64,000 bases of DNA, taken from positions 1,232-65,231 of IMG/VR virus record IMGVR_UViG_3300020161_000678; one strand, given 5' to 3'. This stretch comes from a virus (Duplodnaviria > Caudoviricetes). Shown here piece by piece: positions 1 through 64,000 of this stretch (the first letter of the stretch is position 1; the number at the start of each line of letters is the position of its first letter). The notes below the pieces were generated by a model. That model searched no databases and was not told where the DNA came from. It saw only the letters and a program-made list of their open reading frames with translations. A program made the position numbers and the translations under genes.

Positions 1-225
1 TCTTTTACGAAACTCTCTTACATCGGTAGTGCCGGAAATAAATGCCAACAATTCACCCTTGATCTGATTCCATGCCATCTTTTTAGTGGTGAGCAACGGA
101 AAGCCTTCAGCTAGATCATGTTGAATCATTGTGCCGAAAATGCCTTTGGTTCTAATGCCAGTTCTGTTATCTGACCATTGGCCTTCTTCAGCAACTTTTT
201 GTAACAAATCTAAATACTGTTTCAT
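1..225 (-). CDS. thyA: Thymidylate synthase, N-terminal part (runs off the window start)
   Basis: Manual translation MKQYLDLLQKVAEEGQWSDNRTGIRTKGIFG...DLAEGFPLLTTKKMAW..IKGELLAF matches the ThyA N-terminus; GGAG RBS upstream. Not in the ORF track. Confidence 0.9.
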   Translation of the reverse strand, partial: MKQYLDLLQKVAEEGQWSDNRTGIRTKGIFGTMIQHDLAEGFPLLTTKKMAWNQIKGELLAFISGTTDVREFRKR

Positions 226-236
226 ATCAACTCCAA

Positions 237-1781
237 TTATAAAATATCTTTCAGTTTAACTTTACCTTCAATAATGGCTTTTGAAATTTCAATGCCTTCT
301 TTCAAGAAATTGTAAACCCGTTCTTCAACACTATTCTTTGTTATCAGAAAATAGTAATACACCCTGTCACTCTTTTGTCCCTGTCTATGAATCCGCTTCA
401 ACGACTGTCTGTAAACAATTGGATCATCGGTTGGTTCATAGTACAAACAATAAGCAGCGTTCTGTAAATTGAGTCCTGTACTGCCAGAAAGTATTTGAAT
501 AACAAATGCTCTTGACTTAGGATCATTTTTAAAGCTTTCATAATCTTTAATGGTGTCTTTTCCGCCACCAGTAAATTTTATTTTCAGTTTGCTTAATCGT
601 TCGCGGATCATTTTACCACTTTCGTCGAAGTAATAAAAGATCACAATTTTTTGACCAGTAGGCAAATCTTCCATGATCTCCTGAAGTTCGTCAAGTTTGT
701 TATTGCCTGGGAAGCGAAGTGCTATCTTTTCTTTCTCACTAACCTTTTCATACAAAAAGCCAGAACATATTTGACGACCTTTGTTATACATGTTCTCAGC
801 CGCAGCACCTTCAATCTTAGCATCCTTAACTTTGTTTCTCAGATCATGTATTTCTTTTAAAGCTTGTGCTGAGTAATCAACACTTCTGATAATGAACATC
901 TGTTTAGGAAGATCATCACACTCATGATCGGCATAGTACACTGACTTATTCTTTATGAAACCAGACAGTATTGGTTCTTTCTTTTTATCAAGAAAGTAAT
1001 CCATGCCACCAAAATGACCTGGCTTGGCATTGAAGAATGCTTGTCTGAATAATGTTATATTCTTTCCAAGCGTTTCACCTCTGTCAATCAAATAGAATTG
1101 ACTCCACAAGTCTTGTGGATCACGACCTAGCGGTGTGCCAGTCAAACCATATCTGTATGGTGTTTTTTCACAAATTTTATCACACAGATCAAATGTTAAT
1201 GATTCTGCGTTCTTTGCTTTATGAATCTCATCAAGAACAACCATGTCGAACATATTGATAAAGTCTTTTGCAAGATCAGGATCGTATAAACGTTTCTTTT
1301 TCTTACTTCGTCTTACCTGTTGTAACGTGGTCATCAGCACAGGCAGTCCTTCATAATTGATTACGAAGATGTCTGCTTCTGACTTTAACAGCTCTTGACG
1401 TTCTTTAGATGTTCCATAAAGCATTGCTACCTTGTAATTGGAAAACTCAATAATTTGTTCTTCCCAATTTTTAATGTTTACTACGTTTGGAACAACAGCA
1501 AGCATCTTTTTAGCAAGACCTTCTTTTCTAAGGAAGTCAAATACCATGAGTGATATTGCAGTCTTTCCTAATCCCATATCCAAGTGCAACATAAAATTAT
1601 TTGTGTTGACACAGATATAGTAAGATGCCTTTTGATGCCGTCTTGGTTTGAGTCTCAGTGACAATGGAACATTAAGATCACTGATAGCCTCATCAAGCTC
1701 AGTATCGGATACCGTTTTTATCCAATCATGGGAATCCAATTTGCGAGCTAAAAAGTGTTCTATCACATCTTTCTTTAACAT
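237..1781 (-). CDS. SNF2-family (SF2) helicase
   Basis: LDMGLGKT Walker A, DEIH motif II, LTGTP motif III, GLNLQ and RIHRQGQ motifs. Start moved to MLKKDV. Confidence 0.88.
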   Translation of the reverse strand: MLKKDVIEHFLARKLDSHDWIKTVSDTELDEAISDLNVPLSLRLKPRRHQKASYYICVNTNNFMLHLDMGLGKTAISLMVFDFLRKEGLAKKMLAVVPNVVNIKNWEEQIIEFSNYKVAMLYGTSKERQELLKSEADIFVINYEGLPVLMTTLQQVRRSKKKKRLYDPDLAKDFINMFDMVVLDEIHKAKNAESLTFDLCDKICEKTPYRYGLTGTPLGRDPQDLWSQFYLIDRGETLGKNITLFRQAFFNAKPGHFGGMDYFLDKKKEPILSGFIKNKSVYYADHECDDLPKQMFIIRSVDYSAQALKEIHDLRNKVKDAKIEGAAAENMYNKGRQICSGFLYEKVSEKEKIALRFPGNNKLDELQEIMEDLPTGQKIVIFYYFDESGKMIRERLSKLKIKFTGGGKDTIKDYESFKNDPKSRAFVIQILSGSTGLNLQNAAYCLYYEPTDDPIVYRQSLKRIHRQGQKSDRVYYYFLITKNSVEERVYNFLKEGIEISKAIIEGKVKLKDIL

Positions 1782-1900
1782 AGCTTTCACTCTTCTCGTC
1801 AAGAAGCTCTCCTGCAAGATACAGAAGTGCTTCTCTTCTTTGGTGGTCAGATCCGTGAATCAGCATTATTGCTGCAATCTGGTCATTTGTTTCAGATCTT

Positions 1901-3340
1901 TCAATCACGTCTTTTAATATCCATTTTCTTTCTTACTGGTTTAGACTCTTCAGGTGAATTACTTTTCAGTACGTCCCAATATCTGTTATCGTTCATTAGT
2001 ATGGCATCAACACAGAACTTACCGAATCTGTATGATTGTGATATAAGAACTGATTGCTCTCTTTCTTCATCACGCGCCTTAGCAATAAACAGTCTAGCCA
2101 GCCCAAGTTTCTGTTCAGCAGAAGTTTGGCAGTAAGCAAAAATGTTATCTGCTGTTGCCGCTTTACTGTAATCTTCTGAAAGATGCTTTACTGTAATTAC
2201 TTTTGCATCTTCAGCAAGACGATTAGTTTGAGATGCGGTAACGATTGCAATATTTCTTTCAACTGCAATTCTTCGTAACTCTTTATACACGATACCTGTA
2301 TCAATACGAATATTCGCACCACTTATTTCCATTAAGTCTGCATAGTCTAGCATAAGAAGTTCAGGAGTGTAGTTTAAATATCTTGCCATGCTATCAAGAT
2401 ACACTTCCAAACCTTTAATTGATAAGCCGTTAGTTGGAAATCTTTTTACATAGAACTTCCAACGTTCTTTAAACATTCTTATCTTTGCAGCAATTTCTTC
2501 CCTTGATTCAGAACTGTAATCAATCACTGGTCGTTCCCAGTTTTGAAAGATTACATTGCTAAATCTGTTCATCTCATCACGTTCAAAACGTGCCACCTTA
2601 CCACTGTTCTTTGAGGTACTCATCGAGAACAAGTTCTGAACATAACGTCTACACATCTTTTCTTCAGACATTTCAAGTGAAAGGTGAAGAACTTTATAAC
2701 CTAAACGAACCGCAGTAGATCCTAAATGCACCATACCGAATGTCTTGCCTCTGTTTGGTGGAGCTAGAATAACCATAAGTTCGCCTGGTGCTGGCCCAAA
2801 CTTCATGGCATCGAATGGTGCGATACCTGTTGGTATGGGATCTATTTCGTCAGATAAGAACTTTAAGCTTTTTGATGTATCAGTGAATAAAATACCAGGG
2901 TCGAAAGTGGTGATCTCATCACGTCCAGCATTAGCCAGAATTGATTGTGCGCCATCTAAGTCGCCATTCTTAATTGAGTTAGCTGCCTCAATTACAGAGG
3001 TCTTTAACTTCTGACCTTTAATGAACTTGTTTAGCTGGCTGAGAGTAAACTTCTCATTTACGCTAGTGCTGGTCTCATGCAAGGACATAACTGTTCTTGC
3101 ATAAGTCTTTTCAGTTTTTGGATCATTTAATTGTGGCTCTAACAATTCAACAATGTGTTCTTTACAAGGCGTTTTGTAAGTCTTGTAATAGTCAATAGCT
3201 TGGATAGCTACTGTCTTATACACATCGTTTTCAAACAATCCTGGATCAAGTGAGTTTACTATTATTGGAGCTGATGCTTCTGAGAAGCATAGTAATACTA
3301 AAAGATTTTCTTGTAAAAATCCATCAATTAAATCTGACAT
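1901..3340 (-). CDS. dnaB: DnaB-like replicative helicase
   Basis: GELMVILAPPNRGKT Walker A, LSLEMS, LDYADLM Walker B, ASQTNR, IAKARD. Confidence 0.88.
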   Translation of the reverse strand: MSDLIDGFLQENLLVLLCFSEASAPIIVNSLDPGLFENDVYKTVAIQAIDYYKTYKTPCKEHIVELLEPQLNDPKTEKTYARTVMSLHETSTSVNEKFTLSQLNKFIKGQKLKTSVIEAANSIKNGDLDGAQSILANAGRDEITTFDPGILFTDTSKSLKFLSDEIDPIPTGIAPFDAMKFGPAPGELMVILAPPNRGKTFGMVHLGSTAVRLGYKVLHLSLEMSEEKMCRRYVQNLFSMSTSKNSGKVARFERDEMNRFSNVIFQNWERPVIDYSSESREEIAAKIRMFKERWKFYVKRFPTNGLSIKGLEVYLDSMARYLNYTPELLMLDYADLMEISGANIRIDTGIVYKELRRIAVERNIAIVTASQTNRLAEDAKVITVKHLSEDYSKAATADNIFAYCQTSAEQKLGLARLFIAKARDEEREQSVLISQSYRFGKFCVDAILMNDNRYWDVLKSNSPEESKPVRKKMDIKRRD

Positions 3341-3345
3341 GTTTT

Positions 3346-4203
3346 CTACCTATAGAATTGAAATGCTTCCACCATCGGTGCTGTTACAGTTATACCTTTG
3401 GTTGCCAAGAACTTTGTTAGCGCAGTCTCGCTGGCATGGTGATATGGAAACAATTCTTCTTCAGAGTAGGAACAAGTCATTCCAGGATATGGTAGCGGTA
3501 GTATCTTTTCTGCCTCAGCTAAATGTTCTTTGTGCTTGACTTTTATCTGTGACAGTTTAAATGGATCAAGCATCATCTTTTTAACAGTCTTGTCACCAAT
3601 GCCTTTGATGCCAGGGAAGTTGTTATGGCTGCCTACCAGTGCTGTATAGAAATTAAAATCTTCAGCTTTAACCGGATAGTATTCTTTAGTAAACAATTCT
3701 TTAGTAAGAAGATATGTTTTACCACCCTTACGTTTGTAGACCATGAAGTTTGGATAAACAAACAATTGGTATAGGTCAGTATCATTTGACGCTACTATGA
3801 TTCTGTCAAACTTGTCTGCATACGTTTTGGTAATGTATCCAATCCAATCATCAGCTTCGTAACCTGTTTCTGACAGTATCGGAATGTTCATCATTTTAAT
3901 GAACTCTTTGCACCAACCTTTGTTGTACGAAAGAGCTTCGTAAAAACCATCAGCATCATCAGACTTCTCACGATCACCTTTATACTTAGAGTAAACTGCT
4001 TCTCTAAAGTACGGACGCTTATCGTCACAGATAATAACATGCTCTGGCTGGACGTAGTTAATCATAGAGCATAACTGAATGACGAACCCGTAGAAGCCAC
4101 CAGTCATTTGACCTCGGTGTGCCAACTCTTTATTGACAGCCATTGACCGCATAAGAGTGTTATTAAAGTCTATCAACAAAACATCATTTGAGATTGCTTT
4201 CAT
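3346..4203 (-). CDS. 5'-3' exonuclease / flap endonuclease (PolI N-terminus / T4 RNase H-like)
   Basis: LLIDFNN, YKGDR, GYEADDWIG, SNDTDLYQL, PGIKGIGDKT (HhH). Confidence 0.9.
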   Translation of the reverse strand: MKAISNDVLLIDFNNTLMRSMAVNKELAHRGQMTGGFYGFVIQLCSMINYVQPEHVIICDDKRPYFREAVYSKYKGDREKSDDADGFYEALSYNKGWCKEFIKMMNIPILSETGYEADDWIGYITKTYADKFDRIIVASNDTDLYQLFVYPNFMVYKRKGGKTYLLTKELFTKEYYPVKAEDFNFYTALVGSHNNFPGIKGIGDKTVKKMMLDPFKLSQIKVKHKEHLAEAEKILPLPYPGMTCSYSEEELFPYHHASETALTKFLATKGITVTAPMVEAFQFYR

Positions 4204-4219
4204 TTATGTTTCCTTTTCT

Positions 4220-4492
4220 TTATGCCAGGTCTAACCGTCTAGTACGTTGTTCTTTCCACTCAATGTATTGTTTAAATACATACAAATCCAAGCAAAGAGC
4301 ATCTAAGAACTCAAAGTTAGTGTATGCGCGTGACCGTACCTCATATGATGCAAGTATCTCGCATGTATTAGCATCTCCAACCAATCCTGATTCCCCATCA
4401 GCTTTAAATAAATTTCCAGTTATGATAAACCCATCTTCTTTATCTAGAAGCTTTACGCCAGATTCAGTTTCTACAACAGTTACCATTTTCAT
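4220..4492 (-). CDS. Hypothetical protein
   Basis: 90-aa ORF in frame with the operon; no motif recognised. Confidence 0.55.
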   Translation of the reverse strand: MKMVTVVETESGVKLLDKEDGFIITGNLFKADGESGLVGDANTCEILASYEVRSRAYTNFEFLDALCLDLYVFKQYIEWKEQRTRRLDLA

Positions 4493-5524
4493 CTACTTGC
4501 CCTCAAATATCTTCATGCCAACACCCAGCAGGCACTCATCAATGCTTTCTACCTTGGCGAACTTCAGTAATATATCTTTAGATGAAAGCGACTTCATATT
4601 AGTCTTGATAAAGTCTTTCATCTCTGAATGAGCCTCAGCTTCTGAAACTTTCTCCATACGAAGGTCGTGCAGTTCTATTTCAGCTTCGTCACAGTAGTTC
4701 TTTATCGCTTTCTTAATGTCCTGCCATTCGTGCAACTGGTTTTTATCCAACTGCAATGTGATCTTAACTTGATCGCCTTTACTTAGTTCTTCTAAGTCAG
4801 AAATTACATCTTCAATAGAAGTTAACTCTTTTATAATGTGTGGACGTTTTATGGTTTGCAATGGAATAAATCTAAGTTTATCCCCAACAATAGCAAGCAT
4901 CCGAGGAGTATAATCATCACCAAAAGAAACAGGATGTTGCGTACCAATGTAAATAACTTTTCCGAGTTCTTGAGGAACGTGGATATCGCCGGAAATAATC
5001 TTTGCAGAACATTTATTAAAAAAGTTAACATCTAAGCCTTCCTTCATCTCATGGTAATTTGAAACTTTTGCACCTATTATTGACTGGTGCATAAAGACAT
5101 ATTTAAGTGCTGGGCGTTCAATTATATCTAAATATTCCGCCCAGGTGTGTTCTGGTGTTCTGCTGTGTGGCAGAAACAACATTTCTTGATCTTCAAAGTA
5201 TGTTGGTTTTGAAATCCATTCAATGTTTTCCAACTTATCTAAGAACCTTAAAAACGCCTGATCTTTATCAACAACATAGTCGTGATTTCCTTGCATGATG
5301 GTTATTGGGCAGAACATGTCTCTTATTGAAACAAGTTCCGTGACTAATCGGTTAACAAGCTCTGACTTGTGTTTATCTTTCTTATCGAACAGATCGCCTA
5401 AGATAAACAACTGGTCGTAGTCGTTTTTTGTTAACTCTGCTTTTGCATGTTTGAAAACATTCCAGCGGTAGTTTTCCGCTGGAACATCTGTCAAGTGCAA
5501 ATCTGTTATGATTAGCACATTCAT
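4493..5524 (-). CDS. SbcD/Mre11-like (T4 gp47-like) metallophosphoesterase nuclease
   Basis: ITDLH, LGDLFD, GNHD, FMHQ, GDIHVPQ, YIGT motifs. Confidence 0.88.
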   Translation of the reverse strand: MNVLIITDLHLTDVPAENYRWNVFKHAKAELTKNDYDQLFILGDLFDKKDKHKSELVNRLVTELVSIRDMFCPITIMQGNHDYVVDKDQAFLRFLDKLENIEWISKPTYFEDQEMLFLPHSRTPEHTWAEYLDIIERPALKYVFMHQSIIGAKVSNYHEMKEGLDVNFFNKCSAKIISGDIHVPQELGKVIYIGTQHPVSFGDDYTPRMLAIVGDKLRFIPLQTIKRPHIIKELTSIEDVISDLEELSKGDQVKITLQLDKNQLHEWQDIKKAIKNYCDEAEIELHDLRMEKVSEAEAHSEMKDFIKTNMKSLSSKDILLKFAKVESIDECLLGVGMKIFEGK

Positions 5525-5526
5525 GT

Positions 5527-6390
5527 CTAATCTACCAGTTCCGCTTCCAAAACTTTCAATCTGTTGGTAGTAACAGCATCGAATGTTTTACCGTCCAAGT
5601 CTCTGAACGGTGAGTTGCGTCCATAGAACAATGAAGTGATAGTGTTGTCCATTGCTATCTGTGCCGATGCTGTTTTGCTGGCATGAGTAGAATGAGCTGT
5701 GAAAGCGTTATAGCAATCCCACATATTCATTGGAAACGCTTGCGGATCAAGTATCTGTTCTAACAATGATTTGCTAAAACGTTTTTCAAGAATGGCATAC
5801 GATTCTTCATAGCCAACCTTGGTATCTTGCCATGACAGCCAAAGATCGGTAAGATGACGCGCATCGTCGATTATTCTAGCAACTTTGCCCTGAAGTGAAG
5901 TTGGATTGAAACCTTCGTCAATCAACTGGCGAGAATTGAAACCAGCGATTGATTGACCGACAACAGCACCGTTGGAACACACTTGACGAAATACGCCTAA
6001 GTCCATTTTGAAGTCACCAGCTCTGCCGTAGTTATTATTCAAGAATAAAAACGGTGTATTAATATCGCCATTGCCAAGGTCAATATCGGCAACGCTATCA
6101 AGGTTGATCTTCGCACGAATCTTAGCACCATGTTTGACAGAAGTCACTTCGATTTGTGGTTCTTTACCAAACATCTTAGCGATTGCTTCATTGACAATTT
6201 CAAGTGCGTCCATGTGACGGATCAAGAATGATTTTGAGTTGTGGATACCAAATAACATATCATGGCTATCTGATAACACAACTTGTTTCTCATCGAACTG
6301 TGAGGACTCAGCCAATGCTGGAAAGGCTTGAATGTACGGCATAATTTCAACATTACGCTGCCAAAGGTCGTTGTTTTGGATGATGTTCAT
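5527..6390 (-). CDS. DUF932-like phage protein
   Basis: FRQVCSNGAVVG motif, upstream LFLNNNYGR, C-terminal MWDCYNAFT. Confidence 0.6.
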   Translation of the reverse strand: MNIIQNNDLWQRNVEIMPYIQAFPALAESSQFDEKQVVLSDSHDMLFGIHNSKSFLIRHMDALEIVNEAIAKMFGKEPQIEVTSVKHGAKIRAKINLDSVADIDLGNGDINTPFLFLNNNYGRAGDFKMDLGVFRQVCSNGAVVGQSIAGFNSRQLIDEGFNPTSLQGKVARIIDDARHLTDLWLSWQDTKVGYEESYAILEKRFSKSLLEQILDPQAFPMNMWDCYNAFTAHSTHASKTASAQIAMDNTITSLFYGRNSPFRDLDGKTFDAVTTNRLKVLEAELVD

Positions 6391-6462
6391 TTGCTGCTCC
6401 TGTTTTAAAGAAAATATAACGTCATTGCTACGTTGATATTATATAAAAACGGCAGCAACGTA

Positions 6463-7032
6463 TCAAGATCGCTTTTTAAATACTAGCGGTTTTTTGACTT
6501 GCTCAGTTATACCCGGCAAATTTGAAATTTTTGAATGTTTGAGAAAATTTTGAAACGATAAAATTTTTAATCCCATATGGCATACGTCAATTTCCACATA
6601 CGATTCTAAATTGAATAGTGAGATACCACTTTGATTAAGACCTACTAGGGTTGGTCTATTGTTTTGACGGGCAATGTAAAATGGAAGTTTCTTATACGTT
6701 TCACATTCTTTGAGAAGCTTCGCCCAGTGTGCTGTTATGCCATCTTTTCTGGTACGAAAGATCAGACCATCTACACCTAAGTCTGAGTAGTGTTTGCATT
6801 CTATTACGAATACTTCCGTTAGTGGTAAGCCTGCCTGTTCTACAGCACATATGTCACCTGCTTGTGACATAAAGTTTCTACCAGAATAAGAAAGCATTGT
6901 AGCTCTGCCACCACTGTTTTGAGAGCGGATTAAAACATCCTCACGCTTTCCGCGCGTAAGCCATAGAGACAAGTCCTTTGCAGTCTTGTTCTCAAAGTTG
7001 TTTCCTTTCTGTTTTGCTCCGCCTGATCTCAT
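6463..7032 (-). CDS. PD-(D/E)xK Holliday-junction resolvase-like nuclease
   Basis: KQKGNNFE, GD, FVIECKHY catalytic signature. Confidence 0.75.
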   Translation of the reverse strand: MRSGGAKQKGNNFENKTAKDLSLWLTRGKREDVLIRSQNSGGRATMLSYSGRNFMSQAGDICAVEQAGLPLTEVFVIECKHYSDLGVDGLIFRTRKDGITAHWAKLLKECETYKKLPFYIARQNNRPTLVGLNQSGISLFNLESYVEIDVCHMGLKILSFQNFLKHSKISNLPGITEQVKKPLVFKKRS

Positions 7033-7454
7033 ATTGTATCAATATATTTTAATCTTCTTTTTCTTATAGCATCCATATAAGACAATAAATCATCTTTTTG
7101 TGCTCTAAGTGCTGTTTTATCTTTAGGAAAATTATACCCATAATGACCTACTTTTTCTACTGAAATTTGACGTAGAATAAATTTAACATGTTCGTTAGCT
7201 CTTCCGTATGAAATGCCTAGTTGCTCTGCGATATATGCAGTTCTAGTTCCATTAATATACCAAACAAACGCCTGTATCTTATCTTCTAAAGTTTCCTTCA
7301 TCAGTCTTTGTTTCTTTTTATCGAAAGTTCCTGATGGATTCTTCTTTAAGCAAGCCTCAGCAATGTGTTTAGCTATGTGTCTGTGATTTTCACAAGCACA
7401 TGTCCAATAAGACAGTGTCTTCACTATTTGTATTGTTTTTATTTCTGTTATCAT
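7029..7454 (-). CDS. HTH-containing hypothetical protein
   Basis: TAYIAEQLGISYGRANEHV HTH-like segment. Confidence 0.45.
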   Translation of the reverse strand: MITEIKTIQIVKTLSYWTCACENHRHIAKHIAEACLKKNPSGTFDKKKQRLMKETLEDKIQAFVWYINGTRTAYIAEQLGISYGRANEHVKFILRQISVEKVGHYGYNFPKDKTALRAQKDDLLSYMDAIRKRRLKYIDTI

Positions 7455-7521
7455 GGTTATCTTCGGTTAGTTAATTTATAAGCTATTATATAAAATACTG
7501 AGCCATTAAAACAGACCATAA

Positions 7522-7605
7522 CTATTTTTTAACCTTTACATATATTACCAGCATTATTAATCCAATAAAAGCCAGCAACGCAAAGAAATCAACTACTATT
7601 AACAT
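7522..7605 (-). CDS. 27-aa single-pass membrane peptide
   Basis: Manual translation MLIVVDFFALLAFIGLIMLVIYVKVKK; GAGG RBS upstream of ATG; below the ORF-track cut-off. Confidence 0.55.
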   Translation of the reverse strand: MLIVVDFFALLAFIGLIMLVIYVKVKK

Positions 7606-7618
7606 AAATACCTCACAT

Positions 7619-7652
7619 AAAAAAACAGGTCAGTTATTACGCTGACCTGTTT
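7619..7652 (-). terminator. Intrinsic terminator after terB-like gene
   Basis: 11-bp stem AAACAGGTCAG/CTGACCTGTTT followed by a T-run on the minus strand. Confidence 0.75.
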
Positions 7653-7670
7653 ATAGAACGTCTACTACGC

Positions 7671-8090
7671 TTACGCTAGACCAAAATCGGCTAAACGCAG
7701 TCTTAATGTACTGGCAACCTTAGTAAGGACAGCCTTTTCAACATCGGAAACGTCACCATCAGATTTGGCAACTGCTAACATAGCCAGCATGACTTCTTCA
7801 CAGTGGTCTGGATTGTTGGCAATTTCTTCAATCTGGTCAAGCATTTTCTTTTGACCAACACCGAAGTCCGCGTCCAAGATATTTGTGTATCGTTGAACGA
7901 CCTTACTGATTTCGTTTCCACGGAACGCTTCTAACAAATCATTAGCGTTAAGAAGCTTTTCCATCTTTAGTGACTCCTCACCAGACATTGTTCCGTCTGC
8001 TGCCGCCACCAATAAACATCCGGCTACAACAGCCTCCATGATGTTTTTGTTTTCGATTTTCTTAGCCTTGTTGAATAAATTACCGAACAT
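7671..8090 (-). CDS. terB: TerB-like tellurite-resistance family protein
   Basis: EAVVAGCLLVAAADG...AVAKSDGDVSDVEKAVL duplicated TerB motifs. Confidence 0.8.
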   Translation of the reverse strand: MFGNLFNKAKKIENKNIMEAVVAGCLLVAAADGTMSGEESLKMEKLLNANDLLEAFRGNEISKVVQRYTNILDADFGVGQKKMLDQIEEIANNPDHCEEVMLAMLAVAKSDGDVSDVEKAVLTKVASTLRLRLADFGLA

Positions 8091-8124
8091 GTTACCTTCT
8101 ATTATAAAGTGAGTGAGTTAAGAT

Positions 8125-8349
8125 TTAAAACATCGCAATTCTAGCTTTAAGAACTAGCGAGTAGTCACACATAAGCAGAGCTTGCTTATTCAGTAACTCT
8201 CTACTTTTTGCATCAAGAGCGTCAAACGCTTCAGATTTGATAAAGTTGTAAAGAGCTTCTACTTTAAGATCAAGCTCTTCTTCTTCTTTAATCACACGTT
8301 CTTGCCATTCTGCTCTAGGCTGTTTAACTTCGTTTGCTTCGTCTGACAT
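8125..8349 (-). CDS. Small coiled-coil phage protein (crAss001_48-like)
   Basis: QERVIKEEEELDLKVEAL..FI...LLNKQALLM.DYSLVLKARI pattern. Start moved to MSDEAN (GAGG RBS). Confidence 0.55.
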   Translation of the reverse strand: MSDEANEVKQPRAEWQERVIKEEEELDLKVEALYNFIKSEAFDALDAKSRELLNKQALLMCDYSLVLKARIAMF

Positions 8350-8356
8350 AGTTACC

Positions 8357-9523
8357 TCAGTATTTTTTAATTTTAGGAAGGAAACTTTCTTCAACAGCTT
8401 CCCATTCTTTCATAACCGCATCATTGATGATAGTTCTTAACTTCTTCAACTCAGCAGGGTTAGACATCATTGTCTTGACCTTTTTTGACGAGGCTGGTGT
8501 CATCTTAGCAGCGTCAGGAAGATCAAGTTGCGACAACACTGATCCAAGTTCTTTGACTAGTTCTAAAAAGTCCAACCCTGCTTCAATGTCATCAATTCCG
8601 TATCCAAAATAAACAGGGTACTCACATTCTCTGAATGGAAGCCCAACTTTATTCTTTTTGCATTTGGCTTTTACCTTTATACCTACAACTCTTGTAGTAC
8701 CTTTTATGGTTTTCTTTATTTTACCTATTTCAGCTAACCACAAAATCTGACTTGCATAAAAGTCCAAACCTTTTCCACCAGCCCTAGTGTACTTTTCTCC
8801 AAAAGAAACTCCGATGTTTTCTCTTACCTGAGAAACAACCATCAAGTGAACAGAGCTTGTTTCTATCTTTTTTATAAGACGTCTAAACATTTCGGAGAGC
8901 TTCTTTTGCTTTCCCATCGCATAAGTGCCTTTATCAATTTCTCTCTTTTGTTCTTCTCTATCAGATAAAGCATCCATAGAGTCAACAATGTAAAGAGTAG
9001 GAACTTTAGCTTTCTCACAAACCTCAGATAAAGAATTGAAAAGAAACTCAACGGTATTATCCGCTTCGCAATCAACAAAATCAATTGAATCTACTGGCAT
9101 GCCTAGTGCTTCTGCATACGAAATATCAAACGCTGATTCTGTTTCAAGGTATTTGATTTCACCGTCAGGAAACCGTCTCAAGAACTGAGAACAAGCTTCG
9201 ATAGCTAACAGCGTTTTTCCGCTTGACTTGTCGCCAACAATATTGGACATTCTGCCAAGTGGGAATCCACCACCAAGTACACAGTCTAAGACCGCGCAAC
9301 CGGAGGAGAACATTTGAATATCTGAGCCTTTGTCAACTTTTGCAAAGTAGTTTCTTTTTGCAACAGCAGGCTTCAGATTAAGTATAGGTCTTGATGATGC
9401 TACGGCTGGCTTAGGTTCATCCTCTTCTTCATCCTCGGGAAGAACTGTGTCGTTCTCCTCATCGGATGGATAGTAATCTGAATCTTGTTCAGCCATTTCA
9501 TCGTAATCGCTTTCTTCTGACAT
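8357..9523 (-). CDS. recA: RecA/UvsX-like recombinase with acidic N-terminal extension
   Basis: GGGFPLGRMSNIVGDKSSGKT, YIVDSMDAL, SQVRENIGVSFG, GGKGLDFYAS, KNKVGLPFR. Confidence 0.92.
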   Translation of the reverse strand: MSEESDYDEMAEQDSDYYPSDEENDTVLPEDEEEDEPKPAVASSRPILNLKPAVAKRNYFAKVDKGSDIQMFSSGCAVLDCVLGGGFPLGRMSNIVGDKSSGKTLLAIEACSQFLRRFPDGEIKYLETESAFDISYAEALGMPVDSIDFVDCEADNTVEFLFNSLSEVCEKAKVPTLYIVDSMDALSDREEQKREIDKGTYAMGKQKKLSEMFRRLIKKIETSSVHLMVVSQVRENIGVSFGEKYTRAGGKGLDFYASQILWLAEIGKIKKTIKGTTRVVGIKVKAKCKKNKVGLPFRECEYPVYFGYGIDDIEAGLDFLELVKELGSVLSQLDLPDAAKMTPASSKKVKTMMSNPAELKKLRTIINDAVMKEWEAVEESFLPKIKKY

Positions 9524-9536
9524 AATATCTCCAATA

Positions 9537-9568
9537 AAAGGGTGTGAAGAGTTGCCCCTTCACACCGT
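9537..9568 (-). terminator. Intrinsic terminator after ssb
   Basis: GGTGTGAAG/CTTCACACC stem plus T-run on the minus strand. Confidence 0.7.
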
Positions 9569-9574
9569 CATGTC

Positions 9575-10681
9575 TTATTTGTTTCTGTTACGGAGATTAG
9601 CTAACCGATCCCGGTTATTAGATGCTGGCTTTGGTGGCTCTGGCTCATCTTCACCTTCTTCTTCATCAGGATCAAATGGCGGAGTGTCATCATCAGCAGG
9701 CTCAGGCTCAGCTTTGCGTAACGGCTTCCGTTCTGTTTTTGGCTCAGCCTTTGGCTCGGCTTTCTTTCTTTTTAAACCAAGCTCTTTTGCAATATCTTCA
9801 GCCAGTTCTTCAAGATCGTTAGCACCGTCAGGGTTGACGTCTAAGTTTTCTTGAGCGATCAAGTCCAACAACTCGTCTTCAGTAAAATCAAACAAGTCAT
9901 CATAAGATAAAGTTTCGACATTAATGCCTTTCTTTTTCTTTGGCTTGTCATGTTTCTCAGACTTGCTTGACTTGGCATCTGTTGAGCTGAAAGATGCTGC
10001 AATGTAGTCATAATCGAAAAAGATTAAGTTTGCCGCCAGTGACTTCTTATCACTGATTAAAGGCCAAATTTCTTCTTCAAAATCTTCAACTTCAGAAGGT
10101 CTTCTAGCCACCTTGATTTCGTACTTGGTATTAAGGTTAACACCGGAACGAATGATGTCTAAATCATAACCTTCGAATGGATCGTCAACGCCCAAAACTT
10201 CTTGAGTTTCTTCGTCAATGGCTTGCAGCATAATAGCTTTATCCAATGACGCTGGCATTGCCCATGCTTTAAGAACTGGCTTGGTGTTCTTACCACCACG
10301 TTCCAGCAGATAAACCAGGACACGTTGACTTGGTTTGAGCTTCTTTGCGTACTCTTCATCGGTGTCCAAAACGCGATTGCGTTCTTCACATATCGGACAT
10401 GGTTGACGAGTTAGACCAGTAACAGGATGAACTGTGTGGAATGGGCAAATGTAAGCATCTTTGTTCTGACCAATGCTGTAATGAACAGCAATGCGATATC
10501 CAAAGTGATCTGCACCGTCCCAACCAGGAGGCATCAGTCTGATCTTGTTGTTCCCTTCATTAGGTTTGAAGAGTTTAAGCTCGGGTGACAAGTAACCATC
10601 ACGAAGACCAGCATCAGACTCATTAGCCTGTTTCTTTGCTTCGTCGTAGGTACGTTTTTTGTATTCAAATTTCTTAGCCAT
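9575..10681 (-). CDS. Single-stranded DNA-binding protein (T4 gp32-like)
   Basis: LFKPNEGNNKIRLMPP, HY..G...YICP...CPICE Zn site, GYDLDI, acidic C-terminal tail; lies next to recA. Confidence 0.75.
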   Translation of the reverse strand: MAKKFEYKKRTYDEAKKQANESDAGLRDGYLSPELKLFKPNEGNNKIRLMPPGWDGADHFGYRIAVHYSIGQNKDAYICPFHTVHPVTGLTRQPCPICEERNRVLDTDEEYAKKLKPSQRVLVYLLERGGKNTKPVLKAWAMPASLDKAIMLQAIDEETQEVLGVDDPFEGYDLDIIRSGVNLNTKYEIKVARRPSEVEDFEEEIWPLISDKKSLAANLIFFDYDYIAASFSSTDAKSSKSEKHDKPKKKKGINVETLSYDDLFDFTEDELLDLIAQENLDVNPDGANDLEELAEDIAKELGLKRKKAEPKAEPKTERKPLRKAEPEPADDDTPPFDPDEEEGEDEPEPPKPASNNRDRLANLRNRNK

Positions 10682-10870
10682 TGTCTTTTCCTTTTAGAGC
10701 GTTAATGATGTTTACTAGTTCTTTTTGCAATACGTCTGATCGGCTTTTAAAATATGCCAGCGACAAGATGCGGATAGTAATATATGAAAATAATATAAAT
10801 GCTAGGAAGCCTCCTATAATGTCGAAAAATGAAATATTTGAAAACATATCTGTACTCGGTTGGTACTAAA

Positions 10871-11392
10871 CTATACCTGCGGTTTAGTACGATTGTTTCG
10901 TAAATCTGCTAATGCCTGTCGGCGTTGTTCATAGACAACATCATCAGATTTCTTTTCAGTTGATCTCACACTTGTACTCTGATAATAACCAGAAATATAC
11001 AAGTTTGAAAGCTCTCTGAGCATATGAGATCTTTGATTGAAAGCATTTACAAGAGCTTGCCATGCATCTGAAACTTCTTTTGCAACTACATAAGCTCTTA
11101 CCTTTCTGCAATACGCCTGATTACTGTCTGCCATATGCTCGATTATCTTTTCAGTAGTCTTAGCACCTGACGCGGACAACTCATCGCGTATTTCCATTGA
11201 GACTGAAGCATAACTTTCTTCCATCTCTGCTTTGGCTGTTGAAGCTATACCCGAGTATTTAGCAGATATTTCAGCAACAGCATAAAAAAGTTCTGGTTGT
11301 TGAGAAACCTCAACATCTAGCTGATGCTTGTCGATAACTAGATAACGTTTGAAGTCATCTAGCTCTTTTTGTTTTTCACTTGAAATAGACAT
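10871..11392 (-). CDS. UvsY-like recombination mediator (putative)
   Basis: Helical protein with LVIDKHQLDVEVSQQPELFY and ALVNAFNQRSHMLRELS, between ssb and the clamp loader. Start moved to MSISSE (AGGA RBS). Confidence 0.5.
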   Translation of the reverse strand: MSISSEKQKELDDFKRYLVIDKHQLDVEVSQQPELFYAVAEISAKYSGIASTAKAEMEESYASVSMEIRDELSASGAKTTEKIIEHMADSNQAYCRKVRAYVVAKEVSDAWQALVNAFNQRSHMLRELSNLYISGYYQSTSVRSTEKKSDDVVYEQRRQALADLRNNRTKPQV

Positions 11393-11402
11393 AGTATTCC
11401 TG

Positions 11403-12335
11403 TTAAAGAAGTAATCCGCCCAATGCCAACAACAGTGGAGCCATCTTTTCACTTTGATAGAATGGCTTACTGAAGGCATCCATGACTGCTAAAATCTTAG
11501 TTGCCTGAGAATCGCTTTTAGCGTTCAATAATACCTTGGACATATAAGCTAACGTAACTAATCTGATTGATTCAGGGTTTTGACCATCAAGACGCTTAAC
11601 AATAGCTAATGCGTCCATGAATGATATACCTTTAACAAGTCCCCGACATAATTCAATTACGTCACCTTCTTCAGAATCCGGTTCAGATAATACTCTGCGT
11701 ATTTCTTTTATGTCATCCAGTCCACCACATTTGGCAAGCATAGTTAATGCTCTACGAGGCGAACCGTAGCAAGAAGAAGCAATCAGACTTAAACCTTTCT
11801 CAGGAACTTCTAGCGTTTCTTCTTCATTGACAATGGCAATTAAATCCATAATGTCATCTGACGAAACTTCGCTAAGAGTATATGACAAACAGCGTGTCTT
11901 TATAGTATCAGGAACTTTGTCTACTTCAGTGGTGCAAAAGAAGAAGTACACATGTTTAGGAGGCTCTTCAATCACTTTCAGTAAAGACTGCCATGCTGGT
12001 TTTGTAATAGCGTGGCACTCATCAAGGATTATAACTTTAGTTGGGCTAGATCCAAAACCTGAATACTGCAATGGTTCTTGCAACGCTCTCATATCGTCGA
12101 TCCCGTTACGAGATGCAGCATCAATTTCAGATATGTTTCTGGGGTCAGCTCCCAACTTATTAGCAATGATTCTGGCTAACGTAGTCTTACCGCAGCCAGA
12201 ACCACCAACAAATAAGAACGCATGAGGCCAACTGCCTTTAGACTCAAGATGTTTCAGACTTTTAACGACGGAATCTTGTCCAATCATTTCGTCAAAATCT
12301 TGTGGTCGGTATTTTACATGAAGGTCATTATTCAT
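11403..12335 (-). CDS. dnaX: DNA polymerase III gamma/tau-like clamp loader
   Basis: KYRPQDFDEMIGQ, GGSGCGKTTLAR, EIDAASRNGIDD, IILDECH, LLKVIEEPP, TIKTRC. Confidence 0.9.
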   Translation of the reverse strand: MNNDLHVKYRPQDFDEMIGQDSVVKSLKHLESKGSWPHAFLFVGGSGCGKTTLARIIANKLGADPRNISEIDAASRNGIDDMRALQEPLQYSGFGSSPTKVIILDECHAITKPAWQSLLKVIEEPPKHVYFFFCTTEVDKVPDTIKTRCLSYTLSEVSSDDIMDLIAIVNEEETLEVPEKGLSLIASSCYGSPRRALTMLAKCGGLDDIKEIRRVLSEPDSEEGDVIELCRGLVKGISFMDALAIVKRLDGQNPESIRLVTLAYMSKVLLNAKSDSQATKILAVMDAFSKPFYQSEKMAPLLLALGGLLL

Positions 12336-12358
12336 TTGTTGTCTCGGATATTAAATTA

Positions 12359-13285
12359 TTAACCAGCAAATAGATCTGTTAGCTTCTTGCTAAGTTCTAG
12401 TGCTTCCAACGTTTTCTCAGCAGATAAGCCTTCAACAGTTTCTGCAACAGGTTTAGACTTAGCAGCCTTTTTTAGCTTGTTCATACATCTGACTTCTTGT
12501 CTAAAGTCAGTTTGTTCTGCTGCAAGAGCAGCAACTTGTTTAGGATTAATAGGTGTTACGTTTGCTGTACCTTCTTTCTCAGCTTTTTTCTTAGCCCCTT
12601 TTGCTTTTAAACCAGATTCAAATCTTTCTATGACTTCTCCATTATGGTGTACCCAGTCAAGCATATCTTTATACAAAGCAGATAGAATCATATCTGGTAC
12701 TGAAAAGCTTGATGGTGAAAGTCTACTAATTGGACTAATAAAGCCATCGTCCAGTTTTAAGAACCTTTCATTGTCTTTGACCGCCTGTTCCAATTCTTTC
12801 GCCATAGTAGGAGGAATGAACATATCAACAGTCTGGCACTTACCTTGCCAAAAATACTTAGGACGTTGAGTTCGTTCACCTCGCTGTTTTTTTAACGCTA
12901 AAGCCTTTTCATACTCTTCAGCTTCTTGCCTCAGAATGTAAGGTTTTCTAGTTTGATTTAATCGCACCTTGCTAGTGATAAGATCTACTAACGGTAGTGG
13001 TGTAGGAAACGTAGCATCATTTTTTCCATGAAAATGATCTTCACCAGGATTGTCATAAAAGACATCATCAAGTTGTTTGCTAAAAGTTTCTCTTAATCTA
13101 GCACCACGTTCTAACATGTAGACCTTTGGAAGTCTTACCTTTGTGCTAGATAGTTCTGTTCCTCGCTTTCGCGCAGCAGGATCCTTGTTTGGTGAATCTC
13201 TCTTTTTAGCATGTTTCTCGTCAAGCTCGCTTGCAACTACTGTCAAGACTTCCATTGTTGTTTTACCTTTTATCTTAGTAGCCAT
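12359..13285 (-). CDS. Hypothetical basic protein
   Basis: 308-aa ORF with GGAG RBS; no motif recognised. Confidence 0.6.
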   Translation of the reverse strand: MATKIKGKTTMEVLTVVASELDEKHAKKRDSPNKDPAARKRGTELSSTKVRLPKVYMLERGARLRETFSKQLDDVFYDNPGEDHFHGKNDATFPTPLPLVDLITSKVRLNQTRKPYILRQEAEEYEKALALKKQRGERTQRPKYFWQGKCQTVDMFIPPTMAKELEQAVKDNERFLKLDDGFISPISRLSPSSFSVPDMILSALYKDMLDWVHHNGEVIERFESGLKAKGAKKKAEKEGTANVTPINPKQVAALAAEQTDFRQEVRCMNKLKKAAKSKPVAETVEGLSAEKTLEALELSKKLTDLFAG

Positions 13286-13341
13286 TGTCGTATCTCCGAA
13301 TTGTAGTGTTGGCGTTTACCACACCAACACTGTACCTTAGA

Positions 13342-15885
13342 TTACTTATAAAAATCAAATGACTTGTGGAGTTTCTTTGGCACTTCTATGAACTCAGTTG
13401 AGCAGAATGTATCTATCTCTTCTTGTTCGTACCAATTTCTGCCATAAGACATCTCGCATGTTAATGGGACATTAAGCCAGGGATAATCCCTGGTGTCGCA
13501 CATTAGTCTGGCAATCGTCATTACTTGTTCTTCAAGCTGATCTTCTGGAATGTACGAAACAATATCGTCATGAACCTGCATGACTGTTTGGATACCAGCG
13601 TCACAAATCTTATTCATGGCATTAACGCAAAGTCTAGCCGCTGCACCTTGAATAGGACTGTTAATTATCTCGTTATAAGATAACGGCCCATGACGTCTGA
13701 AACCCATTAGTGTTTCAACATAACCATGCTCTTTATAGAAGTCCACTAACCACTGTTGCCACTTCTTAATACCTGCGAACACATACCAGAACTCTTCATT
13801 CATTTCTAGCATGATCTCTTTTGGTATCTTCATTGCAGGAGCGATGCTATAAATCGAGCTGCCATAGAACTGAGGAAACGTCCATTGGTTTTTAACATCA
13901 CCACGAAACTTCTTCATGACTTTAGGATCATCAAGAAATTGTTCACCACCAATACGAGCTGGATATGCTTCGGCTATTCGCTTCGCCCAGTCCATATGCA
14001 CATCGTAGTTTTCCCAGACCATTTTACAGTAAGTAGGATCTTGAGTAGCCACCGCTATCAACCTACCTTCAATCTGACCATAGTCCGAACAAACCATGTA
14101 ATGCCCTTCAGGTGCCTTAATAACTTTACGAATGTCTTTGCCTTTACGGTTAGGGAAATTCTGTAAGTTAGGATCAGAACATGAAAGCCTGTTGGTGCTG
14201 GCAAACAGATGGTTGAATGAAGCGTGAATTCTTCCATCAACTGTGTCTGAGTGCTTGAAGATTGGATCAATATATGTTCCTTTCTTCTTAGCAACAGCTC
14301 TGTTTTTCAGCAGCAATGCACCGATGGGATGTTCGATTTTAGATAGCACAGACTCATCAGATGACTCTTTACCATCAACCTTAACCTCATCAGTTAGACC
14401 ACAAATGTTTTTCAAGAACACCAGCACTTGAGATGGAGAATCAATATTGAAATTACCATAGCGAGATTCATACGTCTTAACATCACGCATTGATTTTATC
14501 TCATGCAAAATTTCTTTCAATTCAGCATCGTATTTGTTAAAATACTCTAAAGTGACTTCTTTATCAGGTTCCACACCATTGATTTGAGTTCTTGCTAAAG
14601 TAGAACTTGATCTTATTAAATCAAGATATACGTTTTCTAGTCCCAGTTCCTCGATGATTGCCTTTTGCTTTTTAAACAATAAGTCTGTCCACTTAACGTC
14701 TAAAGTGTTATAAGGCAATATCTCATCGAAAGTGTACTTCTCAAGATCAGATCTATCCAAGTTTGAAATAGCCTTCAGGTTAAAACCAAAGTATTGACGA
14801 ACCAAGAAATCCAAGTTATGAGTTCTCATCAATTCGTTAATAACGTATGCCTGAGCCTGTGAGCAATTCCACTTCCGCCAATCAACCAGTACATCAGGAC
14901 CAAAGAACACACCAGTCCACTCTTGCTCAAATTTGGCGTTATGGCATACAAACTCTTTTACATTTAGGAAAAATGTATGCAAGCGTTCTACCAAACGTTT
15001 CTTCTGAGAAGCTGACCACCATTCACCTTTATATTGAAAAGGAAATGCTATGGTGTAATCATATGTTCCGAACGATAAGGAAAGCAGTCTGCTATCACTA
15101 CGGTATGGACTCAGTTGATTGGTTTCAATATCATACGATACCAAATCAAGTGTCTCAAAATAGTCAAGCCATTTGAAGATTTTTTCAAGATTTTCTTCAG
15201 TAGGCTCTTTAGTCCATTCAGTGTTAGCTATCCTGTCCGCTTTGGTTGGAATCCAAGGCACTGTTGAAAGTTTGAACTTCTCAAGACTTTTGACATGCTC
15301 AAGAAAATAACCATCCCACTCAGTTTCAAACACCTTTTCTTTCTTAACACGTTGTTTAGACATTATGAAAGAAGGGCTGTGCATTGGATATAACCAACAA
15401 GTATGACCACCAATCTTTACTGGAATAAATTTACCAGCATAGTTGCGCTCAGATGATTCGTTTAATACCCAATTAATGGCCTCGCTGCCAACTGCCACAA
15501 TAACCTTTGGCTTGGTCTTGGCAATGTCTGCCTCAACCCGTATCCTGCAACAAGTATATTCAAGTTCTGTAACCGACTTCCTTGAGAAGCAGTTTAAGAC
15601 TGAATTGAATCTTGATCTGTCAAGTGTGTCCTCTCTAAATTTGGACAACATGTATTCCATTTCGTCGCCTTCAAAGTATGAAGATGCATCGTCTTGGTCT
15701 GATGTTGCTCTTGGTAACAGGAAGTAGTAGTCAGGATTATCCACACCTTCAGGAGTCATTTTAGGAGTTGCAACATCTGCCCTATTTAAAGGACAGATCT
15801 TACAACCTAAAAGCTTTGCTGAGTGAAGTGGGAGCTTTGACGAGACTACGGGAACTGCTTCTGAATCTCTAAAGAAAAAGCTCAT
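13342..15885 (-). CDS. polA: Family A DNA polymerase with N-terminal UDG-like domain and 3'-5' exonuclease
   Basis: N-terminus CKICPL...CCR...KPKVIVAVG...HSPSF (family-4 UDG-like); exo YDIET and HNAKFE; pol RLSCSDPNLQNFP, DYGQIEGR, YGS, QVHDDI. Confidence 0.92.
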   Translation of the reverse strand: MSFFFRDSEAVPVVSSKLPLHSAKLLGCKICPLNRADVATPKMTPEGVDNPDYYFLLPRATSDQDDASSYFEGDEMEYMLSKFREDTLDRSRFNSVLNCFSRKSVTELEYTCCRIRVEADIAKTKPKVIVAVGSEAINWVLNESSERNYAGKFIPVKIGGHTCWLYPMHSPSFIMSKQRVKKEKVFETEWDGYFLEHVKSLEKFKLSTVPWIPTKADRIANTEWTKEPTEENLEKIFKWLDYFETLDLVSYDIETNQLSPYRSDSRLLSLSFGTYDYTIAFPFQYKGEWWSASQKKRLVERLHTFFLNVKEFVCHNAKFEQEWTGVFFGPDVLVDWRKWNCSQAQAYVINELMRTHNLDFLVRQYFGFNLKAISNLDRSDLEKYTFDEILPYNTLDVKWTDLLFKKQKAIIEELGLENVYLDLIRSSSTLARTQINGVEPDKEVTLEYFNKYDAELKEILHEIKSMRDVKTYESRYGNFNIDSPSQVLVFLKNICGLTDEVKVDGKESSDESVLSKIEHPIGALLLKNRAVAKKKGTYIDPIFKHSDTVDGRIHASFNHLFASTNRLSCSDPNLQNFPNRKGKDIRKVIKAPEGHYMVCSDYGQIEGRLIAVATQDPTYCKMVWENYDVHMDWAKRIAEAYPARIGGEQFLDDPKVMKKFRGDVKNQWTFPQFYGSSIYSIAPAMKIPKEIMLEMNEEFWYVFAGIKKWQQWLVDFYKEHGYVETLMGFRRHGPLSYNEIINSPIQGAAARLCVNAMNKICDAGIQTVMQVHDDIVSYIPEDQLEEQVMTIARLMCDTRDYPWLNVPLTCEMSYGRNWYEQEEIDTFCSTEFIEVPKKLHKSFDFYK

Positions 15886-15891
15886 TATTAA

Positions 15892-16998
15892 TTACCCACT
15901 AATATCTACAGCACCAATAACGTGAAGAAAATTTCCATTGCAACCGCTTAACGCAATGAATCTTTTATCTTTGCTGAACCCAAAGGCAATGTGGCTCATG
16001 GTAGTCAGTACCCGTTTAATCAATTCAGGATTGATTTTAAGATCACCAGTAGGAACAGCCGAGTCCATTTCAATTGAGTCATCGCTGATTCCAGACTTAG
16101 TCGTAGTATCAACCACCAAGTTCTTTCCTCTGCTTTGGAACACTGTGATTTCACGCTCATCCGGTGTGACCAGGATACACGCTCTGTCAATGATGTTTGA
16201 TAACTCATCAGGAATTTCATACCAAGATGCAATCATCTGCTCATACATCTCAGTGGTGCCTTTGTAGTTAGATTTTCTTTCTAACTCAATGAGCCTGGTG
16301 AACACTGTCACATCTGTATCCACTTCAGCAACCAAGAATGAATTATCTTCTTCTTGCGATACCAGGATGCGAATAAAGTTTGATTCTTCAATTTCAGATG
16401 ACTTGGTTTTAGTCAGACGAATCAACTGCTCACAGAACGCACTTGGAATAATCAAGTCGATTGAACATTCTGGCACGTTTGGAGAGTCGTAGCTATACCG
16501 ACTCAAGGAGTATTCGTCCATTGAGTAGAATTCTAAGTGTCTGTCTTTTATAATCAATCTGACACCGTTTCTTTCAGGGTTTGAAAGATCGTGAGACGTA
16601 CTGATTAAACAGTTAGACATACCACTGATAACGTCAAGCGGAATGTTTATTGCTTCGCATTTTGAAAGATCAGGCATTGAGAAAATGAAATCTTCTTTAG
16701 GAAGTGACGGAAGCTTGATTACCGATCTGCCACACTTAAAATTAACTTCATCTGGTTTTTGAATAATCTCGACATCCTTTCTTGGAAGTGATGCCAACAT
16801 CTTCACCAGTAATGTGCCTGGTAATGCACATTCCAAGCCGCTTTCAAACTTGTATTCTATAGCCTGCATATCGTTATACGCCACGACCTTACCGTCACCA
16901 AAACAGAAGTGAGTTAAGATTGGAGCAAACGATTTCTGCATTAAGAAAGGGGTACACTTGCCTACCACACTTTCTATGATGGTCTTATTTATTGTCAT
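15892..16998 (-). CDS. dnaN: DNA polymerase III beta-like sliding clamp
   Basis: 368 aa, PILTHF, LPGTLL..MLASLP, KCGRS.IKLPSLPKEDF, clamp-like three-domain length. Confidence 0.75.
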   Translation of the reverse strand: MTINKTIIESVVGKCTPFLMQKSFAPILTHFCFGDGKVVAYNDMQAIEYKFESGLECALPGTLLVKMLASLPRKDVEIIQKPDEVNFKCGRSVIKLPSLPKEDFIFSMPDLSKCEAINIPLDVISGMSNCLISTSHDLSNPERNGVRLIIKDRHLEFYSMDEYSLSRYSYDSPNVPECSIDLIIPSAFCEQLIRLTKTKSSEIEESNFIRILVSQEEDNSFLVAEVDTDVTVFTRLIELERKSNYKGTTEMYEQMIASWYEIPDELSNIIDRACILVTPDEREITVFQSRGKNLVVDTTTKSGISDDSIEMDSAVPTGDLKINPELIKRVLTTMSHIAFGFSKDKRFIALSGCNGNFLHVIGAVDISG

Positions 16999-18616
16999 GT
17001 AAAGTCTCCGTCATGCTTATTTGCACCTTATAATTGCCGGAACTCAATTGATTTCTTATGGCTTGGAAAGCTGCTTTATGGCAGTCCTCTAAAGTCATAG
17101 TCTTTGGCAATGTTAATTCAAAATCCAACAATTCGATTGTTGGCGTAATTGTTACAGATACAATCTGACTTACATCAGATGCACTGATAACATTGAGATA
17201 CTCATTCAAATCCTCTTCTGTTTCACAAAGATCTGATACCTCAATTTCTTTAGGAAGCTCAACCACTTTTGTGACTTCTTCAACCAGTGCTTCTACTGGA
17301 GGTTGCGGTACACCCATTGGTCGAGGCTTGATAGCGAACTTCTTGCGCTCTAATATTTTACCTACGTCGAATCCCATTTGTCTTTTAGGAGCCTCTTCTC
17401 GGTTTTGTTTAAACTCAACCTCATTCAAGACCGAACTGTTAAGTTCTTCAAGACTGAGGTCTTCTAAGTGTGGTTTATCAGCCAACGAAACTTCATACCT
17501 GCGTCTGGAATCAAGTGTAACCGATATGATTGCTTTACGATGTTCTTCCATAGCATCCATATGTTCCAGATCAAGTAAACCTCTGTTGAAATATTCTTTA
17601 ATAGCCAGGTTTGAGTTTGCATAGGCATCGTACCAGTAGCTCAATAAGAACTTTAGGTCGTTTTCTCGCTTTAAAATGCGATCAACAATCCGTAAAGTAT
17701 TTGGAACAGTGTTGGTGGACGATGCTGCTGTACCTGCGAGATATAAGTTTCCACCATGACCAAAATCGAATGTTCTTTCATAATGTTTCTTTAACTCTTT
17801 TTCAGCATTAATGAAGAACATTGCATTGATGTAATCTCTTTCGTAGTAGCCAGGATTGCCTTCAGCTTGCGCCAAGGTTGCATCAGCTTCAATGGACTGA
17901 AGATAATCTTCCAGCATCCTAATGTCAATGCTTGTCAGCTTGAGTAGGTGTGAAGCGTCTGAGTATCTACCCATAGTCATGGGTACTGCTCTGACCTTTT
18001 GTGGGAAGTAGTTATATCCGGTAACTAGATTGTTTTTAACAATGAAGTCAGGAACTTGAATATGACCTAACCGTGATCCAAATGACCATGTACTGGCATC
18101 ACATGAATAGAATGGATACATTCGCAGCCCTTCTAAAGCATTGGCAGCGAATCCGTGAACTTTTACTCTTGGTGAACCATCAGGGCGTTGAACGTACTCC
18201 TTGAACACTTTTTTGATCCAAGGTTTGAACGCCTCAATATCTTTCCCTTTGTTGATGATACCGACCCCAAAGTAATCATAGTTATCTACAATTTTAGATA
18301 ACCATGAAAAGTCTTCTCCTAAGTGAAATGCTGGGATAGGATGAAGTCCATTTGACTCCATGTACTTCAAAATATCCCAGGTGTACTTAGCATGTCCGAT
18401 AACATCCAAGGTGACATAGAATTCAAAAGAAGGTCCCATCTCATGCAAATAACCGATGTACCGATCCAAAAAGCTTTTAAACAATCTTGATCGTACTACC
18501 CTGAAATCTACACCCTCAGATCCTCTGAAGTTGTTGTTACCTTCTTCCTTAAGAAATTTGTTGTACCAGCTATGCGCTCCTGAATCTAGCGATAACCAAA
18601 ATGACTTACCTTCCAT
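16985..18616 (-). CDS. TGT/DpdA-like guanine transglycosylase-fold protein with C-terminal extension
   Basis: LDSGAHS, YVTLDVIG, PIPAFHLGED, KVHGFA, YPFYSCDASTW; FolE and QueD-like genes nearby. Confidence 0.7.
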   Translation of the reverse strand: MEGKSFWLSLDSGAHSWYNKFLKEEGNNNFRGSEGVDFRVVRSRLFKSFLDRYIGYLHEMGPSFEFYVTLDVIGHAKYTWDILKYMESNGLHPIPAFHLGEDFSWLSKIVDNYDYFGVGIINKGKDIEAFKPWIKKVFKEYVQRPDGSPRVKVHGFAANALEGLRMYPFYSCDASTWSFGSRLGHIQVPDFIVKNNLVTGYNYFPQKVRAVPMTMGRYSDASHLLKLTSIDIRMLEDYLQSIEADATLAQAEGNPGYYERDYINAMFFINAEKELKKHYERTFDFGHGGNLYLAGTAASSTNTVPNTLRIVDRILKRENDLKFLLSYWYDAYANSNLAIKEYFNRGLLDLEHMDAMEEHRKAIISVTLDSRRRYEVSLADKPHLEDLSLEELNSSVLNEVEFKQNREEAPKRQMGFDVGKILERKKFAIKPRPMGVPQPPVEALVEEVTKVVELPKEIEVSDLCETEEDLNEYLNVISASDVSQIVSVTITPTIELLDFELTLPKTMTLEDCHKAAFQAIRNQLSSGNYKVQISMTETLHDNK

Positions 18617-18632
18617 ACCACCTCTTATAATG

Positions 18633-19106
18633 TTATTCTTGCCTAATTGGTACGTCGAGTCTGTTTGAATGGAAAGCGGCTATTGCTGCCAACTTACCAT
18701 GAGCCTCGTCACGTTTCCGTACCTCCGCATCTGTTAGCAACTTTACCTCAGTGTTAACCAGAATGTTTGCTGCCTTTTTCATTTCTTTGGCAAAAGATGA
18801 TTTTAAGTTATCCATAGCAAAGTTAGTTTGCTCTGTAGGCTTAATGATCTGATAGCCAACTCCTCTAACAGATCGTAAGCACTTCTTGTACTCAGTAAGC
18901 ATAGCCCATCTGAATCCCTCCATGTTTTGGAGGAACTCAAAATTGAACTTTTCAAACTCTTTCTTAGTACAAACTTCTGGTTCAACTAATGCAAAGTTCT
19001 TATAGAGCCATTCTTTTGAAATGGTTTCGCCATAATCAAACAAACGATTGGCTCTATAAGCGGCAGAAATGAAGATCTTTTCGAGATCACCTTCTACCTT
19101 GTCCAT
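18633..19106 (-). CDS. Putative winged-helix protein, partner of the Cas7-like gene
   Basis: FDYGETISKEWL...LRSVRGVGYQII wing-like motif followed by a helical C-terminus; starts 1 nt after the Cas7-like stop. Confidence 0.55.
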   Translation of the reverse strand: MDKVEGDLEKIFISAAYRANRLFDYGETISKEWLYKNFALVEPEVCTKKEFEKFNFEFLQNMEGFRWAMLTEYKKCLRSVRGVGYQIIKPTEQTNFAMDNLKSSFAKEMKKAANILVNTEVKLLTDAEVRKRDEAHGKLAAIAAFHSNRLDVPIRQE

Positions 19107-19107
19107 G

Positions 19108-19713
19108 TTAGCTCTCGTCTTTTATACGCATTGATTTAAAGCTTTCGACCTTGAAGCGTCCGAACATGCCACCCTTTTCAGGTCTGAAGCCGCCCAAGCC
19201 AACATACTTACCTGCGTCAACAGCAGATTTAATAAGTTGGGCTTCGTCAATGACTTTCTCATCCCAAATACAGTTAACTGTCAAGCTCCAAGGGTTGAAC
19301 TTGGGACGGTATGCCATAACTCTTGACTTACCGATAACCACACTTCTGCAATCGTAGTATTTACCTTCCCACAATTCATCCTTGGTTAATTTTGCACCGT
19401 ACTCTAATGGTACGAAATCGTCAAGGCAAAGCAGACCACGTTTCAAGTGCATGCCTAGCTTGCTAAGTTTTCCGCCGTTGATGATAGTGGCACGGATGTT
19501 TTGAGTTGGAATGATTACTCCAGCTTCGTCATCCCAGTACAAAGAGCCTTCCCACTGACCTCTGGCAATAGCCAAATGATCTTCGTAGGTTTTCTTTTGT
19601 TTATTGGTGAGAACTTTCTGTCTTACTGCATCTTTGTCAATTGGGTTCGCCAATCGGTCGCATGAGAGTAAAATAGGTGAACTGCCTTTGATGTTTAAGG
19701 TTGTTTGGTACAT
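19108..19713 (-). CDS. Stand-alone Cas7/RAMP-like protein (Vipr-like)
   Basis: N-terminal strand TLNIKGSSPILL, IIPTQNIRATI (RAMP IP..x.IKG-like), RPKFNPWSLTV, C-terminal glycine-rich loop AGKYVGLGGFRPEKGGMFGRFKV. Start moved to MYQTT (GGAG RBS). Confidence 0.75.
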   Translation of the reverse strand: MYQTTLNIKGSSPILLSCDRLANPIDKDAVRQKVLTNKQKKTYEDHLAIARGQWEGSLYWDDEAGVIIPTQNIRATIINGGKLSKLGMHLKRGLLCLDDFVPLEYGAKLTKDELWEGKYYDCRSVVIGKSRVMAYRPKFNPWSLTVNCIWDEKVIDEAQLIKSAVDAGKYVGLGGFRPEKGGMFGRFKVESFKSMRIKDES

Positions 19714-19728
19714 GACTTTCTCCAATTT

Positions 19729-19755
19729 GTGCTATGCCCACCGCGGGCGGCGCAC
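19729..19755 (-). other. GC-rich hairpin between the array and the Cas7-like RBS
   Basis: GTGC-GCC-GCCC-GCGGT-GGGC-ATA-GCAC, anomalously GC-rich; no U-tract, so not called a terminator. Confidence 0.5.
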
Positions 19756-19786
19756 GTTAATTAATAGTCTTACGTTAGCGATTTTA

Positions 19787-21090
19787 AACAATCACTGGAA
19801 ACATGTTTTCAACAAACATGAATCCGCTGATTACTTAATCAACTCTTTACATTACCTTGCTTCGCACCACTCGACATGGACTTGCTTAAATCCGCTGCAT
19901 CTTACAAGACTAAACACAACTTCACACACCTTATAGTGATTTTAAACAATCACTGGAAACATATCTTATCAAGATATGAATCCGCTGATTACTAAATCAA
20001 CTCTTTGCAATACAGCACATCGCAAGGCCGTTCTGTGCTCTACATTACTTCACAACAATCACTGGAAACATATCTTTGGTAAGATATGAATCCGCTGATT
20101 ACTTAATCAACTCTTTACTGTACTCTTACATTAAGCTACTAAGCACAACTTAGCCTAACAGTGCATTACTCAACACCGCTATCAATGTGTGATTATTATA
20201 TAAAAATTCACTATCAAATAACAGATCAAAACTGTTAAATAATTAAATGATTTAAGAATAATCACTGGAAGCATATCTTTGTTAAAATATGAATCCGCTG
20301 ATTACTTAATCAACTCTTTGCACTACTGATCTTTACATCGCTTTACTTCACATTACAAAACTTGGATATACTCTGATCCGCCTCGTTCTAAAACAACCAC
20401 TGGAAACATATTTTTGTTAAAATATGAATCCGCTGATTACTCAATCAACTCTTTACAATACAATTCTCCACCATACTTCATCAGACTTCACATCACTTGA
20501 CATAGCAGCACTGGATATTTTAAACAACCACTGGATTTGGCATCTCTTACGATTACCAAGTCCGCTGATTACTCAATCAACTCTTTGCAGGACAGTACAT
20601 CGCATCACTGAACTCAACTGGACGCTACTTTCGCAGAACAATCGCACTACATTGCTGGGATCTATTTCCCTAAAGTGATCTAAAACAATCACTGGAAACA
20701 TGTTTTCAACAAACATGAATCCGCTGATTACTTACTCAGCTCTTTGCGCTACATTGCAATACAGAAATTCGGAAAGCGGAACCTGGCATGACACTACTAG
20801 GAATCAGTAGGCATTGCTGCGAGTCAGTGATCTTAAATAATCACTGGAAACATATCTTATCAAGATATGAATCCGCTGATTACTTAATCAGCTCTTTACA
20901 ATACATAACATCTCTTCACAGAACCAGACTCTGCATCGCTGCACCTGACTCGGCTAAACATTACTATCTAGTGATTCTAAAACAATCACTGGAAACATGT
21001 TTTCAGCAAACATGAATCCGCTGATTACTAAATCAACTCTTTACTGTACTAAGCATTACTACGCTCCACGATACTCAAGTAAGCTTCATT
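19787..21090 (-). repeat. Nine-unit non-coding array: 62-64 nt conserved repeat alternating with 5-nt-periodic tracts (putative guide RNAs)
   Basis: Repeats at 19787-19848, 19945-20006, 20054-20116, 20257-20319, 20392-20454, 20523-20586, 20684-20745, 20836-20897 and 20981-21042. Consensus AAYAAYCACTGGA-hairpin-RTCCGCTGATTACTHAMTCARCTCTTT. Each is followed on the plus strand by about 9-16 RCHNN pentamers. Confidence 0.95.
20195..20226 (-). promoter_or_regulatory. Internal array promoter (ATCTG-N21-TATAAT) driving units 3 to 1
   Basis: Matches the genome-wide fixed-spacing motif. Confidence 0.7.
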
Positions 21091-21103
21091 AAAATAAAAA
21101 CAT

Positions 21104-21135
21104 ATTATATAAAAAACCACTTCAAGTTAACAGAT
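21104..21135 (-). promoter_or_regulatory. Array leader promoter (ATCTG-N21-TATAAT) driving units 9 to 4
   Basis: Matches the genome-wide fixed-spacing motif; lies just upstream of the first pentamer tract. Confidence 0.7.
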
Positions 21136-21157
21136 TCAAACTTAACTTGTTGATTTA

Positions 21158-22066
21158 CTATACCTTATTGCGTCTAACAATGTTATTAAAAATTGATTGA
21201 TGCAGTAAGGCTGGTGATCTTGTAGTACACTTAGCACACATGTCTGGCAAACAACCTGACAAATGTTGCGCTCTAAATTCTTTAACAGCTTTTGAATTGT
21301 TCCAAATCTCTTCCAACGAAGATTCATTTAGATTTCCAAAAATTACTTCTTTTCCAAATGCCATACAGCATGGCACAACATCTCCATCTGAATGAACCGA
21401 CACACTTAACCAAGGATTCAAACATAACTCTTTTGAAGCTTCAACCCTTTGTTGAGTGTAAAGATTAGTTGAACTGTCCTTGATTATTCGTACCTCACAA
21501 TCCCATTTCAAATCATCAACTATTTCTTGCAGTTCCGCTGCTTCTTCCTTGGCATTGTTTTTGACAACTTCGTTATCCATATCAATAACTTGTAAGTCAA
21601 TTTGTACCTTGGATTTACGTTCGGTTTTAGCTTGCATAAGCAGGCTGATGTTATGCTCTAGCTCGACGAATGTTCCGTTAACTCTGATCTTTTCATAGTT
21701 GCGAACTGAGTCAACAGATATGGTTAAATAGTCTAACTCAAGGAGTAAGTCGATATGCTTATGAATCAGCAGACCGTTTGTACTCATGCCAGTTATAACT
21801 TTACCCAAGAATGGTTCAACAATTTTGGATAATTTTTTATTTAACAATGGTTCGCCTGACATCTGGAACTCGATGAAGTATGATCCATCTAAGTCTCTCT
21901 CAGCAATTGTCCTGGCGAGGTCAACACTTAACGCAAAATCATCCCTATGTTTCTCCTCAACAAATCGAGGGCACATAGGGCACTTTAATTGACAGGCAGA
22001 GTGTGCTTCAATTTGGTAAATTGACGGCACTCTCGGGTTGAATATTGGCCCTTCTAAAACTTTCAT
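21158..22066 (-). CDS. Radical SAM / SPASM-domain protein
   Basis: SACQLKCPMC (CxxxCxxC), SGEPLL, STNG; C-terminal CLNPW...GDVVPCC..FGNLNESSLEEIWN..CAKC. Start moved to MKVLEG (GAGG RBS). Confidence 0.85.
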   Translation of the reverse strand: MKVLEGPIFNPRVPSIYQIEAHSACQLKCPMCPRFVEEKHRDDFALSVDLARTIAERDLDGSYFIEFQMSGEPLLNKKLSKIVEPFLGKVITGMSTNGLLIHKHIDLLLELDYLTISVDSVRNYEKIRVNGTFVELEHNISLLMQAKTERKSKVQIDLQVIDMDNEVVKNNAKEEAAELQEIVDDLKWDCEVRIIKDSSTNLYTQQRVEASKELCLNPWLSVSVHSDGDVVPCCMAFGKEVIFGNLNESSLEEIWNNSKAVKEFRAQHLSGCLPDMCAKCTTRSPALLHQSIFNNIVRRNKV

Positions 22067-22195
22067 AAACACCTCGAATTTAAGCGGTTTTAAGCGGCTA
22101 TTTTTCAAGCCGCTATGATGGTATTACTTAAACAATGAAACGGCTTAAACAGCCAGATTCTTGCCAATTATCGCTAGGTTTAGCACTGGCTTTAG

Positions 22196-22387
22196 CTACG
22201 ATTTTTCGGCTACTAGCACCCGACCAAAGTGAAACATAGTTGACAACTCTATACCTTTGTTATCAACGTATTCAGAGCACATTTGTCCTGGTTCAGCATC
22301 GCAAAAAGGACAGTTAAACTCAGTTGCAGTAGGACACGTCTCAACTGGAACTAAGTGCCAAACCTTAGTATGGACTATGGTATTCAT
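22196..22387 (-). CDS. Small zinc-finger protein
   Basis: CPFCDAEPGQMC...FHFGR. Confidence 0.5.
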   Translation of the reverse strand: MNTIVHTKVWHLVPVETCPTATEFNCPFCDAEPGQMCSEYVDNKGIELSTMFHFGRVLVAEKS

Positions 22388-22917
22388 CTTGCCATCTTCT
22401 TTCTTGAGCTAACGACAGTCTTTTGGGCATACCTATTGTTGCCTATAGACCGTTCAATAGCATCATGTTGTAGAGCGTATATGGTAGCTGTTTGTCTAAA
22501 TCGACGCAGGTTTTCATGGTTGAGTGCTTCACTCTTATACTTGCTATTACGAACTGGCAAAGTATTATACTCTGAACCTTTAAGCCATTCAGCTACTTCA
22601 AACGTATCCTCGATGTTCTTCTTTTCAAGCACCTTGTATATTTTAGGTAAGTGTCTGGCAAAAAATCCATATACGTCACAAATCATTGTGACAAGGAATT
22701 CATCTGGCTGTTCTTCTTTAGGAAGCTTTCTGTACATCCAGTAAATACACGGGATTCGTTTAAGAGATAAAAACTCCTCATATGAGAGTTGATTCCGGTG
22801 TATAAATGCCATAGCAACTTTCTCAATCCCTTGATGCTTTTTGGTGAAAAACTTTGTTAGGATGAAAACATCCCATTTGTATTGCAGATCCATAACAATC
22901 TCCGCTAGTTTCAACAA
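22384..22917 (-). CDS. Hypothetical protein
   Basis: 177-aa ORF; no motif recognised. Confidence 0.5.
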   Translation of the reverse strand: MLKLAEIVMDLQYKWDVFILTKFFTKKHQGIEKVAMAFIHRNQLSYEEFLSLKRIPCIYWMYRKLPKEEQPDEFLVTMICDVYGFFARHLPKIYKVLEKKNIEDTFEVAEWLKGSEYNTLPVRNSKYKSEALNHENLRRFRQTATIYALQHDAIERSIGNNRYAQKTVVSSRKKMAR

Positions 22918-22953
22918 CTTATATGTTATCAGTTACAAAAACTAAATTCAAGA

Positions 22954-24102
22954 CTACTCATAATCACGAATTGCAATACCTCTCAGATGGAAGGGTATGC
23001 CGTACTGTGTCCACTCTTGAAAGCGAACTGTCAGTTTTTTACCGATGATATTATCCAAATCCTTAAACCAAGCAGATCGCACTTCTTTTGAACCTTTTGG
23101 TCTAACGGTGAACTCATCACCTTTTGCTGTCTTGCAGATAAAGATGACTTGACCTTCTTCTTTACCTTCGCCATCCTTGCCGCCGATGATTTCAAATTCT
23201 TCTTCTAAGAAGTCTTTGTACTTCAGCAGATCATATGACCGATAGTTTTCCTGGTACATACCAAGCAGACTACGATACATAGTACCTTCATATCCGTTTT
23301 CAATGTTAAACGAATGGAGGTCTTTTAATTGCTGGAAGTTGTTGACATAGATGGTAGATGCCAGAACAACATCTTTAGTAGATGTGCCAAGCCATGTTTC
23401 CAACTGTTGAAAACGATCTTTAAATGGAACACCAGGCATCACTACGTCATATACATGGAACTCTAGAGGATCAGATGCAATGTCATTCCGTGACCCAATG
23501 ACTCGCTTCAATCGGGAAACGATTTCGTTAAGTCGTAGATTGTGGTTGTAAACTTCACCATCTAGAATAGTTCCCACTGGAACTCTTGCAGCGATAGTTG
23601 GACTGAATACAGTAAGAGTTTCAAACTTCTTACCTTTACGAGATGTGTATGTGACAACGCCTTGTGAAACATGTTCTGCTAAACATCTTACACCGTTCAG
23701 CTTGGGTTGTGCGTATGCTGGATATTTTACTTTGTGAACGTTATCTTTGTATCCATGCGCCAACATCGGCAACAGGACTGAATTAGCGTCATTAATGTTC
23801 TCAGCATAGCCTTCATCACGTTTCTTTTCTGCAAGCGATTCAAGTTCTTGGTACGCTTGTTGAACTGGAGTTGTTTGATTGGCTTTGCCGATGTTCTTGC
23901 CTTTCTTTATATGCTTGAATGATTCTTGTTTAGCACCGTCTGTATAGCCATACGATACACGGATCACGCAAGTGCCATCTGATTGCGGGTCTAACTTACC
24001 TTCCCATACTTTTGCCTTACCGTTCTTTGACACACCGAACAATACTATCTTTACATTTACATCTATCGTTGGTTTTTTCTGTGAATCAAATAAAAAGCTC
24101 AT
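22954..24102 (-). CDS. lig: ATP-dependent DNA ligase
   Basis: PMLA, YAQPKLNGVRC (motif I), LDGEVY, FHVYD, GYEGTMYR, LLKYK, LTVRFQE; WGR-like N-terminal domain. Confidence 0.92.
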   Translation of the reverse strand: MSFLFDSQKKPTIDVNVKIVLFGVSKNGKAKVWEGKLDPQSDGTCVIRVSYGYTDGAKQESFKHIKKGKNIGKANQTTPVQQAYQELESLAEKKRDEGYAENINDANSVLLPMLAHGYKDNVHKVKYPAYAQPKLNGVRCLAEHVSQGVVTYTSRKGKKFETLTVFSPTIAARVPVGTILDGEVYNHNLRLNEIVSRLKRVIGSRNDIASDPLEFHVYDVVMPGVPFKDRFQQLETWLGTSTKDVVLASTIYVNNFQQLKDLHSFNIENGYEGTMYRSLLGMYQENYRSYDLLKYKDFLEEEFEIIGGKDGEGKEEGQVIFICKTAKGDEFTVRPKGSKEVRSAWFKDLDNIIGKKLTVRFQEWTQYGIPFHLRGIAIRDYE

Positions 24103-24320
24103 AAACTATCTCTAATTAATGTTGTTGATTCCACTACCATCCAAGACTCTATAACTTTCATCTTTTCAAACATAGTGGATGCCATGTCGAATTGAAGTCT
24201 GAACAAATCAATCTCAGTGTCCAAAACTTCGTTCAACTTCATAACTCTAAGAACCGCCTCCTTCAGTTCAAAAGGAGACGTTTCTTTAGTGCCGTAAACT
24301 TTTAAAGTATACCTAGGCAT
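24099..24320 (-). CDS. Hypothetical protein
   Basis: Short ORF overlapping its neighbours by 4 nt. Confidence 0.5.
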   Translation of the reverse strand: MPRYTLKVYGTKETSPFELKEAVLRVMKLNEVLDTEIDLFRLQFDMASTMFEKMKVIESWMVVESTTLIRDSL

Positions 24321-24326
24321 TGATCT

Positions 24327-24722
24327 TTAGCAAAGATCTGTCATAGCTGATTGAACAACAGCCGGAAGTGGCTCATCCCATCTGAAGCATATAGCTCCAT
24401 TTTCACCATCTTCTGAAACGATAACGTAAACCGCACCAAACTCCATCTTCAACTGTTCGGCAAGCATCTCACACGAACAATGACCCATGTCTGGCACTCC
24501 CCAACACTTGTCAGGAAACAGATGAGCTATGTACTCATCCACCGCATGTTTCAGCGTGATGATCTCAACATCACGATCATTGTGATCTACTTCAACACCC
24601 ACCTGAATGTGAAACACATGCCGATGAGGGAATTTAAGATATTGAGCTGGCTCACTTAATGGAATATTATCCCAGCAATGGATGCCTTCAAATGTTGTTT
24701 TGCAAAAGACTAATGTTGTCAT
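24327..24722 (-). CDS. QueD-like T-fold protein (DpdL-like)
   Basis: FEGIHCW, LKFPHRHVFH (LxxxHRHxF), SCEMLAE, VSEDGENG; co-located with folE. Confidence 0.75.
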   Translation of the reverse strand: MTTLVFCKTTFEGIHCWDNIPLSEPAQYLKFPHRHVFHIQVGVEVDHNDRDVEIITLKHAVDEYIAHLFPDKCWGVPDMGHCSCEMLAEQLKMEFGAVYVIVSEDGENGAICFRWDEPLPAVVQSAMTDLC

Positions 24723-24723
24723 A

Positions 24724-25875
24724 TTACTCGTCTTCGTCTATGTGAAAAGATGACAATGATTTACCAATCATTGTCTGTAATGATGCCTTGCATCTGGCAT
24801 CCAGCATCTCAGCATTTGCCTTAGCTAATGAGTAATGCTGATCTAGTTCAAACAATTCAATCCGTTTAATCAATTCTAAAGCTTCAAACACTCTGCTTCT
24901 TCTTGCCGAATCCAAACTGGCTAAACTAACATGATACCTGAAAGCATCGAATATTGTTTCTTTGTATGAAAGAGCGTCAGGAACTATAGGAATACAGCCA
25001 GCAAAAACCGATTCTACCATTGAAATGCCGAACGTTTCTTGATACGCAAATGAGATGCTATACTTGCATTTCTTCAGCAACTCATAGTATTCTTTCTTTG
25101 TTTTGCAAAGCTCATGAGTGACCTTTACTTCCAAAGGAAGCTTATGTGTGACTATTGCATCTTTCAGTATTTCAAGTTCTTTCATACCTTTTTCATTTGA
25201 AAGCCGGTGCGGAAATGCTATCCAGTTTTCTTTTGAATGAACTTCTTGCTCAGTGGCTCTTAAACTGTAAGGCCAGTCTTTGATGCAGTCATCTTCATAA
25301 AACGGCAAGAACGTTACAGACACCTTGTTTGCCAATGTTTCTATGATTTTTACAGAACCAACTTTGTTGGCATAATCAAAGATAAGCTTCTTATGAAAGT
25401 TTGTGGCAACAAAAATGTTGTCTGCAATGAACATCCAACCAAGCTGGAATTCTTTAGCCCACAAACCCATGCCGCTGGTGTACGTCAGATCATGTTCGTC
25501 CCATGTACCGGCATGAAAAATTCCATTGATCTGAATTTTCATACCTTCCATCATGTTCTCAACATAACGAAGTTTCTCGATACCAGGAAACCACAAGTCA
25601 TGAAAGAAAAGACTGAAGTTTCGTTCACCATCTTCATACTCATCCCTGATGCGAGCCAGGATTCTAGCCATTTGAGTAGACTTGTAAATGTTGGTAGCAA
25701 ACGGATCTAAAAACAAATTAGATTTAATAGTTGATGAAGGCGGAGTGTCACCTAAGATAGTATGAAAGCGTATGGAATCTGAAGCAATTTTAGATAACTC
25801 ATGTTCAGACCATTTAAGCCATTGAACTGAGTATCTATTTTCAATCGGTTCTATTGGAACGTTTATAATTAACAT
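24724..25875 (-). CDS. GT-B (GT4-like) glycosyltransferase
   Basis: FPHRLSNEKG, YQETFGISMVESVFAGCIPIVPD.LSYKE. Confidence 0.75.
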   Translation of the reverse strand: MLIINVPIEPIENRYSVQWLKWSEHELSKIASDSIRFHTILGDTPPSSTIKSNLFLDPFATNIYKSTQMARILARIRDEYEDGERNFSLFFHDLWFPGIEKLRYVENMMEGMKIQINGIFHAGTWDEHDLTYTSGMGLWAKEFQLGWMFIADNIFVATNFHKKLIFDYANKVGSVKIIETLANKVSVTFLPFYEDDCIKDWPYSLRATEQEVHSKENWIAFPHRLSNEKGMKELEILKDAIVTHKLPLEVKVTHELCKTKKEYYELLKKCKYSISFAYQETFGISMVESVFAGCIPIVPDALSYKETIFDAFRYHVSLASLDSARRSRVFEALELIKRIELFELDQHYSLAKANAEMLDARCKASLQTMIGKSLSSFHIDEDE

Positions 25876-25885
25876 ACAACCTCAC

Positions 25886-26452
25886 TTAAAGAGATCTAAA
25901 GAATTCTGCCTTACTGGTCTCATTCTCAAAACAACCTGTAAAAGCATTGGTTACAACACAGCTATCAGTCGCCCTAACACCGCGCATCTGCATACACATA
26001 TGCTCACCAGATACTTTTACGATGCAACCCTTTGGCTGCAAATACTTTTCAAATATCTGGACTATATCTGTGGTCAACTGTTCTTGAAGTGCTGGTCTGG
26101 CAGCTAACAATTGTATGACTCTTGGAACCTTACTCAAACCAATAACTCTGTTAGACGGAATGTATGCGAAGCTTATCTCATACCTGACGGGTAAGAAGTG
26201 ATGAGGACACATACTCCATGCTGTCACATTCTTTGTGACAATCATCTCGTTATAGTTTGCCGGAAAGTGCTTGCTGAATATACCTTGGAGTTCTTCATCG
26301 GAATCAGCATTGAGACCTCTGAATATTTCGGCATATGATTTTGCGAATCTTGCTGGGGTTTCTTTGAAGTTAGCGTCCTCAGTATCAACACCCAGTGCTT
26401 GTAGGATGTTTGAGAAACTATGTTCAATGATCTTTTTGTTTTCTTCTTGCAT
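25886..26452 (-). CDS. folE: GTP cyclohydrolase I
   Basis: ETPARFAK, SMCPHHFLP, IGLSKVPR, LQEQLT, GEHMCMQMRGV. Confidence 0.95.
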   Translation of the reverse strand: MQEENKKIIEHSFSNILQALGVDTEDANFKETPARFAKSYAEIFRGLNADSDEELQGIFSKHFPANYNEMIVTKNVTAWSMCPHHFLPVRYEISFAYIPSNRVIGLSKVPRVIQLLAARPALQEQLTTDIVQIFEKYLQPKGCIVKVSGEHMCMQMRGVRATDSCVVTNAFTGCFENETSKAEFFRSL

Positions 26453-26502
26453 AAAAGCACCGTGAAGTTAGCGCCCAGCATTAGCCAGGCGCTTGATTAA
26501 TA

Positions 26503-27483
26503 TTACTCGTCTGACTCACCACCTTCGTCATCCGATTCAGTTTGTTCTTCTTCTTTCTTAACCGCAACACTGTCCCGAACTGGTTTCAGTGGTGAAGTCG
26601 CTTTCTTAATCTCATCCTTAATCGCTTCACCGACAAACACGGTTAGATCAGCCTGACGCAACGATTCTGAAATGTCGTTAAATTCTTCTTCAGTAAACAC
26701 CTTAATCAAGATGTAGTTGTTAGGCACAGGATGTTTTGGTCCAGTGCGCGTGGTTTCAGTTTCAAGATCGCCTTCTGCTGGCACTTCAACCAAGCCTTTT
26801 TTCTTGGCAGCCTTTTCAGTAGGATCTTTGCCATTGAATTTATCAACAGCCGCTCTTAAATCAGACACCGACCATTCTTTTTCAACAGCTTTATGAGCCA
26901 GTTCTGACTGAACTTCTTTATCTTTAATACCTGACAACGTGATGCCATGCCATGCTTCTAACTTCTTTAACGAAAGCATAGCCTGCACATCTTCTGGCAA
27001 TTCAATTAGCTTGACAGAATTGGCAACGTATGATCTGCTTTTGCCGATCTTTTTAGCCATCTTTTCAGCGTTATACCCGTACATGTCCATGAGCTGGCGA
27101 AGTGCGTAGGCTTCTTCCATCGCTGATAAATCTGCTCTCTGCAAGTTTTCGATTAACGCCAGTGCAGCAGACTTGTTGTCATCAAACGCATGGACAATAG
27201 CTTTCACTCTTGCTTTGCCAAGCAATTTGTGCGCTCGCCATCTGCGCTCGCCAGCGATCAATTCGTAAATTTCGCCTTGTTCGTCATCTTCAATTCTGCG
27301 AACTGAGATCGGTTGCAACAGACCATTTTGGTCGATTGAGTCAGCAAGATCCTCTAACTCCTTGTCATTAAAAAACTTGCGTGGTTGAAATCTGTTGGGG
27401 ATAATTTTATCCACACTGATGTATTCTACTGTTTCCACAACTTCGGTGGATTCGGTTGCTGCTCTTTTTGCAAATGCGGTCAT
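26503..27483 (-). CDS. parB: ParB/Spo0J-like protein
   Basis: PNRFQPRK, GLLQPISVR, YELIAGERRWRA, ALIENLQRADLS, HTH with GKSRSYVAN. Confidence 0.9.
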   Translation of the reverse strand: MTAFAKRAATESTEVVETVEYISVDKIIPNRFQPRKFFNDKELEDLADSIDQNGLLQPISVRRIEDDEQGEIYELIAGERRWRAHKLLGKARVKAIVHAFDDNKSAALALIENLQRADLSAMEEAYALRQLMDMYGYNAEKMAKKIGKSRSYVANSVKLIELPEDVQAMLSLKKLEAWHGITLSGIKDKEVQSELAHKAVEKEWSVSDLRAAVDKFNGKDPTEKAAKKKGLVEVPAEGDLETETTRTGPKHPVPNNYILIKVFTEEEFNDISESLRQADLTVFVGEAIKDEIKKATSPLKPVRDSVAVKKEEEQTESDDEGGESDE

Positions 27484-27575
27484 GACTGCGTACCCCTTAA
27501 ATAAATGTAAAATGTAAAACAGTGGCTAAACTGTTGTGACTATTTTATAAAATAATGCCATGCAATACAAGGCAT

Positions 27576-28683
27576 TTATTTATTATTATCCAACCAGCAA
27601 ATAGCGTAGTCTGGATTCCTAAAAAGGATCTTAAAACGTTTGTTATCTGGCTCGTCTATCTTCAACGAATCTTCAATCAAGATAGCCTGATCCACTATTG
27701 ATTTAACAGAACGTCTGGCAAAATCAATAGCAGCACCTTTAGTCTGAAATCCTTTATATACAGATTTTATACCTCTACACTCGCAATACACTTCTAGTAC
27801 AGACATGACAGCCTCCTACGGCTCATCGGTATAAAGAAATAATCTTGGTGACCCATCATTCTCATAAGTCATGACAGTGATTGGGTAGAAATCTTCCATT
27901 TCAGCATCCCAAGCATGAATAACAGTCTCACCAGGTAGCCCATGTTCTTTCAAATCTTGTAAGTATTTAATAAGACCATCTACAGATGAATCATTAACTG
28001 CAAATTCTCGTACTTCTCTAGCAAAATCAGACATTTCCTTTCTCCTATAAAAAAAGCTTACTGCTCTTTTACAAGCAGTAAGCCTTGCGATGTGCCGTAA
28101 GCCGGGATACTTATTCTTTGGTAATTTTGTAAGAAGTGCCAGCTTTGTCTTTAAAGCCACCAGCCTTCAACAATACTTCCATAGTTTTCTGAGTATTGAA
28201 CCAAACGATGTGAACCGAAGAACGTTTAGCAACAACGCCTTTTTCTTCAAGTTTCGCCATTAATTCATCCAGTGTAACGTCATATGCTTCCGCTAAAAGA
28301 TCACGCATGATGCCGCTATTACTAGGAACCGATTCTTTTGGCTCTTTAGGCGGTTTAGGAGCCTTTGGCTCTTTAGGTGCCTTTTCTTTCTTTTCAGCTT
28401 TGGCTTTCTTTTCAGCCTTCGCTGGTTTTTCAACCGGAACATAAGCTTCGATTGCTTCGGCAAGGCCTTCCATAGTTGGCGGAACCCAATCGTCGTCTTG
28501 ACCGTTAGTGTCGTAGGCGGCAGCAAATTCGTTATACCAACCTTTGATCTGCTCGTCCAAGCCGTTCCAATCTTCTTCCGGCAACTGGCTTAAACCGAGA
28601 GCAGCGTCTTTTAAATACTGAGCTTCACCTTGACCAGTGTAGCCTTCACCCAATGCTTCTACAACTTTATCATGAATAGACAT
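27576..28683 (-). other. Three hypothetical proteins (27576-27806, 27816-28034, 28111-28683)
   Basis: ORFs with RBS-like sequences; the last has a Lys/Pro/Glu-rich linker. Confidence 0.55.
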
Positions 28684-28692
28684 AAAACTTCC

Positions 28693-29268
28693 TTAAAGAT
28701 TATTAAAATAATTTTCTGTTAACTTTAACAGATCGACTTTGTTTGGATTGTGTCCTAAAAGTCGGCATAAAACGCTATTACTTGTCACATCTTTTTTCAA
28801 AGAGGATGCAACTGCATCCAAAATTTCTTTTGGTGCATTTAACAGCAGGTTTAACACTTCACGAACTTCTGACGGAGCTTGCTCAATCAAAATTTCAATA
28901 TACCCAACATTGTCGTCTGATAAAAGACTTTCAATATTGAACTGGTTTGAATCATCATCTAACGAATTAAATTCTGATTCCTTAACTACCGCTTGATACT
29001 TCGTATCTTTGTTTGACAAAGTAATGAAGTGTCTAGTCCAGCATGTTTTGAAACATGCCATGTATTGCTGAGGAGTGACAAGAGTAACATCTTTCTCACT
29101 CTTAATCAACCTCTTTTCTACTACAAGCAATGTAAACATTGCTTCCTGAAAAGCATCATCCCACTCCATAATGTGATGCACCTTCCAGTAGTTTGATGAT
29201 AGAAAGTTAACAACGTAACCATCAATCACCCGTTTTAAACCAGGGTCAATCCTATTTAATATTTGCAT
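28693..29268 (-). CDS. Putative ECF/sigma-70-like factor
   Basis: WDDAFQEAMFTL (region 2.2-like), YMACFKTCWTRHF (2.3/2.4-like), APSEVREVLNLL...LCRLLGHNPNKV (region 4-like). Confidence 0.45.
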   Translation of the reverse strand: MQILNRIDPGLKRVIDGYVVNFLSSNYWKVHHIMEWDDAFQEAMFTLLVVEKRLIKSEKDVTLVTPQQYMACFKTCWTRHFITLSNKDTKYQAVVKESEFNSLDDDSNQFNIESLLSDDNVGYIEILIEQAPSEVREVLNLLLNAPKEILDAVASSLKKDVTSNSVLCRLLGHNPNKVDLLKLTENYFNNL

Positions 29269-29341
29269 ATCTCACCAACTGTTCTTATCAACGTTTTGAG
29301 TTTATATTATATGTTATATATAACCGCAAAGCAAGATACTG

Positions 29342-29557
29342 TTAAACTTTATTGAATGGATATACGCCTTTAATTGCTGTTATTAAGTATTTACCTTTTG
29401 AATCTGATTTCATAAAATCACGGTAAACATCTGCTGGTACACCATCATACCTGTAAGTTGTTCCGTTCTTAAATTCAACGAATAATTCTTCCTTTTCAAA
29501 ATCAAATCCAATTGCTTCGACATTGCTTGACGAAACACTTCTCATCTGTACTGCCAT
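29342..29557 (-). CDS. KTSC-domain protein
   Basis: VSSSNVEAIGFD..LFVEFKNGTTYRYDGVP...SKGKY. Confidence 0.9.
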   Translation of the reverse strand: MAVQMRSVSSSNVEAIGFDFEKEELFVEFKNGTTYRYDGVPADVYRDFMKSDSKGKYLITAIKGVYPFNKV

Positions 29558-29571
29558 AAACACCTCTATTC

Positions 29572-29880
29572 TTATTTGGTTTTGTAACGATATTCTTGCA
29601 GAAGGCTTAGCGCCTTATCACATCTCAGTAAGGCTTCTCCTTGAAAATCAATTGGTCTTGGTATTGCATTTTTATCTACGTTCTTATCCCAAAAGTCAAA
29701 CACACAATCAGGGCTTAAAGCATACTCTACAGCCTCAAGTAACTCCTGAAGCTCTGTAACCTTTGCAGCCATCTGATCCAAATACGGCAGAGGATTCGCT
29801 ATTACCTGAGCATCTCTGATTGCTACCAGTGCGACAAGTCTGCTTAAAACATTTCTGCCTTCTTCTTTCATATGTGCCAT
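29572..29880 (-). CDS. Hypothetical protein
   Basis: 102-aa ORF. Confidence 0.5.
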   Translation of the reverse strand: MAHMKEEGRNVLSRLVALVAIRDAQVIANPLPYLDQMAAKVTELQELLEAVEYALSPDCVFDFWDKNVDKNAIPRPIDFQGEALLRCDKALSLLQEYRYKTK

Positions 29881-29991
29881 TTTAAAGCGTTAAAATTTAA
29901 GCCATACAACTACATAGCCAACATAAAAACCCAAGCTTAAAACGGCTTACAGTGACAAATACCGCTAGAGTTATCACTGTAAGCCAGCGTA

Positions 29992-32550
29992 TTATGCCGC
30001 TTCCCTTACCAACGCTTTAGCCGCATTGAGAGCTTTACCACCGATTGACTTACCCAGTTGTTGAAAAACAACTTCTGGTTGGTCAACCATTTCTTGCAAT
30101 GAATTTATACCCGCAGCTTCAAGCTTTTTAGCTCTTGCTACACCAACACCTGGCAATTTGCAAAACTCAGCCAAGCTTGCTCTAACCCCAAATTTGACAC
30201 GCAAGTTAAGCATATCTAACTCAGTTGACTTACCCCATTCCTTGAGTGAGTCGATCCAATGCAACGCACCAGTGATACGGTCAATATCTGTTTTGATAGG
30301 ACGCGCATACATATGGCTGCCTTGTTGCTCAGTGATGAGATCATACAAGTCGGCAGCTATAACGCTCTGCGTACCAGTGACTTCCTCACCTCTGATTTGT
30401 GGAACACGTTGGCTTATAGCCCAACTATATTCTGCAACCCGTGACTCCTCATTTCTTGGCACATAGTTCAACTGCCAGCTTGGAGTTGTTCCCAACGCAT
30501 ACGAAAGTGCCAAATCACTGTCCCACAAGTTGCGCTCAGTCATTCTGGTAAACATCATAGCCCAGTGATTAACGTCACGCGGATAGTAATACAGTGAAGC
30601 ACTGACTCTGCCCAATGAAGTTATCCGATACTTACCATCTTCGGTAATCACCATCATATTGAGCTTAATCAGTTCTGCAATTACCCCATTGATAAATCTA
30701 TCTTCAACTTTAACTTGCAGCGATGCCAGCGATCTAGTAAACCAGTTCATTAAAGATGGCATATCTTTAACTTCGCCATTAGCGATCTCTGCCAACACAT
30801 GGAAACCCAAGATGTCGGTGTTAATCAGTGTAGACGTAATGTTGCGTGGATTTTTAACTTTGTTAGCCCACATTTGTGGATCATCACATATTAAAAAGCA
30901 CCGACCAATATCTGACTTACCTAAACGACCAGCACGACCAGCCATCTGAATAATATCCAACTCATCAACAGGCTGCATCCCTCTGGTTGTGCCGATGATA
31001 ATTGCATTGACAGCAGATGTGTTGACACCCCATGCCAGTGTGCTTGTGGAGATCAGCACTTTCATTGAGTCCTCTTCATTGGACTTGAATGACTTTTCAA
31101 CACCACCACGATCATCCTTGCCTAAGTCGGCATTGTGGAACGCGCAATTAACACCACGATCTCTAAGCATCGTTTCCATCTGACGACCTGTGTTCTTATC
31201 ATGCACAAACACCAGCGTTTTCTCATGCTGATATTCAAGAACCAAGTCAATAGCAATAGCCAATTTAGATGCTTGTTGTTCACCATAAAATGATCCAGTG
31301 AACTGTCTAAAAAACCATTGCAACTGAGTAGGACGCCAGTTGTTGTTAATCACATTGGTTTCTTTGTCATTGAGATTAGTCAACCATACTTTGAACTCAG
31401 ATACGTTGGGCATGGTAGCTGATAACATCAAAACTCTAGCATCAGGAACCAACTTGCAAAAGCGCATCAATCCAACTTCCACAGCATGACCACGATTAGT
31501 GGAAATAATGTGAGATTCGTCAGTGATTACCAAGCCTACATCAAACAGCCAGTCTGATCTTTCAGACTTGTGGTTGCGTGTTCTGCTATCAATCATTTCC
31601 GATGTTAAACAGATCAGATCAGCTTCGTTAAGCTCTTTAGCCCGTTCTTCGGTCAACGTGTAATCACCAGTCAAAATGCAGATCTTATAATCAGCACCGA
31701 ATGACTCAGACCATTCTTCGTACTTTTCTGAAGTCAAAGACTTTAATGGCGATACATAGCACACTTTCTTTTGATGTACCTTCAAAGTTTCCCAAACGAA
31801 CAGTTCACCTGAAATTGTTTTACCAGTTGATGTGGATGTTCCAAGCACCAAGTTACAGTCTTGCTCCCAGTAACCATGTTGCAAAATAGTAGATTGCACA
31901 CGGTTGAAAGTAGCAAACGGATATTGGTAGTGAGGAAACACTGAAATTGGATACAGTGAATCCTGTTCAACCAGTGGTGTCATATCTTCAATGATACGTT
32001 CTTTTGTTGAAACCAAGTCAACCTGAGACACGCTGGTTATCGCATTGACCAATGGTCTTACTGCATTAAACTCTCTCAAAATATGAGTAGCCTTTGTGCC
32101 GCATTTTGGATACGCACCACAACCCATGAATGGTTGTCTTGTTTTTCCATTAATCCGTTCAAACTGAATCGCACCACATTTTTTGCAGAACGTAAGTTTG
32201 AGCGAATCGTTCATGACCTCCAGCACTCTGCTGGTAATGCGATCAAATACAGTGGTAGCACCTTCAGTGCGTAACACCTTTGGATAAGCTTTAGTTGCTT
32301 TACCAGAAATGGTATCGTACATCACCACTCTTATTGCATCTTCACCGATATCTCGGCTAACACCATCAGGATTGATAGTGGTGTAAACGTGAAGCTCTAA
32401 TGAGCTTTTTGATTTTGTAGGAGCGCAGATAACTAACTCAGCTCCTGAATTTGGTTGCATGATCTTCCATGATTTAAAACCGTTCTCTACCGTTAACGTT
32501 GCGGTTGCCCACGCTTCGGCTTGTTCTCTTGTGATTGTTACGAATGACAT
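29992..32550 (-). CDS. Ski2/Hel308-like DExH helicase with N-terminal topoisomerase-type Zn ribbon and C-terminal HhH
   Basis: CKKCG...FMGCGAYPKC; TSTGKT, DESH, LSAT, STSTLAWGVN, QMAGRAGR; LPGVGVARA. Confidence 0.9.
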   Translation of the reverse strand: MSFVTITREQAEAWATATLTVENGFKSWKIMQPNSGAELVICAPTKSKSSLELHVYTTINPDGVSRDIGEDAIRVVMYDTISGKATKAYPKVLRTEGATTVFDRITSRVLEVMNDSLKLTFCKKCGAIQFERINGKTRQPFMGCGAYPKCGTKATHILREFNAVRPLVNAITSVSQVDLVSTKERIIEDMTPLVEQDSLYPISVFPHYQYPFATFNRVQSTILQHGYWEQDCNLVLGTSTSTGKTISGELFVWETLKVHQKKVCYVSPLKSLTSEKYEEWSESFGADYKICILTGDYTLTEERAKELNEADLICLTSEMIDSRTRNHKSERSDWLFDVGLVITDESHIISTNRGHAVEVGLMRFCKLVPDARVLMLSATMPNVSEFKVWLTNLNDKETNVINNNWRPTQLQWFFRQFTGSFYGEQQASKLAIAIDLVLEYQHEKTLVFVHDKNTGRQMETMLRDRGVNCAFHNADLGKDDRGGVEKSFKSNEEDSMKVLISTSTLAWGVNTSAVNAIIIGTTRGMQPVDELDIIQMAGRAGRLGKSDIGRCFLICDDPQMWANKVKNPRNITSTLINTDILGFHVLAEIANGEVKDMPSLMNWFTRSLASLQVKVEDRFINGVIAELIKLNMMVITEDGKYRITSLGRVSASLYYYPRDVNHWAMMFTRMTERNLWDSDLALSYALGTTPSWQLNYVPRNEESRVAEYSWAISQRVPQIRGEEVTGTQSVIAADLYDLITEQQGSHMYARPIKTDIDRITGALHWIDSLKEWGKSTELDMLNLRVKFGVRASLAEFCKLPGVGVARAKKLEAAGINSLQEMVDQPEVVFQQLGKSIGGKALNAAKALVREAA

Positions 32551-32634
32551 TTTATTAACTCCAATAAGTGCTTATCAACATGGTTATTATATAAAATAAG
32601 TAATGGTAAAAACAGACTCAACTTAAAATTTATT

Positions 32635-32898
32635 TCATAGTGTCTCCAAAAGTTTGAGTATCACATCTCCATGACAGGGGTGAGGCTTACACCAGCATCC
32701 CAGTATCTTGCCATGCAAGGAAGGCAGCTTCTTTCTCAAGTGTGCTGCTTCAGGAGAAGAAGTTAACCAAGTTTCGTATTTTTGGATAACTTCTTCTCGT
32801 GTCCCGTCTTTACCAATCTCAAACGGATTTCCCCATGGGCCAGGCCGTCCAATGTAAATATCGTATCGTGATCTTTTACAGTGAACGACCTTGCTCAT
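32635..32898 (-). CDS. DUF4326 protein
   Basis: YIGRPGPWGNPF.IG.DGTREEVI.KY...L.GK.LGCWCKP.PCHGDV. Confidence 0.9.
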   Translation of the reverse strand: MSKVVHCKRSRYDIYIGRPGPWGNPFEIGKDGTREEVIQKYETWLTSSPEAAHLRKKLPSLHGKILGCWCKPHPCHGDVILKLLETL

Positions 32899-32901
32899 AA
32901 C

Positions 32902-33907
32902 TTATACCTTTTCTTTCAGTGGCGGAGTTTTCTTTGGTTCACCCCAAAGCAGCACCTTTTTATCATCAATATCAAGTGTGATCTTGTTTAATGATTTATC
33001 ATCAAGATATGCGCCAGTTGGAATAAATACTTCATAATCTTCTGGTAGCGGCTTTAACAGAGATATAAGATCTTTAAGCTTCATAAATACTCCTCATGAA
33101 CAAATACAGTCTTTGCCAAGCGAACTTTCTCCTTGCGTGGCAAAGCATCAAACTCAGACCAATCAATGTGAGGATTGAAAGTTTTTAATCGGTCAGCATC
33201 AAGAACAAGTTCGATAACCTCACTCTGTGAAATTGTGGGTATACCGCTTTCATCAAACGCTGCATCTATGTAATCAGATACACATGCTTGAAAAACTGCC
33301 CACATTCCAGCAACCTGTTCACTCGTCAACACTTTCATCACGATACCTTTAAATGGTTAATTTTGGTTATAACGAACGGAAAGTCATCCCCATGTTTTCT
33401 TTTCCACTCATCGTATTCTCTTTTATGAACCATACAGCAGTAATGTTCTGTCAACATTTGACCTTCATTGCTTACTCTAATTTCATAAAAGTTGTTGTTT
33501 ATTTCCGACTCATCAGGAGGCGATGATGGAAACACTTCCATCAATCTGCCAGCATGTTTTTTGTAGAAGTGTTCACGGTACTTAGCCAGTGACACATCTA
33601 CTGACGGTAGTATCTCAACTCCCAACATGGTTTCAATTATTTCAGGGTAGTAGTTATAAAGAGTTTTTATAACTACTTCTGAAATGTGGCGTCTGTAATG
33701 GTGAAAAAACCACCGCATTACATGAAGGTGCTTCTTAAAACAATAAATTCCGTCTGACGTTTTGTTAAACGGAACCATGTCATTCAGACCAGGCGCCAGC
33801 TTAAATCTTTTGTGGATGCCTTGTTTATCCGACACCACCAGCAATTGAAACAGAGCACGTTCGTTTGGGTAAACTTTCACTTGTTTCTTTTGCCATGATT
33901 TAAGCAT
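32902..33907 (-). other. Three hypothetical proteins (32902-33084, 33081-33341, 33338 to about 33907)
   Basis: Tightly overlapping ORFs; start of the last is uncertain. Confidence 0.5.
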
Positions 33908-34853
33908 CAGCATCAGCCTCCGCTTTCTTTGCTTTCTTTGCTTTCGGCTTTTCAACTTTTGGTTCTTCAACCTTAATAGCTGATTTACCAGCATTAACAG
34001 CAATAGGAGCTTTCTCACGCTCACTGTCGATACGTCCTTTAACTTTAGCGTGGAAGTCTTCCATTTCAGTGAAAGCAAGATCAGCTACCGCTTGGAAGCA
34101 GCCAGCGATAAACGCTTCTTTAACCATAGGATCTTCATTATCCATGTAACGTGCTTCAAAACCTTTTGGCTCAACTTCATACAGACTCAAGCTCAAGAAC
34201 ATTGAGTGAATGACACCCCACTGTTCTTTGTTGAAACGTCCTTGAAGCAACTCTCTATTGATTACACCAGTTTCACCATCTCTGGCACGTTGGATAATTT
34301 CTTTTTGCTTCTCTTTATCCCCATGCGATTTGCGAACGATTGCCAATGCTTCTTGAGTTTTGATCTCACCGCTTTGCATTGCCTCTTTCACCTCGTCATC
34401 TGCACTGAGCAAGCATAAGCGATCAGATACATGACTCAAAGATCTACCAATTTTATTGGCAATTTGTGCCTGATTCCAACCAAAATCATCACGAAGCTTC
34501 TGAAGCATCACAGCTTCTTCAAGCGGTAAGAACGGCTTACCATTGTTAGCGATAACCATATCCGCCAGAATGTCTTCTTCATTCTCTGTTGACGGAATAA
34601 CTGTTGTTAAAAAGTCAGGCACATGACCTCTTTCAATCAAGGCCATGCAAGCTTTGTGTCTACGGTGTCCGTTAACCAAGTAGTAAACACCGTCTTTTTC
34701 TTGAACTTTAGCAGGTTCACGCATACCATTAACACGAATAGACTCGGCAAGTTCGTCGATATTGCCATAATCAAATCTTGTGTTTCTTCCTTCAACAACT
34801 ATAATGTTTCGTGGATCTACTGTTACTAACGTCACGTCTACGGGCTGGTACAT
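33900..34853 (-). CDS. Second ParB-like protein
   Basis: NTRFDYG, GMREP, LVNGHRRHKA, ANNGKPFLPLEEA, IANKIGRSLSHVS HTH. Start moved to MYQPV. Confidence 0.8.
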   Translation of the reverse strand: MYQPVDVTLVTVDPRNIIVVEGRNTRFDYGNIDELAESIRVNGMREPAKVQEKDGVYYLVNGHRRHKACMALIERGHVPDFLTTVIPSTENEEDILADMVIANNGKPFLPLEEAVMLQKLRDDFGWNQAQIANKIGRSLSHVSDRLCLLSADDEVKEAMQSGEIKTQEALAIVRKSHGDKEKQKEIIQRARDGETGVINRELLQGRFNKEQWGVIHSMFLSLSLYEVEPKGFEARYMDNEDPMVKEAFIAGCFQAVADLAFTEMEDFHAKVKGRIDSEREKAPIAVNAGKSAIKVEEPKVEKPKAKKAKKAEADADA

Positions 34854-34866
34854 TTTTGTTCTCCGA

Positions 34867-37578
34867 TTAAGGTCTGTAAGATTCATAGCGACGAATCGCT
34901 GATGTTCCGTTGCTATGCTTTTGTTCCATGTTTTGAAACAATTGCTTTATATCGAGTTCACTCATACCCGAGGTAATAAGCGCATTATAGAATAAAGTTA
35001 CATCACAATCTTCTTCTAAATATGCAAAGTCACCTTTCATATAAGAGTAAGATGTAACATCGTTGTGAATGTTCAACTTTTCCAGTAAGTCCTTTTTGAC
35101 TTTTAGCCATCCATGACCGGGATCACTGAAAAAGGTGAACTCACTTGGTTTTAAAGTGAGTTCTACCATTGTTAACTCCTAGCGGCTAAATTTATAGTGG
35201 TCAAGGCAAAGCACTTGATATGTATCTTTGTCGGCATACTTTGAAAACACTTTATCAAGAATGCACGTTTTATACATGAAAGAACCAGGCTGTAAGTTTT
35301 CAGCATCCTTTTTCAACTGTGCGGCTTCCTTTTGTGGTACGTCACGCATTACTTTGCTAAAGAGAGCGTTCAACGCTTCCCCTGCTTGTTTTTTGGTCAT
35401 GCAATAAGCTGGGCGTGCTGGTGGACCATACGCACGTTTTTCGGTAGGCGCTCTTTCTGAGCGCAATATGGTATTGAAAACAATTACATCATGTTGCAAG
35501 ATAAAACCACTCATAAACATACTCCTTTTTATTAACATTCAACAAGTTAAAACAAATTGCTTTAACGGTTGACATTATATAAAAAGTAGCAAGCCAATCA
35601 TAGAGTAATTCAAATTATTTTATTAATTTAATTAGTCGTGAACCGTCATCGCCTACCTGAGTATGGATGCGGACGTGATACTGCCTGTGATCTGCTTTAT
35701 GGATCACTATTCTAGCGCAGTCGTAATGGAGGTTGAGATTCATTAGAGTTTCGGTAACTTCTGAGTCCACGCACCAGAGCATTTCTAACTCATCCCCAGG
35801 TTCAATCTGGGACAGGATGGAAAGCCATTCGATGTTTAAGGTGGCAGGTTTAAAGATGAAGTGACCTTTAGCTCTTTTAAAGCCAGATGGTACTCTTTCT
35901 ATTATTTCTGATAACAGATAGAACATGTATTCTCTGTTCGCACCTTTTTCAGTTTTGTAAGAAGTATTGACTTTGGTCTTGTTTTTGCTTAGTATGGAAA
36001 ACGCTACGAAATCTGCACGTTTTAAATTAAGAATATCTAGGTCACTAAGAAATACTCTAGTGCCACTACAAAAAGAATTGCTAACAATAGGAGTAGACAT
36101 GTGCGAAGTCGGATCAGGGTATGAAGGGGATGTAGATTGGTTTGATGCCAAGTGTGAGGAGTTTAATATTCCAATCCAGAATGAAGATATTCTTTTTCAG
36201 TTTTCAAAGAAAGTTCAATGGGTCTGTGCTAAACAAGAACGCCAAGAAACGGAGAAAGCACGAATCTTGGCGTTTAAAGATTTCTTAGAGAAATGCTATC
36301 CAGCTATTGCATCAAGGTTAGTTTGATACAAATCTTCAAAGGCATTAAGTGTTTCCCGTGTTCCAAATGTTTTTGGATCATTGACTATCTTAATGCCTGA
36401 TTCAAACATGTTCGCCAATTTGGAAGTTACGAATTCCGTACCACCAGCAAAGAAAACATCTATATCAATAGCAGCCTTATCTGCTAAGAACTGTCTGGTT
36501 GAATATGCCATATCAAGGCATTTTTCCAATGTTTGTTTACCTTGCAAAACGGATCGTATTTTCGCACCATTTTCTGGGTTACGAAACTCTACTGCAAACA
36601 TGCAGTCGTCTTGAATCTGTTTGCCTTCATGCTGTTCATATGCAGCATAAAAATCTGTCACTACTTTGCTATTACTGTTCATAAACCTACTCTCATTCAC
36701 GTTTTAAATAAACCCATTCAATTGCATCGGGTTGTTGCTTTGCTTCTTTAGTGGAGATGATCTTTATCCCGCCAACATTGTTGAACAGGTAAAAAGTGCC
36801 ATTCACATTCAAGTGTCCTATATAAAAAACTCGTCTGTAAATGGCTAAGATTGCTCCACTTTTCTGTTTATCTTCCGGTATCTCAGGAAACTCCTGAAGA
36901 GTGGAAGTAAAATCAAATGACCTTGTCTTCATATCGTTCCTTTTTAACAGGTACGTCAAATTTCATTTGAACTATACCTTGTTCCAGTTGCTTGCTTGCT
37001 GTTAAGAAAAACAAAGAGCTGTTGTTGGCAGCTCTTGCATTTACTTGCTTGGTCTTGTTTACCAATTCTACTATGTTGCTCATGACACTCTATCCTGAAT
37101 CAATTGAAAAGTCAGTTTGTGAGAAGTTACTCTCAACAAATATTTTAGGATAACAGTAAAACATCCTAGTCTCCTCATTTCTTAAAACGTAGCGATCTTC
37201 TCCATCTTTAGTGAAGAACGTTCCCGGTTCATAAATGACCGTGAAGTTATCTCTACCTACTTCCGAATCATGGCTAATCTTTGAATTCCTTTTAAAAGAA
37301 TTAACGTAATTCTTCTTTGGTTTAAAATATCTGGCTTTAGGACCACATCTCCAAGGCTGTCTACCAGACCGTTCTCTTGCACAAAACAACAATTCCTTAT
37401 TAAAAATAGGGAAGTGATCTTCTGGTGAATAATCTACCAGGATTTTTTCTCTAATGCAATTACCATCGGAAAAAAAGTTACAAGTGTAACAACTCTTTCC
37501 GTCTGACGTTACATCAGTTAGTATTTTTGGATAACAGTTCATATCTGTCCACAATAATTTTAACAATGTCGTCCACAA
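34867..37578 (-). other. Six hypothetical proteins
   Basis: ORFs 34867-35169 (SDPGHGWL..EEDCD motif), 35179-35538, 35615-36151, 36296-36700, 36693-36959, 37090-37578. Confidence 0.5.
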
Positions 37579-38086
37579 CTTCGTAAAGCTGTCTGTTATT
37601 GTTCACAACATATTCACAATCATCTGGCTGAAGATCGTTTTCTGATTTGTGAGTGTCTAACACCGCAACATCTAAATTGCGTTGTAAATAGAACGTTAAG
37701 CCAGGATTCTGTTGTTTGACGAAACCAAGCTCATCCGCAAACCTTAAATCATCTATGATGATACTCAGGTTATTTTTAACATACCGTTCGTTGACCAACA
37801 TAGCCCAAAAGTCTTTTTGTATCTGGTCACGACCCCATTCAGTGCCAAGTGTCTGATAAAACTGTCTCAATGTTTTATCAGTAAACAAGAACTTGTCATT
37901 CTTACCACACGAAAAATCTGTTTTCGTGTAGTCAGACAGCACTTGAACCATCTGTTTAATTGGGGTGGCAAATGATACCACCGGCAAGGTTAAATTGTAT
38001 CTGTATTGCAACGCATCTCGTACTAAAGATGCCACCGTCGATTTACCAGATCCCGCTTTACCTGCAAATGCAACTATCATACTCAT
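37514..38086 (-). CDS. Deoxynucleoside monophosphate kinase (T4 gp1-like)
   Basis: FAGKAGSGKST, SFATPIK, RQFYQTLGTEWGR, IIDDLRFADE. Confidence 0.85.
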   Translation of the reverse strand: MSMIVAFAGKAGSGKSTVASLVRDALQYRYNLTLPVVSFATPIKQMVQVLSDYTKTDFSCGKNDKFLFTDKTLRQFYQTLGTEWGRDQIQKDFWAMLVNERYVKNNLSIIIDDLRFADELGFVKQQNPGLTFYLQRNLDVAVLDTHKSENDLQPDDCEYVVNNNRQLYEVVDDIVKIIVDRYELLSKNTN

Positions 38087-39506
38087 CTGAATACCTTCCT
38101 TATCTCATTAATTTTAAAAGTAATACGACCCTTCCAACCCTCATAAACTTTAGGACAGATAACAATTTCATGACCTAAATAGCAATCCGCTTGCAAAGTT
38201 ACAGCACCATCTAAATGTACTGCTCCAAACGCATGTTCTTCAACCACATAGTTGAAAACAAATTCTCTTGTAATACTCTCAGGAAACAGTGCTTCCAATA
38301 TGAGAACTGTTTGAACACCGTTCTCTTTTAGAAGTGCAGCTACTTCCTTTATCTGTTCAGAATACTCACCTAGTATTCTGTCAGTAGTAAATATTGCGTA
38401 AATCATACCTTGTCTCCACCATTACATTAAGCATTGTTTTCTCGTTGTGCTTCAAATATAGCTAATTATATATATTATCAATCACACAAACAAGACTCAT
38501 TTAACAATTGTAGTTACCACTAAACAATGCTTAAAGATATAGTCAAAATTGGCAAGAATCCGGCTGTTTTAGCGGCTTTGATTGTAAAGCCATGCCATTA
38601 CACCAGTATTGAAATAAGCCCGCTTAAAACGGCTTACAGTGAGGGTGAAGGTAATCTGGTCAGGAGTTGCACCTGACTTGCGATCTTGGCAAAATGGTTA
38701 GTTATCGCCTCAACAACCTGCGCTACACTGAGTTCTCACCACAAGAACATAAGCAAGCTCGGCTACCAGTCTGTTTCACTGTCAACAGCGCAGACTACCT
38801 TCAAATCAAAAACTACTTAAACGCTTTAGGCAACGGCATTGGCAGAGTATCGTCACATTTACCATCAGTAAACCGCTTCTGAAAGTCTGCCGTTGTTGCA
38901 CAAGCAATTGTAGACGAGACCGTCGAACACTTTAACTCTACAATCTTTTCACCGCTATCATTAATCAGATCAATCGTAGCCCACCCGTCACCTTGAGGAC
39001 ATGTGTCCTTTATTGACGAATCACCTCTAGCCTTGATTTTTAGATCAGGGTTATAAGTGTTTCTGTAGATAGTAGCGTTGAAAGATGAATTGTCAATCGC
39101 CGTCTGTCGTTGTGCTTCCAATGTTTCAAACGAAACCTTCGGTTGCTCTTGGCAGCCTGAGCATAATGCTGCTATCGTCAATACTACCACAATAGGACTT
39201 AAGAACATTTTTTTCATACTAACCTCATAACATTGCTTTTAGATTAAAGTGAAAGGAGGCATTATCCACGATAAAGACTTTATGGCCTGCAAATGTTATT
39301 GGGCCATTGTTCTCCGCTTGCATAATGTCTCCGAACTGCCGCTGGCATTCTAGAGTTAATGCCTCATTTTTCAACTCCTTGTAAGAGGATCTGTCTAAGT
39401 AAATAAAGAACGGAACATCTGTTCTTTGTGTACTTTTACAGACCTCATCAGTCTCATGCCAAAGCCTTTCAAATACGGTTCTGACTGTCAACATCTTAGC
39501 CACCAC
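38083..39506 (-). other. Hypothetical proteins, including a putative lipoprotein (38813-39217)
   Basis: 38813-39217 has a signal-peptide-like N-terminus with lipobox-like LCSGC and paired cysteines. Confidence 0.5.
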
Positions 39507-41121
39507 AGAACGCTGATATTGCAGCAGGAGTGTTGCTGTCGAAACCGCAGAAGTCCATCATATTTACATCATCAGGATCAGCAATCGTGCAATCATTTAC
39601 TTCCATCGCAACAACAGCAAGCTTCGCATCAGGTTTGTTCATTTTCTTACGATACTCCTTAAGAACACTGACAACGTGTCTGCCCTGATTGACTTCGTTA
39701 TCAGTGTAGATCACGAAACAATCAACATCCAGCTTGTTCTTTAAAGCGTACTCAATGGCTGAGGCGATGTTAGTAGAACCCATTCTGGTTTTATCAATGG
39801 TAGCAATAACCTGCTCTAACGTATCATTCTTGCTGATGTTAAGCTCTGTCACTGAATCTGAGAAACCCATAATGTGGTAGTTTTCTTCAGACTTCATTGT
39901 AACCATTGCCATGACAGCAGATGCCGCTCTTGGTGTGAATCCTGCTAACCCGCCAATACAGTTCCAAGTCATTGAAGATGAAATGTCAAGACATAACAAA
40001 TACTTCTTACCTGTTGGCTCAACGTGTTTGAATGAATAGTAGAACGCTTCATGCAAAGCATCAACGATCTGTTTAACAGGCTGCCAAGTCAATGAGCCTT
40101 TGAATCCATGACCTGATTTATAAGTCAGATATGCAGTAAGTATCTGCATTGGATGGACTTTTGAATTAACTATGTTAAACACTCCACAAATCTGTTTAGC
40201 TATAAAGGCGGTCATGTCATCTAATGGTTTAATAGCTCCATTAGCAGTCATTACACCAAGGTTTCTAAGCATGGCAATGTAAGGCATGTTGTTAATAACA
40301 AGACCATGCCAAACTTCTGGATATGCAAGCCATTTAGTTGGGATCAACTCTCTGTTAGGAAAGTGATACTGCTCAATAAGATCAATAACATCACCAAGAT
40401 CGTCAGCCTGTTTCAACAGCTCAAACCCAATAATGTTGTCAAGATCTCTTTGAGTTTTCAACAACTCCATGTCAACCTGTTTCTTAACAGCCCAGCGCAA
40501 TGCAGTTGAGACCACGTTGGATGTAGGAACTGGTTTGCACAGTCTTAAAACATCTCTATGCGCCCATCCGTTTCTTTGCTGGTACTTAACCAGTTGGTAG
40601 GCAAGATCTCTTGGATCTTTTGAAAGATACCAGTCTTTTAACGCATTGTTGAACAACCGTCCTCGACCCCTGAAATACTTTGAGTATTCCATGAAAGCGA
40701 ACAAATGTGTTCCTATTCTACAGACTTCTTTCAGCTTAGACAACGCATACTTTCTGACATGCGTTTCTTCATTGGAAGCTGCATACGCTAACGCAAAGAT
40801 GCAAGTTTCGTTCTTTATACATCTGGCATTGACTGAGATGTCAACAATCAGATCAATAGCACCGTGATAATTGTCCTTCAGTGCTTGAGTAAGAGCTTTA
40901 ACATTGTCCTTAGTAAGTTTCTTTTCAGAAACATAGTAAGTGCCGCCTTCAGTACCCAACACCAAGAAACGTTCCAACTGTTTAAGAGTTGGTGTTGCAA
41001 ACACAAATCCACCTGTGTTGTTTTCTTTCATGTTCTTGCCTGGTATAGGCTTAGAGACTGGAGTATCTCCGGTGTCTCTTTTATGGTCAATATGATCTTG
41101 AAATTTAAAGGTCATGTTCAA
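39496..41121 (-). CDS. rsr: Ro60/Rsr TROVE-domain RNA-binding protein
   Basis: NNTGGFVF, LERFLVLGTEGGTYY, LVKYQQRNGWAHRDVLRL, MPYIAMLRNLG, vWA MIDAS LDISSSM, IYTDNE, ADPDD..M.DFCGFD. Confidence 0.95.
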   Translation of the reverse strand: MNMTFKFQDHIDHKRDTGDTPVSKPIPGKNMKENNTGGFVFATPTLKQLERFLVLGTEGGTYYVSEKKLTKDNVKALTQALKDNYHGAIDLIVDISVNARCIKNETCIFALAYAASNEETHVRKYALSKLKEVCRIGTHLFAFMEYSKYFRGRGRLFNNALKDWYLSKDPRDLAYQLVKYQQRNGWAHRDVLRLCKPVPTSNVVSTALRWAVKKQVDMELLKTQRDLDNIIGFELLKQADDLGDVIDLIEQYHFPNRELIPTKWLAYPEVWHGLVINNMPYIAMLRNLGVMTANGAIKPLDDMTAFIAKQICGVFNIVNSKVHPMQILTAYLTYKSGHGFKGSLTWQPVKQIVDALHEAFYYSFKHVEPTGKKYLLCLDISSSMTWNCIGGLAGFTPRAASAVMAMVTMKSEENYHIMGFSDSVTELNISKNDTLEQVIATIDKTRMGSTNIASAIEYALKNKLDVDCFVIYTDNEVNQGRHVVSVLKEYRKKMNKPDAKLAVVAMEVNDCTIADPDDVNMMDFCGFDSNTPAAISAFCGG

Positions 41122-41139
41122 TCCTCGTAGGATAAGTGG

Positions 41140-41397
41140 TTAATGTACTTCTTTTTTAGCTTCTTTACAAAATCCGAATAGAGTTACTTCTAGTTCAGCT
41201 TGTATTTTTTCAAGAAAGTCTACGCCTTCATCCTCACCAAGATCAGGCGCACACTCTGCCATAGCGAACATGATTGCAGCTCCGGCAAAGAACGTCATTC
41301 GCAGATCATTCTTTTGAATATCAGACATTGGTTTTGGAAAGACAGTTTCTAAGTATTCCTCAAATTCTGCCTGCACTGATTTAAAAACTTTTGGCAT
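41140..41397 (-). CDS. Hypothetical protein
   Basis: 85-aa ORF with a ...RMTFFAGA motif. Confidence 0.5.
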   Translation of the reverse strand: MPKVFKSVQAEFEEYLETVFPKPMSDIQKNDLRMTFFAGAAIMFAMAECAPDLGEDEGVDFLEKIQAELEVTLFGFCKEAKKEVH

Positions 41398-41748
41398 ATC
41401 AACTCCTATTATTAACTGTTGAGAGCAATGTTTGTGAGCATTCCACTCACAAGTCGGTTAGGGCATACAAAGCCAGCCAGGCTCTTTTAATGGGATTGAT
41501 TACCCAACCATTTCTGGATTGTTTTTCCACGAACTATCGCTGGTTAGGCATGACTAAGAGGATATAGCCTTCCAGCTCATTTCAGGCATTGCAAACCTAA
41601 AATATTTGGGATACTTGACATAGATATTATTTGACATTTAATCTACGCCTGCTTATTCCTCCGCATCCCCAAGAGTGTCACTAATAGTCCAGTCTGATCC
41701 CTACATGTAAGATCATGTCAAGTGCCAGACTAAAGTCAAGAATAGGGT

Positions 41749-41876
41749 TCTCTGCTGGTGGGAATCGAACCCACGACCAACTGCATGGTGGTAACCTTAT
41801 CCATTCAGTCACAAGTGACAAGATGTCTGAATAAGACTTTTGGGCGGTGGCTCTACCAACTGAGCTACAGCAGAGA
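41749..41876 (-). ncRNA. tRNA-like RNA with a Y-RNA-type bulged helix in place of the anticodon arm (element A)
   Basis: Acceptor UCUCUGCUG/CAGCAGAGA, D arm UAGCUCAGUUGGUAGAGC, T arm GUGGGUUCGAUUCCCAC; insert carries GAC[U]GA/UUGUC. Confidence 0.75.
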
Positions 41877-41881
41877 AAAAC

Positions 41882-41939
41882 GGGACAAGTGTTAGCAATG
41901 GAGGTTATTTTAGGCAGATAATCCATAGCGATCAGTCCC
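41882..41939 (-). ncRNA. Compact Y-RNA-like RNA (element F)
   Basis: Terminal stem GGGAC[U]GA/UUGUCCC plus second stem GCUAUGGA/UCCAUUGC. Confidence 0.6.
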
Positions 41940-42060
41940 AAAGAGCTGAGGGTTCTTTAAACTCTTCCCACAAAGACATTTAAAGTTTAAAGTCATTTTT
42001 CTGGACTATTTTTATTGAACAGCGGAGTTGCCATACAGCAGCCTACCGTTCTCAAAATTC

Positions 42061-42166
42061 TGGCTCTCAGGGATGGAGTCGAACCATCAGTCACCTGGCA
42101 AGTCCGGAGATGAAGTCGGACTTGTTGCTTAACTCCGATAATGCGCGTTACCGGAGTGACCTGAGA
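42061..42166 (-). ncRNA. tRNA-like RNA with CCA end and two long hairpins (element B)
   Basis: Acceptor UCUCAGG/CCUGAGA-G-CCA, T arm GAUGGUUCGACUCCAUC, hairpins ACUCCGGUAA/UUAUCGGAGU and CAAGUCCG/CGGACUUG. Confidence 0.6.
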
Positions 42167-42175
42167 ATAACTAAG

Positions 42176-42300
42176 TGTTGTAGGCTGGATTCGAACCAAC
42201 GTTACCCGCTCCAAATGCGATAATCATATCTATTCAGTTCAATAGAACAAGTGAGAAGACATGAACTTTTAGGCGTCCTAACCACTAGACGACTACAACA
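42176..42300 (-). ncRNA. tRNA-like RNA with Y-type insert (element C)
   Basis: Acceptor UGUUGUAG/CUACAACA, D arm UCGUCUAGUGGUUAGGACG, T arm GUUGGUUCGAAUCCAGC; insert GAAC[U]GA/UUGUUC. Confidence 0.75.
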
Positions 42301-42304
42301 AAAC

Positions 42305-42429
42305 TGGCGTTGTGGGCTGGATTCGAACCAGCGACCTTCCCCTTAGCATGGATAATCTTATTCAATCAGCTCTAAGAGCGAGAGGTTGAGTAAGAGTTTT
42401 TGGCTGCTCTACCACTGAGCTACCACAAC
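42305..42429 (-). ncRNA. tRNA-like RNA with Y-type insert and encoded CCA (element D)
   Basis: Acceptor GUUGUGG/CCACAAC-G-CCA, D arm UAGCUCAGUGGUAGAGC, T arm GCUGGUUCGAAUCCAGC; insert GAGC[U]GA/UCGCUC. Confidence 0.75.
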
Positions 42430-42440
42430 ATAATTTAATA

Positions 42441-42507
42441 GAGCAAGTTCCTTGTTTTGGTGTTAAATACAGATTCAAAGTCAGTGATAACCAAAACAAT
42501 TCAGCTC
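42441..42507 (-). ncRNA. Compact Y-RNA-like RNA (element E)
   Basis: Terminal stem GAGC[U]GA/UUGCUC plus stem UUGUUUUGG/CCAAAACAA. Confidence 0.6.
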
Positions 42508-42635
42508 TAAACATAATACTCTCATGAAGCTAATCTTCTATACGCATCAATTGTGACTTTTCTACATACTAGAAAACTTACAAGAGTATTATGTTTAAAA
42601 CTGGTGACACCGTTTCCAGTGTCACCAACTATACC

Positions 42636-43280
42636 TTACTTTTTACTGTTACCAGGATTACTATCGTCAACTTTTCCTGGATCGTTGCCGTGTCCGTTAT
42701 TTCCGTCATCAGTAGAACATGACGGTACAACTACTGGAACTGGTGGTGCTACCAAAGTATACCTTCCGCTTTCTGCTGGTAGACTCCAAGTCACTTTACT
42801 AACATAACTGGATATCTCGCTAACACTTCTAAACTTAGTGCTTGCGTTTGTAGCAGTTCTGTATTTAGCACCGACCTTCAACAGCACTTCTTTTTCCGTG
42901 TGCTGGACACCGCAAGTTAATAATACCTGAACCCCAACATCAGTAAAAATGGACGTACAGCCATTATTATCTGCGTTGTTGCTAACGTGGTCTATTACCA
43001 ACTTAACTGGAATGATTTCACCCTGAGCTGTTCCAACATCAGGAATAATCATCCAAGTATTAGCCTTGGCATAGCTTACAGAGTTAATGTTCACAACAGG
43101 TTGTTTCTGCATGTGAGACTCTGCTTTCATTGCGAACTCTGTGACATTTGTAATGTTCACAGTGGTTCCCGGATCAGCCGTACTAAAACTATTATCAGTA
43201 GTATATACCTTGTAAGCAAAGGCTTGGCTACTGCTTAATAGAACAATTACTGCCGACAACATCTTAACATTTGTTCTCAT
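42636..43280 (-). CDS. Secreted protein with Pro/Val linker and DDGNNGHGND tail
   Basis: Signal peptide ending SQAFA; low-complexity C-terminus. Confidence 0.65.
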   Translation of the reverse strand: MRTNVKMLSAVIVLLSSSQAFAYKVYTTDNSFSTADPGTTVNITNVTEFAMKAESHMQKQPVVNINSVSYAKANTWMIIPDVGTAQGEIIPVKLVIDHVSNNADNNGCTSIFTDVGVQVLLTCGVQHTEKEVLLKVGAKYRTATNASTKFRSVSEISSYVSKVTWSLPAESGRYTLVAPPVPVVVPSCSTDDGNNGHGNDPGKVDDSNPGNSKK

Positions 43281-43377
43281 GACACAACTCCTAGTTGAAC
43301 TATGTTCAACGCCTTAGATAAATGACGTACCTCTTACCTGAGAACTGGCATTTGCAAGATACGTTTCCCGTAAAACC

Positions 43378-43779
43378 CTAACAGCGTTTCCAACTCCACT
43401 CGCTGCCATTCCAAAAATAAACCCATTCAGCACCCATAATGTCGGTTGGATATTTTGTTTTACCCAACTTCGTTGCGTACTCGGTAGGTTTAACACCGTC
43501 GAATTCTTCACCTTTGTCACGATGGTATGCCTCAGTGAACTGGCTATACTTCACATTTTCACCTGACTCTACATCAACAAACTCATGCGGAATAGTTCCG
43601 TCTTTTGTAACATTAACACCAAGCACAGATAAGTCACCGAGATTAATCAGTTCGTCAACCTTTTCTTGACTGTTATAAAAATGGTTTAAGACATAGCCGT
43701 TATGTTCAGGATAACCGTCCCAATGACAGTAAATTCCGCGATCACTAACGCTATCTACGATAAAACTTCTTGTAGCCAT
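43378..43779 (-). CDS. Conserved hypothetical phage protein
   Basis: MATRS...IYCHWDGYPEHNG..L...Y motif; GAGG RBS. Confidence 0.65.
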   Translation of the reverse strand: MATRSFIVDSVSDRGIYCHWDGYPEHNGYVLNHFYNSQEKVDELINLGDLSVLGVNVTKDGTIPHEFVDVESGENVKYSQFTEAYHRDKGEEFDGVKPTEYATKLGKTKYPTDIMGAEWVYFWNGSEWSWKRC

Positions 43780-44070
43780 ATCAACTTCCTCATCAACAAT
43801 TAAAAGGAACAGAACATAAAGTTTGCGGTACTCATGTTCTGCTACACTGGTCATATCGAAGTCTGACCAGACTGGTGCAATTTACTCGCCCTAGTATTCA
43901 GCACCGCATCTGGCTGAATACATCACACCTCTTACAAGGCAAAGGTTTTTTATGAAACGATTCCCATTAAATGAGATTCATTACAATAAAACAACTAACG
44001 ATGTTTTATTGGATTGAACCCAATAAAAGTGAGTACCTGATCGAGTCAGGTACTCATGAAGAAGTTTACA

Positions 44071-44148
44071 TTAAGTGGCGTTGGAATCGAACCAACATTC
44101 GGGGGTTATGAGCCCGTCAAAGTTACCAAATCTTACCAAAAATGCCCG
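44071..44148 (-). pseudogene. Degenerate tRNA-fMet(CAU)-like element
   Basis: Anticodon arm CGGG-CUCAUAA-CCCC and T arm GUUGGUUCGAUUCCAAC are present, but the acceptor and D stems pair poorly and there is no CCA. Confidence 0.45.
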
Positions 44149-44720
44149 TAATTTATCACCTTTACGGTCAGTGCCAAAATATAGAGAAATTAAGTCGAAA
44201 GATTGAACCACAATGAGAAGATGCCATTGTCTGTGATTGGATGGCAGGTCGCAAACCCTGCAAATCAGTTCTAAGACTTGTTTTTCGATTCTGACTTTCA
44301 ACGCTTCTCGCGATACCATTAGTTATAGCTAACATATCAATCCACTCCAGTCAAAGTTTCGTACAGCCATCTCGTCGGCTGACCCAAGTTGTGCTTCTAG
44401 CTTCCAGCACCGCATCCAAAATTCGTTTGTTAAGCAATTTATCTGCAATTGCTTAACCATTGAACATATTATATATAAAACCGCTAACACGTTCAAGATC
44501 ATAAAAAACTTTTTTAACTTTGCAAACTCTTTGTTTGCTTGTTCAGTGTGATAATTATATATAATTAGCAACACCAGTTCAAGGTCATTTTCAAAACTAT
44601 TCTTAGCTTTAAAAATGACCCTGAGCCCTTATACCTAAGTAACTCAGGATCATCAGCGGTTAGATTTCAATTTCTATGGCACTACTAATGCCTATCCACT
44701 ATAAAGTTTATTCAAGAAAC

Positions 44721-44877
44721 CAAGGTCGTTACTATAACGATGATTTAAGTTCTGGACGCTCTACCACTGAGCTACCCCGCTCCAAATAATACTCTGTGAA
44801 TACTATTTGGAAGCGGGAGCAGGATTTGAACCTACGACTTTCCAGGCATATATTTTATGAGAATATATTTGACCTTG
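44721..44877 (-). ncRNA. YrlA-type circularly permuted tRNA-like RNA (element G)
   Basis: Order 5'-3': T arm GUAGGUUCAAAUCCUGC, acceptor-like hairpin UCCCGCU...AGCGGGG, D arm UAGCUCAGUGGUAGAGC; closed by CUGGA/UCCAG and CAAGGUC/GACCUUG. Confidence 0.72.
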
Positions 44878-44949
44878 AACTATTCTAAACTTTACTCTTA
44901 TTATAACGATGTTGAGACAATACGATCCGCCTACATGTCACAGTGAACA

Positions 44950-45056
44950 GAGCGAACTCTGCGCGTCTACCATTCCGCCAACCCCTCACAAACAACACCT
45001 TAATACTGTTTGTGAGGGGTAATGGATTCGAACCATTAATTTCCAGTAACCTCAGC
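44950..45056 (-). ncRNA. Second circularly permuted tRNA-like RNA (element H)
   Basis: T arm AAUGGUUCGAAUCCAUU, hairpin ACCCCUCACAAAC/GUUUGUGAGGGGU, then Leu-type D arm UGGCGGAAUGGUAGACGC. Confidence 0.68.
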
Positions 45057-45099
45057 AATAACTATAACGATAAAGAAAACACTAACGATGTCTCAAAAT

Positions 45100-45867
45100 T
45101 TATTCTTTAAAAGCCTTTAGGATTATACCTGTGATAACATCACCAATCCTGTCATTGACCGCATCCACCGCATTGGCTCTCATTCTAGCCTGCTTGGTAG
45201 AAACAATCAGTTCATCTAATACTGCAATCACGTTAGCCTTTTGCTTGCTAGTGGCTGCACCGGAGTACAACTGTCTGGTAAATGTACCCACAGTTTCGTC
45301 CTTGTTAACCTTTTCAATTTGAGCTGGATGTTTATCCGTTGCTGGATATAATACAATCGCTGTCATTGTTTTTTCTGTCTTGTTAGTAACTTCTGGTACA
45401 GTAGCCTGATACATACCTTTGCGGCCTGTGTCGAGTCTGCGCCATTCTTTTGAAGCATCTAACGTAGGAATCTTATCAACCAGCTTACGCAAGTTTTCTA
45501 ACCGTACCTCAAGCCCCATCAACTCATCGACTGGGACATTTTTAGCAATCACAGAACCGAAAAAGATAATGTCGGAGTTTGCTTTCTGATTAGTAACGTT
45601 CTTCGCATAAGTAACATCTTCTGCTTCTGCCCAGAAACCTAAAAAGTATTCTAGCGTTTCTTCTACAGTGGTAGGAAGCTCACGAACTTCTTTACTGGCA
45701 GATTCTATTGCTTTGTTCTCAGGCGAATCTTTCAGCATTGACAGTGACTTATTGTACCCGGTAAAAAAATGATCCTTACCAAACTTCGATGCAGATTCCT
45801 CTGCTAATTTGTTGGCAGCAGAGTTTTTTGTTTTCTCTACAGCCAAGATTTCAAAAAGTTTAGCCAT
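45100..45867 (-). CDS. Conserved protein of unknown function
   Basis: LFEILAVEK, IPTLD...W, PATDKHPAQ, YSGA..KQARMRAN pattern; directly upstream of elements H and G. Confidence 0.65.
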   Translation of the reverse strand: MAKLFEILAVEKTKNSAANKLAEESASKFGKDHFFTGYNKSLSMLKDSPENKAIESASKEVRELPTTVEETLEYFLGFWAEAEDVTYAKNVTNQKANSDIIFFGSVIAKNVPVDELMGLEVRLENLRKLVDKIPTLDASKEWRRLDTGRKGMYQATVPEVTNKTEKTMTAIVLYPATDKHPAQIEKVNKDETVGTFTRQLYSGAATSKQKANVIAVLDELIVSTKQARMRANAVDAVNDRIGDVITGIILKAFKE

Positions 45868-47460
45868 TGCTAATCTCCCAATTTAATGTCTCGTATATTA
45901 GTTTCTGAAACTCAGATACTAAGTTGTTAGCCGCTACTTCCAAACTTTTTGAAAAGTTGCGCTCGGGACGGCTATACCCGCGTTTACGTTCGTAATTCAG
46001 ACCAGCTATAAAAACGTTTCCATTGTCAAGATAACGTGCTTCAAACCGAATATATTTACCTGGCATCACAAATTCTCTGTTGCCTTTAGTATAAACAGTC
46101 CATCCCTGTTTGATCTTACTTACTTTAAAATCCGCGATATTGAATACAATGTATTCCATCAATCACCTCTTCTGGATCAACTAATTGTTCTGCAGTAACC
46201 TGACGTTTTAAGCCAGGAAGGCTGTTCAGATACTCTTCTTCATTTATCAGAAATCCATCTAAATCTTTTTGTGATTCAAATGATCTGATATACTCATCAA
46301 CCTTTGTAAAACCACATCCTTGTTGAGTAACCTTTATTAAGCACTTCATTGTCTTTCCTTAAAATGGTGCCCCGTCATGGACTTGAACCACGATAAGCAG
46401 ATTATGAGTCTGCCGTACTAACCTTTGTACGAACGGGGCTATTTCCAAGGTCGTCGTGACCACCATTCTGCAATGGCGAACATGACACTAATTCTTTTCT
46501 GTCCAACTATCAAAAACTCGCCTTGTTGCTTCCATAGCTCAAGTCTTGAGCAGTATCCAACAAGCACTTCTAGTTCATCTGAAGCCTCATTCAATAGTTG
46601 TTTAAGATAAACAACATCAGTTGATTCCTCAGAGTGTCTTATCTTGTTAACAAGATCAAGAATTGAGCTATATCTTTCCATTTATTTTCCTTGCCACCAA
46701 GCTTTCGCTATTTCTTCAGCAACTTGCTTGACTATACCTTGGGGTACTTGCGTATATACTTCATTTATTCTGATATACGCTTTAATTTGTCTCAGCAAGT
46801 AATTCCTGAAATTAGGGTAGCTTTGACAATTCTCGAAGAACTTGTAAAGTTCTTTATCAGAGTTAAGCACAGCATCAACTCTGCATGACAGTGCTTCTTT
46901 CATGTTAGCGTTATCAGATTCTATTGACATTTTCTTGATCCACATTAACAGCATAAATGTTTTCTTTACACAACAGAGCCGCTGCTTCTTTGCAGCACTT
47001 CATTGTGACCGTTGATTCCGTTTCTGAAACTATTTCCCAATCACTTCCACAATGCTTTTCGATCTTGCCATAAGCTTCCTTGCTTTTGTAGATCAGCAAA
47101 GTAACTCTGTCTGGTGAAATATGGTTCTTTTCACCACACCAAGGACAAAACCATTCTTTCTTTTCTTCAATCGGTGCATCACCAATACTCCACCATTTTT
47201 CACAGTGGTCACATTGGAAATGTATCAACTTCTCAAGTGAGGTCAACATATACTTTTGCTCCATTTTCATTAAAGTAATGGTCTACTTCATGAGTCTTGC
47301 ACCACTGTTCTGCATACGGTTTTAAACCGCTGCTGTATCTTTCAGTGCTTGCTACAGGACTCAACCTAGTTTCTCCGAATTTGATAGGAGCAAATAGTTT
47401 GTAGATTGCGAACCCTTGTTGATTAACTCCGGTCATTCTAATTTGAACTACTGTACTCAT
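45860..47460 (-). other. Six short hypothetical proteins flanking a tRNA
   Basis: ORF track; 46914-47270 has CDHC/CPWC Zn-ribbon motifs. Confidence 0.5.
46365..46439 (-). tRNA. tRNA with CAU anticodon (Ile2- or Met-type)
   Basis: Full cloverleaf GCCCCGU/ACGGGGC-A-CCA, anticodon arm GCAGA-CUCAUAA-UCUGC, T arm CGUGGUUCAAGUCCAUG. Confidence 0.88.
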
Positions 47461-47496
47461 AAACTTTTTCTCATCAACGTCAAAACATACGTTATT

Positions 47497-48216
47497 TTAT
47501 ATAAAATCGACACAAGCATCAAGATCATAATTGTTTATTATTGTTGCTTCAAAGGCACTAAATAATGCAGGATCAAACTTAATACCTACTTCTGACCTTA
47601 TCAACTCTAAAGCATCTCCAGCGATCATGCACTCCTTGTATGATCTTCTGGACACTAGAGCATCGAAGACGTCTGCATACGCAATAATCCTTGCCAGTTC
47701 GTCTATATCATCACCTTCTTTACCTAGGGGATATCCAGAACCATTCCAGTTCTCATGATGAGAAAGAGCAATAACACTGACTGTTTCTGAATCCTTCATT
47801 GGAAATGCTTGAAGTATTCTGTAGCCCATTGTTGTGTGAGTCTTTATCTCCTCATACTCCTTGTCAGTCAATTTACCTTCCTTGCAAATTATTTCAGCAG
47901 ATATAGCTAACTTTCCAATATCGTGGAACTTGGCACACGTTGTTAAGACTGCAAGCTCTCCGTTAACAATGCCTAGTTCATTTGCAAACAGTCTTGTTAC
48001 TGAGGCTACGCCTTTGAGATGTTTCTTGGTTATTTCGTCAGCCCTCTTCATAGCTGCAAAAACTAACTCTAGTTCATTAATATCAAGTTTCATAATAACA
48101 CCATCATCAAACTCCACTGTTATTGTCAATTTGCCGCAATTTGAGCGAGATATTTGTATGCTCATGGTAATACACCGATCAAGTTTTTTACCTTCAATTA
48201 TACCGCATTTAACCAC
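47497..48216 (-). CDS. Stand-alone HD-GYP phosphodiesterase-like protein (start uncertain)
   Basis: AKFHDIGK, IKTHTTMG, HHENWNGSGYPLG, ARIIAYADVFDAL..RRSYK. Confidence 0.9.
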   Translation of the reverse strand: MVKCGIIEGKKLDRCITMSIQISRSNCGKLTITVEFDDGVIMKLDINELELVFAAMKRADEITKKHLKGVASVTRLFANELGIVNGELAVLTTCAKFHDIGKLAISAEIICKEGKLTDKEYEEIKTHTTMGYRILQAFPMKDSETVSVIALSHHENWNGSGYPLGKEGDDIDELARIIAYADVFDALVSRRSYKECMIAGDALELIRSEVGIKFDPALFSAFEATIINNYDLDACVDFI

Positions 48217-48372
48217 ATAGTATCCAAGGTAAAGTTGACATGATATTAAATCTGTGATGTTATTGGCATATTATCAACAAATTTTGGAGGTTAGAACAAA
48301 AAGATTATAAGTAAGATGGCTTTGTATATAAGATGCGAAGTCCTTGTTTTTCAACACTATGGAGAATATACG

Positions 48373-48768
48373 ATGAGTATATCCGCTGCGGTTATCTGCA
48401 TGTCGCTTGCACTCTATCATGAGGCTAGTAATCAACCGATAGAAGGTCAAGCTCTTGTAGCTCAGGTTATTTATGACAGAGCACAAGGTCATACAGATAA
48501 CATTTGTAAGGTCGTGAAAAAACCAGGAAAGTTTTCACCGAAAATACGAAAATCTTTATTTAAACATCTTAGATTAAAAGAGTTTGAATTGGCAAAAAGA
48601 ATTTCAATGAACGTGATTAGAAGAGGAAGACTTGCTTCTGTCACACACTTTCACACAACCAAGGTTCATCCTAGATGGGCTACTGATAAGAAACATTTCA
48701 AAAGGATTGGAAGAGTTGAGGATCATATTTTTTATGCGAGACTAGACGATGGTGAGAGATACTTTTAA
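48373..48768 (+). CDS. SleB-like cell wall hydrolase (Hydrolase_2)
   Basis: LALYHEA.NQPIEGQALVAQV..DR, CKVV...FS, THFH...V.PRWA, EDHIFY. Confidence 0.85.
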   Translation: MSISAAVICMSLALYHEASNQPIEGQALVAQVIYDRAQGHTDNICKVVKKPGKFSPKIRKSLFKHLRLKEFELAKRISMNVIRRGRLASVTHFHTTKVHPRWATDKKHFKRIGRVEDHIFYARLDDGERYF

Positions 48769-49419
48769 CATGGGGATCCAGAAGCTTGATAAGACTGACT
48801 GGGACCTTGTCACTAATGAAGATGGTACTATTAATCTTCTAGACTTTCTTTCTATGGTTCAGGTTAGATTGAACATAGCATTAGTAAAGGAGCAAGACTT
48901 TGCTACCTCATTCGCTATTATTCAGTCTTTGGAGGAGTTGCTAGGACCGTTCAATAAAGATCAAGCAATTTCTATTGCAATAATGTACGCCTTAGCAAAA
49001 TGAGATGATATACTTTGGATGCTTTCTATTAATTTAACTTTGAGGATCTTAAGATGTCTGCAAAAATTGTTATGACCATTCAGAAACCAGCAGGTGGTAC
49101 TCCTGTAGTTGGGGCGAAAGTCACACTCCGGGACACCGTAAGAGCTGTCATCGGCGTAGGTAGAACAGATGCTACTGGTAAAGTAGAATTTAATGTACCT
49201 GCATTAACCAGTAAAGATATTAATCCAGAATTTGGATTTCCAGTTCCTACTGTGAGAAAAGGTATCTTCGCACAGATTCACGGCACTGGCTTTACCACAC
49301 CTGTAGATGTTGCCGCAACAGGCACTTATACAGCCACCTTCATTTTCTTGGTTGACCCACCTACTGCTGCGACTAACGTCCCAGTAGCGCCCACAGGCGC
49401 TGGATGGGTTATTACCTAA
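48749..49419 (+). other. Two hypothetical proteins (48749-49003, and 49054-49419 with an Ig/prealbumin-like beta fold)
   Basis: Second ORF has PVVGAKVTL...GRTDATGKVEF. Confidence 0.5.
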
Positions 49420-49436
49420 TCTGGTTTAAGAAAGAT

Positions 49437-49476
49437 AAAAAAACCTCGGTAGCTATTAAAAACTACCGAGGTTTTA
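49437..49476. terminator. Bidirectional intrinsic terminator between convergent genes
   Basis: AAAACCTCGGTAG/CTACCGAGGTTTT stem with A- and T-runs. Confidence 0.8.
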
Positions 49477-49508
49477 AACTCACCCACTTTATGTCTATTT
49501 GCGAAGCA

Positions 49509-52263
49509 TCAAATAGGATTCAATGGTACATCAACCCTCATCGCCTCGTCAACTTCATTTTTAACGGCAGGCAAGATGTAGTCAAAAGAATCCCAATAAA
49601 ATTCCTTATTACCTGTTATGTACTTATTCCTGTGGTATCTGGAAGCATTAAAGTGCATTGTAAAATCTTCCAATGATTTGGTAACGTGGAACTTGATATA
49701 GAACCACCCCTCATAATTACCCCACTCATTCATGGCATGGAAACCGATTTCACAAACAAATCCATGTTTAGCAGTTTCACGCACTTCCCACTTGCCATCC
49801 CAACCGCTGCCATGCAGAAGCCTGTTCAAAGCATTCTGCACAAATACTTCTTTTAGTGACATATCAATACTCCGATGGAAGTAACATCACACCTGAAGTG
49901 TAATAGAATTTGTAGCTGCCTTCTGGCAGGTCAGTGAAGTCAATGTTCTTTTCAAACATGACAGCCTCATCACCATGCTGATCGTATGTTCTGCCTCTGA
50001 TTACAGCCTTTGAATCTTTCGACTCAACTTCAACCACGAAGAAGTTGTCACCTTCTTTATTAGTCCAATATTTTGCCTTTGCAAAAAACTCTGTAGCCAG
50101 TATATCAAGTAACCAGTAGCACTCACCTGCTTCTAAAAACCATTTGAATCCATCTGTGTACTTGAACAAAGGATTAAATCCATATCCATAATACTGTTCT
50201 GTTCCATAAAACTGTTCCATTCCTGATTGTAATGCACCTGAAGTCATCATAAACTTATCTCCTAATCAACAAAAAACCCCTGACACAAAGATTGCCTGTG
50301 CCAGGGTTACTTATGGGTACTACAAACTATTTCAAGTGAGCCTTAAGCTCGGCTTTCAAATTCTTTGCATTGCCACCTCTGAAGCTGCTGGCATTGCTGA
50401 GGAAGTACAGAATGATTGAGCTGGCACTATCAGCTCCATACATGCTGTTCTTATCTTGTAAACTAAGCATCGCATTTAGATATGGTGATGCCGTGTAATG
50501 CACCTTAGTCCACTCATTAAATATGTCAGAAGCTATTCTGTGAATCGGTCTTTTTTGAACTGCTGTGGTCATAAACTTATTCCTTATCAACTATTTAACA
50601 TGGTTTATTATAGCGTAAAGCGTAACTGAAAAACAGACTCAATCACCGCTATCAATCGTATATTGATCTCCGCACTCAAGACATTGGTATCGGTTGATAC
50701 CTCTGTTGGTGCTGTAGATATTACGGTAATTATGGGTGCATGGTTTCGCCCTACCGTTGTTGTGAACGATCCCTGTAGGTCTGCCGAACTGATACTGCCC
50801 ACCGCAATTGCGGCAATCTTGAATTACTATATCTTTGTTCCACGAATACTTCTTTTCTTCTTCTGTAAGTGGAACCACTTTCTTACCTTCGCATACTGGA
50901 CATATGCCATGTGTTGTCCAATCTGCTATTAATCTTGTTGCATCAGACTCACCAACCGAGAACTCATCCATAAATTCATACTGCATTATTTCCATTGGCT
51001 CATTGACTAATGAATCCAAGTATAAAACCATCTCTACTGTAAGCGTTTTGCCTGGCATAAATTTCTCCAACTTGTTGTTAAGTAAAGCTTATTTTATGAT
51101 AAATGGCACGACAATACAAGATCGTCACACAAAAAAAAGCCACTGGTTTGACCCAATGGCTTGAAAGTATTTTTAGGAGAAATACTTATGAAGATATAAA
51201 AATGAAAATAGAAAAGTTCAACCTGTATGGTATCATCTTTTATTCAGTTCTACCACTCATTGCATGAGTATTTCTGTTGTTCTGTTTGCCACGATTGAAA
51301 TTCCATGTCAACCGAGCCTTGAAGTCATCTGTTGCTCTGTCAATATCAGCTTGCATATAACCTTGATACCCGTCATACGACTCATACGCACAGTCACAGC
51401 CTTCAACATGGAATATGATGAACTTCAATAGATCACGATACATGCTTCTTGGCATCATGAAGCTGCCTGTTGCATTGTTCTTACTATTCCAGTTCTTGAA
51501 CACTGACATGTCACTGAGTCCTAAAAACTCTTTAATGATTTGCATGCCTTGTTCATTCAAGTCGCACAAGATACGAAGTGCGTATGGATCGGCTTCACCT
51601 GTCAGCCACATAATGCCATAACGTTCCAAATCTTGGGTTGACTGCATGTTTATTCTTTTTTCTGCGCTCATCGACGTACTCCTAATTAAATGTAAATTTC
51701 AACAGCTTTTGCTGAGATGTCTTCACTGTCTAACTCTTTCAATATATCCATCAGACATTCTTCAGATAACACTACGACAGGATGCATCCATGGCTTTGTC
51801 TCAGTATCTTCAAACAAATGGCTCGGCACATTCTTTTTAAAGTTTGTGCCAGTGTAGAACCGACCATCCTCATGCTTGATTAACCATGCTTTCATAAACT
51901 TGTTCCTTATCAACTATTTAACATGGTTTATTATAACCAAAAGCAAAAGCCAATCATAGATCAAACTGCAACCATTTTCGATAACTTGTTTAAATAGTAT
52001 TCGATTTGTTCTACTGTTAGCCAACAGGAGTAGTCTTGATTAGGTTCGTCAGAGTAGACGTCAGATTCATCTAGATAGTCGGTAAGTTGAATGTAGGAGC
52101 GATCTAGAACGATGACATGGAACAGATGCTCTTCTTTAACGCATGTGTCCCAGTGTTGAGAAATTACTACAGATATTCCGTTTAAAAATGTAACTCCAGC
52201 TTTCTTAGCACATGTGTCGCTAAGATCCTTCCACTTCATTACATTGAGTGATCTTCTGCTCAT
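49509..52263 (-). other. Short early-gene-like ORFs in promoter/terminator cassettes
   Basis: ORFs 49509-49862, 49864-50250, 50327-50572, 50639-51070 (Zn ribbons), 51240-51671, 51686-51895, 51961-52263; terminators at 50271-50308, 51131-51162 and 52279-52316. Confidence 0.6.
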
Positions 52264-52357
52264 AAGCAGCCTGTATTCAAAAAAATGGATTAAGACTATC
52301 CGTTATCTTAATCCATAGCTATTTGTAAGCAACATCCGCATCTATTGCTTAATTCTT

Positions 52358-52741
52358 TTAGTAAATCTTTAATATTTTCTGTAGCACTGATTTCATTAAG
52401 ACAGCAGCGAATATAGATACAAACGCTGTCATCAGATCAACCAAGACCGCAACAAAATAGGCAGGATACCAAACAGTTACCACATCTATTAAATGCGTCA
52501 CACCACACAGGAAAATGAAGGTGATGAACAAATCTTCAATTGATCGAAAATCAGGATAAAGATTCATTCGTCTTATCTTAAATATCATAAATGATATCCA
52601 AAAATAGGCTAGTGCTGTCGCAATGTTTGATCCAGCAAAAATAGAGATTAACGGTACATTCCATTGAAAACAAAATCCATGAGGCATAAACACGTTTGAT
52701 GCCTCTATCAGATCCTTTACAGGATTAGTTAACAGTTCCAT
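52358..52741 (-). CDS. Stand-alone ethylene-receptor-like transmembrane sensor domain
   Basis: FMPHGFCFQW, ALAYFWI, FIFLCGVTHL (ETR1 CGxTH Cu site), VWYPAY, TAFVS; no kinase domain. Start MELLTN (GAGG RBS). Confidence 0.78.
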   Translation of the reverse strand: MELLTNPVKDLIEASNVFMPHGFCFQWNVPLISIFAGSNIATALAYFWISFMIFKIRRMNLYPDFRSIEDLFITFIFLCGVTHLIDVVTVWYPAYFVAVLVDLMTAFVSIFAAVLMKSVLQKILKIY

Positions 52742-54055
52742 CGGAACCTTCCTCGAGCTTGTTTCCAAACTCATCAAACTCATCAGCATCTTCAATGAAG
52801 ATCCCTTCAAGCAAGTTTACACTTAAGATGGATGTGTCATCGAAGAACACTACAATAGGAGAGCCCATACCTATTGCATTCTGGACAGCTATTTTAGCAT
52901 CGTAAAACGAGACGTCCATGGTAGTAACTTTTTCTTTCTGAAAAACTCTTATCGACATAAAACCCCCAAATAATAAAACCCACAGTTTATATAATATCTA
53001 TGGCAGACACAACATATTTATTGCAGAATGTCAATTAAGGATTGAAGTTTCCGATAATATCAGGGAACGGAACACGGTTCTTCCAATGGCTGTGTAACGT
53101 TCTTGCTTGTGACTCTAGGCTTACAATGCGTTTGTCTTTAAGTAAGAGCACTTCATTGAGAGTTGCTAGTGTTTCTTTCAAGTCAGCGACCTCACTGTTC
53201 AGAAGATCAACGGTTTCGACTAACTCTTGCACGTTTAAGGCTAAGGAATTCATGTTGGGTACTCCGTTTAGTTTGCTATTCATATATAATGGTATAAAAT
53301 GGTTAAAAGTCTGGGAAATCAAATAGTTAAGCTATTCAAGATCCTATTCATGGGTGGGGTTTGATGTTATGGTTAAAATCTTCTGACGGATTTCGTCATC
53401 AGTAAGAGTGTCATTGTTAATGCCTTCAGCATATGTCCACACTCCATCTGGAGCTATAAGAATTTCATCACTTGATCCAGTATCAGGATTTCTTGAAATA
53501 GTAAGACCTAAAGGATGAAGTAGTTCTTTATTTATTCTGTAAAGCAGTCCCAATTCAGAGAGCTGATTCCAGTTTATTGATTTAATTTCAGACATATTAT
53601 TTCCTTGGTTTGATGAGTCTGTTTAGTTGACTTTTTGTGTATAAAGGCAACCATTCTGATTCTGGTAACTTTCTAGCCCAGTGTTCTGTGTCAGTTCCGT
53701 CAATACAGACTATAAAGTGATAGTATACATCTTTATATGGAATTGTGATTTCCCATTGTACTCGTCCGTACAGATGTTCTGGAGTAATGAATTTTTCATC
53801 TGGTTCTAGTATATCTACCATGTAAAAAGTAACATACGAGAACATGCCAGAATACGTTCTGTCTCTAAGGTTACAGTGCCAAGGCATTGAACTTATCTTT
53901 TTTATTATTTTTCCAGATATTTCATGTAATTCTGAAACAGAAAGGTTTCTAGCTTTTCCAAAATCCTTAACCTTAAGAGGCATCACCTCGTTTGGAAATC
54001 TTTCTTCATACATAGTTATTGAAAAATAATAGCCTTTGGATTTATTAGTTGCCAT
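52725..54055 (-). other. Four hypothetical proteins
   Basis: ORF track 52725-52958, 53035-53322, 53344-53595, 53597-54055. Confidence 0.5.
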
Positions 54056-54056
54056 G

Positions 54057-54848
54057 TTACTTCCTTGGTTTAATGTTTAAAAGAGGTCTTGGTTTGATAG
54101 GTAGTTTTTCTTTGCTTTCTACCAACTTCTTTTTAAATCTAAACTCAAATCTATCGGTTTTACCTCTTACAAGAACTGACCTCCATCCGATTACATAGAT
54201 TTCAGATTCTGCATTTATTTCTTTTATTGCCGGTTCTATCACTCTTTTTACAAAATCACACACTTCTGGATATTTAGTTCCAATATCAAGTAGTTCTCTT
54301 AATAACGAATACTTCAGAACTAGATATCCTGTGTCAATGAATTGCAGAAGATATTCACACAAGACCATAGAGTATTCGCCTTTCATGTAGGCTACATTCT
54401 CAAAATCATAACTTGTGAAATTTCCTGTTTTAAGATGATACAAGTGAGGGATAATTTCGTTACCAAATCCTATAGTGATCGTTGATTCATCTTTATGATA
54501 GGTGACACCAGATAACCAGTGCATCTTAGTATGAGTAGATCCTGGTATGTTTGGATCAGGCTCAAAAATTGTTATCTCACGTTTAAACAATTGCTTCTCA
54601 GCATCCTTTAAGGCGTCATAGGCATTGTTTATATGAATTCCTGTGCGTTCAGCAAATTCTTTTGCCGTAACAGTAAAGGTTGTCTTTATTACAGGATCAT
54701 TGGGATTTATCTTACCTACACATATTGAGAGTAGTTTCCTTTCATTAGGTGAAATTTTACCAGTTGCTCTTAACAACTTGTTTGATTTTGTTACCACCAG
54801 TTTACCTTGATGGTATGGTGACAGACTTGCTAGTTCTTTCATAAACAT
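54057..54848 (-). CDS. Rep_3-family plasmid replication initiator
   Basis: VVTKSNKLL, SPNERKLL, AYDALKDA..QLF.R.I, HWLS...Y, IIPHLYHLK..FTSY, YSMVL.EYL.Q, LRELL, FVKRVIEPAIKEIN. Confidence 0.9.
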   Translation of the reverse strand: MFMKELASLSPYHQGKLVVTKSNKLLRATGKISPNERKLLSICVGKINPNDPVIKTTFTVTAKEFAERTGIHINNAYDALKDAEKQLFKREITIFEPDPNIPGSTHTKMHWLSGVTYHKDESTITIGFGNEIIPHLYHLKTGNFTSYDFENVAYMKGEYSMVLCEYLLQFIDTGYLVLKYSLLRELLDIGTKYPEVCDFVKRVIEPAIKEINAESEIYVIGWRSVLVRGKTDRFEFRFKKKLVESKEKLPIKPRPLLNIKPRK

Positions 54849-54950
54849 CTCCTAATTTATTTTAGAATCTGATTATACCCGACTAGCCTTAAACAGTCAA
54901 GGCACTTTTTATAAAATAGTTAAGTTATTGATTTACTTAGAAAATAGTTT

Positions 54951-55015
54951 CGCAACGTTCTTGACCGGGGTACGCAACGTTCTTGACCGGGGTACGCAAC
55001 GTTCTTGACCGGGGT
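54951..55015. repeat. Three tandem 22-bp iterons (putative origin)
   Basis: CGCAACGTTCTTGACCGGGGTA at 54951, 54973 and 54995 (last lacks the final A), next to an AT-rich stretch upstream of rep. Confidence 0.9.
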
Positions 55016-55057
55016 GAACGTCTGCAGGCCACGCCAGCCGTGGGATCCAGGCGCCTT

Positions 55058-55093
55058 ATAAACAAGCTTACAAACAAGATTACAAACAAGAGT
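55058..55093. repeat. Three tandem 12-bp AT-rich repeats (possible unwinding element)
   Basis: ATAAACAAGCTT ACAAACAAGATT ACAAACAAGAGT. Confidence 0.7.
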
Positions 55094-55656
55094 TTATTTA
55101 TTTTTAAATACTAGCGTATTGAAAAATACTCTTCATACGCAAGCGTAAGATCGCGCGAAGCGCAGATCATACTATTGCGTATGAATCGAGCGAAGCGAGA
55201 TACTGTATGTAATAAATTATAATAATACGCGCGAGAGATCTTCCAGGCACAAACTGAGCCACCTGCGGTGGCTTCTACCCACTCCAGCAGAGTTACGAAA
55301 CATCGCTTCGCTTGTTTCTCACACTCTGCTTGTAGTGTGCAGATTAAATTTCTTCTCAATTTGCCAGGTATAAATTTCAGACATAAAAAAACTCTTAACC
55401 AGTGCATGTTATTGCGGAACATACACCAATCAAGAGCTTTCGCTGGATCACCAGTTCTCAAATTATATCAACAAATTTTAGAATAACAAAAAACAAAATT
55501 ATGATCTTGATTTCATTCTGTTTTATTTCGTAAAATAATCATGGTTTCAAGCAATGTTAAGATCGTGGCAATGTAAGCCGTTTTAAGCCACGTTCCCTTG
55601 CTTGGTGCTACTACCGTATTGGTTGACTTGCTATCTCGCCGTGAACAGCCAGATTC

Positions 55657-58600
55657 TTGACAATCATTGCTATTTTTAAGCAGTATTTGAACAGCTTTCG
55701 TGAGGAAAGTATGGCAACAACATTATCTGACCTGATTTACAAGTTACAGGAGATACAAAAACTTGTACCAGAAGATGTGCCAATCTATGCCCGTGATCCA
55801 AACATCGAGTTTGATTTTGAGATCACAGATGTTGGTGCTGAAATTGGTGTAGAAGATGATCCAAGCTCCTACTATGTTGTGTTTGACATGGTTGAAGGCT
55901 AGCAGATGCAACAGTACGAGGTCAATGAGATTATTGAAGCGTTCCTGGCAGTATTCGGGGATGCTTCAGAACATGAGATCAACATGTTCACACCGAAGGT
56001 TTCGATCAGTGAGGCTAAAGCCATGATTGATCTGATACCAAAGGCACAACAATACTTGGCTGACAATCCAGCTAAGAAGCCTATGGCTTTAAAAAGGAGA
56101 TAGGTATGCAGAAAATTAGAATAAAGGATAGTTCTTCATGGTCACCTTCAGCTAGTCAGATTTTGAAAGACTGCGAATGTGTCTTACAAGAGATTGCCAA
56201 GTGTAGGGCACCAGATGGAACTAAGTGTGCGCCTAATGATGTGGATTTTGAAATGGTTGACGCTGCCTTGATGGGTATAGCGCAATACTTTATGGACAGG
56301 AGGATAGGCTGATGGGCTTTGAAGTTAATCCATTGCGAAAGTTGCCACTTGAAAGGTATATCGCTGCATTACAACGCAACAAGGCATTTATTGAGGACGG
56401 AATAGCATTATCCTTAGTTGACTCAAATGTCGTAGGAAACAAATATCTTTCTGCTTCTTGGGGTATGTGTAGCACTAGGCCTCAACTGTATCCTGACAAA
56501 GAAGATCACATCTGGCCTCAGCAATTCAAGCATGAGAACAGGTTTGCTCCAATTGAAAGACCTGATAAGTGTCCTATGGACAGACGTGACTCTGAAACTG
56601 TCAAAGGAACGTTAACAGGTTGCTACTACACCTGCCGACTCTTTAATCCTAGACATGGTGAGTCAAGACCAAACAGGGAGCAGGTAATAGAACTGTATGA
56701 CATTGAAATTAAAAGGCTTTTGAAACAATAATCTTGTAATCAGTGTGGCTTGTTTGTATAATAAGCCATGTTTTAACAACAACCGAGGAAACGAAATGAG
56801 GAACTTTGCATTAAGAAACAAACATCAATTCGACAGGCTTACAGACACCTGTAGGCAGGAAGTGGTGACGCATTGTAGAAGAGCTCTCGTTAAAGGAAAT
56901 GAAGTTTGCATCAGGGTTGAGGAATTTCATCCAGAAGAAAGTGACGAACTCATCATCTATGGCATGTACGAAAAAACGCCTGCAGAAGTGGAAAACTACT
57001 TCTCCAGCGGTGGTTCGTGGGAATATATCCACCCTGCCAAGTTGCTTGATAACATAGATATGGCAGATAAGATTGAAATTGTCACTGATTGGGACAGACA
57101 ATTGACCAAGGAAGTCTACGCAACATTAAGCGTTGAGCAGCAGGATGAGATAAAATACTTTCTGCTTGACGTTGATTGGGACCGTTATGTCTTTGTTGAC
57201 GTTTTTCAGTTAGAAAATGAACCGGATCTGTCCTATGAGTGCTTCAGTATATCAGAAGATGTTTATCACAGCTTTCTTGCTATGGGCGACACACGCCCAT
57301 TTTTAGATCCAAGAGTGATATTAGCTAACATTGGCATTGAAGAGCAAGACGAGGTATTAGAAGAATTCATAGAAGAAGATGTTGGTGAATCAACCGCTGA
57401 ACCAGCGGTGGATATCATTGTTGCGGGTAAGCATGTCACACATCTTCCTAGTGACACAACTACTGTTCCTTATCGACCGATTGGTCGAGATCTTGCTTGT
57501 TATGAGATATGGGTGGGTAATGATGAGTCAGGTTGGTCTGCTCTTGTTGAGCTTTACGCATGTAAAGATGGTCTTTGGGTTTGTTTCCCTCAGCCAGTAA
57601 AAGGCAACTTCAATTCGTACAAGGTGACAGATGCATCGCCTGAGTTCGTAAAAGGTGCGTACATCCGAGCATTGGAGCTGTAAAATGGTTATCTCAGGTG
57701 ATATAGATGAAATTGATAGAATGTTTGTTGGCACTACTTCATCTTTATACTATGAAGGAACAATGTCTAGACCTATATCACCTGAGGAGCTATCTCGCAT
57801 CTGTGTAGTAATTAAGCCGTATGAATCTATAAATTCATCAGTCTATGAAAGTATTTTAGATGCATCTGTTCAACCGAAGAAAAGGTATAAACCAACGCCT
57901 CTTGAGAGGCTTCAACAATCAAAGAAAGATAGGAATTTAAAATGACACAGGCAGCAACCATCATGTTAGGCATTACAGCATTTATTTTGCTGATCTTTGT
58001 TTACGCCACTCTTCTTGAACTTAAAAGGCGTCAGAAGCTGGTAAGCGAATTGGAAAAGGATCTTAAAGACTATGTGTCTATAGTAGACGCTCTTAAGATT
58101 GACAGAGACTCATGTCTCAATAGCAAGATTGATTTAAAACGTAGGGTTGACTATCTTGAAACAATTTTGGCTGAAATAAAGGGGATTGCAGATGTCGATT
58201 GATCCTGGTCATAGAATAGTTTGTGCCGCTATCAGAAATGATAAAGGCACAGTAATCTGCGGTGTGCGTCACTACGATACACTTATGCACACACAGATAG
58301 GCAACGACAAAACAAGCTACTGGCCTTGTTCTACAGTAGAGCAAGGGTTTGTAGACAATAAAGGTCAGTTCTTAACCAGAGAAGAAGCGTGGTCAGTGGC
58401 GTGGATGGCAGAACAAATCATTCGCCAAGTTGCCACATCTGGAACTCTTTACTCTGAAAACTTATATTGAGGTAGAGTCATGGGAACAAATTATTACTGG
58501 CACAACAGTCCATCTGACACACCTAAACACATAGGCAAGAGTTCATGTGGATGGTATTTTGCACTCAGAATTTATCCTGAGGATGGTATTGTCAATTTAG

Positions 58601-58860
58601 GCTTATGGATGAATCTGTTTACTAAACCTAATACTCACATTGAGGATGAGTACGGAAGATTCGTCACTGTTGATGAGATGCTAAAGACCATCTTGGAAAG
58701 AAAAGGTGGCTCATATCTCAAATGGGATAAGAAGAAGTTTGACGAGAACTACGCAGAACGAGGTGAGCATGACTTAGTTAGGTCTGTTCTATCAGATAGA
58801 TGCGCTGGTCATGCGCCTAATGGTGAGCCGTATTCTTACTTTATAGGGGAATTCTCATGA
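55657..58860 (+). other. Plus-strand cluster of hypothetical proteins
   Basis: ORF track 55657-55902, 55906-56103, 56106-56312, 56312-56731, 56745-57683, 57655-57945, 57942-58202, 58186-58470, 58480-58860. Confidence 0.55.
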
Positions 58861-59357
58861 GTATGAAGGTTAGAGGTGAAGTGTTCTTGACAAGCGACAC
58901 TCACATAGGTCACAGGCGTATTCTAGAATACCAGCCTAATAGATTGTTCAAGAGTATAGAGGAGCATGACAATCACATCTGTACTATGTGGAACAACACA
59001 GTCCCTCCTGAAGCAACAGTGTTTCATCTTGGAGATTTCTTTTTCTACCAGCGTCAGAAAGATTACTTGCGTAAGCTGAATGGTAACATTATCTTGATAA
59101 AAGGAAATCATGATAGCTTTAATCTGGGCATACCAACTCATGATCTTTTAGAGATCAATTATGAAGGTCAGTCAGTTGTTCTGTGTCACTATCCTATTGA
59201 GTCATGGAACAAAAGGCATCATGGTTCGTACCATTTCCACGGTCACACGCATGGAAGGCTAGGCGGCACACCGTTACGCAGGGACATTGGTGTAGATACC
59301 AATGCAGCACTAAGACCATACAACTTGAAGGAGCTTATCAATGACAAAAGAGCTTAA
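58857..59357 (+). CDS. Calcineurin-like metallophosphoesterase
   Basis: SDTHIGH, HLGDF, KGNHD, LCHYP, FHGHTH. Confidence 0.88.
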   Translation: MSMKVRGEVFLTSDTHIGHRRILEYQPNRLFKSIEEHDNHICTMWNNTVPPEATVFHLGDFFFYQRQKDYLRKLNGNIILIKGNHDSFNLGIPTHDLLEINYEGQSVVLCHYPIESWNKRHHGSYHFHGHTHGRLGGTPLRRDIGVDTNAALRPYNLKELINDKRA

Positions 59358-59892
59358 ACTGTCAGACGTGTCGAGTCCTTTACGTTTGAGAGTAACCAAT
59401 AGGAATCTAAGTCTGTTCTCAGTTAGAGACTTAATTGTTCATGCAGATGATTACTCATTTGATTTTGATGTCTACTTACCATCAAAGAAAATGAATCTTC
59501 AGCGCGATTTATGCTGGACTTTGTTACAGAAGCAAGAGCTTATCCTTTCAATACTAAAAGGACTTAGACTACCTCCTGTGTCTGTGATTCACAGAGATCA
59601 TACAAAATACTATGTGATAGATGGAAAGCAGCGTTTATGCACCATCTTGCAGTTTATTCACGGTGAGTTTGCATTAGAAGTTAACAATAACTTCTACTTC
59701 CTAAAGGATTTTGATGAGAATTGTAGATACAAGTTCATGTCATACGATATTGTAGGTGACGTAGCCTACGAATACACAGATGATGATCCTGTGCTGTTCT
59801 CAGATGATGATAAGATTCAATGGTTCACATTGCTTAATTTCAGTGGAACTCAGCAAGATAAAGCACACCTTAACAAGCTTACAAGGTGTTAG
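59341..59892 (+). CDS. DUF262 (ParB-like fold) protein
   Basis: LQRDLCWT..QKQELILSIL.G..LPP, YVIDGKQRL.TI, F..LN..GT. Confidence 0.75.
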   Translation: MTKELKLSDVSSPLRLRVTNRNLSLFSVRDLIVHADDYSFDFDVYLPSKKMNLQRDLCWTLLQKQELILSILKGLRLPPVSVIHRDHTKYYVIDGKQRLCTILQFIHGEFALEVNNNFYFLKDFDENCRYKFMSYDIVGDVAYEYTDDDPVLFSDDDKIQWFTLLNFSGTQQDKAHLNKLTRC

Positions 59893-59944
59893 ACTTTCTT
59901 AGCAAAAGTGCTATACTCATACTTTTGCAAGAAGGGGTAAGATC

Positions 59945-60637
59945 ATGGGTAAGATGTGGGCAATTGTTAACGCTCTTTATCAAGGCAGATCATTAGCTAA
60001 TCCTGCTGCGTGGAAGAACGTGCAGATTGGAACCAACGCTTTATTAGTAGTCTTAGGGTTGATTCCAGCATTTCTTCCTGAACTGGGTTGGACTGATTTA
60101 CAGATGGAGCGAATCGCGCAGGCTATCATGATTATAGGTGGTAGCGTTGTTAACGCCTATTTCACGGTGGCAACGTCAGATAAGGTTGGCATGGCTAAGA
60201 AAGCAAAATGAAACTCTTAGCACCAATCTTGTTCTGTGTTCTGTTGACTTCGTGTGAGTCTATAGTAAGGCCAATAGCGGTGATAGAGTGTGCCAAGTTT
60301 GGTGCTGAGATATTTCAATACAAAGGGGCTGAGTATTTATCTACTCAGTCATATCTTGAAATATATGTGAGGTGTAGGTATGAGTTTCGTAGAAACGTTG
60401 AAGTTACTGGTAACAATCCTACCTGTGCTGATTGATTTAATCAAGCATGTGGAAGACGCTATTCCAGGTAAAGGCACTGGTGAGCAGAAGTTGGCATTAG
60501 TAAGAGCGGCACTAGAGCAAGCATACACTTATGCTACTCCAGCACCGAACTTTGAGGCTATTTGGCCTGTATTGCAGAAGGTGATTATGTCAACAGTATC
60601 AGTCTTTAATACGACTGGTGTGTTTAAGGCAGTTTAA
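59945..60637 (+). other. Putative holin-like membrane protein (59945-60211) and two small proteins (60208-60435 with a lipobox-like LTSC, 60380-60637)
   Basis: Two hydrophobic helices and a basic C-terminus in the first ORF. Confidence 0.4.
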
Positions 60638-60893
60638 TCTTTAAAGTCTCATCATACCATTTGCAAGCATCTGGTTCAGGTGAGAATCTGCAATAGAGTG
60701 GCTCAAACGATAAAATTTTGTAAGTACCGTCTGGATTAAGAAGCACAGAACCTTTGTGCTCTTGTCCAACGGTTTTATCTATCCGGAATATTGGCACGTT
60801 CAATATTCTGGTTTGAGAGTCATAATTAGGTAAAAAGTCTTCAGCTCCTAAGCAGAGTGAAGGTATAATTAACAAAAGATATAGCAATTTCAT
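60624..60893 (-). CDS. Small secreted protein
   Basis: Signal peptide MKLLYLLLIIPSLCLG; GAGG RBS. Confidence 0.5.
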   Translation of the reverse strand: MKLLYLLLIIPSLCLGAEDFLPNYDSQTRILNVPIFRIDKTVGQEHKGSVLLNPDGTYKILSFEPLYCRFSPEPDACKWYDETLKIKLP

Positions 60894-60939
60894 ATTAACC
60901 TCCGGTGAAAATGGAAACTGTATCACACTGAGAAAAGAT

Positions 60940-61410
60940 ATGAATAGAATAAAATGGAATCCAGAGTGGAATACAGGTATTACTTCTATTGATAGCCAGC
61001 ATAAATGGTTAGTTAGACTTATCAATGAAGTAAAGTCATCTATATCTAATGAGGAGTGTAAAGCAGTATTCCTCAAGTTGGCTAAGTATATAGATGTTCA
61101 TTTCAAGCATGAGGAAGATCTGTTTGAAAGAACAGGGTATCCGAAAATGTTTGAACATATCCAACTACATGAAAGACTGTTAGAATCAACAGTCATGTTG
61201 AAGGATCGTTTGTTTAATGATCCACTCTTTGTTAAAGAAGAGGTTAGTGATTTCTTACTTGGGTGGCTATCTGGTCACATTTTACAAGAAGATAAAGAGT
61301 TTAGTGATTATTTGTTTAAGAGTTTAGATGATGCAAGGGTTAAAAGAATTATTGAGACTGATGCCATGCAGGCTGGGGTTTCACCGGAAGTGGATACTAC
61401 AACCGGATAG
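60940..61410 (+). CDS. Bacteriohemerythrin (single domain)
   Basis: W...WNTGI..ID.QH, HF.HEE..F...GYP...H...H, WL..HI..ED di-iron ligands. Confidence 0.92.
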   Translation: MNRIKWNPEWNTGITSIDSQHKWLVRLINEVKSSISNEECKAVFLKLAKYIDVHFKHEEDLFERTGYPKMFEHIQLHERLLESTVMLKDRLFNDPLFVKEEVSDFLLGWLSGHILQEDKEFSDYLFKSLDDARVKRIIETDAMQAGVSPEVDTTTG

Positions 61411-61479
61411 AGGTGTAGCTAGTCCAACTATTTGTAAAAGATGTGGGTTATATGAGCCAGGCATTTCCTGGCCTAGATA

Positions 61480-63932
61480 TTGAGGTGTGCTATGGGCGAA
61501 GCGAAGCGGCGTGGAACATTCCAACAACGTCAGGCAGAAGGTATTGCCAAACGGTTGGAATTGATTGAGGTAGCAAAAGAAGTGATTGCTGCAAAAGAAC
61601 GCGAACAAGAGGAAGCATGGAAGCAGATGACTCTTGACGAAAAGAAAGCTCTGATAGAGTTTGAAGCATTGCAGATGATTGCGTTTAACGGAGCATTTGC
61701 CAATGTTAGTCCAGAGCGTATCAAAGAACTAGCACAGGAAACTGTGTAATGGTTGAGCAAGGATATCTTTTAGCATCCGATGATGGTCGGTATGTGCGAA
61801 TCTATCCTAGAGCAGCAGAATTCAAATTGGTGTTCTTACCTAGAGCTGCGTCTAAATTCCAGACGTATCACATGGCTAAGAACATCATGAAGAAGCTTCA
61901 GCCAATGGGTAAAACTCTCAAAATATCGTATTTTAAATTGATGTAACTCTGTTTTCGAGTAGTCGATTTTGTTATAATATCATCATGTTAAGCAATTGAG
62001 CTTGGCAGTCAAAAGTTGATTAGGAGTATGTTTATGATAGATCCGAATGAGTATCTCGTTATTAAAAACATTAAGAACGAAGAGCATATCAATCAAATCA
62101 AAGAACTTTGGAAAGAAGTCTTCGACACTGAAGATATGGAAATCCTTACCATCGAAACCGATACGCTGATTCAAGACTTCATGGACTACGGTTTGTATGA
62201 AGAAAAGGAAGAAATTTGGACAGATGTTAGCATCACAAGTTTCGAGGAATTAGCCAGACCAGTAGAAATGGTTGGTATTAGAACTGTTTACACTCAAATT
62301 GGCGAACGTATCTACACCAATAACGTCATGGTTGTTAAAGATGCCAACGGCTTAGAGTGTATTAAAGCTGAAGATGTTTACTAGGAGCTAAAATGTATAA
62401 GATGGCCTGTGTACTGTCGAGTAAGAAGGGTTTGAGACCATTTGCATCTCACGCATACCTTGTGCCAATAAGAACGGCTGTGATACTAGATATCAACGAG
62501 TGTGTAGCCAGTTCAGAAAGGACATGCACAGACCTTTTATTTACATTTGATGGTACTGAATTTAAGGTGTGGTTAGTGCCGAACAAGAATACCAGATCAA
62601 GAGAACCACGTCTGATATTCTTTGGCACATGCTACACCAAAGGTGTTGATTCAGAACAGTTAGGACGACAAGTTCTGAATCAGATGTTTGATAACGATTA
62701 TGACATAGAATACACGGAGATCAAAGATGCCGTACTATGAGCAATATATGATTGTCCTTGACAGCAAGGCTGAGAAGTATTTAAAAGAATACTTTCTTAA
62801 ATACAATGTAACGCATGTGTTTAAGGGAAAGGTGTTGTTCTTTAGAGATCCAGTTACGTTTGCAGATGTCAGAGATAAACTGCTACCTAAGCTGAACAAC
62901 ACCTTTGATAGGTTTGCTGTTGTAGTACAGGATTTAACACAGACGCAGCTTGCTATCTCCTATTCAATACTTAAATGGGAAAGGATACTGTTCTCAAAAG
63001 CCCATGACATGGGCTCGACGAATTGTAGTCTGTGTGTTCAGTATAAAGAGACAAACAAAGGATGGTGTGTCAGTTGTCCAATCTTTCACAGAACAGGCAA
63101 ACAGTTCTGTGAGAAAACTCCATATGACGCATGGAATGATTACATGAAGATGTGTCACGGCATAAGACGTGATGCCTTTCATGCAAAAGGTCAAGACTTT
63201 AGTGGAGAAATGTTTGTGTTCGACGCAGTATCGGAAAGTCTTGCAAGAGATGAGTTGACGTATTTGCAAGACTTGTTAGAAATTTACAACGGAGATTAGA
63301 GATGAATGTCCATAAAGAAGTAAAACAGTACGTTCCAGTAGTTGATGGAGAATTAAAACTACAAGGATTCGTACAGAATTGCAACAATCCAGAACATAAG
63401 GAACATGAGGTAATAATAACATCGTCGTCAACAGGACCGCTACATGTTCTGCCAGTGATGTTAAGTATCTTCCCAGAAGAGCGAAGATTCGTGGTGGTAT
63501 ATCTACCAACAGCACCTAGCATCATGCAAGCTGCTCCAGATAAGTTTATCATGAAACGTCGATTGCATGAGGATGTACCAACAGACTTAGATCCATACAT
63601 GTTGGCAGAGTATATCATCAATAGCTTTTTTGGTCAGGCAGCCAGGTATATATTAATGACCGAAGAAGAGTTCATTGACATTATGACAATGACTCCGCTA
63701 GAACGTTTGGAACATCTAGTTCCAAACTCATCAGTGGTTCACTAAGATGCGAACCACTCATAAGAGTACTGGAATATGCAACCAACATCGTCCACCAGCT
63801 AATCTTCACTTCTCTGGAGTGAACAAGCGTAAGGAAACAAAGTGGTGTGGATTTGGTTCGATCAGATACTTACCACTTCAGGATGATGACTCTATCATTA
63901 ATTCGTTTAAGGAGCTAGTCAATGACTATTGA
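61480..63932 (+). other. Plus-strand hypothetical proteins
   Basis: ORF track 61480-61749, 61749-61946, 62016-62384, 62393-62740, 62727-63299 (CSLC..CVSCP Cys cluster), 63302-63745, 63747-63932. Confidence 0.5.
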
Positions 63933-64000
63933 GACTACCGTAGCAGAAATGCTCTTGAACACCATGATTAAGGCTGGTGTCGCTTTAGAATACGTTAAAG

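What the first reader, a model, noticed from the sequence alone, without database searches (positions are those of the whole stretch)
18633..21135. Non-CRISPR RNA-guided system candidate: lone Cas7/RAMP-like protein, wHTH partner and nine-unit guide-like array (VIPR-like)
Seen: a 201-aa protein with a RAMP-type N-terminal strand and C-terminal glycine-rich loop (GLGGFRPEKGGMFGRF) lies directly downstream, on the same strand, of a 1.3-kb non-coding array with nine conserved repeats and nine different periodic tracts. It is coupled to a wHTH-like ORF. No cas1, cas2, cas3, cas5, cas6 or cas8 is present in the window. Established: Cas7/RAMP proteins polymerise along guide RNA with a fixed nucleotide step. 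Inference: the protein coats array-derived RNAs to recognise nucleic acid, for example repressing competing phages or host defence genes. I recall a recently reported phage class called VIPR (Cas7-related protein with GGY/NN RNAs), but I have not verified that here. If this is the same family, the locus is a divergent variant with WGY motifs, a long structured tail and nine guides.
Basis: partly seen in the sequence, partly recalled or inferred. Interest (0 to 1): 0.96.

Follow-up and report, generated by a model that had tools for sequence, protein, structure and literature searches.

The report
Phage VIPR locus with WGY guides
This uncultured phage carries a genuine VIPR system, a CRISPR-related RNA-guided DNA silencer first described in 2026: a Cas7-like protein, its partner gene and nine guide RNAs. 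It is a new example of a published kind, and its guides use A/U-G-Y instead of G-G-Y as the fixed letters.

Summary

On the minus strand, 21134-18633 holds:
- two phage-type promoters;
- nine guide units, each with 9-19 YNNWG pentamers and a 60-62 nt two-hairpin 3' tail;
- a 201-aa Vipr gene;
- a 157-aa vap1-like gene.

**Family membership.** The protein is 35% identical to the experimentally characterised SUSP1 Vipr (E 2e-35). A profile of its relatives hits only "SUSP1 Vipr protein" in the PDB (E 1.8e-54). Its model (pLDDT 94) superposes on Csm3/Cas7 at Z 11.7. The partner gene is homologous to SUSP1 vap1 (E 1e-13).

**Handle.** The fixed triplet is WGY, not GGY. The two SUSP1 residues that read the first G (H17, D177) are S and G here. 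Across 14 loci, H17 with D/E177 goes with GGY, and S/A17 with G177 goes with AGY/WGY.

**Array turnover.** A sister phage (96% identical flanks) has seven units, only four or five of them shared.

**Targets.** None were found in the phage's own record or in capped exact-match scans of public collections.

**Novelty.** VIPR is in print (three bioRxiv preprints, 2026), and a fourth preprint already lists WGT/NN units. This scan has noted VIPR loci in at least 145 other genomes. I class it as a new member of a known kind, of moderate interest.

The parts
21104..21134 (-). Promoter P1 of the first sub-array (TCT-N22-TATAAT; -10 box at 21109-21104)
   Evidence: Member of a phage-wide promoter-like family: 13 copies in the window against 0.91 expected. 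It points into the array. Transcription itself was not tested.
20984..21098 (-). vrRNA unit 1: about 9 YNNWG pentamers (21098-21044) plus tail (21043-20984)
20839..20983 (-). vrRNA unit 2: 14 pentamers (20983-20899, including a 15-nt leader) plus tail (20898-20839)
20687..20838 (-). vrRNA unit 3: 15 pentamers, some degenerate (20838-20747), plus tail (20746-20687)
   Evidence: It is a diverged paralogue of unit R7 of the sister phage.
20526..20686 (-). vrRNA unit 4: about 19 pentamers with two 1-nt register slips (20686-20588), plus a tail with a fully covaried hairpin 2 (20587-20526)
20395..20525 (-). vrRNA unit 5: 12 pentamers (20525-20456) plus tail (20455-20395)
   Evidence: It is shared with the sister phage except for the last pentamer.
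20260..20394 (-). vrRNA unit 6: 13 pentamers (20394-20321) plus tail (20320-20260)
   Evidence: Its NN letters are identical in the sister phage.
20195..20225 (-). Promoter P2 of the second sub-array (TCT-N22-TATAAT)
   Evidence: The flanking 40 nt repeat the sequence at P1 (family D4).
20057..20189 (-). vrRNA unit 7: about 14 pentamers (20189-20118) plus tail (20117-20057)
19948..20056 (-). vrRNA unit 8: 9 pentamers (20056-20008) plus tail (20007-19948)
19790..19947 (-). vrRNA unit 9: 17 pentamers, degenerate in the middle (19947-19850), plus tail (19849-19790)
19726..19789 (-). Leader between the array and vipr: a junction hairpin (AGUGAUU/AAUCGCU, which begins in the last tail), a GC-rich hairpin and a Shine-Dalgarno sequence (GGAGA)
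   Evidence: Fold. The sequence is kept in L008 and L011.
19108..19713 (-). vipr: a 201-aa Cas7-like RAMP with S17, K33, R136 (thumb) and the G-loop GLGGFRPEKGGMFGRF
   Evidence: 35% identical to SUSP1 Vipr, E 2e-35. PDB profile hit to SUSP1 Vipr, E 1.8e-54. Model pLDDT 94. Csm3 at Z 11.7. PHROG 4652.
18633..19106 (-). vap1-like accessory gene: 157 aa, an N-terminal winged-helix-like domain plus a C-terminal helical hairpin
   Evidence: 26% identical to SUSP1 vap1, E 1e-13. PHROG 5926. Model pLDDT 86 with the element order H-E-H-H-E-E. Fold matches to wHTH regulators are weak.

Best explanation
The locus is a VIPR (Viral Interference Programmable Repeat) system of the SUSP1 / P. fulva kind (type II-like).

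Proposed mechanism:
1. Two phage promoters drive minus-strand transcripts carrying six and three guide units.
2. These are cut into vrRNAs, possibly at the A/U-rich loops of the hairpins that join one unit's tail to the next unit's leader.
3. One Vipr protomer binds each YNNWG pentamer. It buries the W-G-Y triplet through its RRM sheet, thumb and glycine loop, and presents the two variable bases.
4. [quoted passage not shown]
5. The filament reads double-stranded DNA by the published non-contiguous code (NN paired, every third target base skipped) and blocks transcription. The winged-helix partner Vap1 assists.
6. The most likely targets are rival phages, satellites or other mobile DNA in the same host.

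Shown here: the homology, the fold, the repeat code, the tail structure and its RNA strand, the promoter-like motifs, and the turnover of units between sister phages.

Inferred from the SUSP1 work: RNA binding, DNA silencing and the skip rule.

Inferred here: the first handle base has changed from G to A/U because the two residues that read it in SUSP1 (H17, D177) are replaced by S and G.
For: Protein:
- 35% identical to SUSP1 Vipr over 189 aa, E 2e-35.
- A profile of 31 relatives finds only 36pp_D 'SUSP1 Vipr protein' in the PDB, E 1.8e-54.
- The AlphaFold model has pLDDT 94.
- All top Foldseek hits are Csm3, Cmr4 or type VII Cas7.
- VIA-align gives Z 11.7, 164 residues aligned, rmsd 3.6 to Csm3.
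- The SUSP1 functional residues K33, R138 and R179 are conserved, and W178 becomes F (with residue roles from 10.64898/2026.04.26.720927).

Partner: vap1 homology at E 1e-13.

Guides:
- Period-5 signal at z 9.6.
- Y-N-N-W-G composition over 122 pentamers.
- The layout of variable tract then invariant tail matches published vrRNAs and the SUSP1 sequence itself.

Tail:
- Two hairpins with z -3.8 to -5.1 against shuffles.
- 97.9% of cells paired, 3 pairs with compensatory changes, 0 of 500 shuffles as good.
- U.G/C.G and U.G/U.A alternations fit only the minus-strand RNA.

Promoters: two of the 13 TCT-N22-TATAAT sites head the sub-arrays.

Evolution: the sister phage L008 (Vipr 99%, flanks 96%) has 7 units. 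Four are shared, and the others are replaced or rearranged.

Handle and residue correlation over 14 loci:
- H17 + D/E177 goes with G at 76-100% in 7 loci.
- N17 + D177 goes with a mixed base in 2 loci.
- S/A17 + G177 goes with A at 81-100%, or A/T, in 5 loci.

Self-targeting: no self-target in the record, as published for other VIPRs.
Against: - No target was found for any guide, so the skip rule and the 'rival mobile element' role are untested for this clade.
- Expression, processing and RNA binding are not shown.
- In SUSP1, GGY>AGY was among handle mutations reported to abolish silencing. A WGY handle therefore works only if the protein has co-adapted, which is inferred, not shown.
- The residue-handle correlation rests on few independent evolutionary events (clades, not 14 independent points).
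- Substitutions between shared units of the two sister phages are only mildly enriched in NN positions (16/140 against 14/210).
- Several tracts contain degenerate pentamers and 1-nt register slips.
Confidence: 0.9

Rival explanations
1. It is a true VIPR locus but is used for the phage's own programme: timing of phage genes, or silencing of host genes such as defence systems, rather than against rival mobile elements.
For: No rival-element target was found. Earlier notes of this scan report VIPR guides that seem aimed at host restriction or CRISPR genes in other genomes (unchecked). The array sits among replication and DNA-modification genes and uses the phage's own promoter type.
Against: No guide matches the phage's own 65-kb record above shuffled controls. 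The host is unknown, so host targets could not be searched. Published natural targets are mostly satellites and prophages.
Confidence: 0.2
2. The locus is a decaying or partly inactive VIPR: the relaxed W position, the degenerate pentamers and the register slips reflect loss of constraint.
For: Position 4 is split A 47 / T 40 / G 9. Relatives have A at 81-100%. Units 3, 4, 7 and 9 contain irregular pentamers or plus/minus 1 slips.
Against: - Both ORFs are intact and conserved (Vipr 99% and 91% in L008 and L011).
- G at position 5 (88%) and Y at position 1 (90%) are kept.
- The tails keep their pairing through compensatory changes.
- Both promoter motifs are intact.
- The same A/T split is seen in the sister phage.
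- The VIPR paper notes that internal degeneracy is frequent in vrRNAs.
Confidence: 0.07
3. It is not an RNA-guided system. On this reading the 1.3-kb region is a DNA-level repeat element (iterons, an origin, or binding sites for the winged-helix protein), and the RAMP-like protein acts on something else.
For: A winged-helix-like protein is encoded next to repeated DNA.
Against: Wobble pairs and compensatory changes in the tail fit an RNA of one strand only. The period-5 code with a fixed triplet is the published vrRNA signature. Both proteins are homologous to the proteins of a system shown biochemically to bind such RNAs.
Confidence: 0.02

Closest known systems
Type II VIPR of Escherichia phage SUSP1 (Vipr, vap1, four vrRNAs; bioRxiv 10.64898/2026.04.26.720920, .720927, 10.64898/2026.10.15.759431; PDB 36pp)
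   Same: - The gene pair vipr-vap1 is in the same order, and both proteins are homologous (E 2e-35 and 1e-13).
- The fold is Cas7-like, with a thumb arginine and a glycine loop.
- The guides are tandem pentamers with two variable bases, followed by an invariant structured 3' tail.
- The locus is phage-borne, lies near DNA ligase and DNA polymerase genes, and has no cas genes.
   Different: - The handle is WGY, not GGY, and the G1-reading residues H17 and D177 are S and G.
- The G-loop has a 4-residue insert (EKGG), shared with the Pseudomonas clade.
- There are nine guides, all upstream of vipr, in two promoter-headed sub-arrays. SUSP1 has one upstream and three downstream.
- The tail is a 60-nt pair of hairpins unrelated in sequence to the SUSP1 pseudoknot tail.
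- The host and the targets are unknown.
VIPR of Pseudomonas prophages (P. fulva clade of the paper; here represented by phage LESphi2, L002)
   Same: This is the closest named relative of the protein (45% identical, E 3e-51). It shares the EKGG insert in the G-loop, has its guides upstream of vipr, and has a vap gene downstream.
   Different: LESphi2 keeps H17 and D177 and uses GGC (G at 92%). It is a temperate phage with vipr next to cI/cro.
Uncultured AGY-handle Vipr clade (metagenome loci L003, L004, L007; proteins P0002-P0039, 50-62% identical)
   Same: It has the same G-loop (GGFRPEKGG), S or A at position 17, a vap homologue, and arrays of up to five guides next to vipr. The first handle base is not G (A at 81-100%).
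   Different: These relatives use almost only A at that position, where this phage lineage uses A and U about equally. Their tails differ in sequence, and their arrays are shorter.
Non-canonical VIPR arrays listed in bioRxiv 10.64898/2026.10.21.760802 (21 clusters; examples GAC/NN, CAC/NN, WGT/NN, TGH/NN)
   Same: They have a period-5 array with a trinucleotide degenerate at one position (WGT/NN) next to a Vipr-like fold.
   Different: I could not tell whether this locus belongs to one of those clusters, because figures and cluster members are not held. That paper gives no residue-level explanation of the changed handle.
Cas7 family backbone subunits of type III and type VII CRISPR-Cas (Csm3, Cmr4)
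   Same: The fold is shared over the whole protein (Z 11.7, 164 of 201 residues aligned). Both are expected to bind RNA with one protomer per fixed step.
   Different: - Sequence identity is only 9-14%, and the Pfam RAMP model gives no hit.
- No cas partners or CRISPR repeats are present.
- The step is 5 nt instead of 6 nt.
- The published target of VIPR is dsDNA read by a gapped code, not contiguous RNA.

Membership tests
VIPR system (Vipr + vrRNA) | Vipr protein homologous to experimentally validated Vipr | tested here: met
   BLASTP against SUSP1 Vipr: 35% identity, E 2e-35. A profile search of the PDB finds only 'SUSP1 Vipr protein', E 1.8e-54.
VIPR system (Vipr + vrRNA) | Minimal RAMP fold: single RRM core, thumb hairpin, glycine-rich loop | tested here: met
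   Model pLDDT 94. Csm3/Cas7 matches at Z 11.7 over the full length. The beta-hairpin 120-139 carries R136, equivalent to SUSP1 R138. The G-loop is GLGGFRPEKGGMFGRF.
VIPR system (Vipr + vrRNA) | Guide genes made of at least 4 tandem pentamers with a conserved trinucleotide and hypervariable NN | tested here: met
   Nine tracts of 9-19 pentamers. Lag-5 z is 9.6. Composition is Y 90% / N / N / W 87% / G 88%.
VIPR system (Vipr + vrRNA) | Canonical GGY trinucleotide | tested here: not met
   The first base is A 47%, T 40%, G 9%. The family description allows 'a related consensus' (YNNNG), and WGT/NN units are in print. This is therefore a variant feature, not an exclusion.
VIPR system (Vipr + vrRNA) | Invariant, structured 3' tail after each repeat tract | tested here: met
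   The 60-62 nt tail has 89% mean column identity. Two hairpins are supported by compensatory changes and strand-specific wobble pairs.
VIPR system (Vipr + vrRNA) | Adjacent vap accessory gene (type II: predicted DNA-binding vap1) | tested here: met
   The ORF 2 nt downstream is homologous to SUSP1 vap1, E 1e-13. It has winged-helix topology, but the fold matches are weak.
VIPR system (Vipr + vrRNA) | Stands outside CRISPR-Cas loci (no cas genes, no CRISPR array); mostly viral | tested here: met
   It is a virus record. Cas1, Cas2 and Pfam RAMPs are absent from the 65-kb record, and PADLOC and NCBIfam give no hits. Limits: the record is about 44% complete, and cas3, cas5, cas6 and cas8 were not searched singly.
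VIPR system (Vipr + vrRNA) | vrRNAs are expressed and co-purify with Vipr | not testable with these tools
   This needs small-RNA sequencing and a pull-down. Only promoter-like motifs and RNA-type covariation are available.
VIPR system (Vipr + vrRNA) | Natural targets that match the NN code with one skipped base (at least 80% NN match) | tested here: inconclusive
   - No self-target was found.
- There was no exact seed match in six viral-contig scans (searches gave none; one search gave one match, with no extension).
- Two genome-contig scans gave none.
- Two metagenome scans gave one 78% match in a high-GC soil contig, judged chance.
- The scans needed exact 18-22-base seeds, so diverged targets would be missed. 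The host is unknown.
CRISPR-Cas type III/VII Cas7 (Csm3/Cmr4) | Sequence membership in the RAMP family and association with cas genes and CRISPR repeats | tested here: not met
   There is no Pfam hit at E up to 1, and PF03787 is absent from the record. No Cas1 or Cas2 is present. The repeats are 60-nt structured tails separated by period-5 tracts, not CRISPR repeats and spacers. Only the fold is shared.

The most novel reading that the evidence does not exclude
The S17/G177 Vipr clade, and this phage lineage in particular, is a natural specificity variant. Its protein accepts A or U, and not G, at the first handle position. Its guides would then be orthogonal to GGY-type Viprs and immune to hijack by GGY-type solo guides of rivals. 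On this reading, two residues (position 17 on the RRM sheet, position 177 in the G-loop) set the handle code, and swapping them would re-key a VIPR system.
Probability: 0.4. Interest if true: 0.55.

Novelty: new member of a known kind. Interest (0 to 1): 0.35.

Why it matters
VIPR is a months-old class, so each well-dissected natural locus helps to define what is fixed and what is free in it. This one offers four things:

1. **A handle-code hypothesis.** The handle base and the two protein residues shown by cryo-EM to read it in SUSP1 change together across clades. This gives a testable two-residue hypothesis for the handle code, and possibly orthogonal VIPR pairs for multiplexed silencing.
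2. **An unusually large array.** Nine guides are driven by two copies of the phage's own promoter type. Junction hairpins suggest how units may be separated.
3. **Direct evidence of guide turnover.** Two phages that are 96% identical elsewhere differ in their guide sets.
4. **A new phage lineage.** VIPR now reaches an uncultured phage only distantly related to known ones (DNA polymerase 31% identical to Vibrio phages) that also carries a DpdA-like DNA-modification gene next door.

None of this changes the picture of what VIPR is.

Tried and rejected
**Database searches**
- Near-identity DNA search of the locus in the phage collection found no match.
- Rfam gave only a sub-threshold chance hit, so no ribozyme or known RNA lies between units.
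- Pfam, NCBIfam and PADLOC gave nothing for either protein.
- The search for related loci with the single protein in IMG/VR found no relative.
- A scan of IMG/VR for the tail motif gave 98 single, unrelated hits and no further array. This tail is so far confined to this phage lineage (window, L008, L011-L013).
- The genome search 'relatives' is not available for a virus record, so no host-centred search was possible.

**Target search by the NNx rule**
- The phage's own record shows nothing above shuffled guides.
- All 118 fetched loci, including the vipr/vap genes of relatives, show nothing above shuffles except the seeded L010.
- Exact-seed scans of the three public collections gave two isolated hits:
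  - L116 shows no extension (1 of 8 flanking NN letters).
  - L010 reaches 28/36 NN, with skip bases on the wobble positions of a 43-aa ORF. The seed is expected about once by chance in that collection (my estimate, assuming the collection holds about 1 Tb), the contig is high-GC soil DNA, and the score is below the published 80% cut-off.
  - I treat both as chance.

**Other checks**
- Enrichment of substitutions in NN positions between shared guides of the sister phages is only a weak trend.
- VIA-align of Vap against all PDB representatives mostly matched the C-terminal helical hairpin. It gave no decisive winged-helix match (Z 6.6 to a MAGE/NSE1 winged helix).
- The tRNA-like look of actinophage VIPR tails is not called as tRNA by ARAGORN.

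**Readings rejected**
- A phage mini-CRISPR array is rejected: the repeats are 60-nt structured tails, the 'spacers' have period 5, and there is no cas1 or cas2.
- An iteron or origin is rejected: the pairing pattern is RNA-specific.
Full report
**What is there**

All features lie on the minus strand. Reading 5' to 3':
- a promoter-like site at 21134-21104;
- six guide units (21098-20260);
- a second promoter-like site at 20225-20195;
- three more units (20189-19790);
- a 64-nt leader with a GC-rich hairpin and a Shine-Dalgarno sequence;
- a 201-aa ORF (19713-19108);
- 2 nt later, a 157-aa ORF (19106-18633).

The neighbours are a radical SAM/SPASM gene upstream and a DpdA-like gene, a clamp-like gene and a family A DNA polymerase downstream.

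The window is an IMG/VR virus record of 65 kb that CheckV rates about 44% complete. Its polymerase is only 31% identical to those of Vibrio and Edwardsiella phages, so the phage is uncultured and its host is unknown.

**Check of the observation**

The anchor GTAATCAGCGGA occurs nine times, each inside a conserved 60-62 nt block. The nine intervening tracts differ from one another but share a 5-nt period:
- G recurs at lags 5, 10 and 15 with z = 9.6, 8.4 and 7.3 against shuffles, and is depleted at lags 1, 4, 6 and 9.
- A register-tolerant parse gives 122 pentamers with Y 90%, N, N, W 87% (A 47, T 40, G 9, C 4), G 88%.

Cas1, Cas2 and the Pfam RAMP model find nothing in the record.

**What it is**

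VIPR is real and published. A Vipr RAMP, a vap gene and vrRNAs made of 9-16 YNNGG repeats plus an invariant structured 3' tail silence dsDNA targets. The NN bases pair and every third target base is skipped (10.64898/2026.04.26.720920; structures in 10.64898/2026.04.26.720927; biology in 10.64898/2026.10.15.759431).

The window protein:
- is 35% identical to the SUSP1 Vipr (E 2e-35). I located that protein in the SUSP1 genome, flanked by the published one-upstream, three-downstream NNGGT tracts.
- A profile of 31 relatives hits a single PDB sequence, 'SUSP1 Vipr protein', at E 1.8e-54.
- The AlphaFold model (pLDDT 94, pTM 0.87) matches only Cas7-family subunits: Foldseek E about 1e-5, and VIA-align Z 11.7 with 164 of 201 residues aligned to Csm3.

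The downstream ORF:
- is homologous to SUSP1 vap1 (26% identity, E 1e-13).
- Its model (pLDDT 86) has the H-E-H-H-E-E order of a winged helix, followed by a long helical hairpin.
- Its fold matches to GntR- and OmpR-type DNA-binding domains are weak (E 0.06-0.9; Z 6.6). 'wHTH-like' is therefore plausible, not proven.

**The guide RNAs**

Each unit has the published layout, a variable repeat tract followed by an invariant tail. The tail folds into two hairpins:
- P1: GUUGAUU/AAUCAGC.
- P2: GGA, an internal loop, then a 7-8 bp stem.
- Folding energies lie 3.8-5.1 sd below shuffles.

In 14 tails from this phage and its sister, 97.9% of cells pair and three P2 pairs show compensatory double changes. 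Unit 4 has replaced the whole inner stem. No shuffle of 500 does as well, and slid registers drop to 24-61% pairing. U.G to C.G and U.G to U.A alternations fit only the minus-strand RNA. This sets the direction of transcription independently of the genes.

The 3' end of most tails (AGUGAUU) can also pair with AAUCACU at the start of the next unit, across an A/U-rich loop. I suggest this junction hairpin as the place where units are separated. That is inference.

The two sub-arrays are each headed by a TCT-N22-TATAAT site. This motif occurs 13 times in the window against 0.9 expected, always in the local gene direction.

**The changed handle**

In SUSP1:
- the first G of GGY is read by H17 and D177;
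- the second G is read by R138 and W178;
- the pyrimidine sits in a pocket that includes R179.

GGY>AGY was among handle mutations reported to abolish silencing. In the window protein, K33, R138 and R179 are conserved and W178 is F, but H17 is S and D177 is G.

I collected 13 further loci and measured their handles:

| Residues 17 / 177 | Loci | First handle base |
|---|---|---|
| H + D or E | SUSP1, LESphi2, Medea1, MakoManhole, prophiBWHA-1, two metagenome loci (7) | G 76-100% |
| N + D | L006 and Vibrio phage 1.266.O (2) | L006: G 58, A 32. Vibrio phage 1.266.O: A 42, C 22, G 20, T 15 |
| S or A + G | this phage, its sister, L003, L004, L007 (5) | A 81-100%; A and T about equally in this lineage |

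The pattern fits the structure-based expectation. It reflects perhaps two or three evolutionary events, so it is a hypothesis, not a statistic. It is also not a new observation that handles vary. The first VIPR paper mentions YNNNG repeats, and a later preprint lists WGT/NN among 21 non-canonical clusters (10.64898/2026.10.21.760802).

**Evolution**

A 116-kb metagenome contig (L008) carries the same phage: Vipr 99%, flanks 96% identical. Its array has seven units:
- Four correspond to window units 4-7, with a few substitutions and one pentamer lost.
- One is a diverged copy of unit 3 in another position.
- Unit 1 keeps its first three pentamers but has six new ones.
- Window units 2, 8 and 9 are absent, and one unit is unique to L008.

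A more distant relative (L011, Vipr 91%, Vap 76%) has the same tail, and its contig breaks inside the array. Guides are thus gained, lost and rewritten faster than the surrounding genome. Point substitutions in shared units are only weakly biased to NN.

**Targets**

- Under the one-skip rule, no guide matches the phage's own record better than guides with shuffled NN order. This agrees with the lack of self-targeting reported for other VIPRs.
- The public collections can only be scanned for exact patterns, so I used seeds of 9-11 NN (18-22 fixed bases).
  - Six scans of IMG/VR, two of genome contigs and two of metagenomes gave two isolated hits.
  - One does not extend.
  - The other reaches 78% NN in a 1-kb high-GC soil contig and is most simply chance.
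- No guide matches vipr or vap of any relative fetched.

What the system acts on therefore remains unknown. The 'rival mobile element' role is carried over from SUSP1 and the Pseudomonas clade.

**Verdict**

The finding is real and correctly interpreted. It belongs to a published class that this scan has already met many times: 177 notes in at least 145 genomes. Its distinguishing features are:
- the WGY handle with matching changes in the G1-reading residues;
- a nine-guide, two-promoter array entirely upstream of vipr;
- a private two-hairpin tail;
- visible array turnover between sister phages.

I class it as a new member of a known kind, interest 0.35. The residue-handle hypothesis is the part worth a bench test.

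Noticed in passing
window 16985-18616 (-) and 21158-22108 (-): The VIPR locus is bracketed by a DpdA-like gene (PHROG 887 queuine tRNA-ribosyltransferase, E 1e-30) and a radical SAM/SPASM gene. This suggests that the phage modifies its own DNA with a 7-deazaguanine derivative. Whether modified self-DNA is relevant to VIPR self/non-self discrimination is open.
   Followed up: partly
window, 13 sites (for example 6438-6468, 20195-20225, 21104-21134, 61948-61978): There is a phage-wide promoter-like motif TCT-N22-TATAAT: 13 copies against 0.9 expected, all in the local gene direction. The upstream box is unlike TTGACA-N17.
   Followed up: yes
window ~19730-19757 (-); also L008 ~4960-4990 and L011 ~80-110: A GC-rich hairpin (GUGC..GCCC-GCGGU-GGGC..GCAC) lies between the last guide and the vipr start codon in an otherwise AT-rich region. 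It is conserved in both related phages. It could be a processing stop, a stabiliser of the vipr mRNA 5' end, or a regulator.
   Followed up: partly
L015 (Gordonia phage MakoManhole) ~2985-3025 and ~3100-3145; L117 (Mycobacterium prophage prophiBWHA-1) ~1375-1415: The vrRNA tails of these actinophage VIPR loci contain a T-arm-like hairpin (GGTTCGAnTCC). This suggests a tRNA-like 3' cap, possibly processed by tRNA enzymes. ARAGORN calls no tRNA there.
   Followed up: partly
L118 (Vibrio phage 1.266.O) 1335-1472 and 2130-2310: This cultured Vibrio phage has a VIPR locus whose pentamers are NNNGC. The first handle base is free (A 42, C 22, G 20, T 15), with N at position 17 and D at 177.
   Followed up: partly
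L010 93-146 (soil metagenome contig Ga0207641_10597726): This is a sub-threshold match (28 of 36 NN letters) to guide R2 of the sister phage. The skipped bases fall on the wobble positions of a 43-aa ORF. It is probably chance, but it is the best external match found.
   Followed up: yes
L011 123-728: The 91%-identical Vipr of a related phage has C instead of G in the G-loop (GLCGFRPEK). LESphi2 and Medea1 also have C at that place, so this G-loop position varies between G and C.
   Followed up: no
whole record (G000) and L008: The 65-kb record is rated 44% complete, and the sister contig is 116 kb. The phage genome is therefore probably well over 100 kb, and statements about absent genes hold only for the part seen.
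   Followed up: no

Follow-up and report, generated by a model that had tools for sequence, protein, structure and literature searches.

What kind of element is formed by a tract of DNA in which a nearly constant triplet alternates with two freely varying bases, repeated between conserved blocks in the genome of an uncultured phage? Such tracts occur in the IMG/VR record IMGVR_UViG_3300020161_000678, a phage record of 65 kb estimated to be 44% complete, of which positions 1,232 to 65,231 were analysed (64,000 nucleotides, referred to as the window, whose genes lie on the minus strand). Nine tandem units are found between a radical-SAM gene and an ORF of 205 aa, each pairing a conserved block (about 59 nt) with a variable tract (44–100 nt). 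With a probability of about 0.9, these units encode the guide RNAs of a VIPR system, type II-like, carried by a freshwater phage; this identity would explain an otherwise mysterious code and bring a large, uncultured phage from freshwater into the arms race in which the recently described VIPR systems take part.

VIPR (Viral Interference Programmable Repeat) is a CRISPR-like phage system described in 2026 (bioRxiv 10.64898/2026.04.26.720920, 10.64898/2026.04.26.720927, 10.64898/2026.10.15.759431) and made up of Vipr, a stand-alone RAMP protein with a mass of about 20 kDa, of an accessory vap gene, and of the vrRNAs, in which 9–16 G-G-Y-N-N pentamers precede a structured tail that is invariable (same three preprints). 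One Vipr protomer is bound per pentamer and the GGY is sequestered, and the NN letters base-pair with double-stranded DNA, passing over every third base, which is usually at the wobble position of a codon (10.64898/2026.04.26.720920, 10.64898/2026.04.26.720927). In nature, the systems are directed against satellites, prophages, and other VIPRs (10.64898/2026.04.26.720920, 10.64898/2026.04.26.720927, 10.64898/2026.10.15.759431). In type II VIPR the accessory gene is vap1, a predicted DNA binder, and the RNP of SUSP1, a type II system of an Escherichia phage, is programmable via the NN pairs alone (10.64898/2026.04.26.720920); SUSP1 silences a satellite recombinase (10.64898/2026.10.15.759431).

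Five-Base Periodicity of the Variable Tracts

On the plus strand, R-C recurs every 5 nt in all nine tracts and the RNA of the minus strand reads (D-G-Y-N-N)n, so that the five-base rhythm of the original prediction is borne out. In particular, the period-5 Fourier power is higher than that of mononucleotide shuffles in eight of the nine tracts (z 2.0–5.5), tract 6 (20587–20680) showing no excess because its phase changes; within the tracts, 55% of the successive dinucleotides composed of A or G followed by C have a spacing of exactly 5 nt, vs. 8.5% in the rest of the window, and AC-AC pairs peak in the tracts at lags of 5, 10, and 15 (32, 30, and 25, vs. 0–7 elsewhere). The phase breaks noted in tracts 3 and 6 are seen, and tract 7 breaks phase too.

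The composition was determined in the RNA sense (minus strand) on the 94 in-phase pentamers of all the guides, which form runs of 9, 14, 9, 12, 13, 11, 10, and 16. Position 1 is A in 44 pentamers, U in 37, G in 10, and C in 3 (A or U in 81/94), position 2 is G in 86/94, and position 3 is a pyrimidine in 90/94; all four bases are used at N4 (A38, C12, G25, U19) and at N5 (A43, C14, G19, U18), in agreement with the claim that these two positions vary freely. WGY triplets account for 65 of 85 and GGY for 6 of 85, AGY and UGY being mixed within every guide. A recount of the plus-strand pentamers starting with AC or GC gives 10/13, 10/12, and 13/14 in tracts 4, 5, and 8, which reproduces the 33 of 39 counted originally. 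The accompanying statement that their third base is never G is correct for these three tracts (29 A/T, 4 C, 0 G) but does not extend to the whole array, where C occurs at position 1 of the RNA in 3/94 pentamers. The series of NN pairs read in tract 4 (GA, GG, AG, AU, CA, UU, AA, GA, AA, GA, AA, UC, AG) is the same as that obtained by parsing guide v6.

Vipr and Vap1 Homologues beside the Array

The 205-aa ORF just downstream of the array (19108–19725, minus strand; 205 aa if translation starts at a TTG codon, 201 aa if it starts at the ATG at 19713) is predicted to be a vipr gene, encoding a RAMP/Cas7-like guide-binding protein. Its product aligns with the SUSP1 Vipr protein (PDB 36pp_D) with an E value of 9.1e-28 and 34% identity, residues 9–197 corresponding to 5–191, and in tblastn the same ORF hits the vipr gene of phage SUSP1. 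In the SUSP1 complex R138, W178, and R179 hold G2 and Y3 and K33 contacts the skipped target base (10.64898/2026.04.26.720927); R138, R179, and K33 are conserved in the ORF, and W178 is replaced by F, still an aromatic residue. The vap1-like accessory gene (157 aa, 18633–19106, minus strand; phrog_5926) has 26% identity by BLASTP with the gene that follows vipr in SUSP1, i.e., vap1 (E 1e-13). Since homologues of Vipr and vap1 occur together with guides of 9–16 pentamers and a conserved tail, the locus is assigned to VIPR and is nearest to type II. A search of IMG/VR with this Vipr gave no related loci.

The mechanism originally proposed, in which DGY is gripped by a protein with one subunit per pentamer and the NN pairs spell a gapped target with a one-base skip at the wobble position, is right but not new, because it is the one already published for VIPR; in this phage it would operate by analogy with SUSP1. 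RNA wrapping in the manner of TRAP and a sponge for Rho, Hfq, or CsrA were both dropped after the neighbouring ORF had matched Vipr.

Architecture of the Array Units

The array is surrounded by replication genes (ligase, clamp, and polymerase), and a ParB gene is located about 5 kb away. All the features of the array are on the minus strand. A promoter-like 40-nt element is present in two copies, one before units 1–6 and the second before units 7–9, and ends in TATATAATA; copy 1 (21103–21142, ending in TTTTTATATAATA on the RNA strand) is upstream of v1–v6 and is kept in the sister phage L036, and copy 2 (20194–20233), a direct repeat of the first, precedes v7–v9. Judged from its sequence, the element probably functions as a phage promoter, and copy 2 probably splits the array into two transcription units.

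The first group starts with unit v1 (20984–21088), whose guide (21039–21088, 10 pentamers; tail 20984–21042) is partly replaced in L036, and with unit v2 (20839–20963), in which a guide of 14 clean Y-N-N-D-G pentamers (20894–20963), corresponding to tract 8, precedes the tail (20839–20897). In unit v3 (20687–20838) the guide region (20742–20838; tail 20687–20745) is degenerate, with phase breaks, and in unit v4 (20526–20686; tail 20526–20586) the guide region (20583–20686) has an in-phase run at 20583–20627. Unit v5 (20395–20515; tail 20395–20454) carries a guide of 13 pentamers (20451–20515) that is 97% identical in L036 and for which a candidate target in an alpA gene is discussed below; unit v6 (20260–20385) has a guide of 14 pentamers (20316–20385), corresponding to tract 4, and a tail at 20260–20319. 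The second group is formed by unit v7 (20057–20185), with a guide region at about 20113–20185 that shifts phase near the tail (20057–20116), unit v8 (19948–20057), with 11 pentamers (20003–20057) and a tail at 19948–20006, and unit v9 (19790–19924), with 16 pentamers (19845–19924) and a tail at 19790–19848. The units are predicted to be transcribed and processed into guide RNAs, whose ends would correspond to the unit boundaries.

All 9 units share a conserved 3' tail of about 59 nt, which is predicted by RNAalifold to form two hairpins, the second of which is divergent in v4 yet still paired. The hairpin pairs survive changes from U-G to C-G and four double (compensatory) changes on the minus strand only; since these changes work on that strand alone, the RNA sense is the minus strand. 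No match to the array was found in Rfam at a permissive threshold or by blastn among GenBank phages, and the IMG/VR matches of a 16-mer from the tail were chance singletons only.

The strand of the hairpins also bears on whether the array acts as DNA, namely as iterons, an origin, or a partition site bound in double-stranded form, with the 5-bp rhythm reflecting the spacing of the protein. The replication genes and the ParB gene nearby would suit such an element; however, the U-G covariation fits one strand only, the architecture together with the adjacent Vipr and vap1 genes matches a known RNA-guided system, and iterons would not be hypervariable between phages that are 98% identical, so that the probability of a DNA-level element is close to nil.

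Turnover of the Guides

The array as a set of VIPR guides can be compared with its counterpart in L036, a contig from another sample that represents the same phage, with a 98% identical vipr and seven units. Its guides range from near identity with those described here through partial rewriting to replacement. The third codon positions of four flanking genes, used as a neutral proxy, differ by 3.6%, vs. 14.5% for N4 and N5 of the shared guides (p 6.5e-7 against the proxy); position 1 differs by 11.3% (p 0.007), as much as N4, Y3 by 9.7%, and G2 by 4.8%. The public runs that contain the array are lake or freshwater metagenomes, none of those listed being RNA, and the subset of units varies by run; the contigs obtained from four lake runs are short unitigs, interrupted at the repeats and free of variant letters. 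The comparison gives direct evidence of a cassette-like turnover of guides between 98% identical phages and between lake samples, a detail that goes beyond the 2026 preprints.

TRAP binds a triplet followed by a 2–3-nt spacer, repeated 11 times, with one subunit per triplet. The RNAs of the array might likewise bind Vipr or another multimeric protein as structural or decoy RNA, their NN pairs carrying no targeting information: TRAP-type proteins also recognise a triplet plus a 2-nt spacer, 8/9 guides are without an identified target, and satellite 'solo' vrRNAs are redirecting decoys in the SUSP1 system (10.64898/2026.10.15.759431). A role as scaffold only is nevertheless highly improbable, given that N4 and N5 turn over about four times as fast as the neighbouring wobble positions with G2 not raised, that near-identical phages, and also lake samples, differ by the exchange of entire guides, that the homologous SUSP1 RNP is programmed via NN alone, and that the match of v5 to alpA, described in the next section, is in codon phase. 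The protein of TRAP-RNA complexes differs from that considered here, being unrelated and recognising GAG/UAG triplets, and there is no DNA targeting.

Search for Targets

The guides were converted into NN-x-NN patterns, the exact cores were searched in public collections, and the rest of the guide was then scored; skips of 0, 2, and 3 bases were scanned on the genome of the phage itself and on the retrieved loci. In the 65-kb record no self-target with an NN match of at least 80% was found with any skip, as in published controls, and the best self matches with a skip of one base (15/20, 18/28, 14/18, 17/26, 19/28, 17/22, and 22/32) are all within the range of shuffled guides.

In IMG/VR, core scans of v1, v2, v6, v8, and v9 with a one-base skip gave nothing above chance. 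Eight pairs of v2 gave 40 matches (best 20/28), about half of them being one conserved sequence from a single sample; eight pairs of v5 gave 8 matches (best 19/24), and with seven pairs of v8 the best among the matches listed is 18/20. Among v6, v9, and v1, searched with eight pairs each, the best match is that of v6 on L252/L236 (23/26), which was treated as chance because it falls on a gene junction with unclear wobble phase and has a corrected p estimated at about 0.13.

With ten pairs of v5 and a one-base skip, one contig of the JGI metagenomes (L214) was retrieved. The site (9577–9612 of L214) falls within an AlpA-family ORF of 66 aa (PF05930, E 9e-12), in the helix-turn-helix segment P-I-S-R-S-S-W-Y-A-G, and the ORF is placed between a ParB-like gene and a P4-type primase gene; 21/24 NN letters match, every skipped base is codon position 3, and the two pairs outside the searched core match in 1/4 letters. 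Homologous AlpA proteins share the same motif, their genes match v5 in 20/24 and 19/24 letters, and one of these homologous alpA genes is found in an integrase-alpA-PrimPol island. For 20 fixed bases one match is expected by chance, so that the count carries no weight and the location does. The fixed codon phase suggested at the outset is seen in the v5-alpA match, all of whose skips fall on codon position 3, but the number of matches is that of chance and the best v6 match is not clearly in the wobble phase.

As a chance control, nine pairs of v5 were searched in the GTDB genomes, giving 20 matches vs. about 17 expected by calculation; the opposite-strand reading of these sites is AlpA-like in 0/20 and has a stop codon in that frame in 18/20, and ten pairs of v5 gave 0 matches in the same genomes. 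No other guide of this phage or of its sister gave a match above shuffles on L214 or L325. The alpA elements have a GC content of 50–57% vs. 39% for the phage, a gap which makes them at best relatives of the true target. A candidate target is thus available for 1/9 guides, and alpA of a P4/PICI-like satellite is a plausible target of v5, the odds being slightly in its favour.

The v5-alpA match is the one direct support for a one-base-skip rule in this phage, where the rule would apply as in SUSP1. A guide of a sister system that has AGC guides and a 57% identical Vipr matches the vipr genes of other VIPRs in 18/20 and 17/20 letters in codon phase, vs. 14/20 for its own vipr, which supports the same skip rule operating in this clade. 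AlpA-type activators/excisionases of integrase-alpA-primase islands would represent a candidate class of targets beyond those of the preprints, and the v5-alpA candidate has a published parallel in the satellite recombinase that SUSP1 silences.

The First Base of the Triplet and the G1 Pocket

The canonical GGY triplet (YNNGG repeat) is not the rule in these guides, whose position 1 is mostly A or U. The Methods of the discovery preprint mention 'YNNNG' as alternative vrRNA repeats (10.64898/2026.04.26.720920), a category which fits the Y-N-N-D-G guides of this phage; the main texts of the 2026 VIPR preprints give no sequence, clade, or protein explanation for YNNNG repeats, and neither AGY nor YNNNG appears as a term in the structural or the October preprint (10.64898/2026.04.26.720927, 10.64898/2026.10.15.759431).

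G1 is read in SUSP1 by H17 and D177, the substitution D177A abolishing silencing, and in the solved P. fulva complex by H17 and D175 (structural preprint, 10.64898/2026.04.26.720927). The residues of this Vipr that correspond to the SUSP1 contacts H17 and D177 are S and G. A comparison set of 43 metagenomic Vipr homologues was collected and the guides were read at 14 loci: in the six with H17 and D/E177, G occupies position 1 in 64–100% of the pentamers, vs. 0–12% in the eight with S/A/V17 and G177, which have A or U instead. The latter include two systems with 100% A, one A17 locus with U, and mixtures of A and U as in this phage; in sister systems of the same clade A is found in 45/45, 23/23, and 58/64 pentamers. 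All 24 Viprs with G177 (S/A/V + G) are on one side of a branch of the tree with support 100/97, and the sampled guides of this 24-member metagenomic clade are AGY, UGY, or WGY. Since the correlation between residues and base falls on one branch, it represents a single evolutionary event and not repeated covariation; the result is mechanistically coherent all the same, the clade that lost the guanine pocket having also lost the guanine. This change of the triplet pocket is a natural experiment that suggests which positions of the protein set the scaffold letters, and it could be useful for engineering orthogonal Vipr/guide pairs.

The loss of both G1-reading residues raises the question of whether the code is denser than in SUSP1, i.e., whether position 1 (A/U/G) pairs with or senses the skipped base, so that N4, N5, and D1 form contiguous triplets and only G-Y is flipped out. 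Such a code would agree with the variation of position 1 within every guide and with its divergence between the near-identical phages, which exceeds the neutral proxy; part of this divergence is explained, however, by the block replacement of guide segments. Moreover, position 1 equals the skipped target base at 2/10 sites of the alpA candidate, which is the chance level, the fixed or nearly fixed A of the sister systems fits a scaffold, and the near exclusion of C (3/94) resembles the preference of a pocket. On these three grounds position 1 is read as a relaxed scaffold position, and both the denser code and any contribution of position 1 to recognition are very unlikely. Scarcely better placed, and still a long shot, is the proposal that position 1 was freed from reading by the protein and is now a letter sensing the skipped wobble base (a 3-of-5 code, or tunable stringency) or, more modestly, that these guides are the first natural evidence that G-Y alone registers the Vipr filament.

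Proposed Mechanism

With position 1 as a relaxed scaffold letter, the VIPR system of this phage may be outlined as follows. Nine vrRNA genes on the minus strand would be transcribed, probably from the two copies of the phage promoter, each RNA being predicted to consist of 9–16 pentamers (A/U more often than G, then G, a pyrimidine, and two free bases) followed by the tail with its two hairpins (about 59 nt). On the model of the homologous, structurally solved SUSP1 complex, Vipr would assemble with one protomer on each pentamer, forming a filament in which the triplet is flipped out and held and the NN pair is presented. Read in series, the NN pairs would then base-pair with double-stranded DNA, one base being skipped after every two; in a register where the pairs correspond to codon positions 1 and 2, synonymous changes would give no escape. 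Binding may silence the transcription of rival mobile elements, with the vap1-like protein assisting. The locus leaves the known mechanism of VIPR unchanged; what it adds to the preprints is a G1 pocket lost in nature, with guides that match the loss, a candidate target of the AlpA/satellite kind, and a visible turnover of guides.

Comparison with Known Systems

The system resembles SUSP1 in several respects besides the homology of Vipr and vap1: the vrRNAs are co-oriented with the genes and intergenic beside vipr, with 9–16 pentamers and a conserved structured tail, in each phage a DNA ligase gene lies upstream of the locus, and there is no self-targeting, the candidate target here being a regulator/excision gene of a satellite-like island with the skips at wobble positions. 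The two systems differ in the triplet, which is G-G-Y in SUSP1 and W-G-Y here, and in the layout, as SUSP1 has one upstream and three downstream vrRNAs, whereas nine are grouped here in one upstream array with an internal second promoter-like copy. The tail of this phage is also unrelated in sequence and has two predicted hairpins, a pseudoknot of the SUSP1 type not being established here.

The Pseudomonas VIPRs of the P. fulva prophage type belong to the same protein family and have the same gene order, and the closest named relative of this Vipr is that of phage LESphi2 (45% identity). In contrast to the system described here, P. fulva-type VIPRs keep H and D and have strict GGC/GGT guides; in LESphi2, G is found at position 1 in 34/35 pentamers.

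A more distant likeness is that to the Cas7 backbone of Class 1 CRISPR (types I and III), which shares the RAMP fold, one subunit per guide repeat, and a thumb that flips bases out periodically. Class 1 systems differ in having a period of 6 (five paired bases and one flipped), a contiguous guide, spacer acquisition by Cas1-Cas2, and cas operons, none of which was found here. In fact, the repeat unit of the array is the structured tail of about 59 nt, its 'spacers' are 5-nt periodic, and the neighbouring ORFs have no cas domains.

A further difference from SUSP1 concerns the source and the genomic setting, since this phage comes from freshwater and its locus is embedded in a set of genes for 7-deazaguanine DNA modification.

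Guides and their candidate targets

In a sister AGC-type VIPR system (L038), the guide at L038:3912-3966 corresponds to codon positions 1-2 of a conserved segment of the Vipr protein, (K/Q)-R-G-T-I/M-I/M-L-D/E-D, and matches rival vipr genes (L047:3271-3300 and the vipr of L039) at 18 of 20 and 17 of 20 paired letters, but only 14 of 20 in the vipr gene of its own system. Judged from its sequence, this element is an anti-VIPR guide, of the same kind as those published for the SUSP1 family (bioRxiv 10.64898/2026.04.26.720920,.720927, 2026.10.15.759431).

For the guide v6 of the window, corresponding to tract 4 of the original prediction, the IMG/VR contigs L252 (offset 2333, minus strand) and L236 (4074-4112), which are related to each other, contain sites agreeing in 23 and 22 of 26 letters; the site lies where a small ORF meets an open frame of 458 codons. 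Since the corrected p value is estimated at about 0.13, the match is only a weak candidate target. Among the 20 chance hits to the nine-pair core of guide v5, five fall in Caldilineaceae MAGs (L216, L217, L222, L232, and L234) and share one conserved protein segment, ITAYQEELDMGAL, which shows that pattern-hit counts can be inflated by a conserved peptide.

The array differs between close relatives; in the sister phage, an ENA contig representing the same phage at 98% (L036:2848-4000), seven units are present versus nine in the window. The units v2, v8, and v9 have no counterpart in the sister phage, two units of the latter have none in the window, and the subsets of units vary among lake metagenome runs.

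Structure of the unit tails

In all nine tails (window 19790-21042), TGATT, AATCA, TGATT, and AATCA occur serially across the tail and its 3' flank; owing to this arrangement, the RNA could pair in other ways or form a pseudoknot, in addition to the two hairpins predicted by RNAalifold. A third hairpin (AGTGATT...AATCACT) is found 3' of some units only.

Genomic surroundings

The VIPR locus is enclosed by a gene set annotated as being of the 7-deazaguanine DNA-modification type, comprising a queuine tRNA-ribosyltransferase/DpdA-like gene (16985-18616, phrog_887), a radical-SAM/SPASM gene (21158-22108), a GT1-family glycosyltransferase gene (24724-25875), and a GTP cyclohydrolase gene (25886-26452). 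The family A DNA polymerase (13342-15885) carries an N-terminal domain of the uracil-DNA-glycosylase superfamily (Pfam), and its nearest named relatives, from Edwardsiella and Vibrio phages, are just ~31% identical.

Follow-up and report, generated by a model that had tools for sequence, protein, structure and literature searches.

Genomic context of the array

The window considered here is the whole stretch of 64,000 nucleotides that was analysed; it constitutes most of a 65-kb phage contig of IMG/VR, for which a completeness of ~44% has been estimated. The genes in the neighbourhood of the array are carried on the minus strand and comprise a replication module (DNA polymerase A, clamp, clamp loader, a gp32-like protein and ligase) and a 7-deazaguanine DNA-modification set (FolE, a DpdA-like transglycosylase and a radical SAM enzyme). 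The array itself occupies a 1.4-kb non-coding stretch flanked by the radical SAM gene and by an open reading frame (ORF) of 205 amino acids. No match was obtained when the locus was compared with GenBank phages by blastn, and none of the 20 neighbouring ORFs scanned matched a cas family in Pfam (no Cas6, Cas1 or Cas2).

The 205-aa ORF encodes a Cas7-like RAMP protein that is 35% identical to Vipr of the Escherichia phage SUSP1 (BLASTP, E 2e-35), and a profile built from its relatives matched the 'SUSP1 Vipr protein' of PDB entry 36pp (36pp_D) at E 9.3e-56. The best structural matches of its AF2 model (pLDDT 89) were Csm3/Cas7, and its C-terminal glycine-rich loop was invariant in 27 relatives. 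By sequence and structural matches, the product is a small single-RRM RAMP protein with a G-loop, the form by which members of VIPR are recognized, and we refer to the gene as vipr. A second ORF, which begins 1 nt past the vipr stop, encodes a protein of 157 amino acids that is 26% identical to the product of the SUSP1 gene located after vipr (E 1e-13), has a GVGY motif in common with it and also matches phrog_5926. Judged by these matches, this ORF is a putative DNA-binding-type accessory gene (vap1), as expected of a VIPR locus.

The features of the locus are given below in the order of transcription, with P1, P2 and P3 denoting the successive hairpins of the repeat in RNA sense, A to C the alleles of the P2 stem, and R3 a covariance model, all of which are described in the following sections.

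21103..21115, minus strand: promoter-like box before sub-array 2 (units 9 to 4), a 13-nt AT-rich motif
21043..21095, minus strand: guide tract 9, first element of sub-array 2, in xGYNN phase, with no repeat before it
20970..21042, minus strand: tail unit 9, with P1, P2 (allele A) and P3
20898..20969, minus strand: guide tract 8 and linker, 14 pentamers in phase
20826..20897, minus strand: tail unit 8, with P1 (C-G replacing U.G), P2 (allele B) and P3; R3 16.6 bits, E 9.5e-05
20746..20825, minus strand: guide tract 7 and linker, in pentamer phase
20674..20745, minus strand: tail unit 7, with P1 shortened to 5 bp, P2 (allele A) and P3; R3 15.7 bits
20587..20673, minus strand: guide tract 6 and linker; the same guide with a few changes occurs in the sister phage L084
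20524..20586, minus strand: tail unit 6, with P1 and a P2 whose distal stem is unrelated (allele C); no P3
20455..20523, minus strand: guide tract 5 and linker, in pentamer phase
20393..20454, minus strand: tail unit 5, with P1 and P2; no P3 partner
20320..20392, minus strand: guide tract 4 and linker, in pentamer phase
20246..20319, minus strand: tail unit 4, last of sub-array 2, with P1, P2 and P3 (7-nt loop, one G.U pair), P3 being read directly
20194..20206, minus strand: promoter-like box, second copy of the 13-nt motif, before sub-array 1 (units 3 to 1)
20117..20185, minus strand: guide tract 3, with a one-base phase slip; guide common to the sister phage L084
20055..20116, minus strand: tail unit 3, with P1 and P2; no P3
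20007..20054, minus strand: guide tract 2, 10 pentamers
19935..20006, minus strand: tail unit 2, with P1, P2 (allele B) and P3
19849..19934, minus strand: guide tract 1 and linker, in pentamer phase
19777..19848, minus strand: tail unit 1, last element before vipr, with P1, P2 (allele A) and P3 with a U.G pair
19108..19725, minus strand: vipr, Cas7-like RAMP protein, 205 aa (201 aa from the second Met, as in the sister phage)
18633..19106, minus strand: vap1-like accessory gene, 157 aa

Organization of repeats and guide tracts

The repeat core occurs nine times between positions 19788 and 21042 and nowhere else in the window, and dinucleotide-preserving shuffles would lead one to expect no copy at all. 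Its copies are 61–63 nt long and are read in RNA sense on the minus strand. The array was not detected by Tandem Repeats Finder because its units do not stand head to tail; they are separated by tracts of xGYNN pentamers that keep a fixed phase (counted from the 3′ ends of the tracts), and this register continues into the first two bases of the repeat. Seven of the nine tracts hold 9–16 pentamers, and tracts 3 and 7 are of similar length once a slip of a single base and two degenerate units are taken into account. The first position of the pentamer is relaxed, being A, U or G, which fits the alternative consensus 'YNNNG' named in the methods of the VIPR study (10.64898/2026.04.26.720920).

The units fall into two sub-arrays (units 9 to 4 and units 3 to 1), each of which starts with a tract behind a promoter-like box and ends with a repeat. 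Therefore, the repeat lies 3′ of its tract, as had been proposed from inspection of the sequence. The box, a 13-nt AT-rich motif, is present in eight copies in the window where 0.3 would be expected; the coding strand carries seven, one of which is located ~35 nt upstream of the start of a helicase gene. Promoter- or terminator-like sites inside the array were not more frequent than in shuffled sequences, from which it follows that the individual units must be released by processing.

Fold and covariation of the repeat in the window

The consensus fold of the nine units (RNAalifold) consists of a 7-bp hairpin, P1, followed directly by a GGA/UCC closing helix that encloses a 2 × 2 U-rich internal loop and a distal stem of 7–8 bp, the whole of which we call P2. 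The folds of the single sequences gave z-scores of −3.2 to −6.1 relative to dinucleotide shuffles. The consensus has the layout that the original prediction had put forward, namely a first hairpin and then a variable hairpin closed by GGA..UCC. The distal stem of P2 varies in sequence with its pairing kept. Its alleles proved to be exactly as first described, with one in units 1, 7 and 9 (allele A), a second in units 2 and 8 (allele B) and an unrelated stem in unit 6 (allele C), to which we add that units 3, 4 and 5 carry further variants of allele B.

Across the nine units, 90.7% of the cells in the alignment are paired, compared with 26–54% when the partners are slid. At two positions of P2, G-C or C-G is switched to A-U or U-A on both sides, and double-sided changes were found in four pairs (seven cells), all of them in P2. 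No covariation was observed in P1 across these units, where the only change is a one-sided one, from U.G to C-G, in two units. The compensatory change claimed for the array is thus real, but it rests on about three P2 alleles. The U.G pair of P1 is present in seven of the nine units, and the U.G pair in P3 of unit 1 would likewise become a C.A mismatch if read on the other strand; because such conserved U.G pairs are C.A mismatches on the opposite strand, the RNA strand is fixed as minus.

In units 1, 2, 4, 7, 8 and 9, the final 7 nt of the repeat pair with its 3′ flank in a third hairpin, P3 (7 bp), which was not part of the original prediction, so that the module there extends to ~73 nt. The P3 partner is missing in units 3, 5 and 6, in the first of these because the next tract starts directly after the unit, and P3 therefore cannot be essential for every guide. 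The tail opens with the triplet A-G-A in all nine units. No pseudoknot was evident in these tails by inspection, the minimum free energy (MFE) and consensus folds being three nested hairpins, and no kissing-loop or pseudoknot pairing sought by eye was consistent across the units. The long alternative stem suggested at the outset does exist, as it is the MFE or centroid fold of units 3–5, and in unit 4 it is favoured by RNAfold over the three hairpins.

A family of three-hairpin tails in relatives

An IMG/VR scan with the single Vipr protein found no relatives; with an alignment as the query, ~300 were found, and 80 of these loci were fetched for comparison. The closest relatives have arrays of AGCNN pentamers whose tracts are separated by modules of ~60 nt with a common plan: a purine-ended triplet, a 5-bp P1 with a loop that is mostly AAA, a 12-bp P2 abutting P1, and a P3 of 4–6 bp abutting P2 with a loop that is often UUCG or GNRA-like. 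Given these loops of P1 and P3, no conserved loop is left for pseudoknot pairing.

When 18 tails from 12 of the loci were aligned by MAFFT without fitting to a model, 89.3% of the cells were paired, against 32–49% with slid partners, under which the covariation score also dropped from 0.559 to 0.12 or less. R2, a covariance model derived from this alignment, found 218 tails in 76 of the 80 loci, next to vipr and, with the exception of four weak ones, all on the vipr strand. Among 109 distinct tails of relatives, 92.7% of the cells are paired (34–57% in slid controls), nine of the 12 P2 pairs change on both sides with up to six pair types at a single pair, and there are as many as 64 distinct P2 stems. 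The alignment of these 109 tails was fitted to the model and leans towards it; the unfitted alignment gives the same answer. P3 folds in 99 of the 109, and U.G is nearly invariant at two positions of P2 (99 and 81 tails). The check on homologous arrays that had been suggested with the original prediction therefore came out strongly positive in both alignments.

How do the window tails relate to this family? A model built from the nine window units (R1) was too specific, and its matches beyond the window were few and weak, in five loci (L021, L026, L029, L059 and L063). The window tails themselves scored 2–7 bits with R2, and a broader model (R3) was needed; it recovered eight of the nine with position and strand correct, at a best E value of 9.5e-05 and mostly 5–8 bits. 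By sequence, then, the window tails are divergent from the family consensus. In the MAFFT alignment, the junctions on either side of P2 are common to the window and its relatives, and the non-Watson–Crick positions 3–4 of P2 in the window are also found in L021, L026 and the Pseudomonas aeruginosa phage LESphi2.

The junction between tract and tail

The third base of the triplet that opens the tail is G in all 109 relatives (x-G-G); the triplet is GGG in LESphi2 and GGG or GGA in the four SUSP1 vrRNAs. According to the cryo-EM work on Vipr, its Y pocket sterically excludes purines (10.64898/2026.04.26.720927). From this exclusion and the occurrence of the purine triplet in all of these tails, we infer that the triplet ends the register of the protein and so acts as a 'stop' signal, which would make the purine triplet at the junction of tract and tail a testable candidate for the signal that marks the end of the Vipr filament.

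Turnover of units between sister phages

In the sister phage L084 (a 116-kb ENA contig), Vipr is 99% identical to that of the window and the flanks of the array are 91–97% identical. Its array has seven units compared with nine, units 7 and 8 of the window being absent; some guides are common to the two phages with a few changes at the NN positions, and others have been replaced. This comparison indicates that whole guide-plus-tail units are swapped. Because the P2 alleles stand on different guides in L084 than in the window, the tails also appear as places of recombination between units, and the position of the breakpoints in or near the repeats means that the repeats do serve as recombination substrates.

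Interpretation as a VIPR guide array

VIPR is an RNA-guided DNA silencer that resembles CRISPR; the 2026 study in which it was first described, with 667 representative loci, reports that it consists of a Cas7-like protein (Vipr), an accessory protein (Vap) and vrRNAs, which are made up of GGY/NN pentamers and an invariable structured 3′ tail (10.64898/2026.04.26.720920). This tail has been treated as the part that makes the RNA competent to form a complex with Vipr (10.64898/2026.10.15.759431). In the window, all nine tracts are composed of tandem 5-nt units with a conserved GGY-related consensus and variable NN, and an invariable structured tail is located 3′ of each tract here and in the relatives. 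Because homologues of SUSP1 Vipr and Vap1 stand beside xGYNN tracts, the locus resembles a type II VIPR locus and the repeat corresponds to the 3′ tail of the vrRNA. Therefore, we consider it very probable that a ~150-kb phage carries here a type II-like VIPR system, the vrRNAs of which each have the repeat as a constant folded tail at the 3′ end. The repeat, its fold and covariation, its strand, its position 3′ of the tracts and the homology of Vipr and Vap1 were all computed here; the transcription of the array, the ends of the mature RNAs and their binding by Vipr would follow the pattern of SUSP1 by homology, as would capping and loading by the tail. The suggestion that the repeat might be a 3′ cap, a processing signal or a loading handle finds support in the published vrRNA tail and the Vipr/Vap1 homology, which do not single out one of the three.

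On this interpretation, two minus-strand transcripts would start at the phage promoter boxes, and each would carry several tract-plus-tail units. Vipr protomers would coat the pentamers, by homology with SUSP1, up to a triplet in which a purine replaces the pyrimidine (A-G-A here, x-G-G in the relatives), beyond which P1, P2 and P3 would follow one another directly, P2 being a long helix that is free in sequence and kept in pairing. The tail may thereby mark the end of the filament, cap its 3′ end and make the RNA a substrate for its own Vipr. Since the units are without promoters or terminators of their own, the module would also have to define the sites at which the precursor is cut into single guides. 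As to possible DNA targets, which the guides would match under the 1-nt skip rule, exact gapped patterns (20 bases) from guides 5 and 8 gave no match in IMG/VR. When the guides were scanned with mismatches allowed over the window and ~0.75 Mb of related loci, no match rose above those of shuffled guides and no self-target was seen.

What part of the module might remain on the mature guide? One reading is that only the purine triplet and P1 are retained, and that P2, with or without P3, is a processing or insulating hairpin that is cut away. The P2 part of R2 and R3 matches a hairpin that flanks every SUSP1 vrRNA (five sites in the vrRNA intergenic regions, on the vipr strand), although the matches are not individually significant (E 0.04–0.35 each). 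It is possible that P2 is the equivalent of this SUSP1 hairpin, which has gone unremarked. Because the published SUSP1 tail is ~40 nt and its vrRNAs are ~100 nt (10.64898/2026.04.26.720920), such a hairpin would lie outside the mature RNA. In one relative (L005), moreover, the tract nearest to vipr keeps P1 alone, and together these two observations mean that P2 and P3 could be a processing element and not a cap. The freedom of the P2 sequence, with its 64 stems, is also what would be expected of a processing site that is read by shape. However, the last tail before vipr keeps both P2 and P3 in the window and in LESphi2, though no guide follows it, and we regard this reading as doubtful, if clearly worth keeping in view.

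The long stem, to which P1 contributes its 3′ half and P3 its 5′ half, bears on the same question. It is possible in the window and ~97% paired in the relatives; joined to P2 it would make a duplex of ~22 bp, and on the family alignment this long 'rod' pairs nearly as well as the three hairpins. Against it, its covariation amounts to a single covarying pair that reflects essentially one split between clades, and it can form only with a bulge and a G.G mismatch at a place where the three-hairpin fold is perfect. The long stem may be either a real second fold or a by-product of the similarity between the P1 and P3 stems. A bolder proposal, which we think unlikely, is that the module between guides is a general unit of VIPR array processing with two alternative folds, so far undescribed: in the three-hairpin form, the triplet and P1 would cap the Vipr filament; in the other form, the ~22-bp duplex of the P1 3′ half, the P3 5′ half and P2 would be cut by a host double-strand RNase, by Vap or by Vipr, so that single guides are set free; the flanking hairpin of SUSP1 would be its equivalent; and mature guides would keep only P1.

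Other explanations depart from the vrRNA tail altogether, and each is far less probable. The regular alternation of repeat and variable tract beside a Cas7-like gene recalls a CRISPR layout, in which the repeat would stand on the 5′ side of the following tract or be cut inside to leave handles on both sides. A group of relatives (L011) in which the tract next to vipr is without any tail, and in which there is one more tract than repeats, would agree with this layout; however, the sub-arrays of the window open with a tract that no repeat precedes and close with a repeat that no tract follows, the homologous system that has been mapped experimentally carries its constant part on the 3′ side of the tract (10.64898/2026.04.26.720920), the tracts are 5-nt periodic and Cas6, Cas1 and Cas2 are absent from the 20 neighbouring ORFs, which makes this arrangement very improbable. 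Equally, a self-cleaving ribozyme could separate the guides, as hammerheads are interspersed in arrays of VIPR types I and V (10.64898/2026.04.26.720920, legend to Fig. S19) and three helices meet in the window tail as they do in a hammerhead. Yet no Rfam family matches the array at E values up to 1 apart from an unrelated plastid motif (E 0.67), and since the helices abut one another without unpaired nucleotides at the junction, a conserved catalytic core could not be accommodated; on both grounds we rejected the ribozyme, to which we assign hardly any probability. Finally, units have been gained, lost and shuffled in two almost identical phages, the breakpoints falling within or close to the repeats, which might suggest that the repeats act as DNA (as promoters, terminators, or protein-binding or recombination sites) and that the RNA fold is incidental. 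This, too, we hold to be extremely unlikely, given that double compensatory changes keep the pairing across 109 tails, that the conserved U.G pairs work on one strand only and that promoter- and terminator-like sites in the array do not exceed those in shuffles. The vrRNA tail remains the reading that we prefer.

Significance and comparison with known systems

The window tail is a further example of an element that is already known, the vrRNA tail of the 2026 preprints. What is new is modest and consists of a three-hairpin fold free of pseudoknots with strong covariation, the purine rule at the junction, the possible correspondence of P2 to a hairpin of SUSP1 that had escaped remark, and the shuffling of units between sister phages. 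The covariation pattern of the tail provides a ready model for annotating such arrays and for fixing their strand. For scaffold engineering, it indicates that the sequence of P2 can be changed, and that the junctions, the base of P1 and the closing pairs cannot.

Like CRISPR arrays and the crRNA handles of class 1 systems, the array alternates a constant structured element with variable guides and is accompanied by a Cas7-like RAMP protein of the kind that coats the guide. It differs in that the repeat is twice as long, in keeping with the original remark on its length, in that it is encoded by a phage without an adaptation module or Cas6, and in that its 'spacers' are periodic pentamers that would be read through a gapped code. 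As a candidate CRISPR array, it was rejected on the repeat length (61–73 nt against a criterion of 23–50 nt), the 5-nt periodicity of the spacers and the lack of cas genes in the 20 flanking ORFs.

The closest parallel is the type II VIPR system of SUSP1, which has homologous Vipr and Vap1 genes in the same order as the window and, as in the window phage, a DNA ligase gene upstream of the locus. In both, the guides are 5-nt repeats in which G-Y is fixed and NN varies, and the constant structured element that comes after the tract starts with a triplet ending in a purine. The first position of the pentamer is G in SUSP1, whereas it is A, U or G in the window; SUSP1 has one guide upstream and three downstream of vipr, whereas all nine guides of the window are upstream in two transcription units; and the presence of several P2 alleles within one array is a further difference from SUSP1. 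The tails also differ: a hairpin and a pseudoknot make up the ~40 nt of the SUSP1 tail, whereas that of the window is 61–73 nt long, with three simple hairpins and no predicted pseudoknot. The pseudoknot in the 3′ tail of the SUSP1 vrRNA is described as the feature that caps the filament (10.64898/2026.04.26.720920, 10.64898/2026.04.26.720927, 10.64898/2026.10.15.759431; PDB 36pp), and it is the only VIPR tail fold that has been published. This trait of the SUSP1 clade, which is not required of all VIPRs, was not found in the window tails. The window locus and its ~300 IMG/VR relatives thus represent a large branch of the same type with a different tail and a freely varying middle helix.

Cultured Pseudomonas phages belong to this branch as well. 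The Vipr proteins of LESphi2 and Medea1 are 44–45% identical to that of the window, and LESphi2, a cultured phage of P. aeruginosa, has three clear P1-P2-P3 tails and a weaker fourth upstream of vipr, which match the family model with E values down to 7e-12, in an array that ends with a tail before vipr. Therefore, the three-hairpin tail is not peculiar to uncultured phages. The Pseudomonas loci have canonical GGYNN pentamers and GC-rich tails, in contrast to the longer P1 and P3 of the window and its weak score against that consensus. Of the P. fulva prophage tail, the cryo-EM study reports that the 3′ end was unresolved (10.64898/2026.04.26.720927), and the text of the VIPR papers gives no fold; we consider that the three-hairpin tail is probably the tail of this Pseudomonas clade studied in the VIPR papers.

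Array turnover and the junction between tract and tail

How might the array of guide-plus-tail units have changed over time? We compared it with that of a sister phage whose Vipr is 99% identical to the window protein.

Window 19726-21157: array region used in the comparison
L084:2848-4000 (ENA ERZ19571604, 116-kb contig): sister array

The sister array contains seven units, compared with nine in the window; several of its guides are replaced or differ at the NN positions of the pentamers, and the alleles of tail hairpin P2 are redistributed among the units. Judged from these sequences, the differences are attributable to recent turnover via tail-to-tail recombination.

The final tail is separated from the vipr start codon by 62 nt. 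This segment holds a short hairpin rich in GC and scores weakly against the family-consensus tail model (8.4 bits; E 0.011 when 1.7 kb was searched); it could be either a leader structure of vipr or a vestigial tail. In the closest clade (L006-L017), the vipr-adjacent tract lacks a tail; its final four or five units are all AGCAA, and it may be a degenerate guide or one finished differently.

Window 19725-19770, minus strand: segment upstream of vipr weakly matching the family tail model
L011:3899-3963, and equivalent last tracts of L006-L017: tail-less last tract

Genomic neighbourhood

The VIPR locus is embedded in a set of 7-deazaguanine DNA-modification genes, comprising a DpdA-like transglycosylase (phrog_887), a radical SAM/SPASM enzyme, FolE and a glycosyltransferase. 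For a G-rich, DNA-reading guide system in a phage with modified G, self/non-self effects may be of interest. A 13-nt AT-rich box with a TATAAT-like core occurs eight times in the window, against 0.3 expected, mostly immediately 5′ of coding-strand genes; it is probably a promoter motif of the phage itself. Of two Rfam tRNA matches, one covers 125 nt and must contain a long insertion, because the model has 71 positions.

Window 16985-18616, 21158-22108, 24724-26452: 7-deazaguanine DNA-modification genes
Window 6437, 7484, 20194, 21103, 32585, 35573, 44467 (minus strand) and 54906 (plus strand): 13-nt box
Window 41750-41874, minus strand: tRNA match of 125 nt
Window 46368-46439, minus strand: second tRNA match

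Comparison with LESphi2 and SUSP1

The opening triplet of the tail always copies the pentamer handle but carries a purine at the pyrimidine position. It is AGA in window units 1-9, xGG in 109/109 distinct tails of relatives (columns 1-3 of alignment A5), and GGG or GGA in LESphi2 (L087) and Escherichia phage SUSP1 (L086). This purine triplet is a candidate signal for stopping the filament.

Each SUSP1 vrRNA (guide RNA) is also flanked, beyond its published 40-nt tail, by a conserved hairpin of ~10 bp.

L086 (phiSUSP1, KT454805.2) 2292-2316, 2424-2449, 3557-3581, 3705-3729, 3848-3872: flanking hairpin, five copies

The P2 portion of the family tail model matches this hairpin weakly at 5/5 sites, and the two may represent a processing element common to both systems.

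What the first reader, a model, noticed from the sequence alone, without database searches (positions are those of the whole stretch)
39496..42507. Phage Ro60 with Y-RNA-like RNAs, including un-permuted tRNA/Y-RNA hybrids
Seen: five elements upstream of the TROVE gene share a covarying bulged helix NNC[U]GA paired to UYGNN: GAC/GUC (A), GGGAC/GUCCC (F), GAAC/GUUC (C), GAGC/GCUC (D, E). Each is followed by a second stem and a GRUUAYC motif. In E and F the helix is formed by the RNA ends. In A, C and D the same module is closed by a 2-4 nt loop and replaces the anticodon arm of a normal-topology tRNA, and D has an encoded CCA. Established: Ro60 binds a bulged helix (GUC[C]GA/UUGAC) in Y RNAs, and bacterial YrlA RNAs are circularly permuted tRNA mimics. 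Inference: A, C and D are the un-permuted version of YrlA, with a U bulge. They could tether Ro60 to tRNA-recognising enzymes or decoy host anticodon nucleases.
Basis: partly seen in the sequence, partly recalled or inferred. Interest (0 to 1): 0.85.

Follow-up and report, generated by a model that had tools for sequence, protein, structure and literature searches.

The report
tRNA-shaped Y RNAs beside phage Ro60
An uncultured phage encodes the RNA-binding ring protein Ro60 and, just upstream, five partner RNAs: two look like animal Y RNAs and three are whole tRNA cloverleaves with free ends carrying the Ro60-docking arm, a wiring I did not find in the papers I could search.

Summary
Five minus-strand elements within 41750-42509 share a bulged helix (UUG-NNN / NNN-C[U]GA), an 8-9 bp upper stem and GRUUAYC at fixed spacing: six window matches against 0.11 expected.

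E and F are plain Y RNAs. A, C and D are tRNAs of normal topology whose docking helix is capped by a 3-4 nt loop; D ends in an encoded CCA. Covariation supports every helix.

One correction. In C and D the anticodon arm is not replaced: the module is inserted into the 5' strand of the anticodon stem between nt 28 and 29. A 7-nt loop with U33, R37 and A38 survives. Only in A does the module replace the loop.

A YrlA-like RNA in a relative (L012) is an exact circular permutation of the C/D design.

The design recurs in many viral Ro60 loci and beside bacterial rsr genes, mainly in Nostocales. This scan has reported such hybrids on other genomes before.

Most likely these are Ro60-bound, tRNA-processed Y RNAs. 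Binding, processing and downstream function are untested.

The parts
39496..41115 (-). Ro60 (TROVE + vWA) gene, 539 aa from the ATG. The mechanical ORF call starts at a TTG at 41121.
   Evidence: Pfam vWA_Ro60 5.6e-51 and TROVE 6.7e-34. PDB Ro60 chains: 9nen 4.6e-103, 1yvp (frog Ro60) 2.6e-101, 2nvo (D. radiodurans Rsr) 9.4e-80. Identical 539-aa protein P0001.
41140..41397 (-). 85-aa ORF of unknown function between the RNA array and Ro60.
   Evidence: ORF list. No Pfam hit. No such gene is called in relatives L007, L008 or L009.
41410..41614 (-). Conserved non-coding stretch, either an mRNA leader or a further RNA.
   Evidence: Aligns with L007 1888-2082. RNAalifold gives 26 pairs, 6 of them compensatory. 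No Rfam hit.
41750..41874 (-). Hybrid A, type I. tRNA cloverleaf that keeps the 5-bp anticodon stem (ACCGC/GCAGU, with a C29.A41 mismatch). The Y module replaces the anticodon loop. Bulged U at 41807. No encoded CCA.
   Evidence: Rfam tRNA 47.8 bits with a 58-nt insert. R1 117.8 bits. Acceptor 7/7. Stem covaries among A-type orthologs.
41881..41940 (-). Y RNA F. Terminal bulged helix UGGGAC[U]GA / UUGUCCCG, upper stem, GAUUAUC. Ends in GUUUUU about 7 nt before hybrid A.
   Evidence: Ortholog in L007.
42061..42166 (-). Element B. CCA-ended tRNA-like RNA with acceptor stem and T arm; two long hairpins stand in place of the D and anticodon arms. It lacks the CUGA-N8-GRUUAYC module and is not one of the five elements.
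   Evidence: Fold z-score -3.06. No R1 hit. Absent from L007.
42176..42299 (-). Hybrid C, type II. Complete cloverleaf with the Y module inserted between nt 28 and 29 of the anticodon stem. Split stem CC+CGC / GCG+GG, loop AUUUGGA. Bulged U at 42236. Discriminator A, no encoded CCA.
   Evidence: R1 113 bits.. ARAGORN calls a tRNA only after in-silico removal of the insert.
42305..42429 (-). Hybrid D, type II. Same design as C, loop AUGCUAA. Bulged U at 42368. Ends G-CCA, 5 nt before hybrid C.
   Evidence: R1 116.1 bits..
42439..42509 (-). Y RNA E. Terminal bulged helix UAGAGC[U]GA / UUGCUCUA, 9-bp upper stem, GGUUAUC. About 9 nt before hybrid D.
   Evidence: Near-identical ortholog in L007.
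42513..42518 (-). TATTAT box, resembling a -10 element, a few nt before the first base of E. L007 has TTTTAT at the same place. Candidate promoter of the array, by inference only.
   Evidence: Read from the sequence. The consensus promoter scan found nothing here.
42597..42626 (-). Hairpin followed by a U run that ends the upstream gene, so the RNA array should start a new transcript.
   Evidence: Read from the sequence. An analogous hairpin and AGUUUU occur in L007.

Best explanation
The region is a phage Ro60/Y-RNA locus. Its five partner RNAs share one docking module, mounted in two ways.

The module has three parts:
- a helix 5'-UUG-NNN / NNN-C[U]GA-3' with a bulged U;
- a 4-5 nt asymmetric internal loop followed by an 8-9 bp upper stem;
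- GRUUAYC directly after the upper stem.

This is the layout of the Ro60-binding end of animal Y RNAs. In E and F the RNA ends form the helix, as in a classical Y RNA.

In A, C and D the helix is capped by a 3-4 nt loop and the whole module is grafted into an otherwise complete tRNA. In A it sits in the anticodon loop. In C and D it sits in the 5' strand of the anticodon stem between nt 28 and 29. The RNA ends therefore lie in a normal acceptor stem.

Inferred mechanism:
1. The array is made as one or two transcripts.
2. It is cut like a tRNA operon: RNase P at the 5' ends of D, C and A, which also makes the 3' ends of E and F, then 3' trimming and CCA addition.
3. Ro60 docks on the bulged helix of each RNA.
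4. The tRNA body serves as a stable, correctly processed handle with a free acceptor end, a tRNA elbow and an anticodon-like loop. Through it the particle can meet tRNA-binding host or phage factors.

Shown here: the anatomy, the covariation, the linkage to Ro60 and the circular-permutation relation to YrlA. Inferred: Ro60 binding, tRNA-type processing and tethering.
For: Module and clustering.

Covariation of the acceptor, D, T and docking helices:
- 10 sequences, 92% of cells paired;
- 43 viral sequences, 98.3% paired, 21 of 24 pairs compensatory;
- 111 bacterial sequences, 99.2% paired.

Upper stem. Cognate strands pair at 8 of 9 or better in 14 of 34 hybrids, against 3.6% of non-cognate combinations.

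Split anticodon stem. In 20 of 38 viral hybrids the fixed register gives 3 bp plus a 7-nt loop, against 0-9 in other registers. Among those 20, U33, A37 and A38 are each present in 19. In bacterial hybrids U33 is present in 74 of 74.

ARAGORN of 38 intact hybrids but 35 of 38 after in-silico removal of the insert. The calls on type I sequences are not meaningful.

Similarity to animal Y RNAs. The Rfam Y_RNA consensus reads GGUC[C]gA-N8-GGUUAu ... ACUuGACU, with the same spacing and both strands.

Ro60 linkage:
- same strand, directly upstream of the TROVE gene here and in L007-L011;
- both viral records at least 90% complete, and one at 86%, that carry hybrids also carry TROVE;
- 48 of 56 bacterial loci have TROVE within 8 kb.

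Permutation relation: L012 3777-3897.

Published context. M. smegmatis YrlA is cut by RNase P and gains CCA in vivo (PMC4201824). Phage phiLo Ro60 binds Y-like RNAs encoded upstream of its gene (PMC12135203).
Against: - No expression, end-mapping or binding data exist for this phage.
- The bulge is U, not the C conserved in nearly all other Y RNAs, so binding by this Ro60 is assumed from clade-wide conservation only.
- Rfam's Y_RNA and YrlA models do not reach their thresholds on any of the five elements.
- Single-sequence folds are not markedly more stable than shuffles (z -1.4 to -2.7).
- The dimer fold of D+C is ambiguous.
- The A5 and A8 alignments were fitted to the model, which favours pairing.
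- Nothing here identifies the partner that the tRNA body would recruit.
Confidence: 0.7

Rival explanations
1. D and C are not two RNAs. Together they would encode one circularly permuted YrlA: 3' half of D's module, D's T arm, an 'acceptor' hairpin made of D's 3' strand and C's 5' strand, C's D arm, then the 5' half of C's module.
For: The Rfam YrlA model aligns across the D/C junction (42242-42363), and across a like junction in L009 at 34 bits. D's 3' strand and C's 5' strand can pair 6 of 7. The MFE fold of the dimer forms that hairpin. In 22 of 45 bacterial tandem pairs the neighbouring strands pair 6-7 of 7 (my acceptor parsing there mis-set the register for about a third of the hits).
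Against: The YrlA score is 18.7 bits against a threshold of 69. Intra-unit acceptor pairing is 7/7 in every unit, while the inter-unit pairing drops to 5/7 in L007. G-CCA sits exactly at positions 73-76 of D, L007_D, L007_C and L009_D, which is unexplained if this stretch is a hairpin loop. Each module is closed by its own perfectly matched helix (GCUC/GAGC in D, GUUC/GAAC in C). Hybrid A and its orthologs have no neighbouring unit to pair with.
Confidence: 0.08
2. C and D (and perhaps A) are genuine tRNA genes with a removable insert. The module is cut out, giving a decoding tRNA and a free Y-type RNA.
For: Removing the bases between nt 28 and 29 restores a textbook cloverleaf with U33 and R37, and ARAGORN then calls a tRNA. 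Archaeal tRNA introns can sit in the anticodon stem (general knowledge).
Against: Orthologs with almost the same body carry different 'anticodons': D has GCU here and GUU in L007 and L009; C has UUG here and GUC in L007. D's GCU loop comes without the long variable arm that tRNA-Ser needs (general knowledge). Many bacterial hybrids combine G3:U70 and A73 with non-Ala loops. I saw no bulge-helix-bulge pairing at the insert borders when reading the sequences. 58 nt is far too short for a group I intron. The replication genes are of bacterial type, and no splicing endonuclease is reported in bacteria (bioRxiv 10.1101/312249).
Confidence: 0.05
3. The tRNA bodies serve mainly as punctuation and stabilisers. 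RNase P and 3' processing at A, C and D release and protect the plain Y RNAs E and F. The tRNA shape recruits nothing further.
For: E lies about 9 nt before D and F about 7 nt before A, with the same order in L007. Plain Y RNAs in relatives are likewise flanked by tRNA-like units.
Against: Processing alone does not explain two things: each hybrid carries a full, covarying docking module of its own, and U33, R37 and A38 of the anticodon-like loop are kept while the three middle bases drift. Solitary hybrids lie far from TROVE and from plain Y arrays in near-complete genomes.
Confidence: 0.15

Closest known systems
YrlA, the tRNA-like bacterial and phage Y RNA (Rfam RF02553; Chen et al. 2014, PMC4201824; Wang et al. 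2018, bioRxiv 10.1101/312249)
   Same: Encoded beside Ro60/rsr. The Ro60-docking strand is followed by a T arm, acceptor stem and D arm with the tRNA elbow nucleotides. The YrlA-like RNA of relative L012 has the same parts in the same order as hybrids C and D.
   Different: YrlA is circularly permuted: its ends form the docking helix, its acceptor stem is a closed hairpin, and it is described as lacking a free CCA end and an anticodon loop. A, C and D have free acceptor ends (D with an encoded CCA) and a loop-capped docking helix. C and D also have a 7-nt anticodon-like loop. The Rfam score is 18.7 bits against a threshold of 69. The bulge is U, where the published motif GNCGAA has C.
Metazoan Y RNAs (Rfam RF00019)
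   Same: A bulged helix made from both strands (GGUC[C]GA / CUUGAC against NNNC[U]GA / CUUGNNN), an upper stem, and GGUUAU eight bases after GA. E and F have this topology. The phage protein scores about as well against solved Ro60 chains (9nen, and 1yvp from frog) as against any other solved structure.
   Different: No Rfam Y_RNA match at E <= 10 on E or F. The bulge is U. The RNAs are phage-encoded and packed in a tRNA-like operon. Three of the five sit inside tRNAs.
D. radiodurans Yrn1 with Rsr and PNPase (RYPER), and Thermus phage phiLo Ro60 with Yrl1/Yrl2 (PMC12135203)
   Same: Y RNAs encoded next to Ro60. A phage Ro60 was shown to bind RNAs encoded upstream of its gene and to engage host PNPase.
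   Different: Those RNAs have the docking helix at their ends. No complete tRNA cloverleaf with free ends is described for them.
tmRNA, one-piece and two-piece (circularly permuted) forms
   Same: A tRNA-like acceptor/T domain with a free CCA end joined to a large non-tRNA domain. The family exists in standard and permuted gene orders, a precedent for the hybrid/YrlA pair (general knowledge). Many bacterial hybrids carry G3:U70 with A73-CCA, as tmRNA does.
   Different: The hybrids have no mRNA-like reading frame and no link to SmpB. They keep a true D arm and are linked to Ro60. The window's three hybrids lack G3:U70.

Membership tests
Y RNA in the broad sense (Ro60 partner RNA) | Conserved bulged helix with the Ro60-contacted strand (GGUC[C]GA type) and its partner strand | tested here: met
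   All five elements have UUG-NNN / NNN-C[U]GA with covarying NNN. Spacing and flanking motifs match the Rfam Y_RNA consensus. The bulge is U rather than C.
Y RNA in the broad sense (Ro60 partner RNA) | Encoded next to, and co-occurring with, a Ro60/TROVE gene | tested here: met
   Directly upstream on the same strand here and in relatives. TROVE found in 3 of 5 viral records, including both that are at least 90% complete. 48 of 56 bacterial loci.
Y RNA in the broad sense (Ro60 partner RNA) | Physically bound by Ro60 | not testable with these tools
   Needs RIP, EMSA or a solved structure.
YrlA (RF02553) | Reaches the Rfam gathering score | tested here: not met
   Best match is 18.7 bits against 69, and it spans two units.
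YrlA (RF02553) | Permuted order: the ends form the docking helix and the acceptor stem is a closed hairpin | tested here: not met
   The order in A, C and D is acceptor 5' strand, D arm, module, T arm, acceptor 3' strand. Intra-unit acceptor pairing is 100%. The docking helix is capped by a 3-4 nt loop.
YrlA (RF02553) | tRNA-like D and T arms with elbow nucleotides | tested here: met
   GG in the D loop, a GGUUCGAnUCC T loop, U8 and a variable-loop C48 are all present.
tRNA (RF00005) | Cloverleaf with acceptor, D and T arms and ends at the acceptor stem | tested here: met
   A scores 47.8 bits against a threshold of 29. C and D meet this by covariation and by ARAGORN after removal of the insert.
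tRNA (RF00005) | Uninterrupted anticodon arm with an anticodon conserved among orthologs | tested here: not met
   The arm carries an insert of about 58 nt. ARAGORN calls none of the intact RNAs. The loop triplets differ between orthologs.
Ro60 / TROVE protein | TROVE ring domain plus C-terminal vWA domain | tested here: met
   Pfam TROVE 6.7e-34 and vWA_Ro60 5.6e-51. Full-length matches to solved Ro60 and Rsr structures.

The most novel reading that the evidence does not exclude
The free-ended hybrids are working tRNA impostors. They would be processed, CCA-tailed and in some lineages aminoacylated (bacterial copies carry the alanine identity set G3:U70 with A73-CCA). They would present a generic anticodon loop while carrying Ro60. 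The phage would use them to bring Ro60 to host tRNA-handling or tRNA-cleaving proteins, for example as decoys or traps for anticodon nucleases of anti-phage defence. On the evolutionary side, tandem hybrids such as D-C would be the 'dimeric tRNA' ancestor from which permuted YrlA arose.
Probability: 0.15. Interest if true: 0.9.

Novelty: new variant of a known kind. Interest (0 to 1): 0.72.

Why it matters
Published work describes bacterial and phage tRNA-like Y RNAs as circularly permuted tRNAs without a free CCA end or an anticodon loop. It also speculates that they arose from a dimeric tRNA (bioRxiv 10.1101/312249).

This locus holds the unpermuted counterpart in three copies, two of them in tandem, next to plain Y RNAs. 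A relative holds the exact permuted form. That makes the origin question testable by comparison.

It also points to a free acceptor end and an anticodon-like loop as functional parts of some Ro60 particles. The design is common, in many uncultured phages and beside rsr in Nostocales and other bacteria, so tRNA finders and annotation pipelines are missing a whole RNA class.

A Ro60-like phage protein has been reported to counter a defence system (PMC11482910). If that holds more widely, these RNAs may be its specificity factors.

Tried and rejected
**Chance.** Rejected by the motif statistics and by covariation.

**Ordinary tRNAs.** ARAGORN finds only tRNA-Met at 46365-46439.

**Close cultured relatives.** There were none. 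Megablast and blastn of the region against 50,697 phage records gave no match. The single-protein scan of viral contigs failed; an alignment-based scan then worked.

**Actinophage Ro60 loci** (Faust, LinStu, Cashline, Phosso). They have no strong hybrid hit, only ordinary tRNAs and weak matches of 20-22 bits.

**Promoter and terminator consensus scan.** Uninformative: 2 promoter-like sites against 3.0 expected.

**Single-sequence thermodynamic folds.** Weak, and for the D+C dimer ambiguous, so I relied on comparative evidence.

**Upper stem on a MAFFT alignment.** MAFFT could not keep the upper stem in register. I tested that stem by script, comparing cognate with non-cognate strands.

**My regex classification of module topologies**. 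It is rough and includes noise away from Ro60. Its counts (hybrids in 26 of 83 sources, plain Y in 69, YrlA-like in 22) are indicative only.

**Intron reading and permuted-dimer reading.** Both were considered and given low odds; see the rival explanations.

**Element B as a sixth member.** Rejected, because it lacks the module.

Full report
**Setting**

The window is most of a 65-kb IMG/VR viral record estimated to be 44% complete. It carries replication genes of bacterial type: PolA, a DnaB-like helicase, a RecA-like protein and an ATP-dependent ligase. No close cultured relative turned up.

Everything discussed here is on the minus strand. The ORF at 39496-41121 is a full-length Ro60. Pfam gives TROVE and vWA_Ro60. 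It matches solved Ro60 chains at 1e-101 to 1e-103 and D. radiodurans Rsr at 9e-80.

Upstream of it lie, in transcription order:
- a terminator hairpin of the preceding gene;
- RNA E;
- hybrids D and C;
- the odd tRNA-like element B;
- RNA F;
- hybrid A;
- a conserved non-coding stretch of about 200 nt;
- an 85-aa ORF;
- the Ro60 gene.

**The observation**

The pattern CTGA-N8-GRTTAYC occurs six times in the window against 0.11 expected. Five of the six lie within 715 bases on the minus strand.

In each of the five, the four to six bases before C[U]GA pair with bases that follow a UUG (UCG in D). This gives the helix 5'-UUG-NNN / NNN-C[U]GA-3' with a bulged U. NNN differs between elements and always stays complementary.

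The nine bases after GA pair 7-8 of 9 with a segment 4-5 nt upstream of the UUG strand. Over all modules collected, cognate strands reach 8 of 9 or better in 41% of hybrids. Non-cognate combinations do so in 3.6%.

In E and F the partner strand lies 50-60 nt downstream, so the RNA ends form the helix. In A, C and D it lies immediately upstream, with a loop of 3-4 nt between.

**tRNA topology of A, C and D**

Each has a 7/7 acceptor stem within the unit, a D arm with GG in its loop, and a T arm reading GGUUCGAnUCC. D ends G-CCA.

Rfam's tRNA model finds A at 47.8 bits with a 58-nt insertion. ARAGORN finds none of the three.

Relatives were reached through Ro60 homologs of 53-67% identity. They carry the same array in the same order, and Rfam reports long 'tRNA' hits with inserts in them.

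Three alignments support the structure:
- Ten hybrids from the window and three relatives: 92% of cells paired, 18 of 27 pairs compensatory, 32-47% paired in slid registers.
- A covariance model built from these recovered 43 distinct viral hybrids: 98.3% paired, 21 of 24 pairs compensatory, acceptor pairing 100% within the unit. This alignment is fitted to the model.
- The invariant core is U-A and U-G flanking the bulge, plus the G-C next to it.

I anchored on the two base pairs that follow the D arm (27:43 and 28:42). These covary strongly: CG, AU, UA and GU types occur.

The 13 bases immediately before nt 42 form three base pairs and a 7-nt loop in 20 of 38 viral hybrids. Any other register gives 0-9 of 38. 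Among those 20, U33, A37 and A38 are each present in 19.

So C and D, which I call type II, are complete cloverleaves. Their 5-bp anticodon stem is merely interrupted on its 5' strand, between nt 28 and 29, by the Y module. The result is a three-way junction.

A, which I call type I, keeps an uninterrupted 5-bp stem. Its C29.A41 mismatch is conserved among its orthologs, and the module stands in place of the loop.

In-silico removal of the insert turns 35 of 38 hybrids into sequences that ARAGORN calls tRNA, against 0 of 38 intact. The calls on type I sequences are not meaningful, because ARAGORN tolerates poor stems.

The loop triplets are not conserved between orthologs whose bodies are nearly identical. 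D reads GCU here and GUU in L007 and L009. C reads UUG here and GUC in L007. The loop is therefore kept for its shape, not for decoding.

**Relation to known RNAs**

The Rfam Y_RNA consensus reads GGUC[C]gA, eight bases, GGUUAu, and on the other strand ACUuGACU. That is the same spacing and the same two strands as in the phage module. E and F are thus animal-like Y RNAs with a U bulge.

The relative L012 carries a YrlA-like RNA (42.5 bits). Read from the sequence, it runs in this order:
1. docking strand and upper-stem strand;
2. GUUA;
3. a 3-bp hairpin with a 7-nt loop;
4. two bases (nt 42-43) and the variable loop;
5. T arm;
6. a 7-bp acceptor hairpin closed by GAAA;
7. D arm;
8. two bases (nt 27-28);
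9. upper-stem strand and UCG-docking strand.

This is an exact circular permutation of C and D.

[quoted passage not shown] The original survey discarded matches that overlapped tandem tRNA genes (PMC4201824). That filter would have hidden arrays like this one.

I found no paper describing the free-ended form. Many subscription papers are not held in the library, so this is not proof of absence.

**Distribution**

The model finds hybrids in many of the 80 viral Ro60 loci fetched. They are scattered over most clades of a Ro60 tree (quick tree only).

The window and L007-L011 form a 100%-supported clade whose modules all have a U bulge. I saw U otherwise only in L015. Other loci have C, as animals do.

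Strict pattern scans found 30 further viral stretches. In the three fairly complete records among five checked, hybrids co-occur with a TROVE gene elsewhere in the genome.

Most are Nostocales, Longimicrobium, Armatimonadota and Chloroflexota, plus Deinococcus lacus. In those stretches:
- there are 112 long model hits in 56 loci;
- 48 of the 56 loci have TROVE within 8 kb;
- 99.2% of cells are paired;
- U33 is present in 74 of 74;
- 36 of 109 have G3:U70, mostly with A73-CCA and non-alanine loop triplets.

This scan's own notebook shows that other agents reported tRNAs with a Ro60-type arm on other genomes. My reading of the insertion site was reached before I read those notes, and it agrees with them.

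**Mechanism**

The shown and inferred steps are set out under the best explanation. The tight spacing (E to D about 9 nt, D to C 5 nt, F to A about 7 nt) suggests tRNA-operon processing, in which RNase P cuts at D and A would also create the 3' ends of E and F.

Ro60 is expected to bind the bulged helix. Capping the helix with a loop should not hinder this, because in classical Y RNAs that end of the helix carries free termini. This is inference.

What the tRNA body recruits is unknown. Published leads are that phage phiLo Ro60 and its Y-like RNAs attenuate host PNPase (PMC12135203), and that a Ro60-like protein of phage Bas63 counters the ppl defence system (PMC11482910).

**Rivals**

1. The permuted-dimer reading of D+C is weakened by several points: better intra-unit pairing, CCA at positions 74-76, the self-matched module helices, and the solitary A.
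2. The intron reading is weakened by drifting loop triplets, mismatched identity elements, the absence of a bulge-helix-bulge motif at the insert borders, and a bacterial-type host.
3. A pure processing-scaffold role is compatible with the layout. It does not explain the conserved docking module in each hybrid or the conserved loop signature.

**Verdict**

This is a real, well-conserved feature: a new wiring of a known kind of RNA. The structural claims are strong. The functional claims are inferred.

Noticed in passing
window 42061-42166 (-): Element B is a CCA-ended tRNA-like RNA with a perfect acceptor stem and T arm, but two long hairpins stand where the D and anticodon arms should be. It lacks the CUGA-N8-GRUUAYC module. 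It is absent from L007. L008 3629-3724 holds a comparable odd tRNA-like RNA (R1 26.7 bits).
   Followed up: partly
window 41410-41614 (-): A non-coding stretch of about 200 nt between hybrid A and the 85-aa ORF is conserved with L007 1888-2082. It has invariant cores (GGCUAUAUCCUCUUAGUCAUGCC; GGUAAUCAAUCC). RNAalifold gives 26 pairs, 6 of them compensatory. There is no Rfam match. It may be a Ro60 mRNA leader or another RNA.
   Followed up: partly
loci L127-L206 (bacterial genomes): About a third of the bacterial hybrids (36 of 109, mostly Nostocales) carry G3:U70, usually with A73 and an encoded CCA. Their anticodon-like loops read GCC, AGG, GUC and so on, not alanine triplets. This is a tmRNA-like alanine identity set and suggests charging by AlaRS.
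   Followed up: partly
L009 2498-2608 (+): A further variant has an 8-bp acceptor stem and a T arm, its D arm is replaced by a plain hairpin, and the Y module runs straight into the T arm. Rfam's YrlA hit at 2559-2661 (34 bits) spans its T arm and the D arm of the next hybrid.
   Followed up: partly
window 41140-41397 (-): The 85-aa ORF between the RNA array and Ro60 has no Pfam hit and no counterpart in L007, L008 or L009. It looks like an insertion in this phage.
   Followed up: no
window 46365-46439 (-): The window's only ordinary tRNA is a tRNA-Met(CAU) with an encoded CCA.
   Followed up: no
window 32023-32041 (+): The sixth match to CTGA-N8-GRTTAYC lies antisense to the 852-aa helicase ORF (29992-32550, minus strand) and has no partner strand. 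It is probably a chance match.
   Followed up: no
window 13342-15885 (-): The family A DNA polymerase carries an N-terminal uracil-DNA-glycosylase-like region (Pfam UDG 1.3e-05) ahead of its 3'-5' exonuclease and polymerase domains.
   Followed up: no
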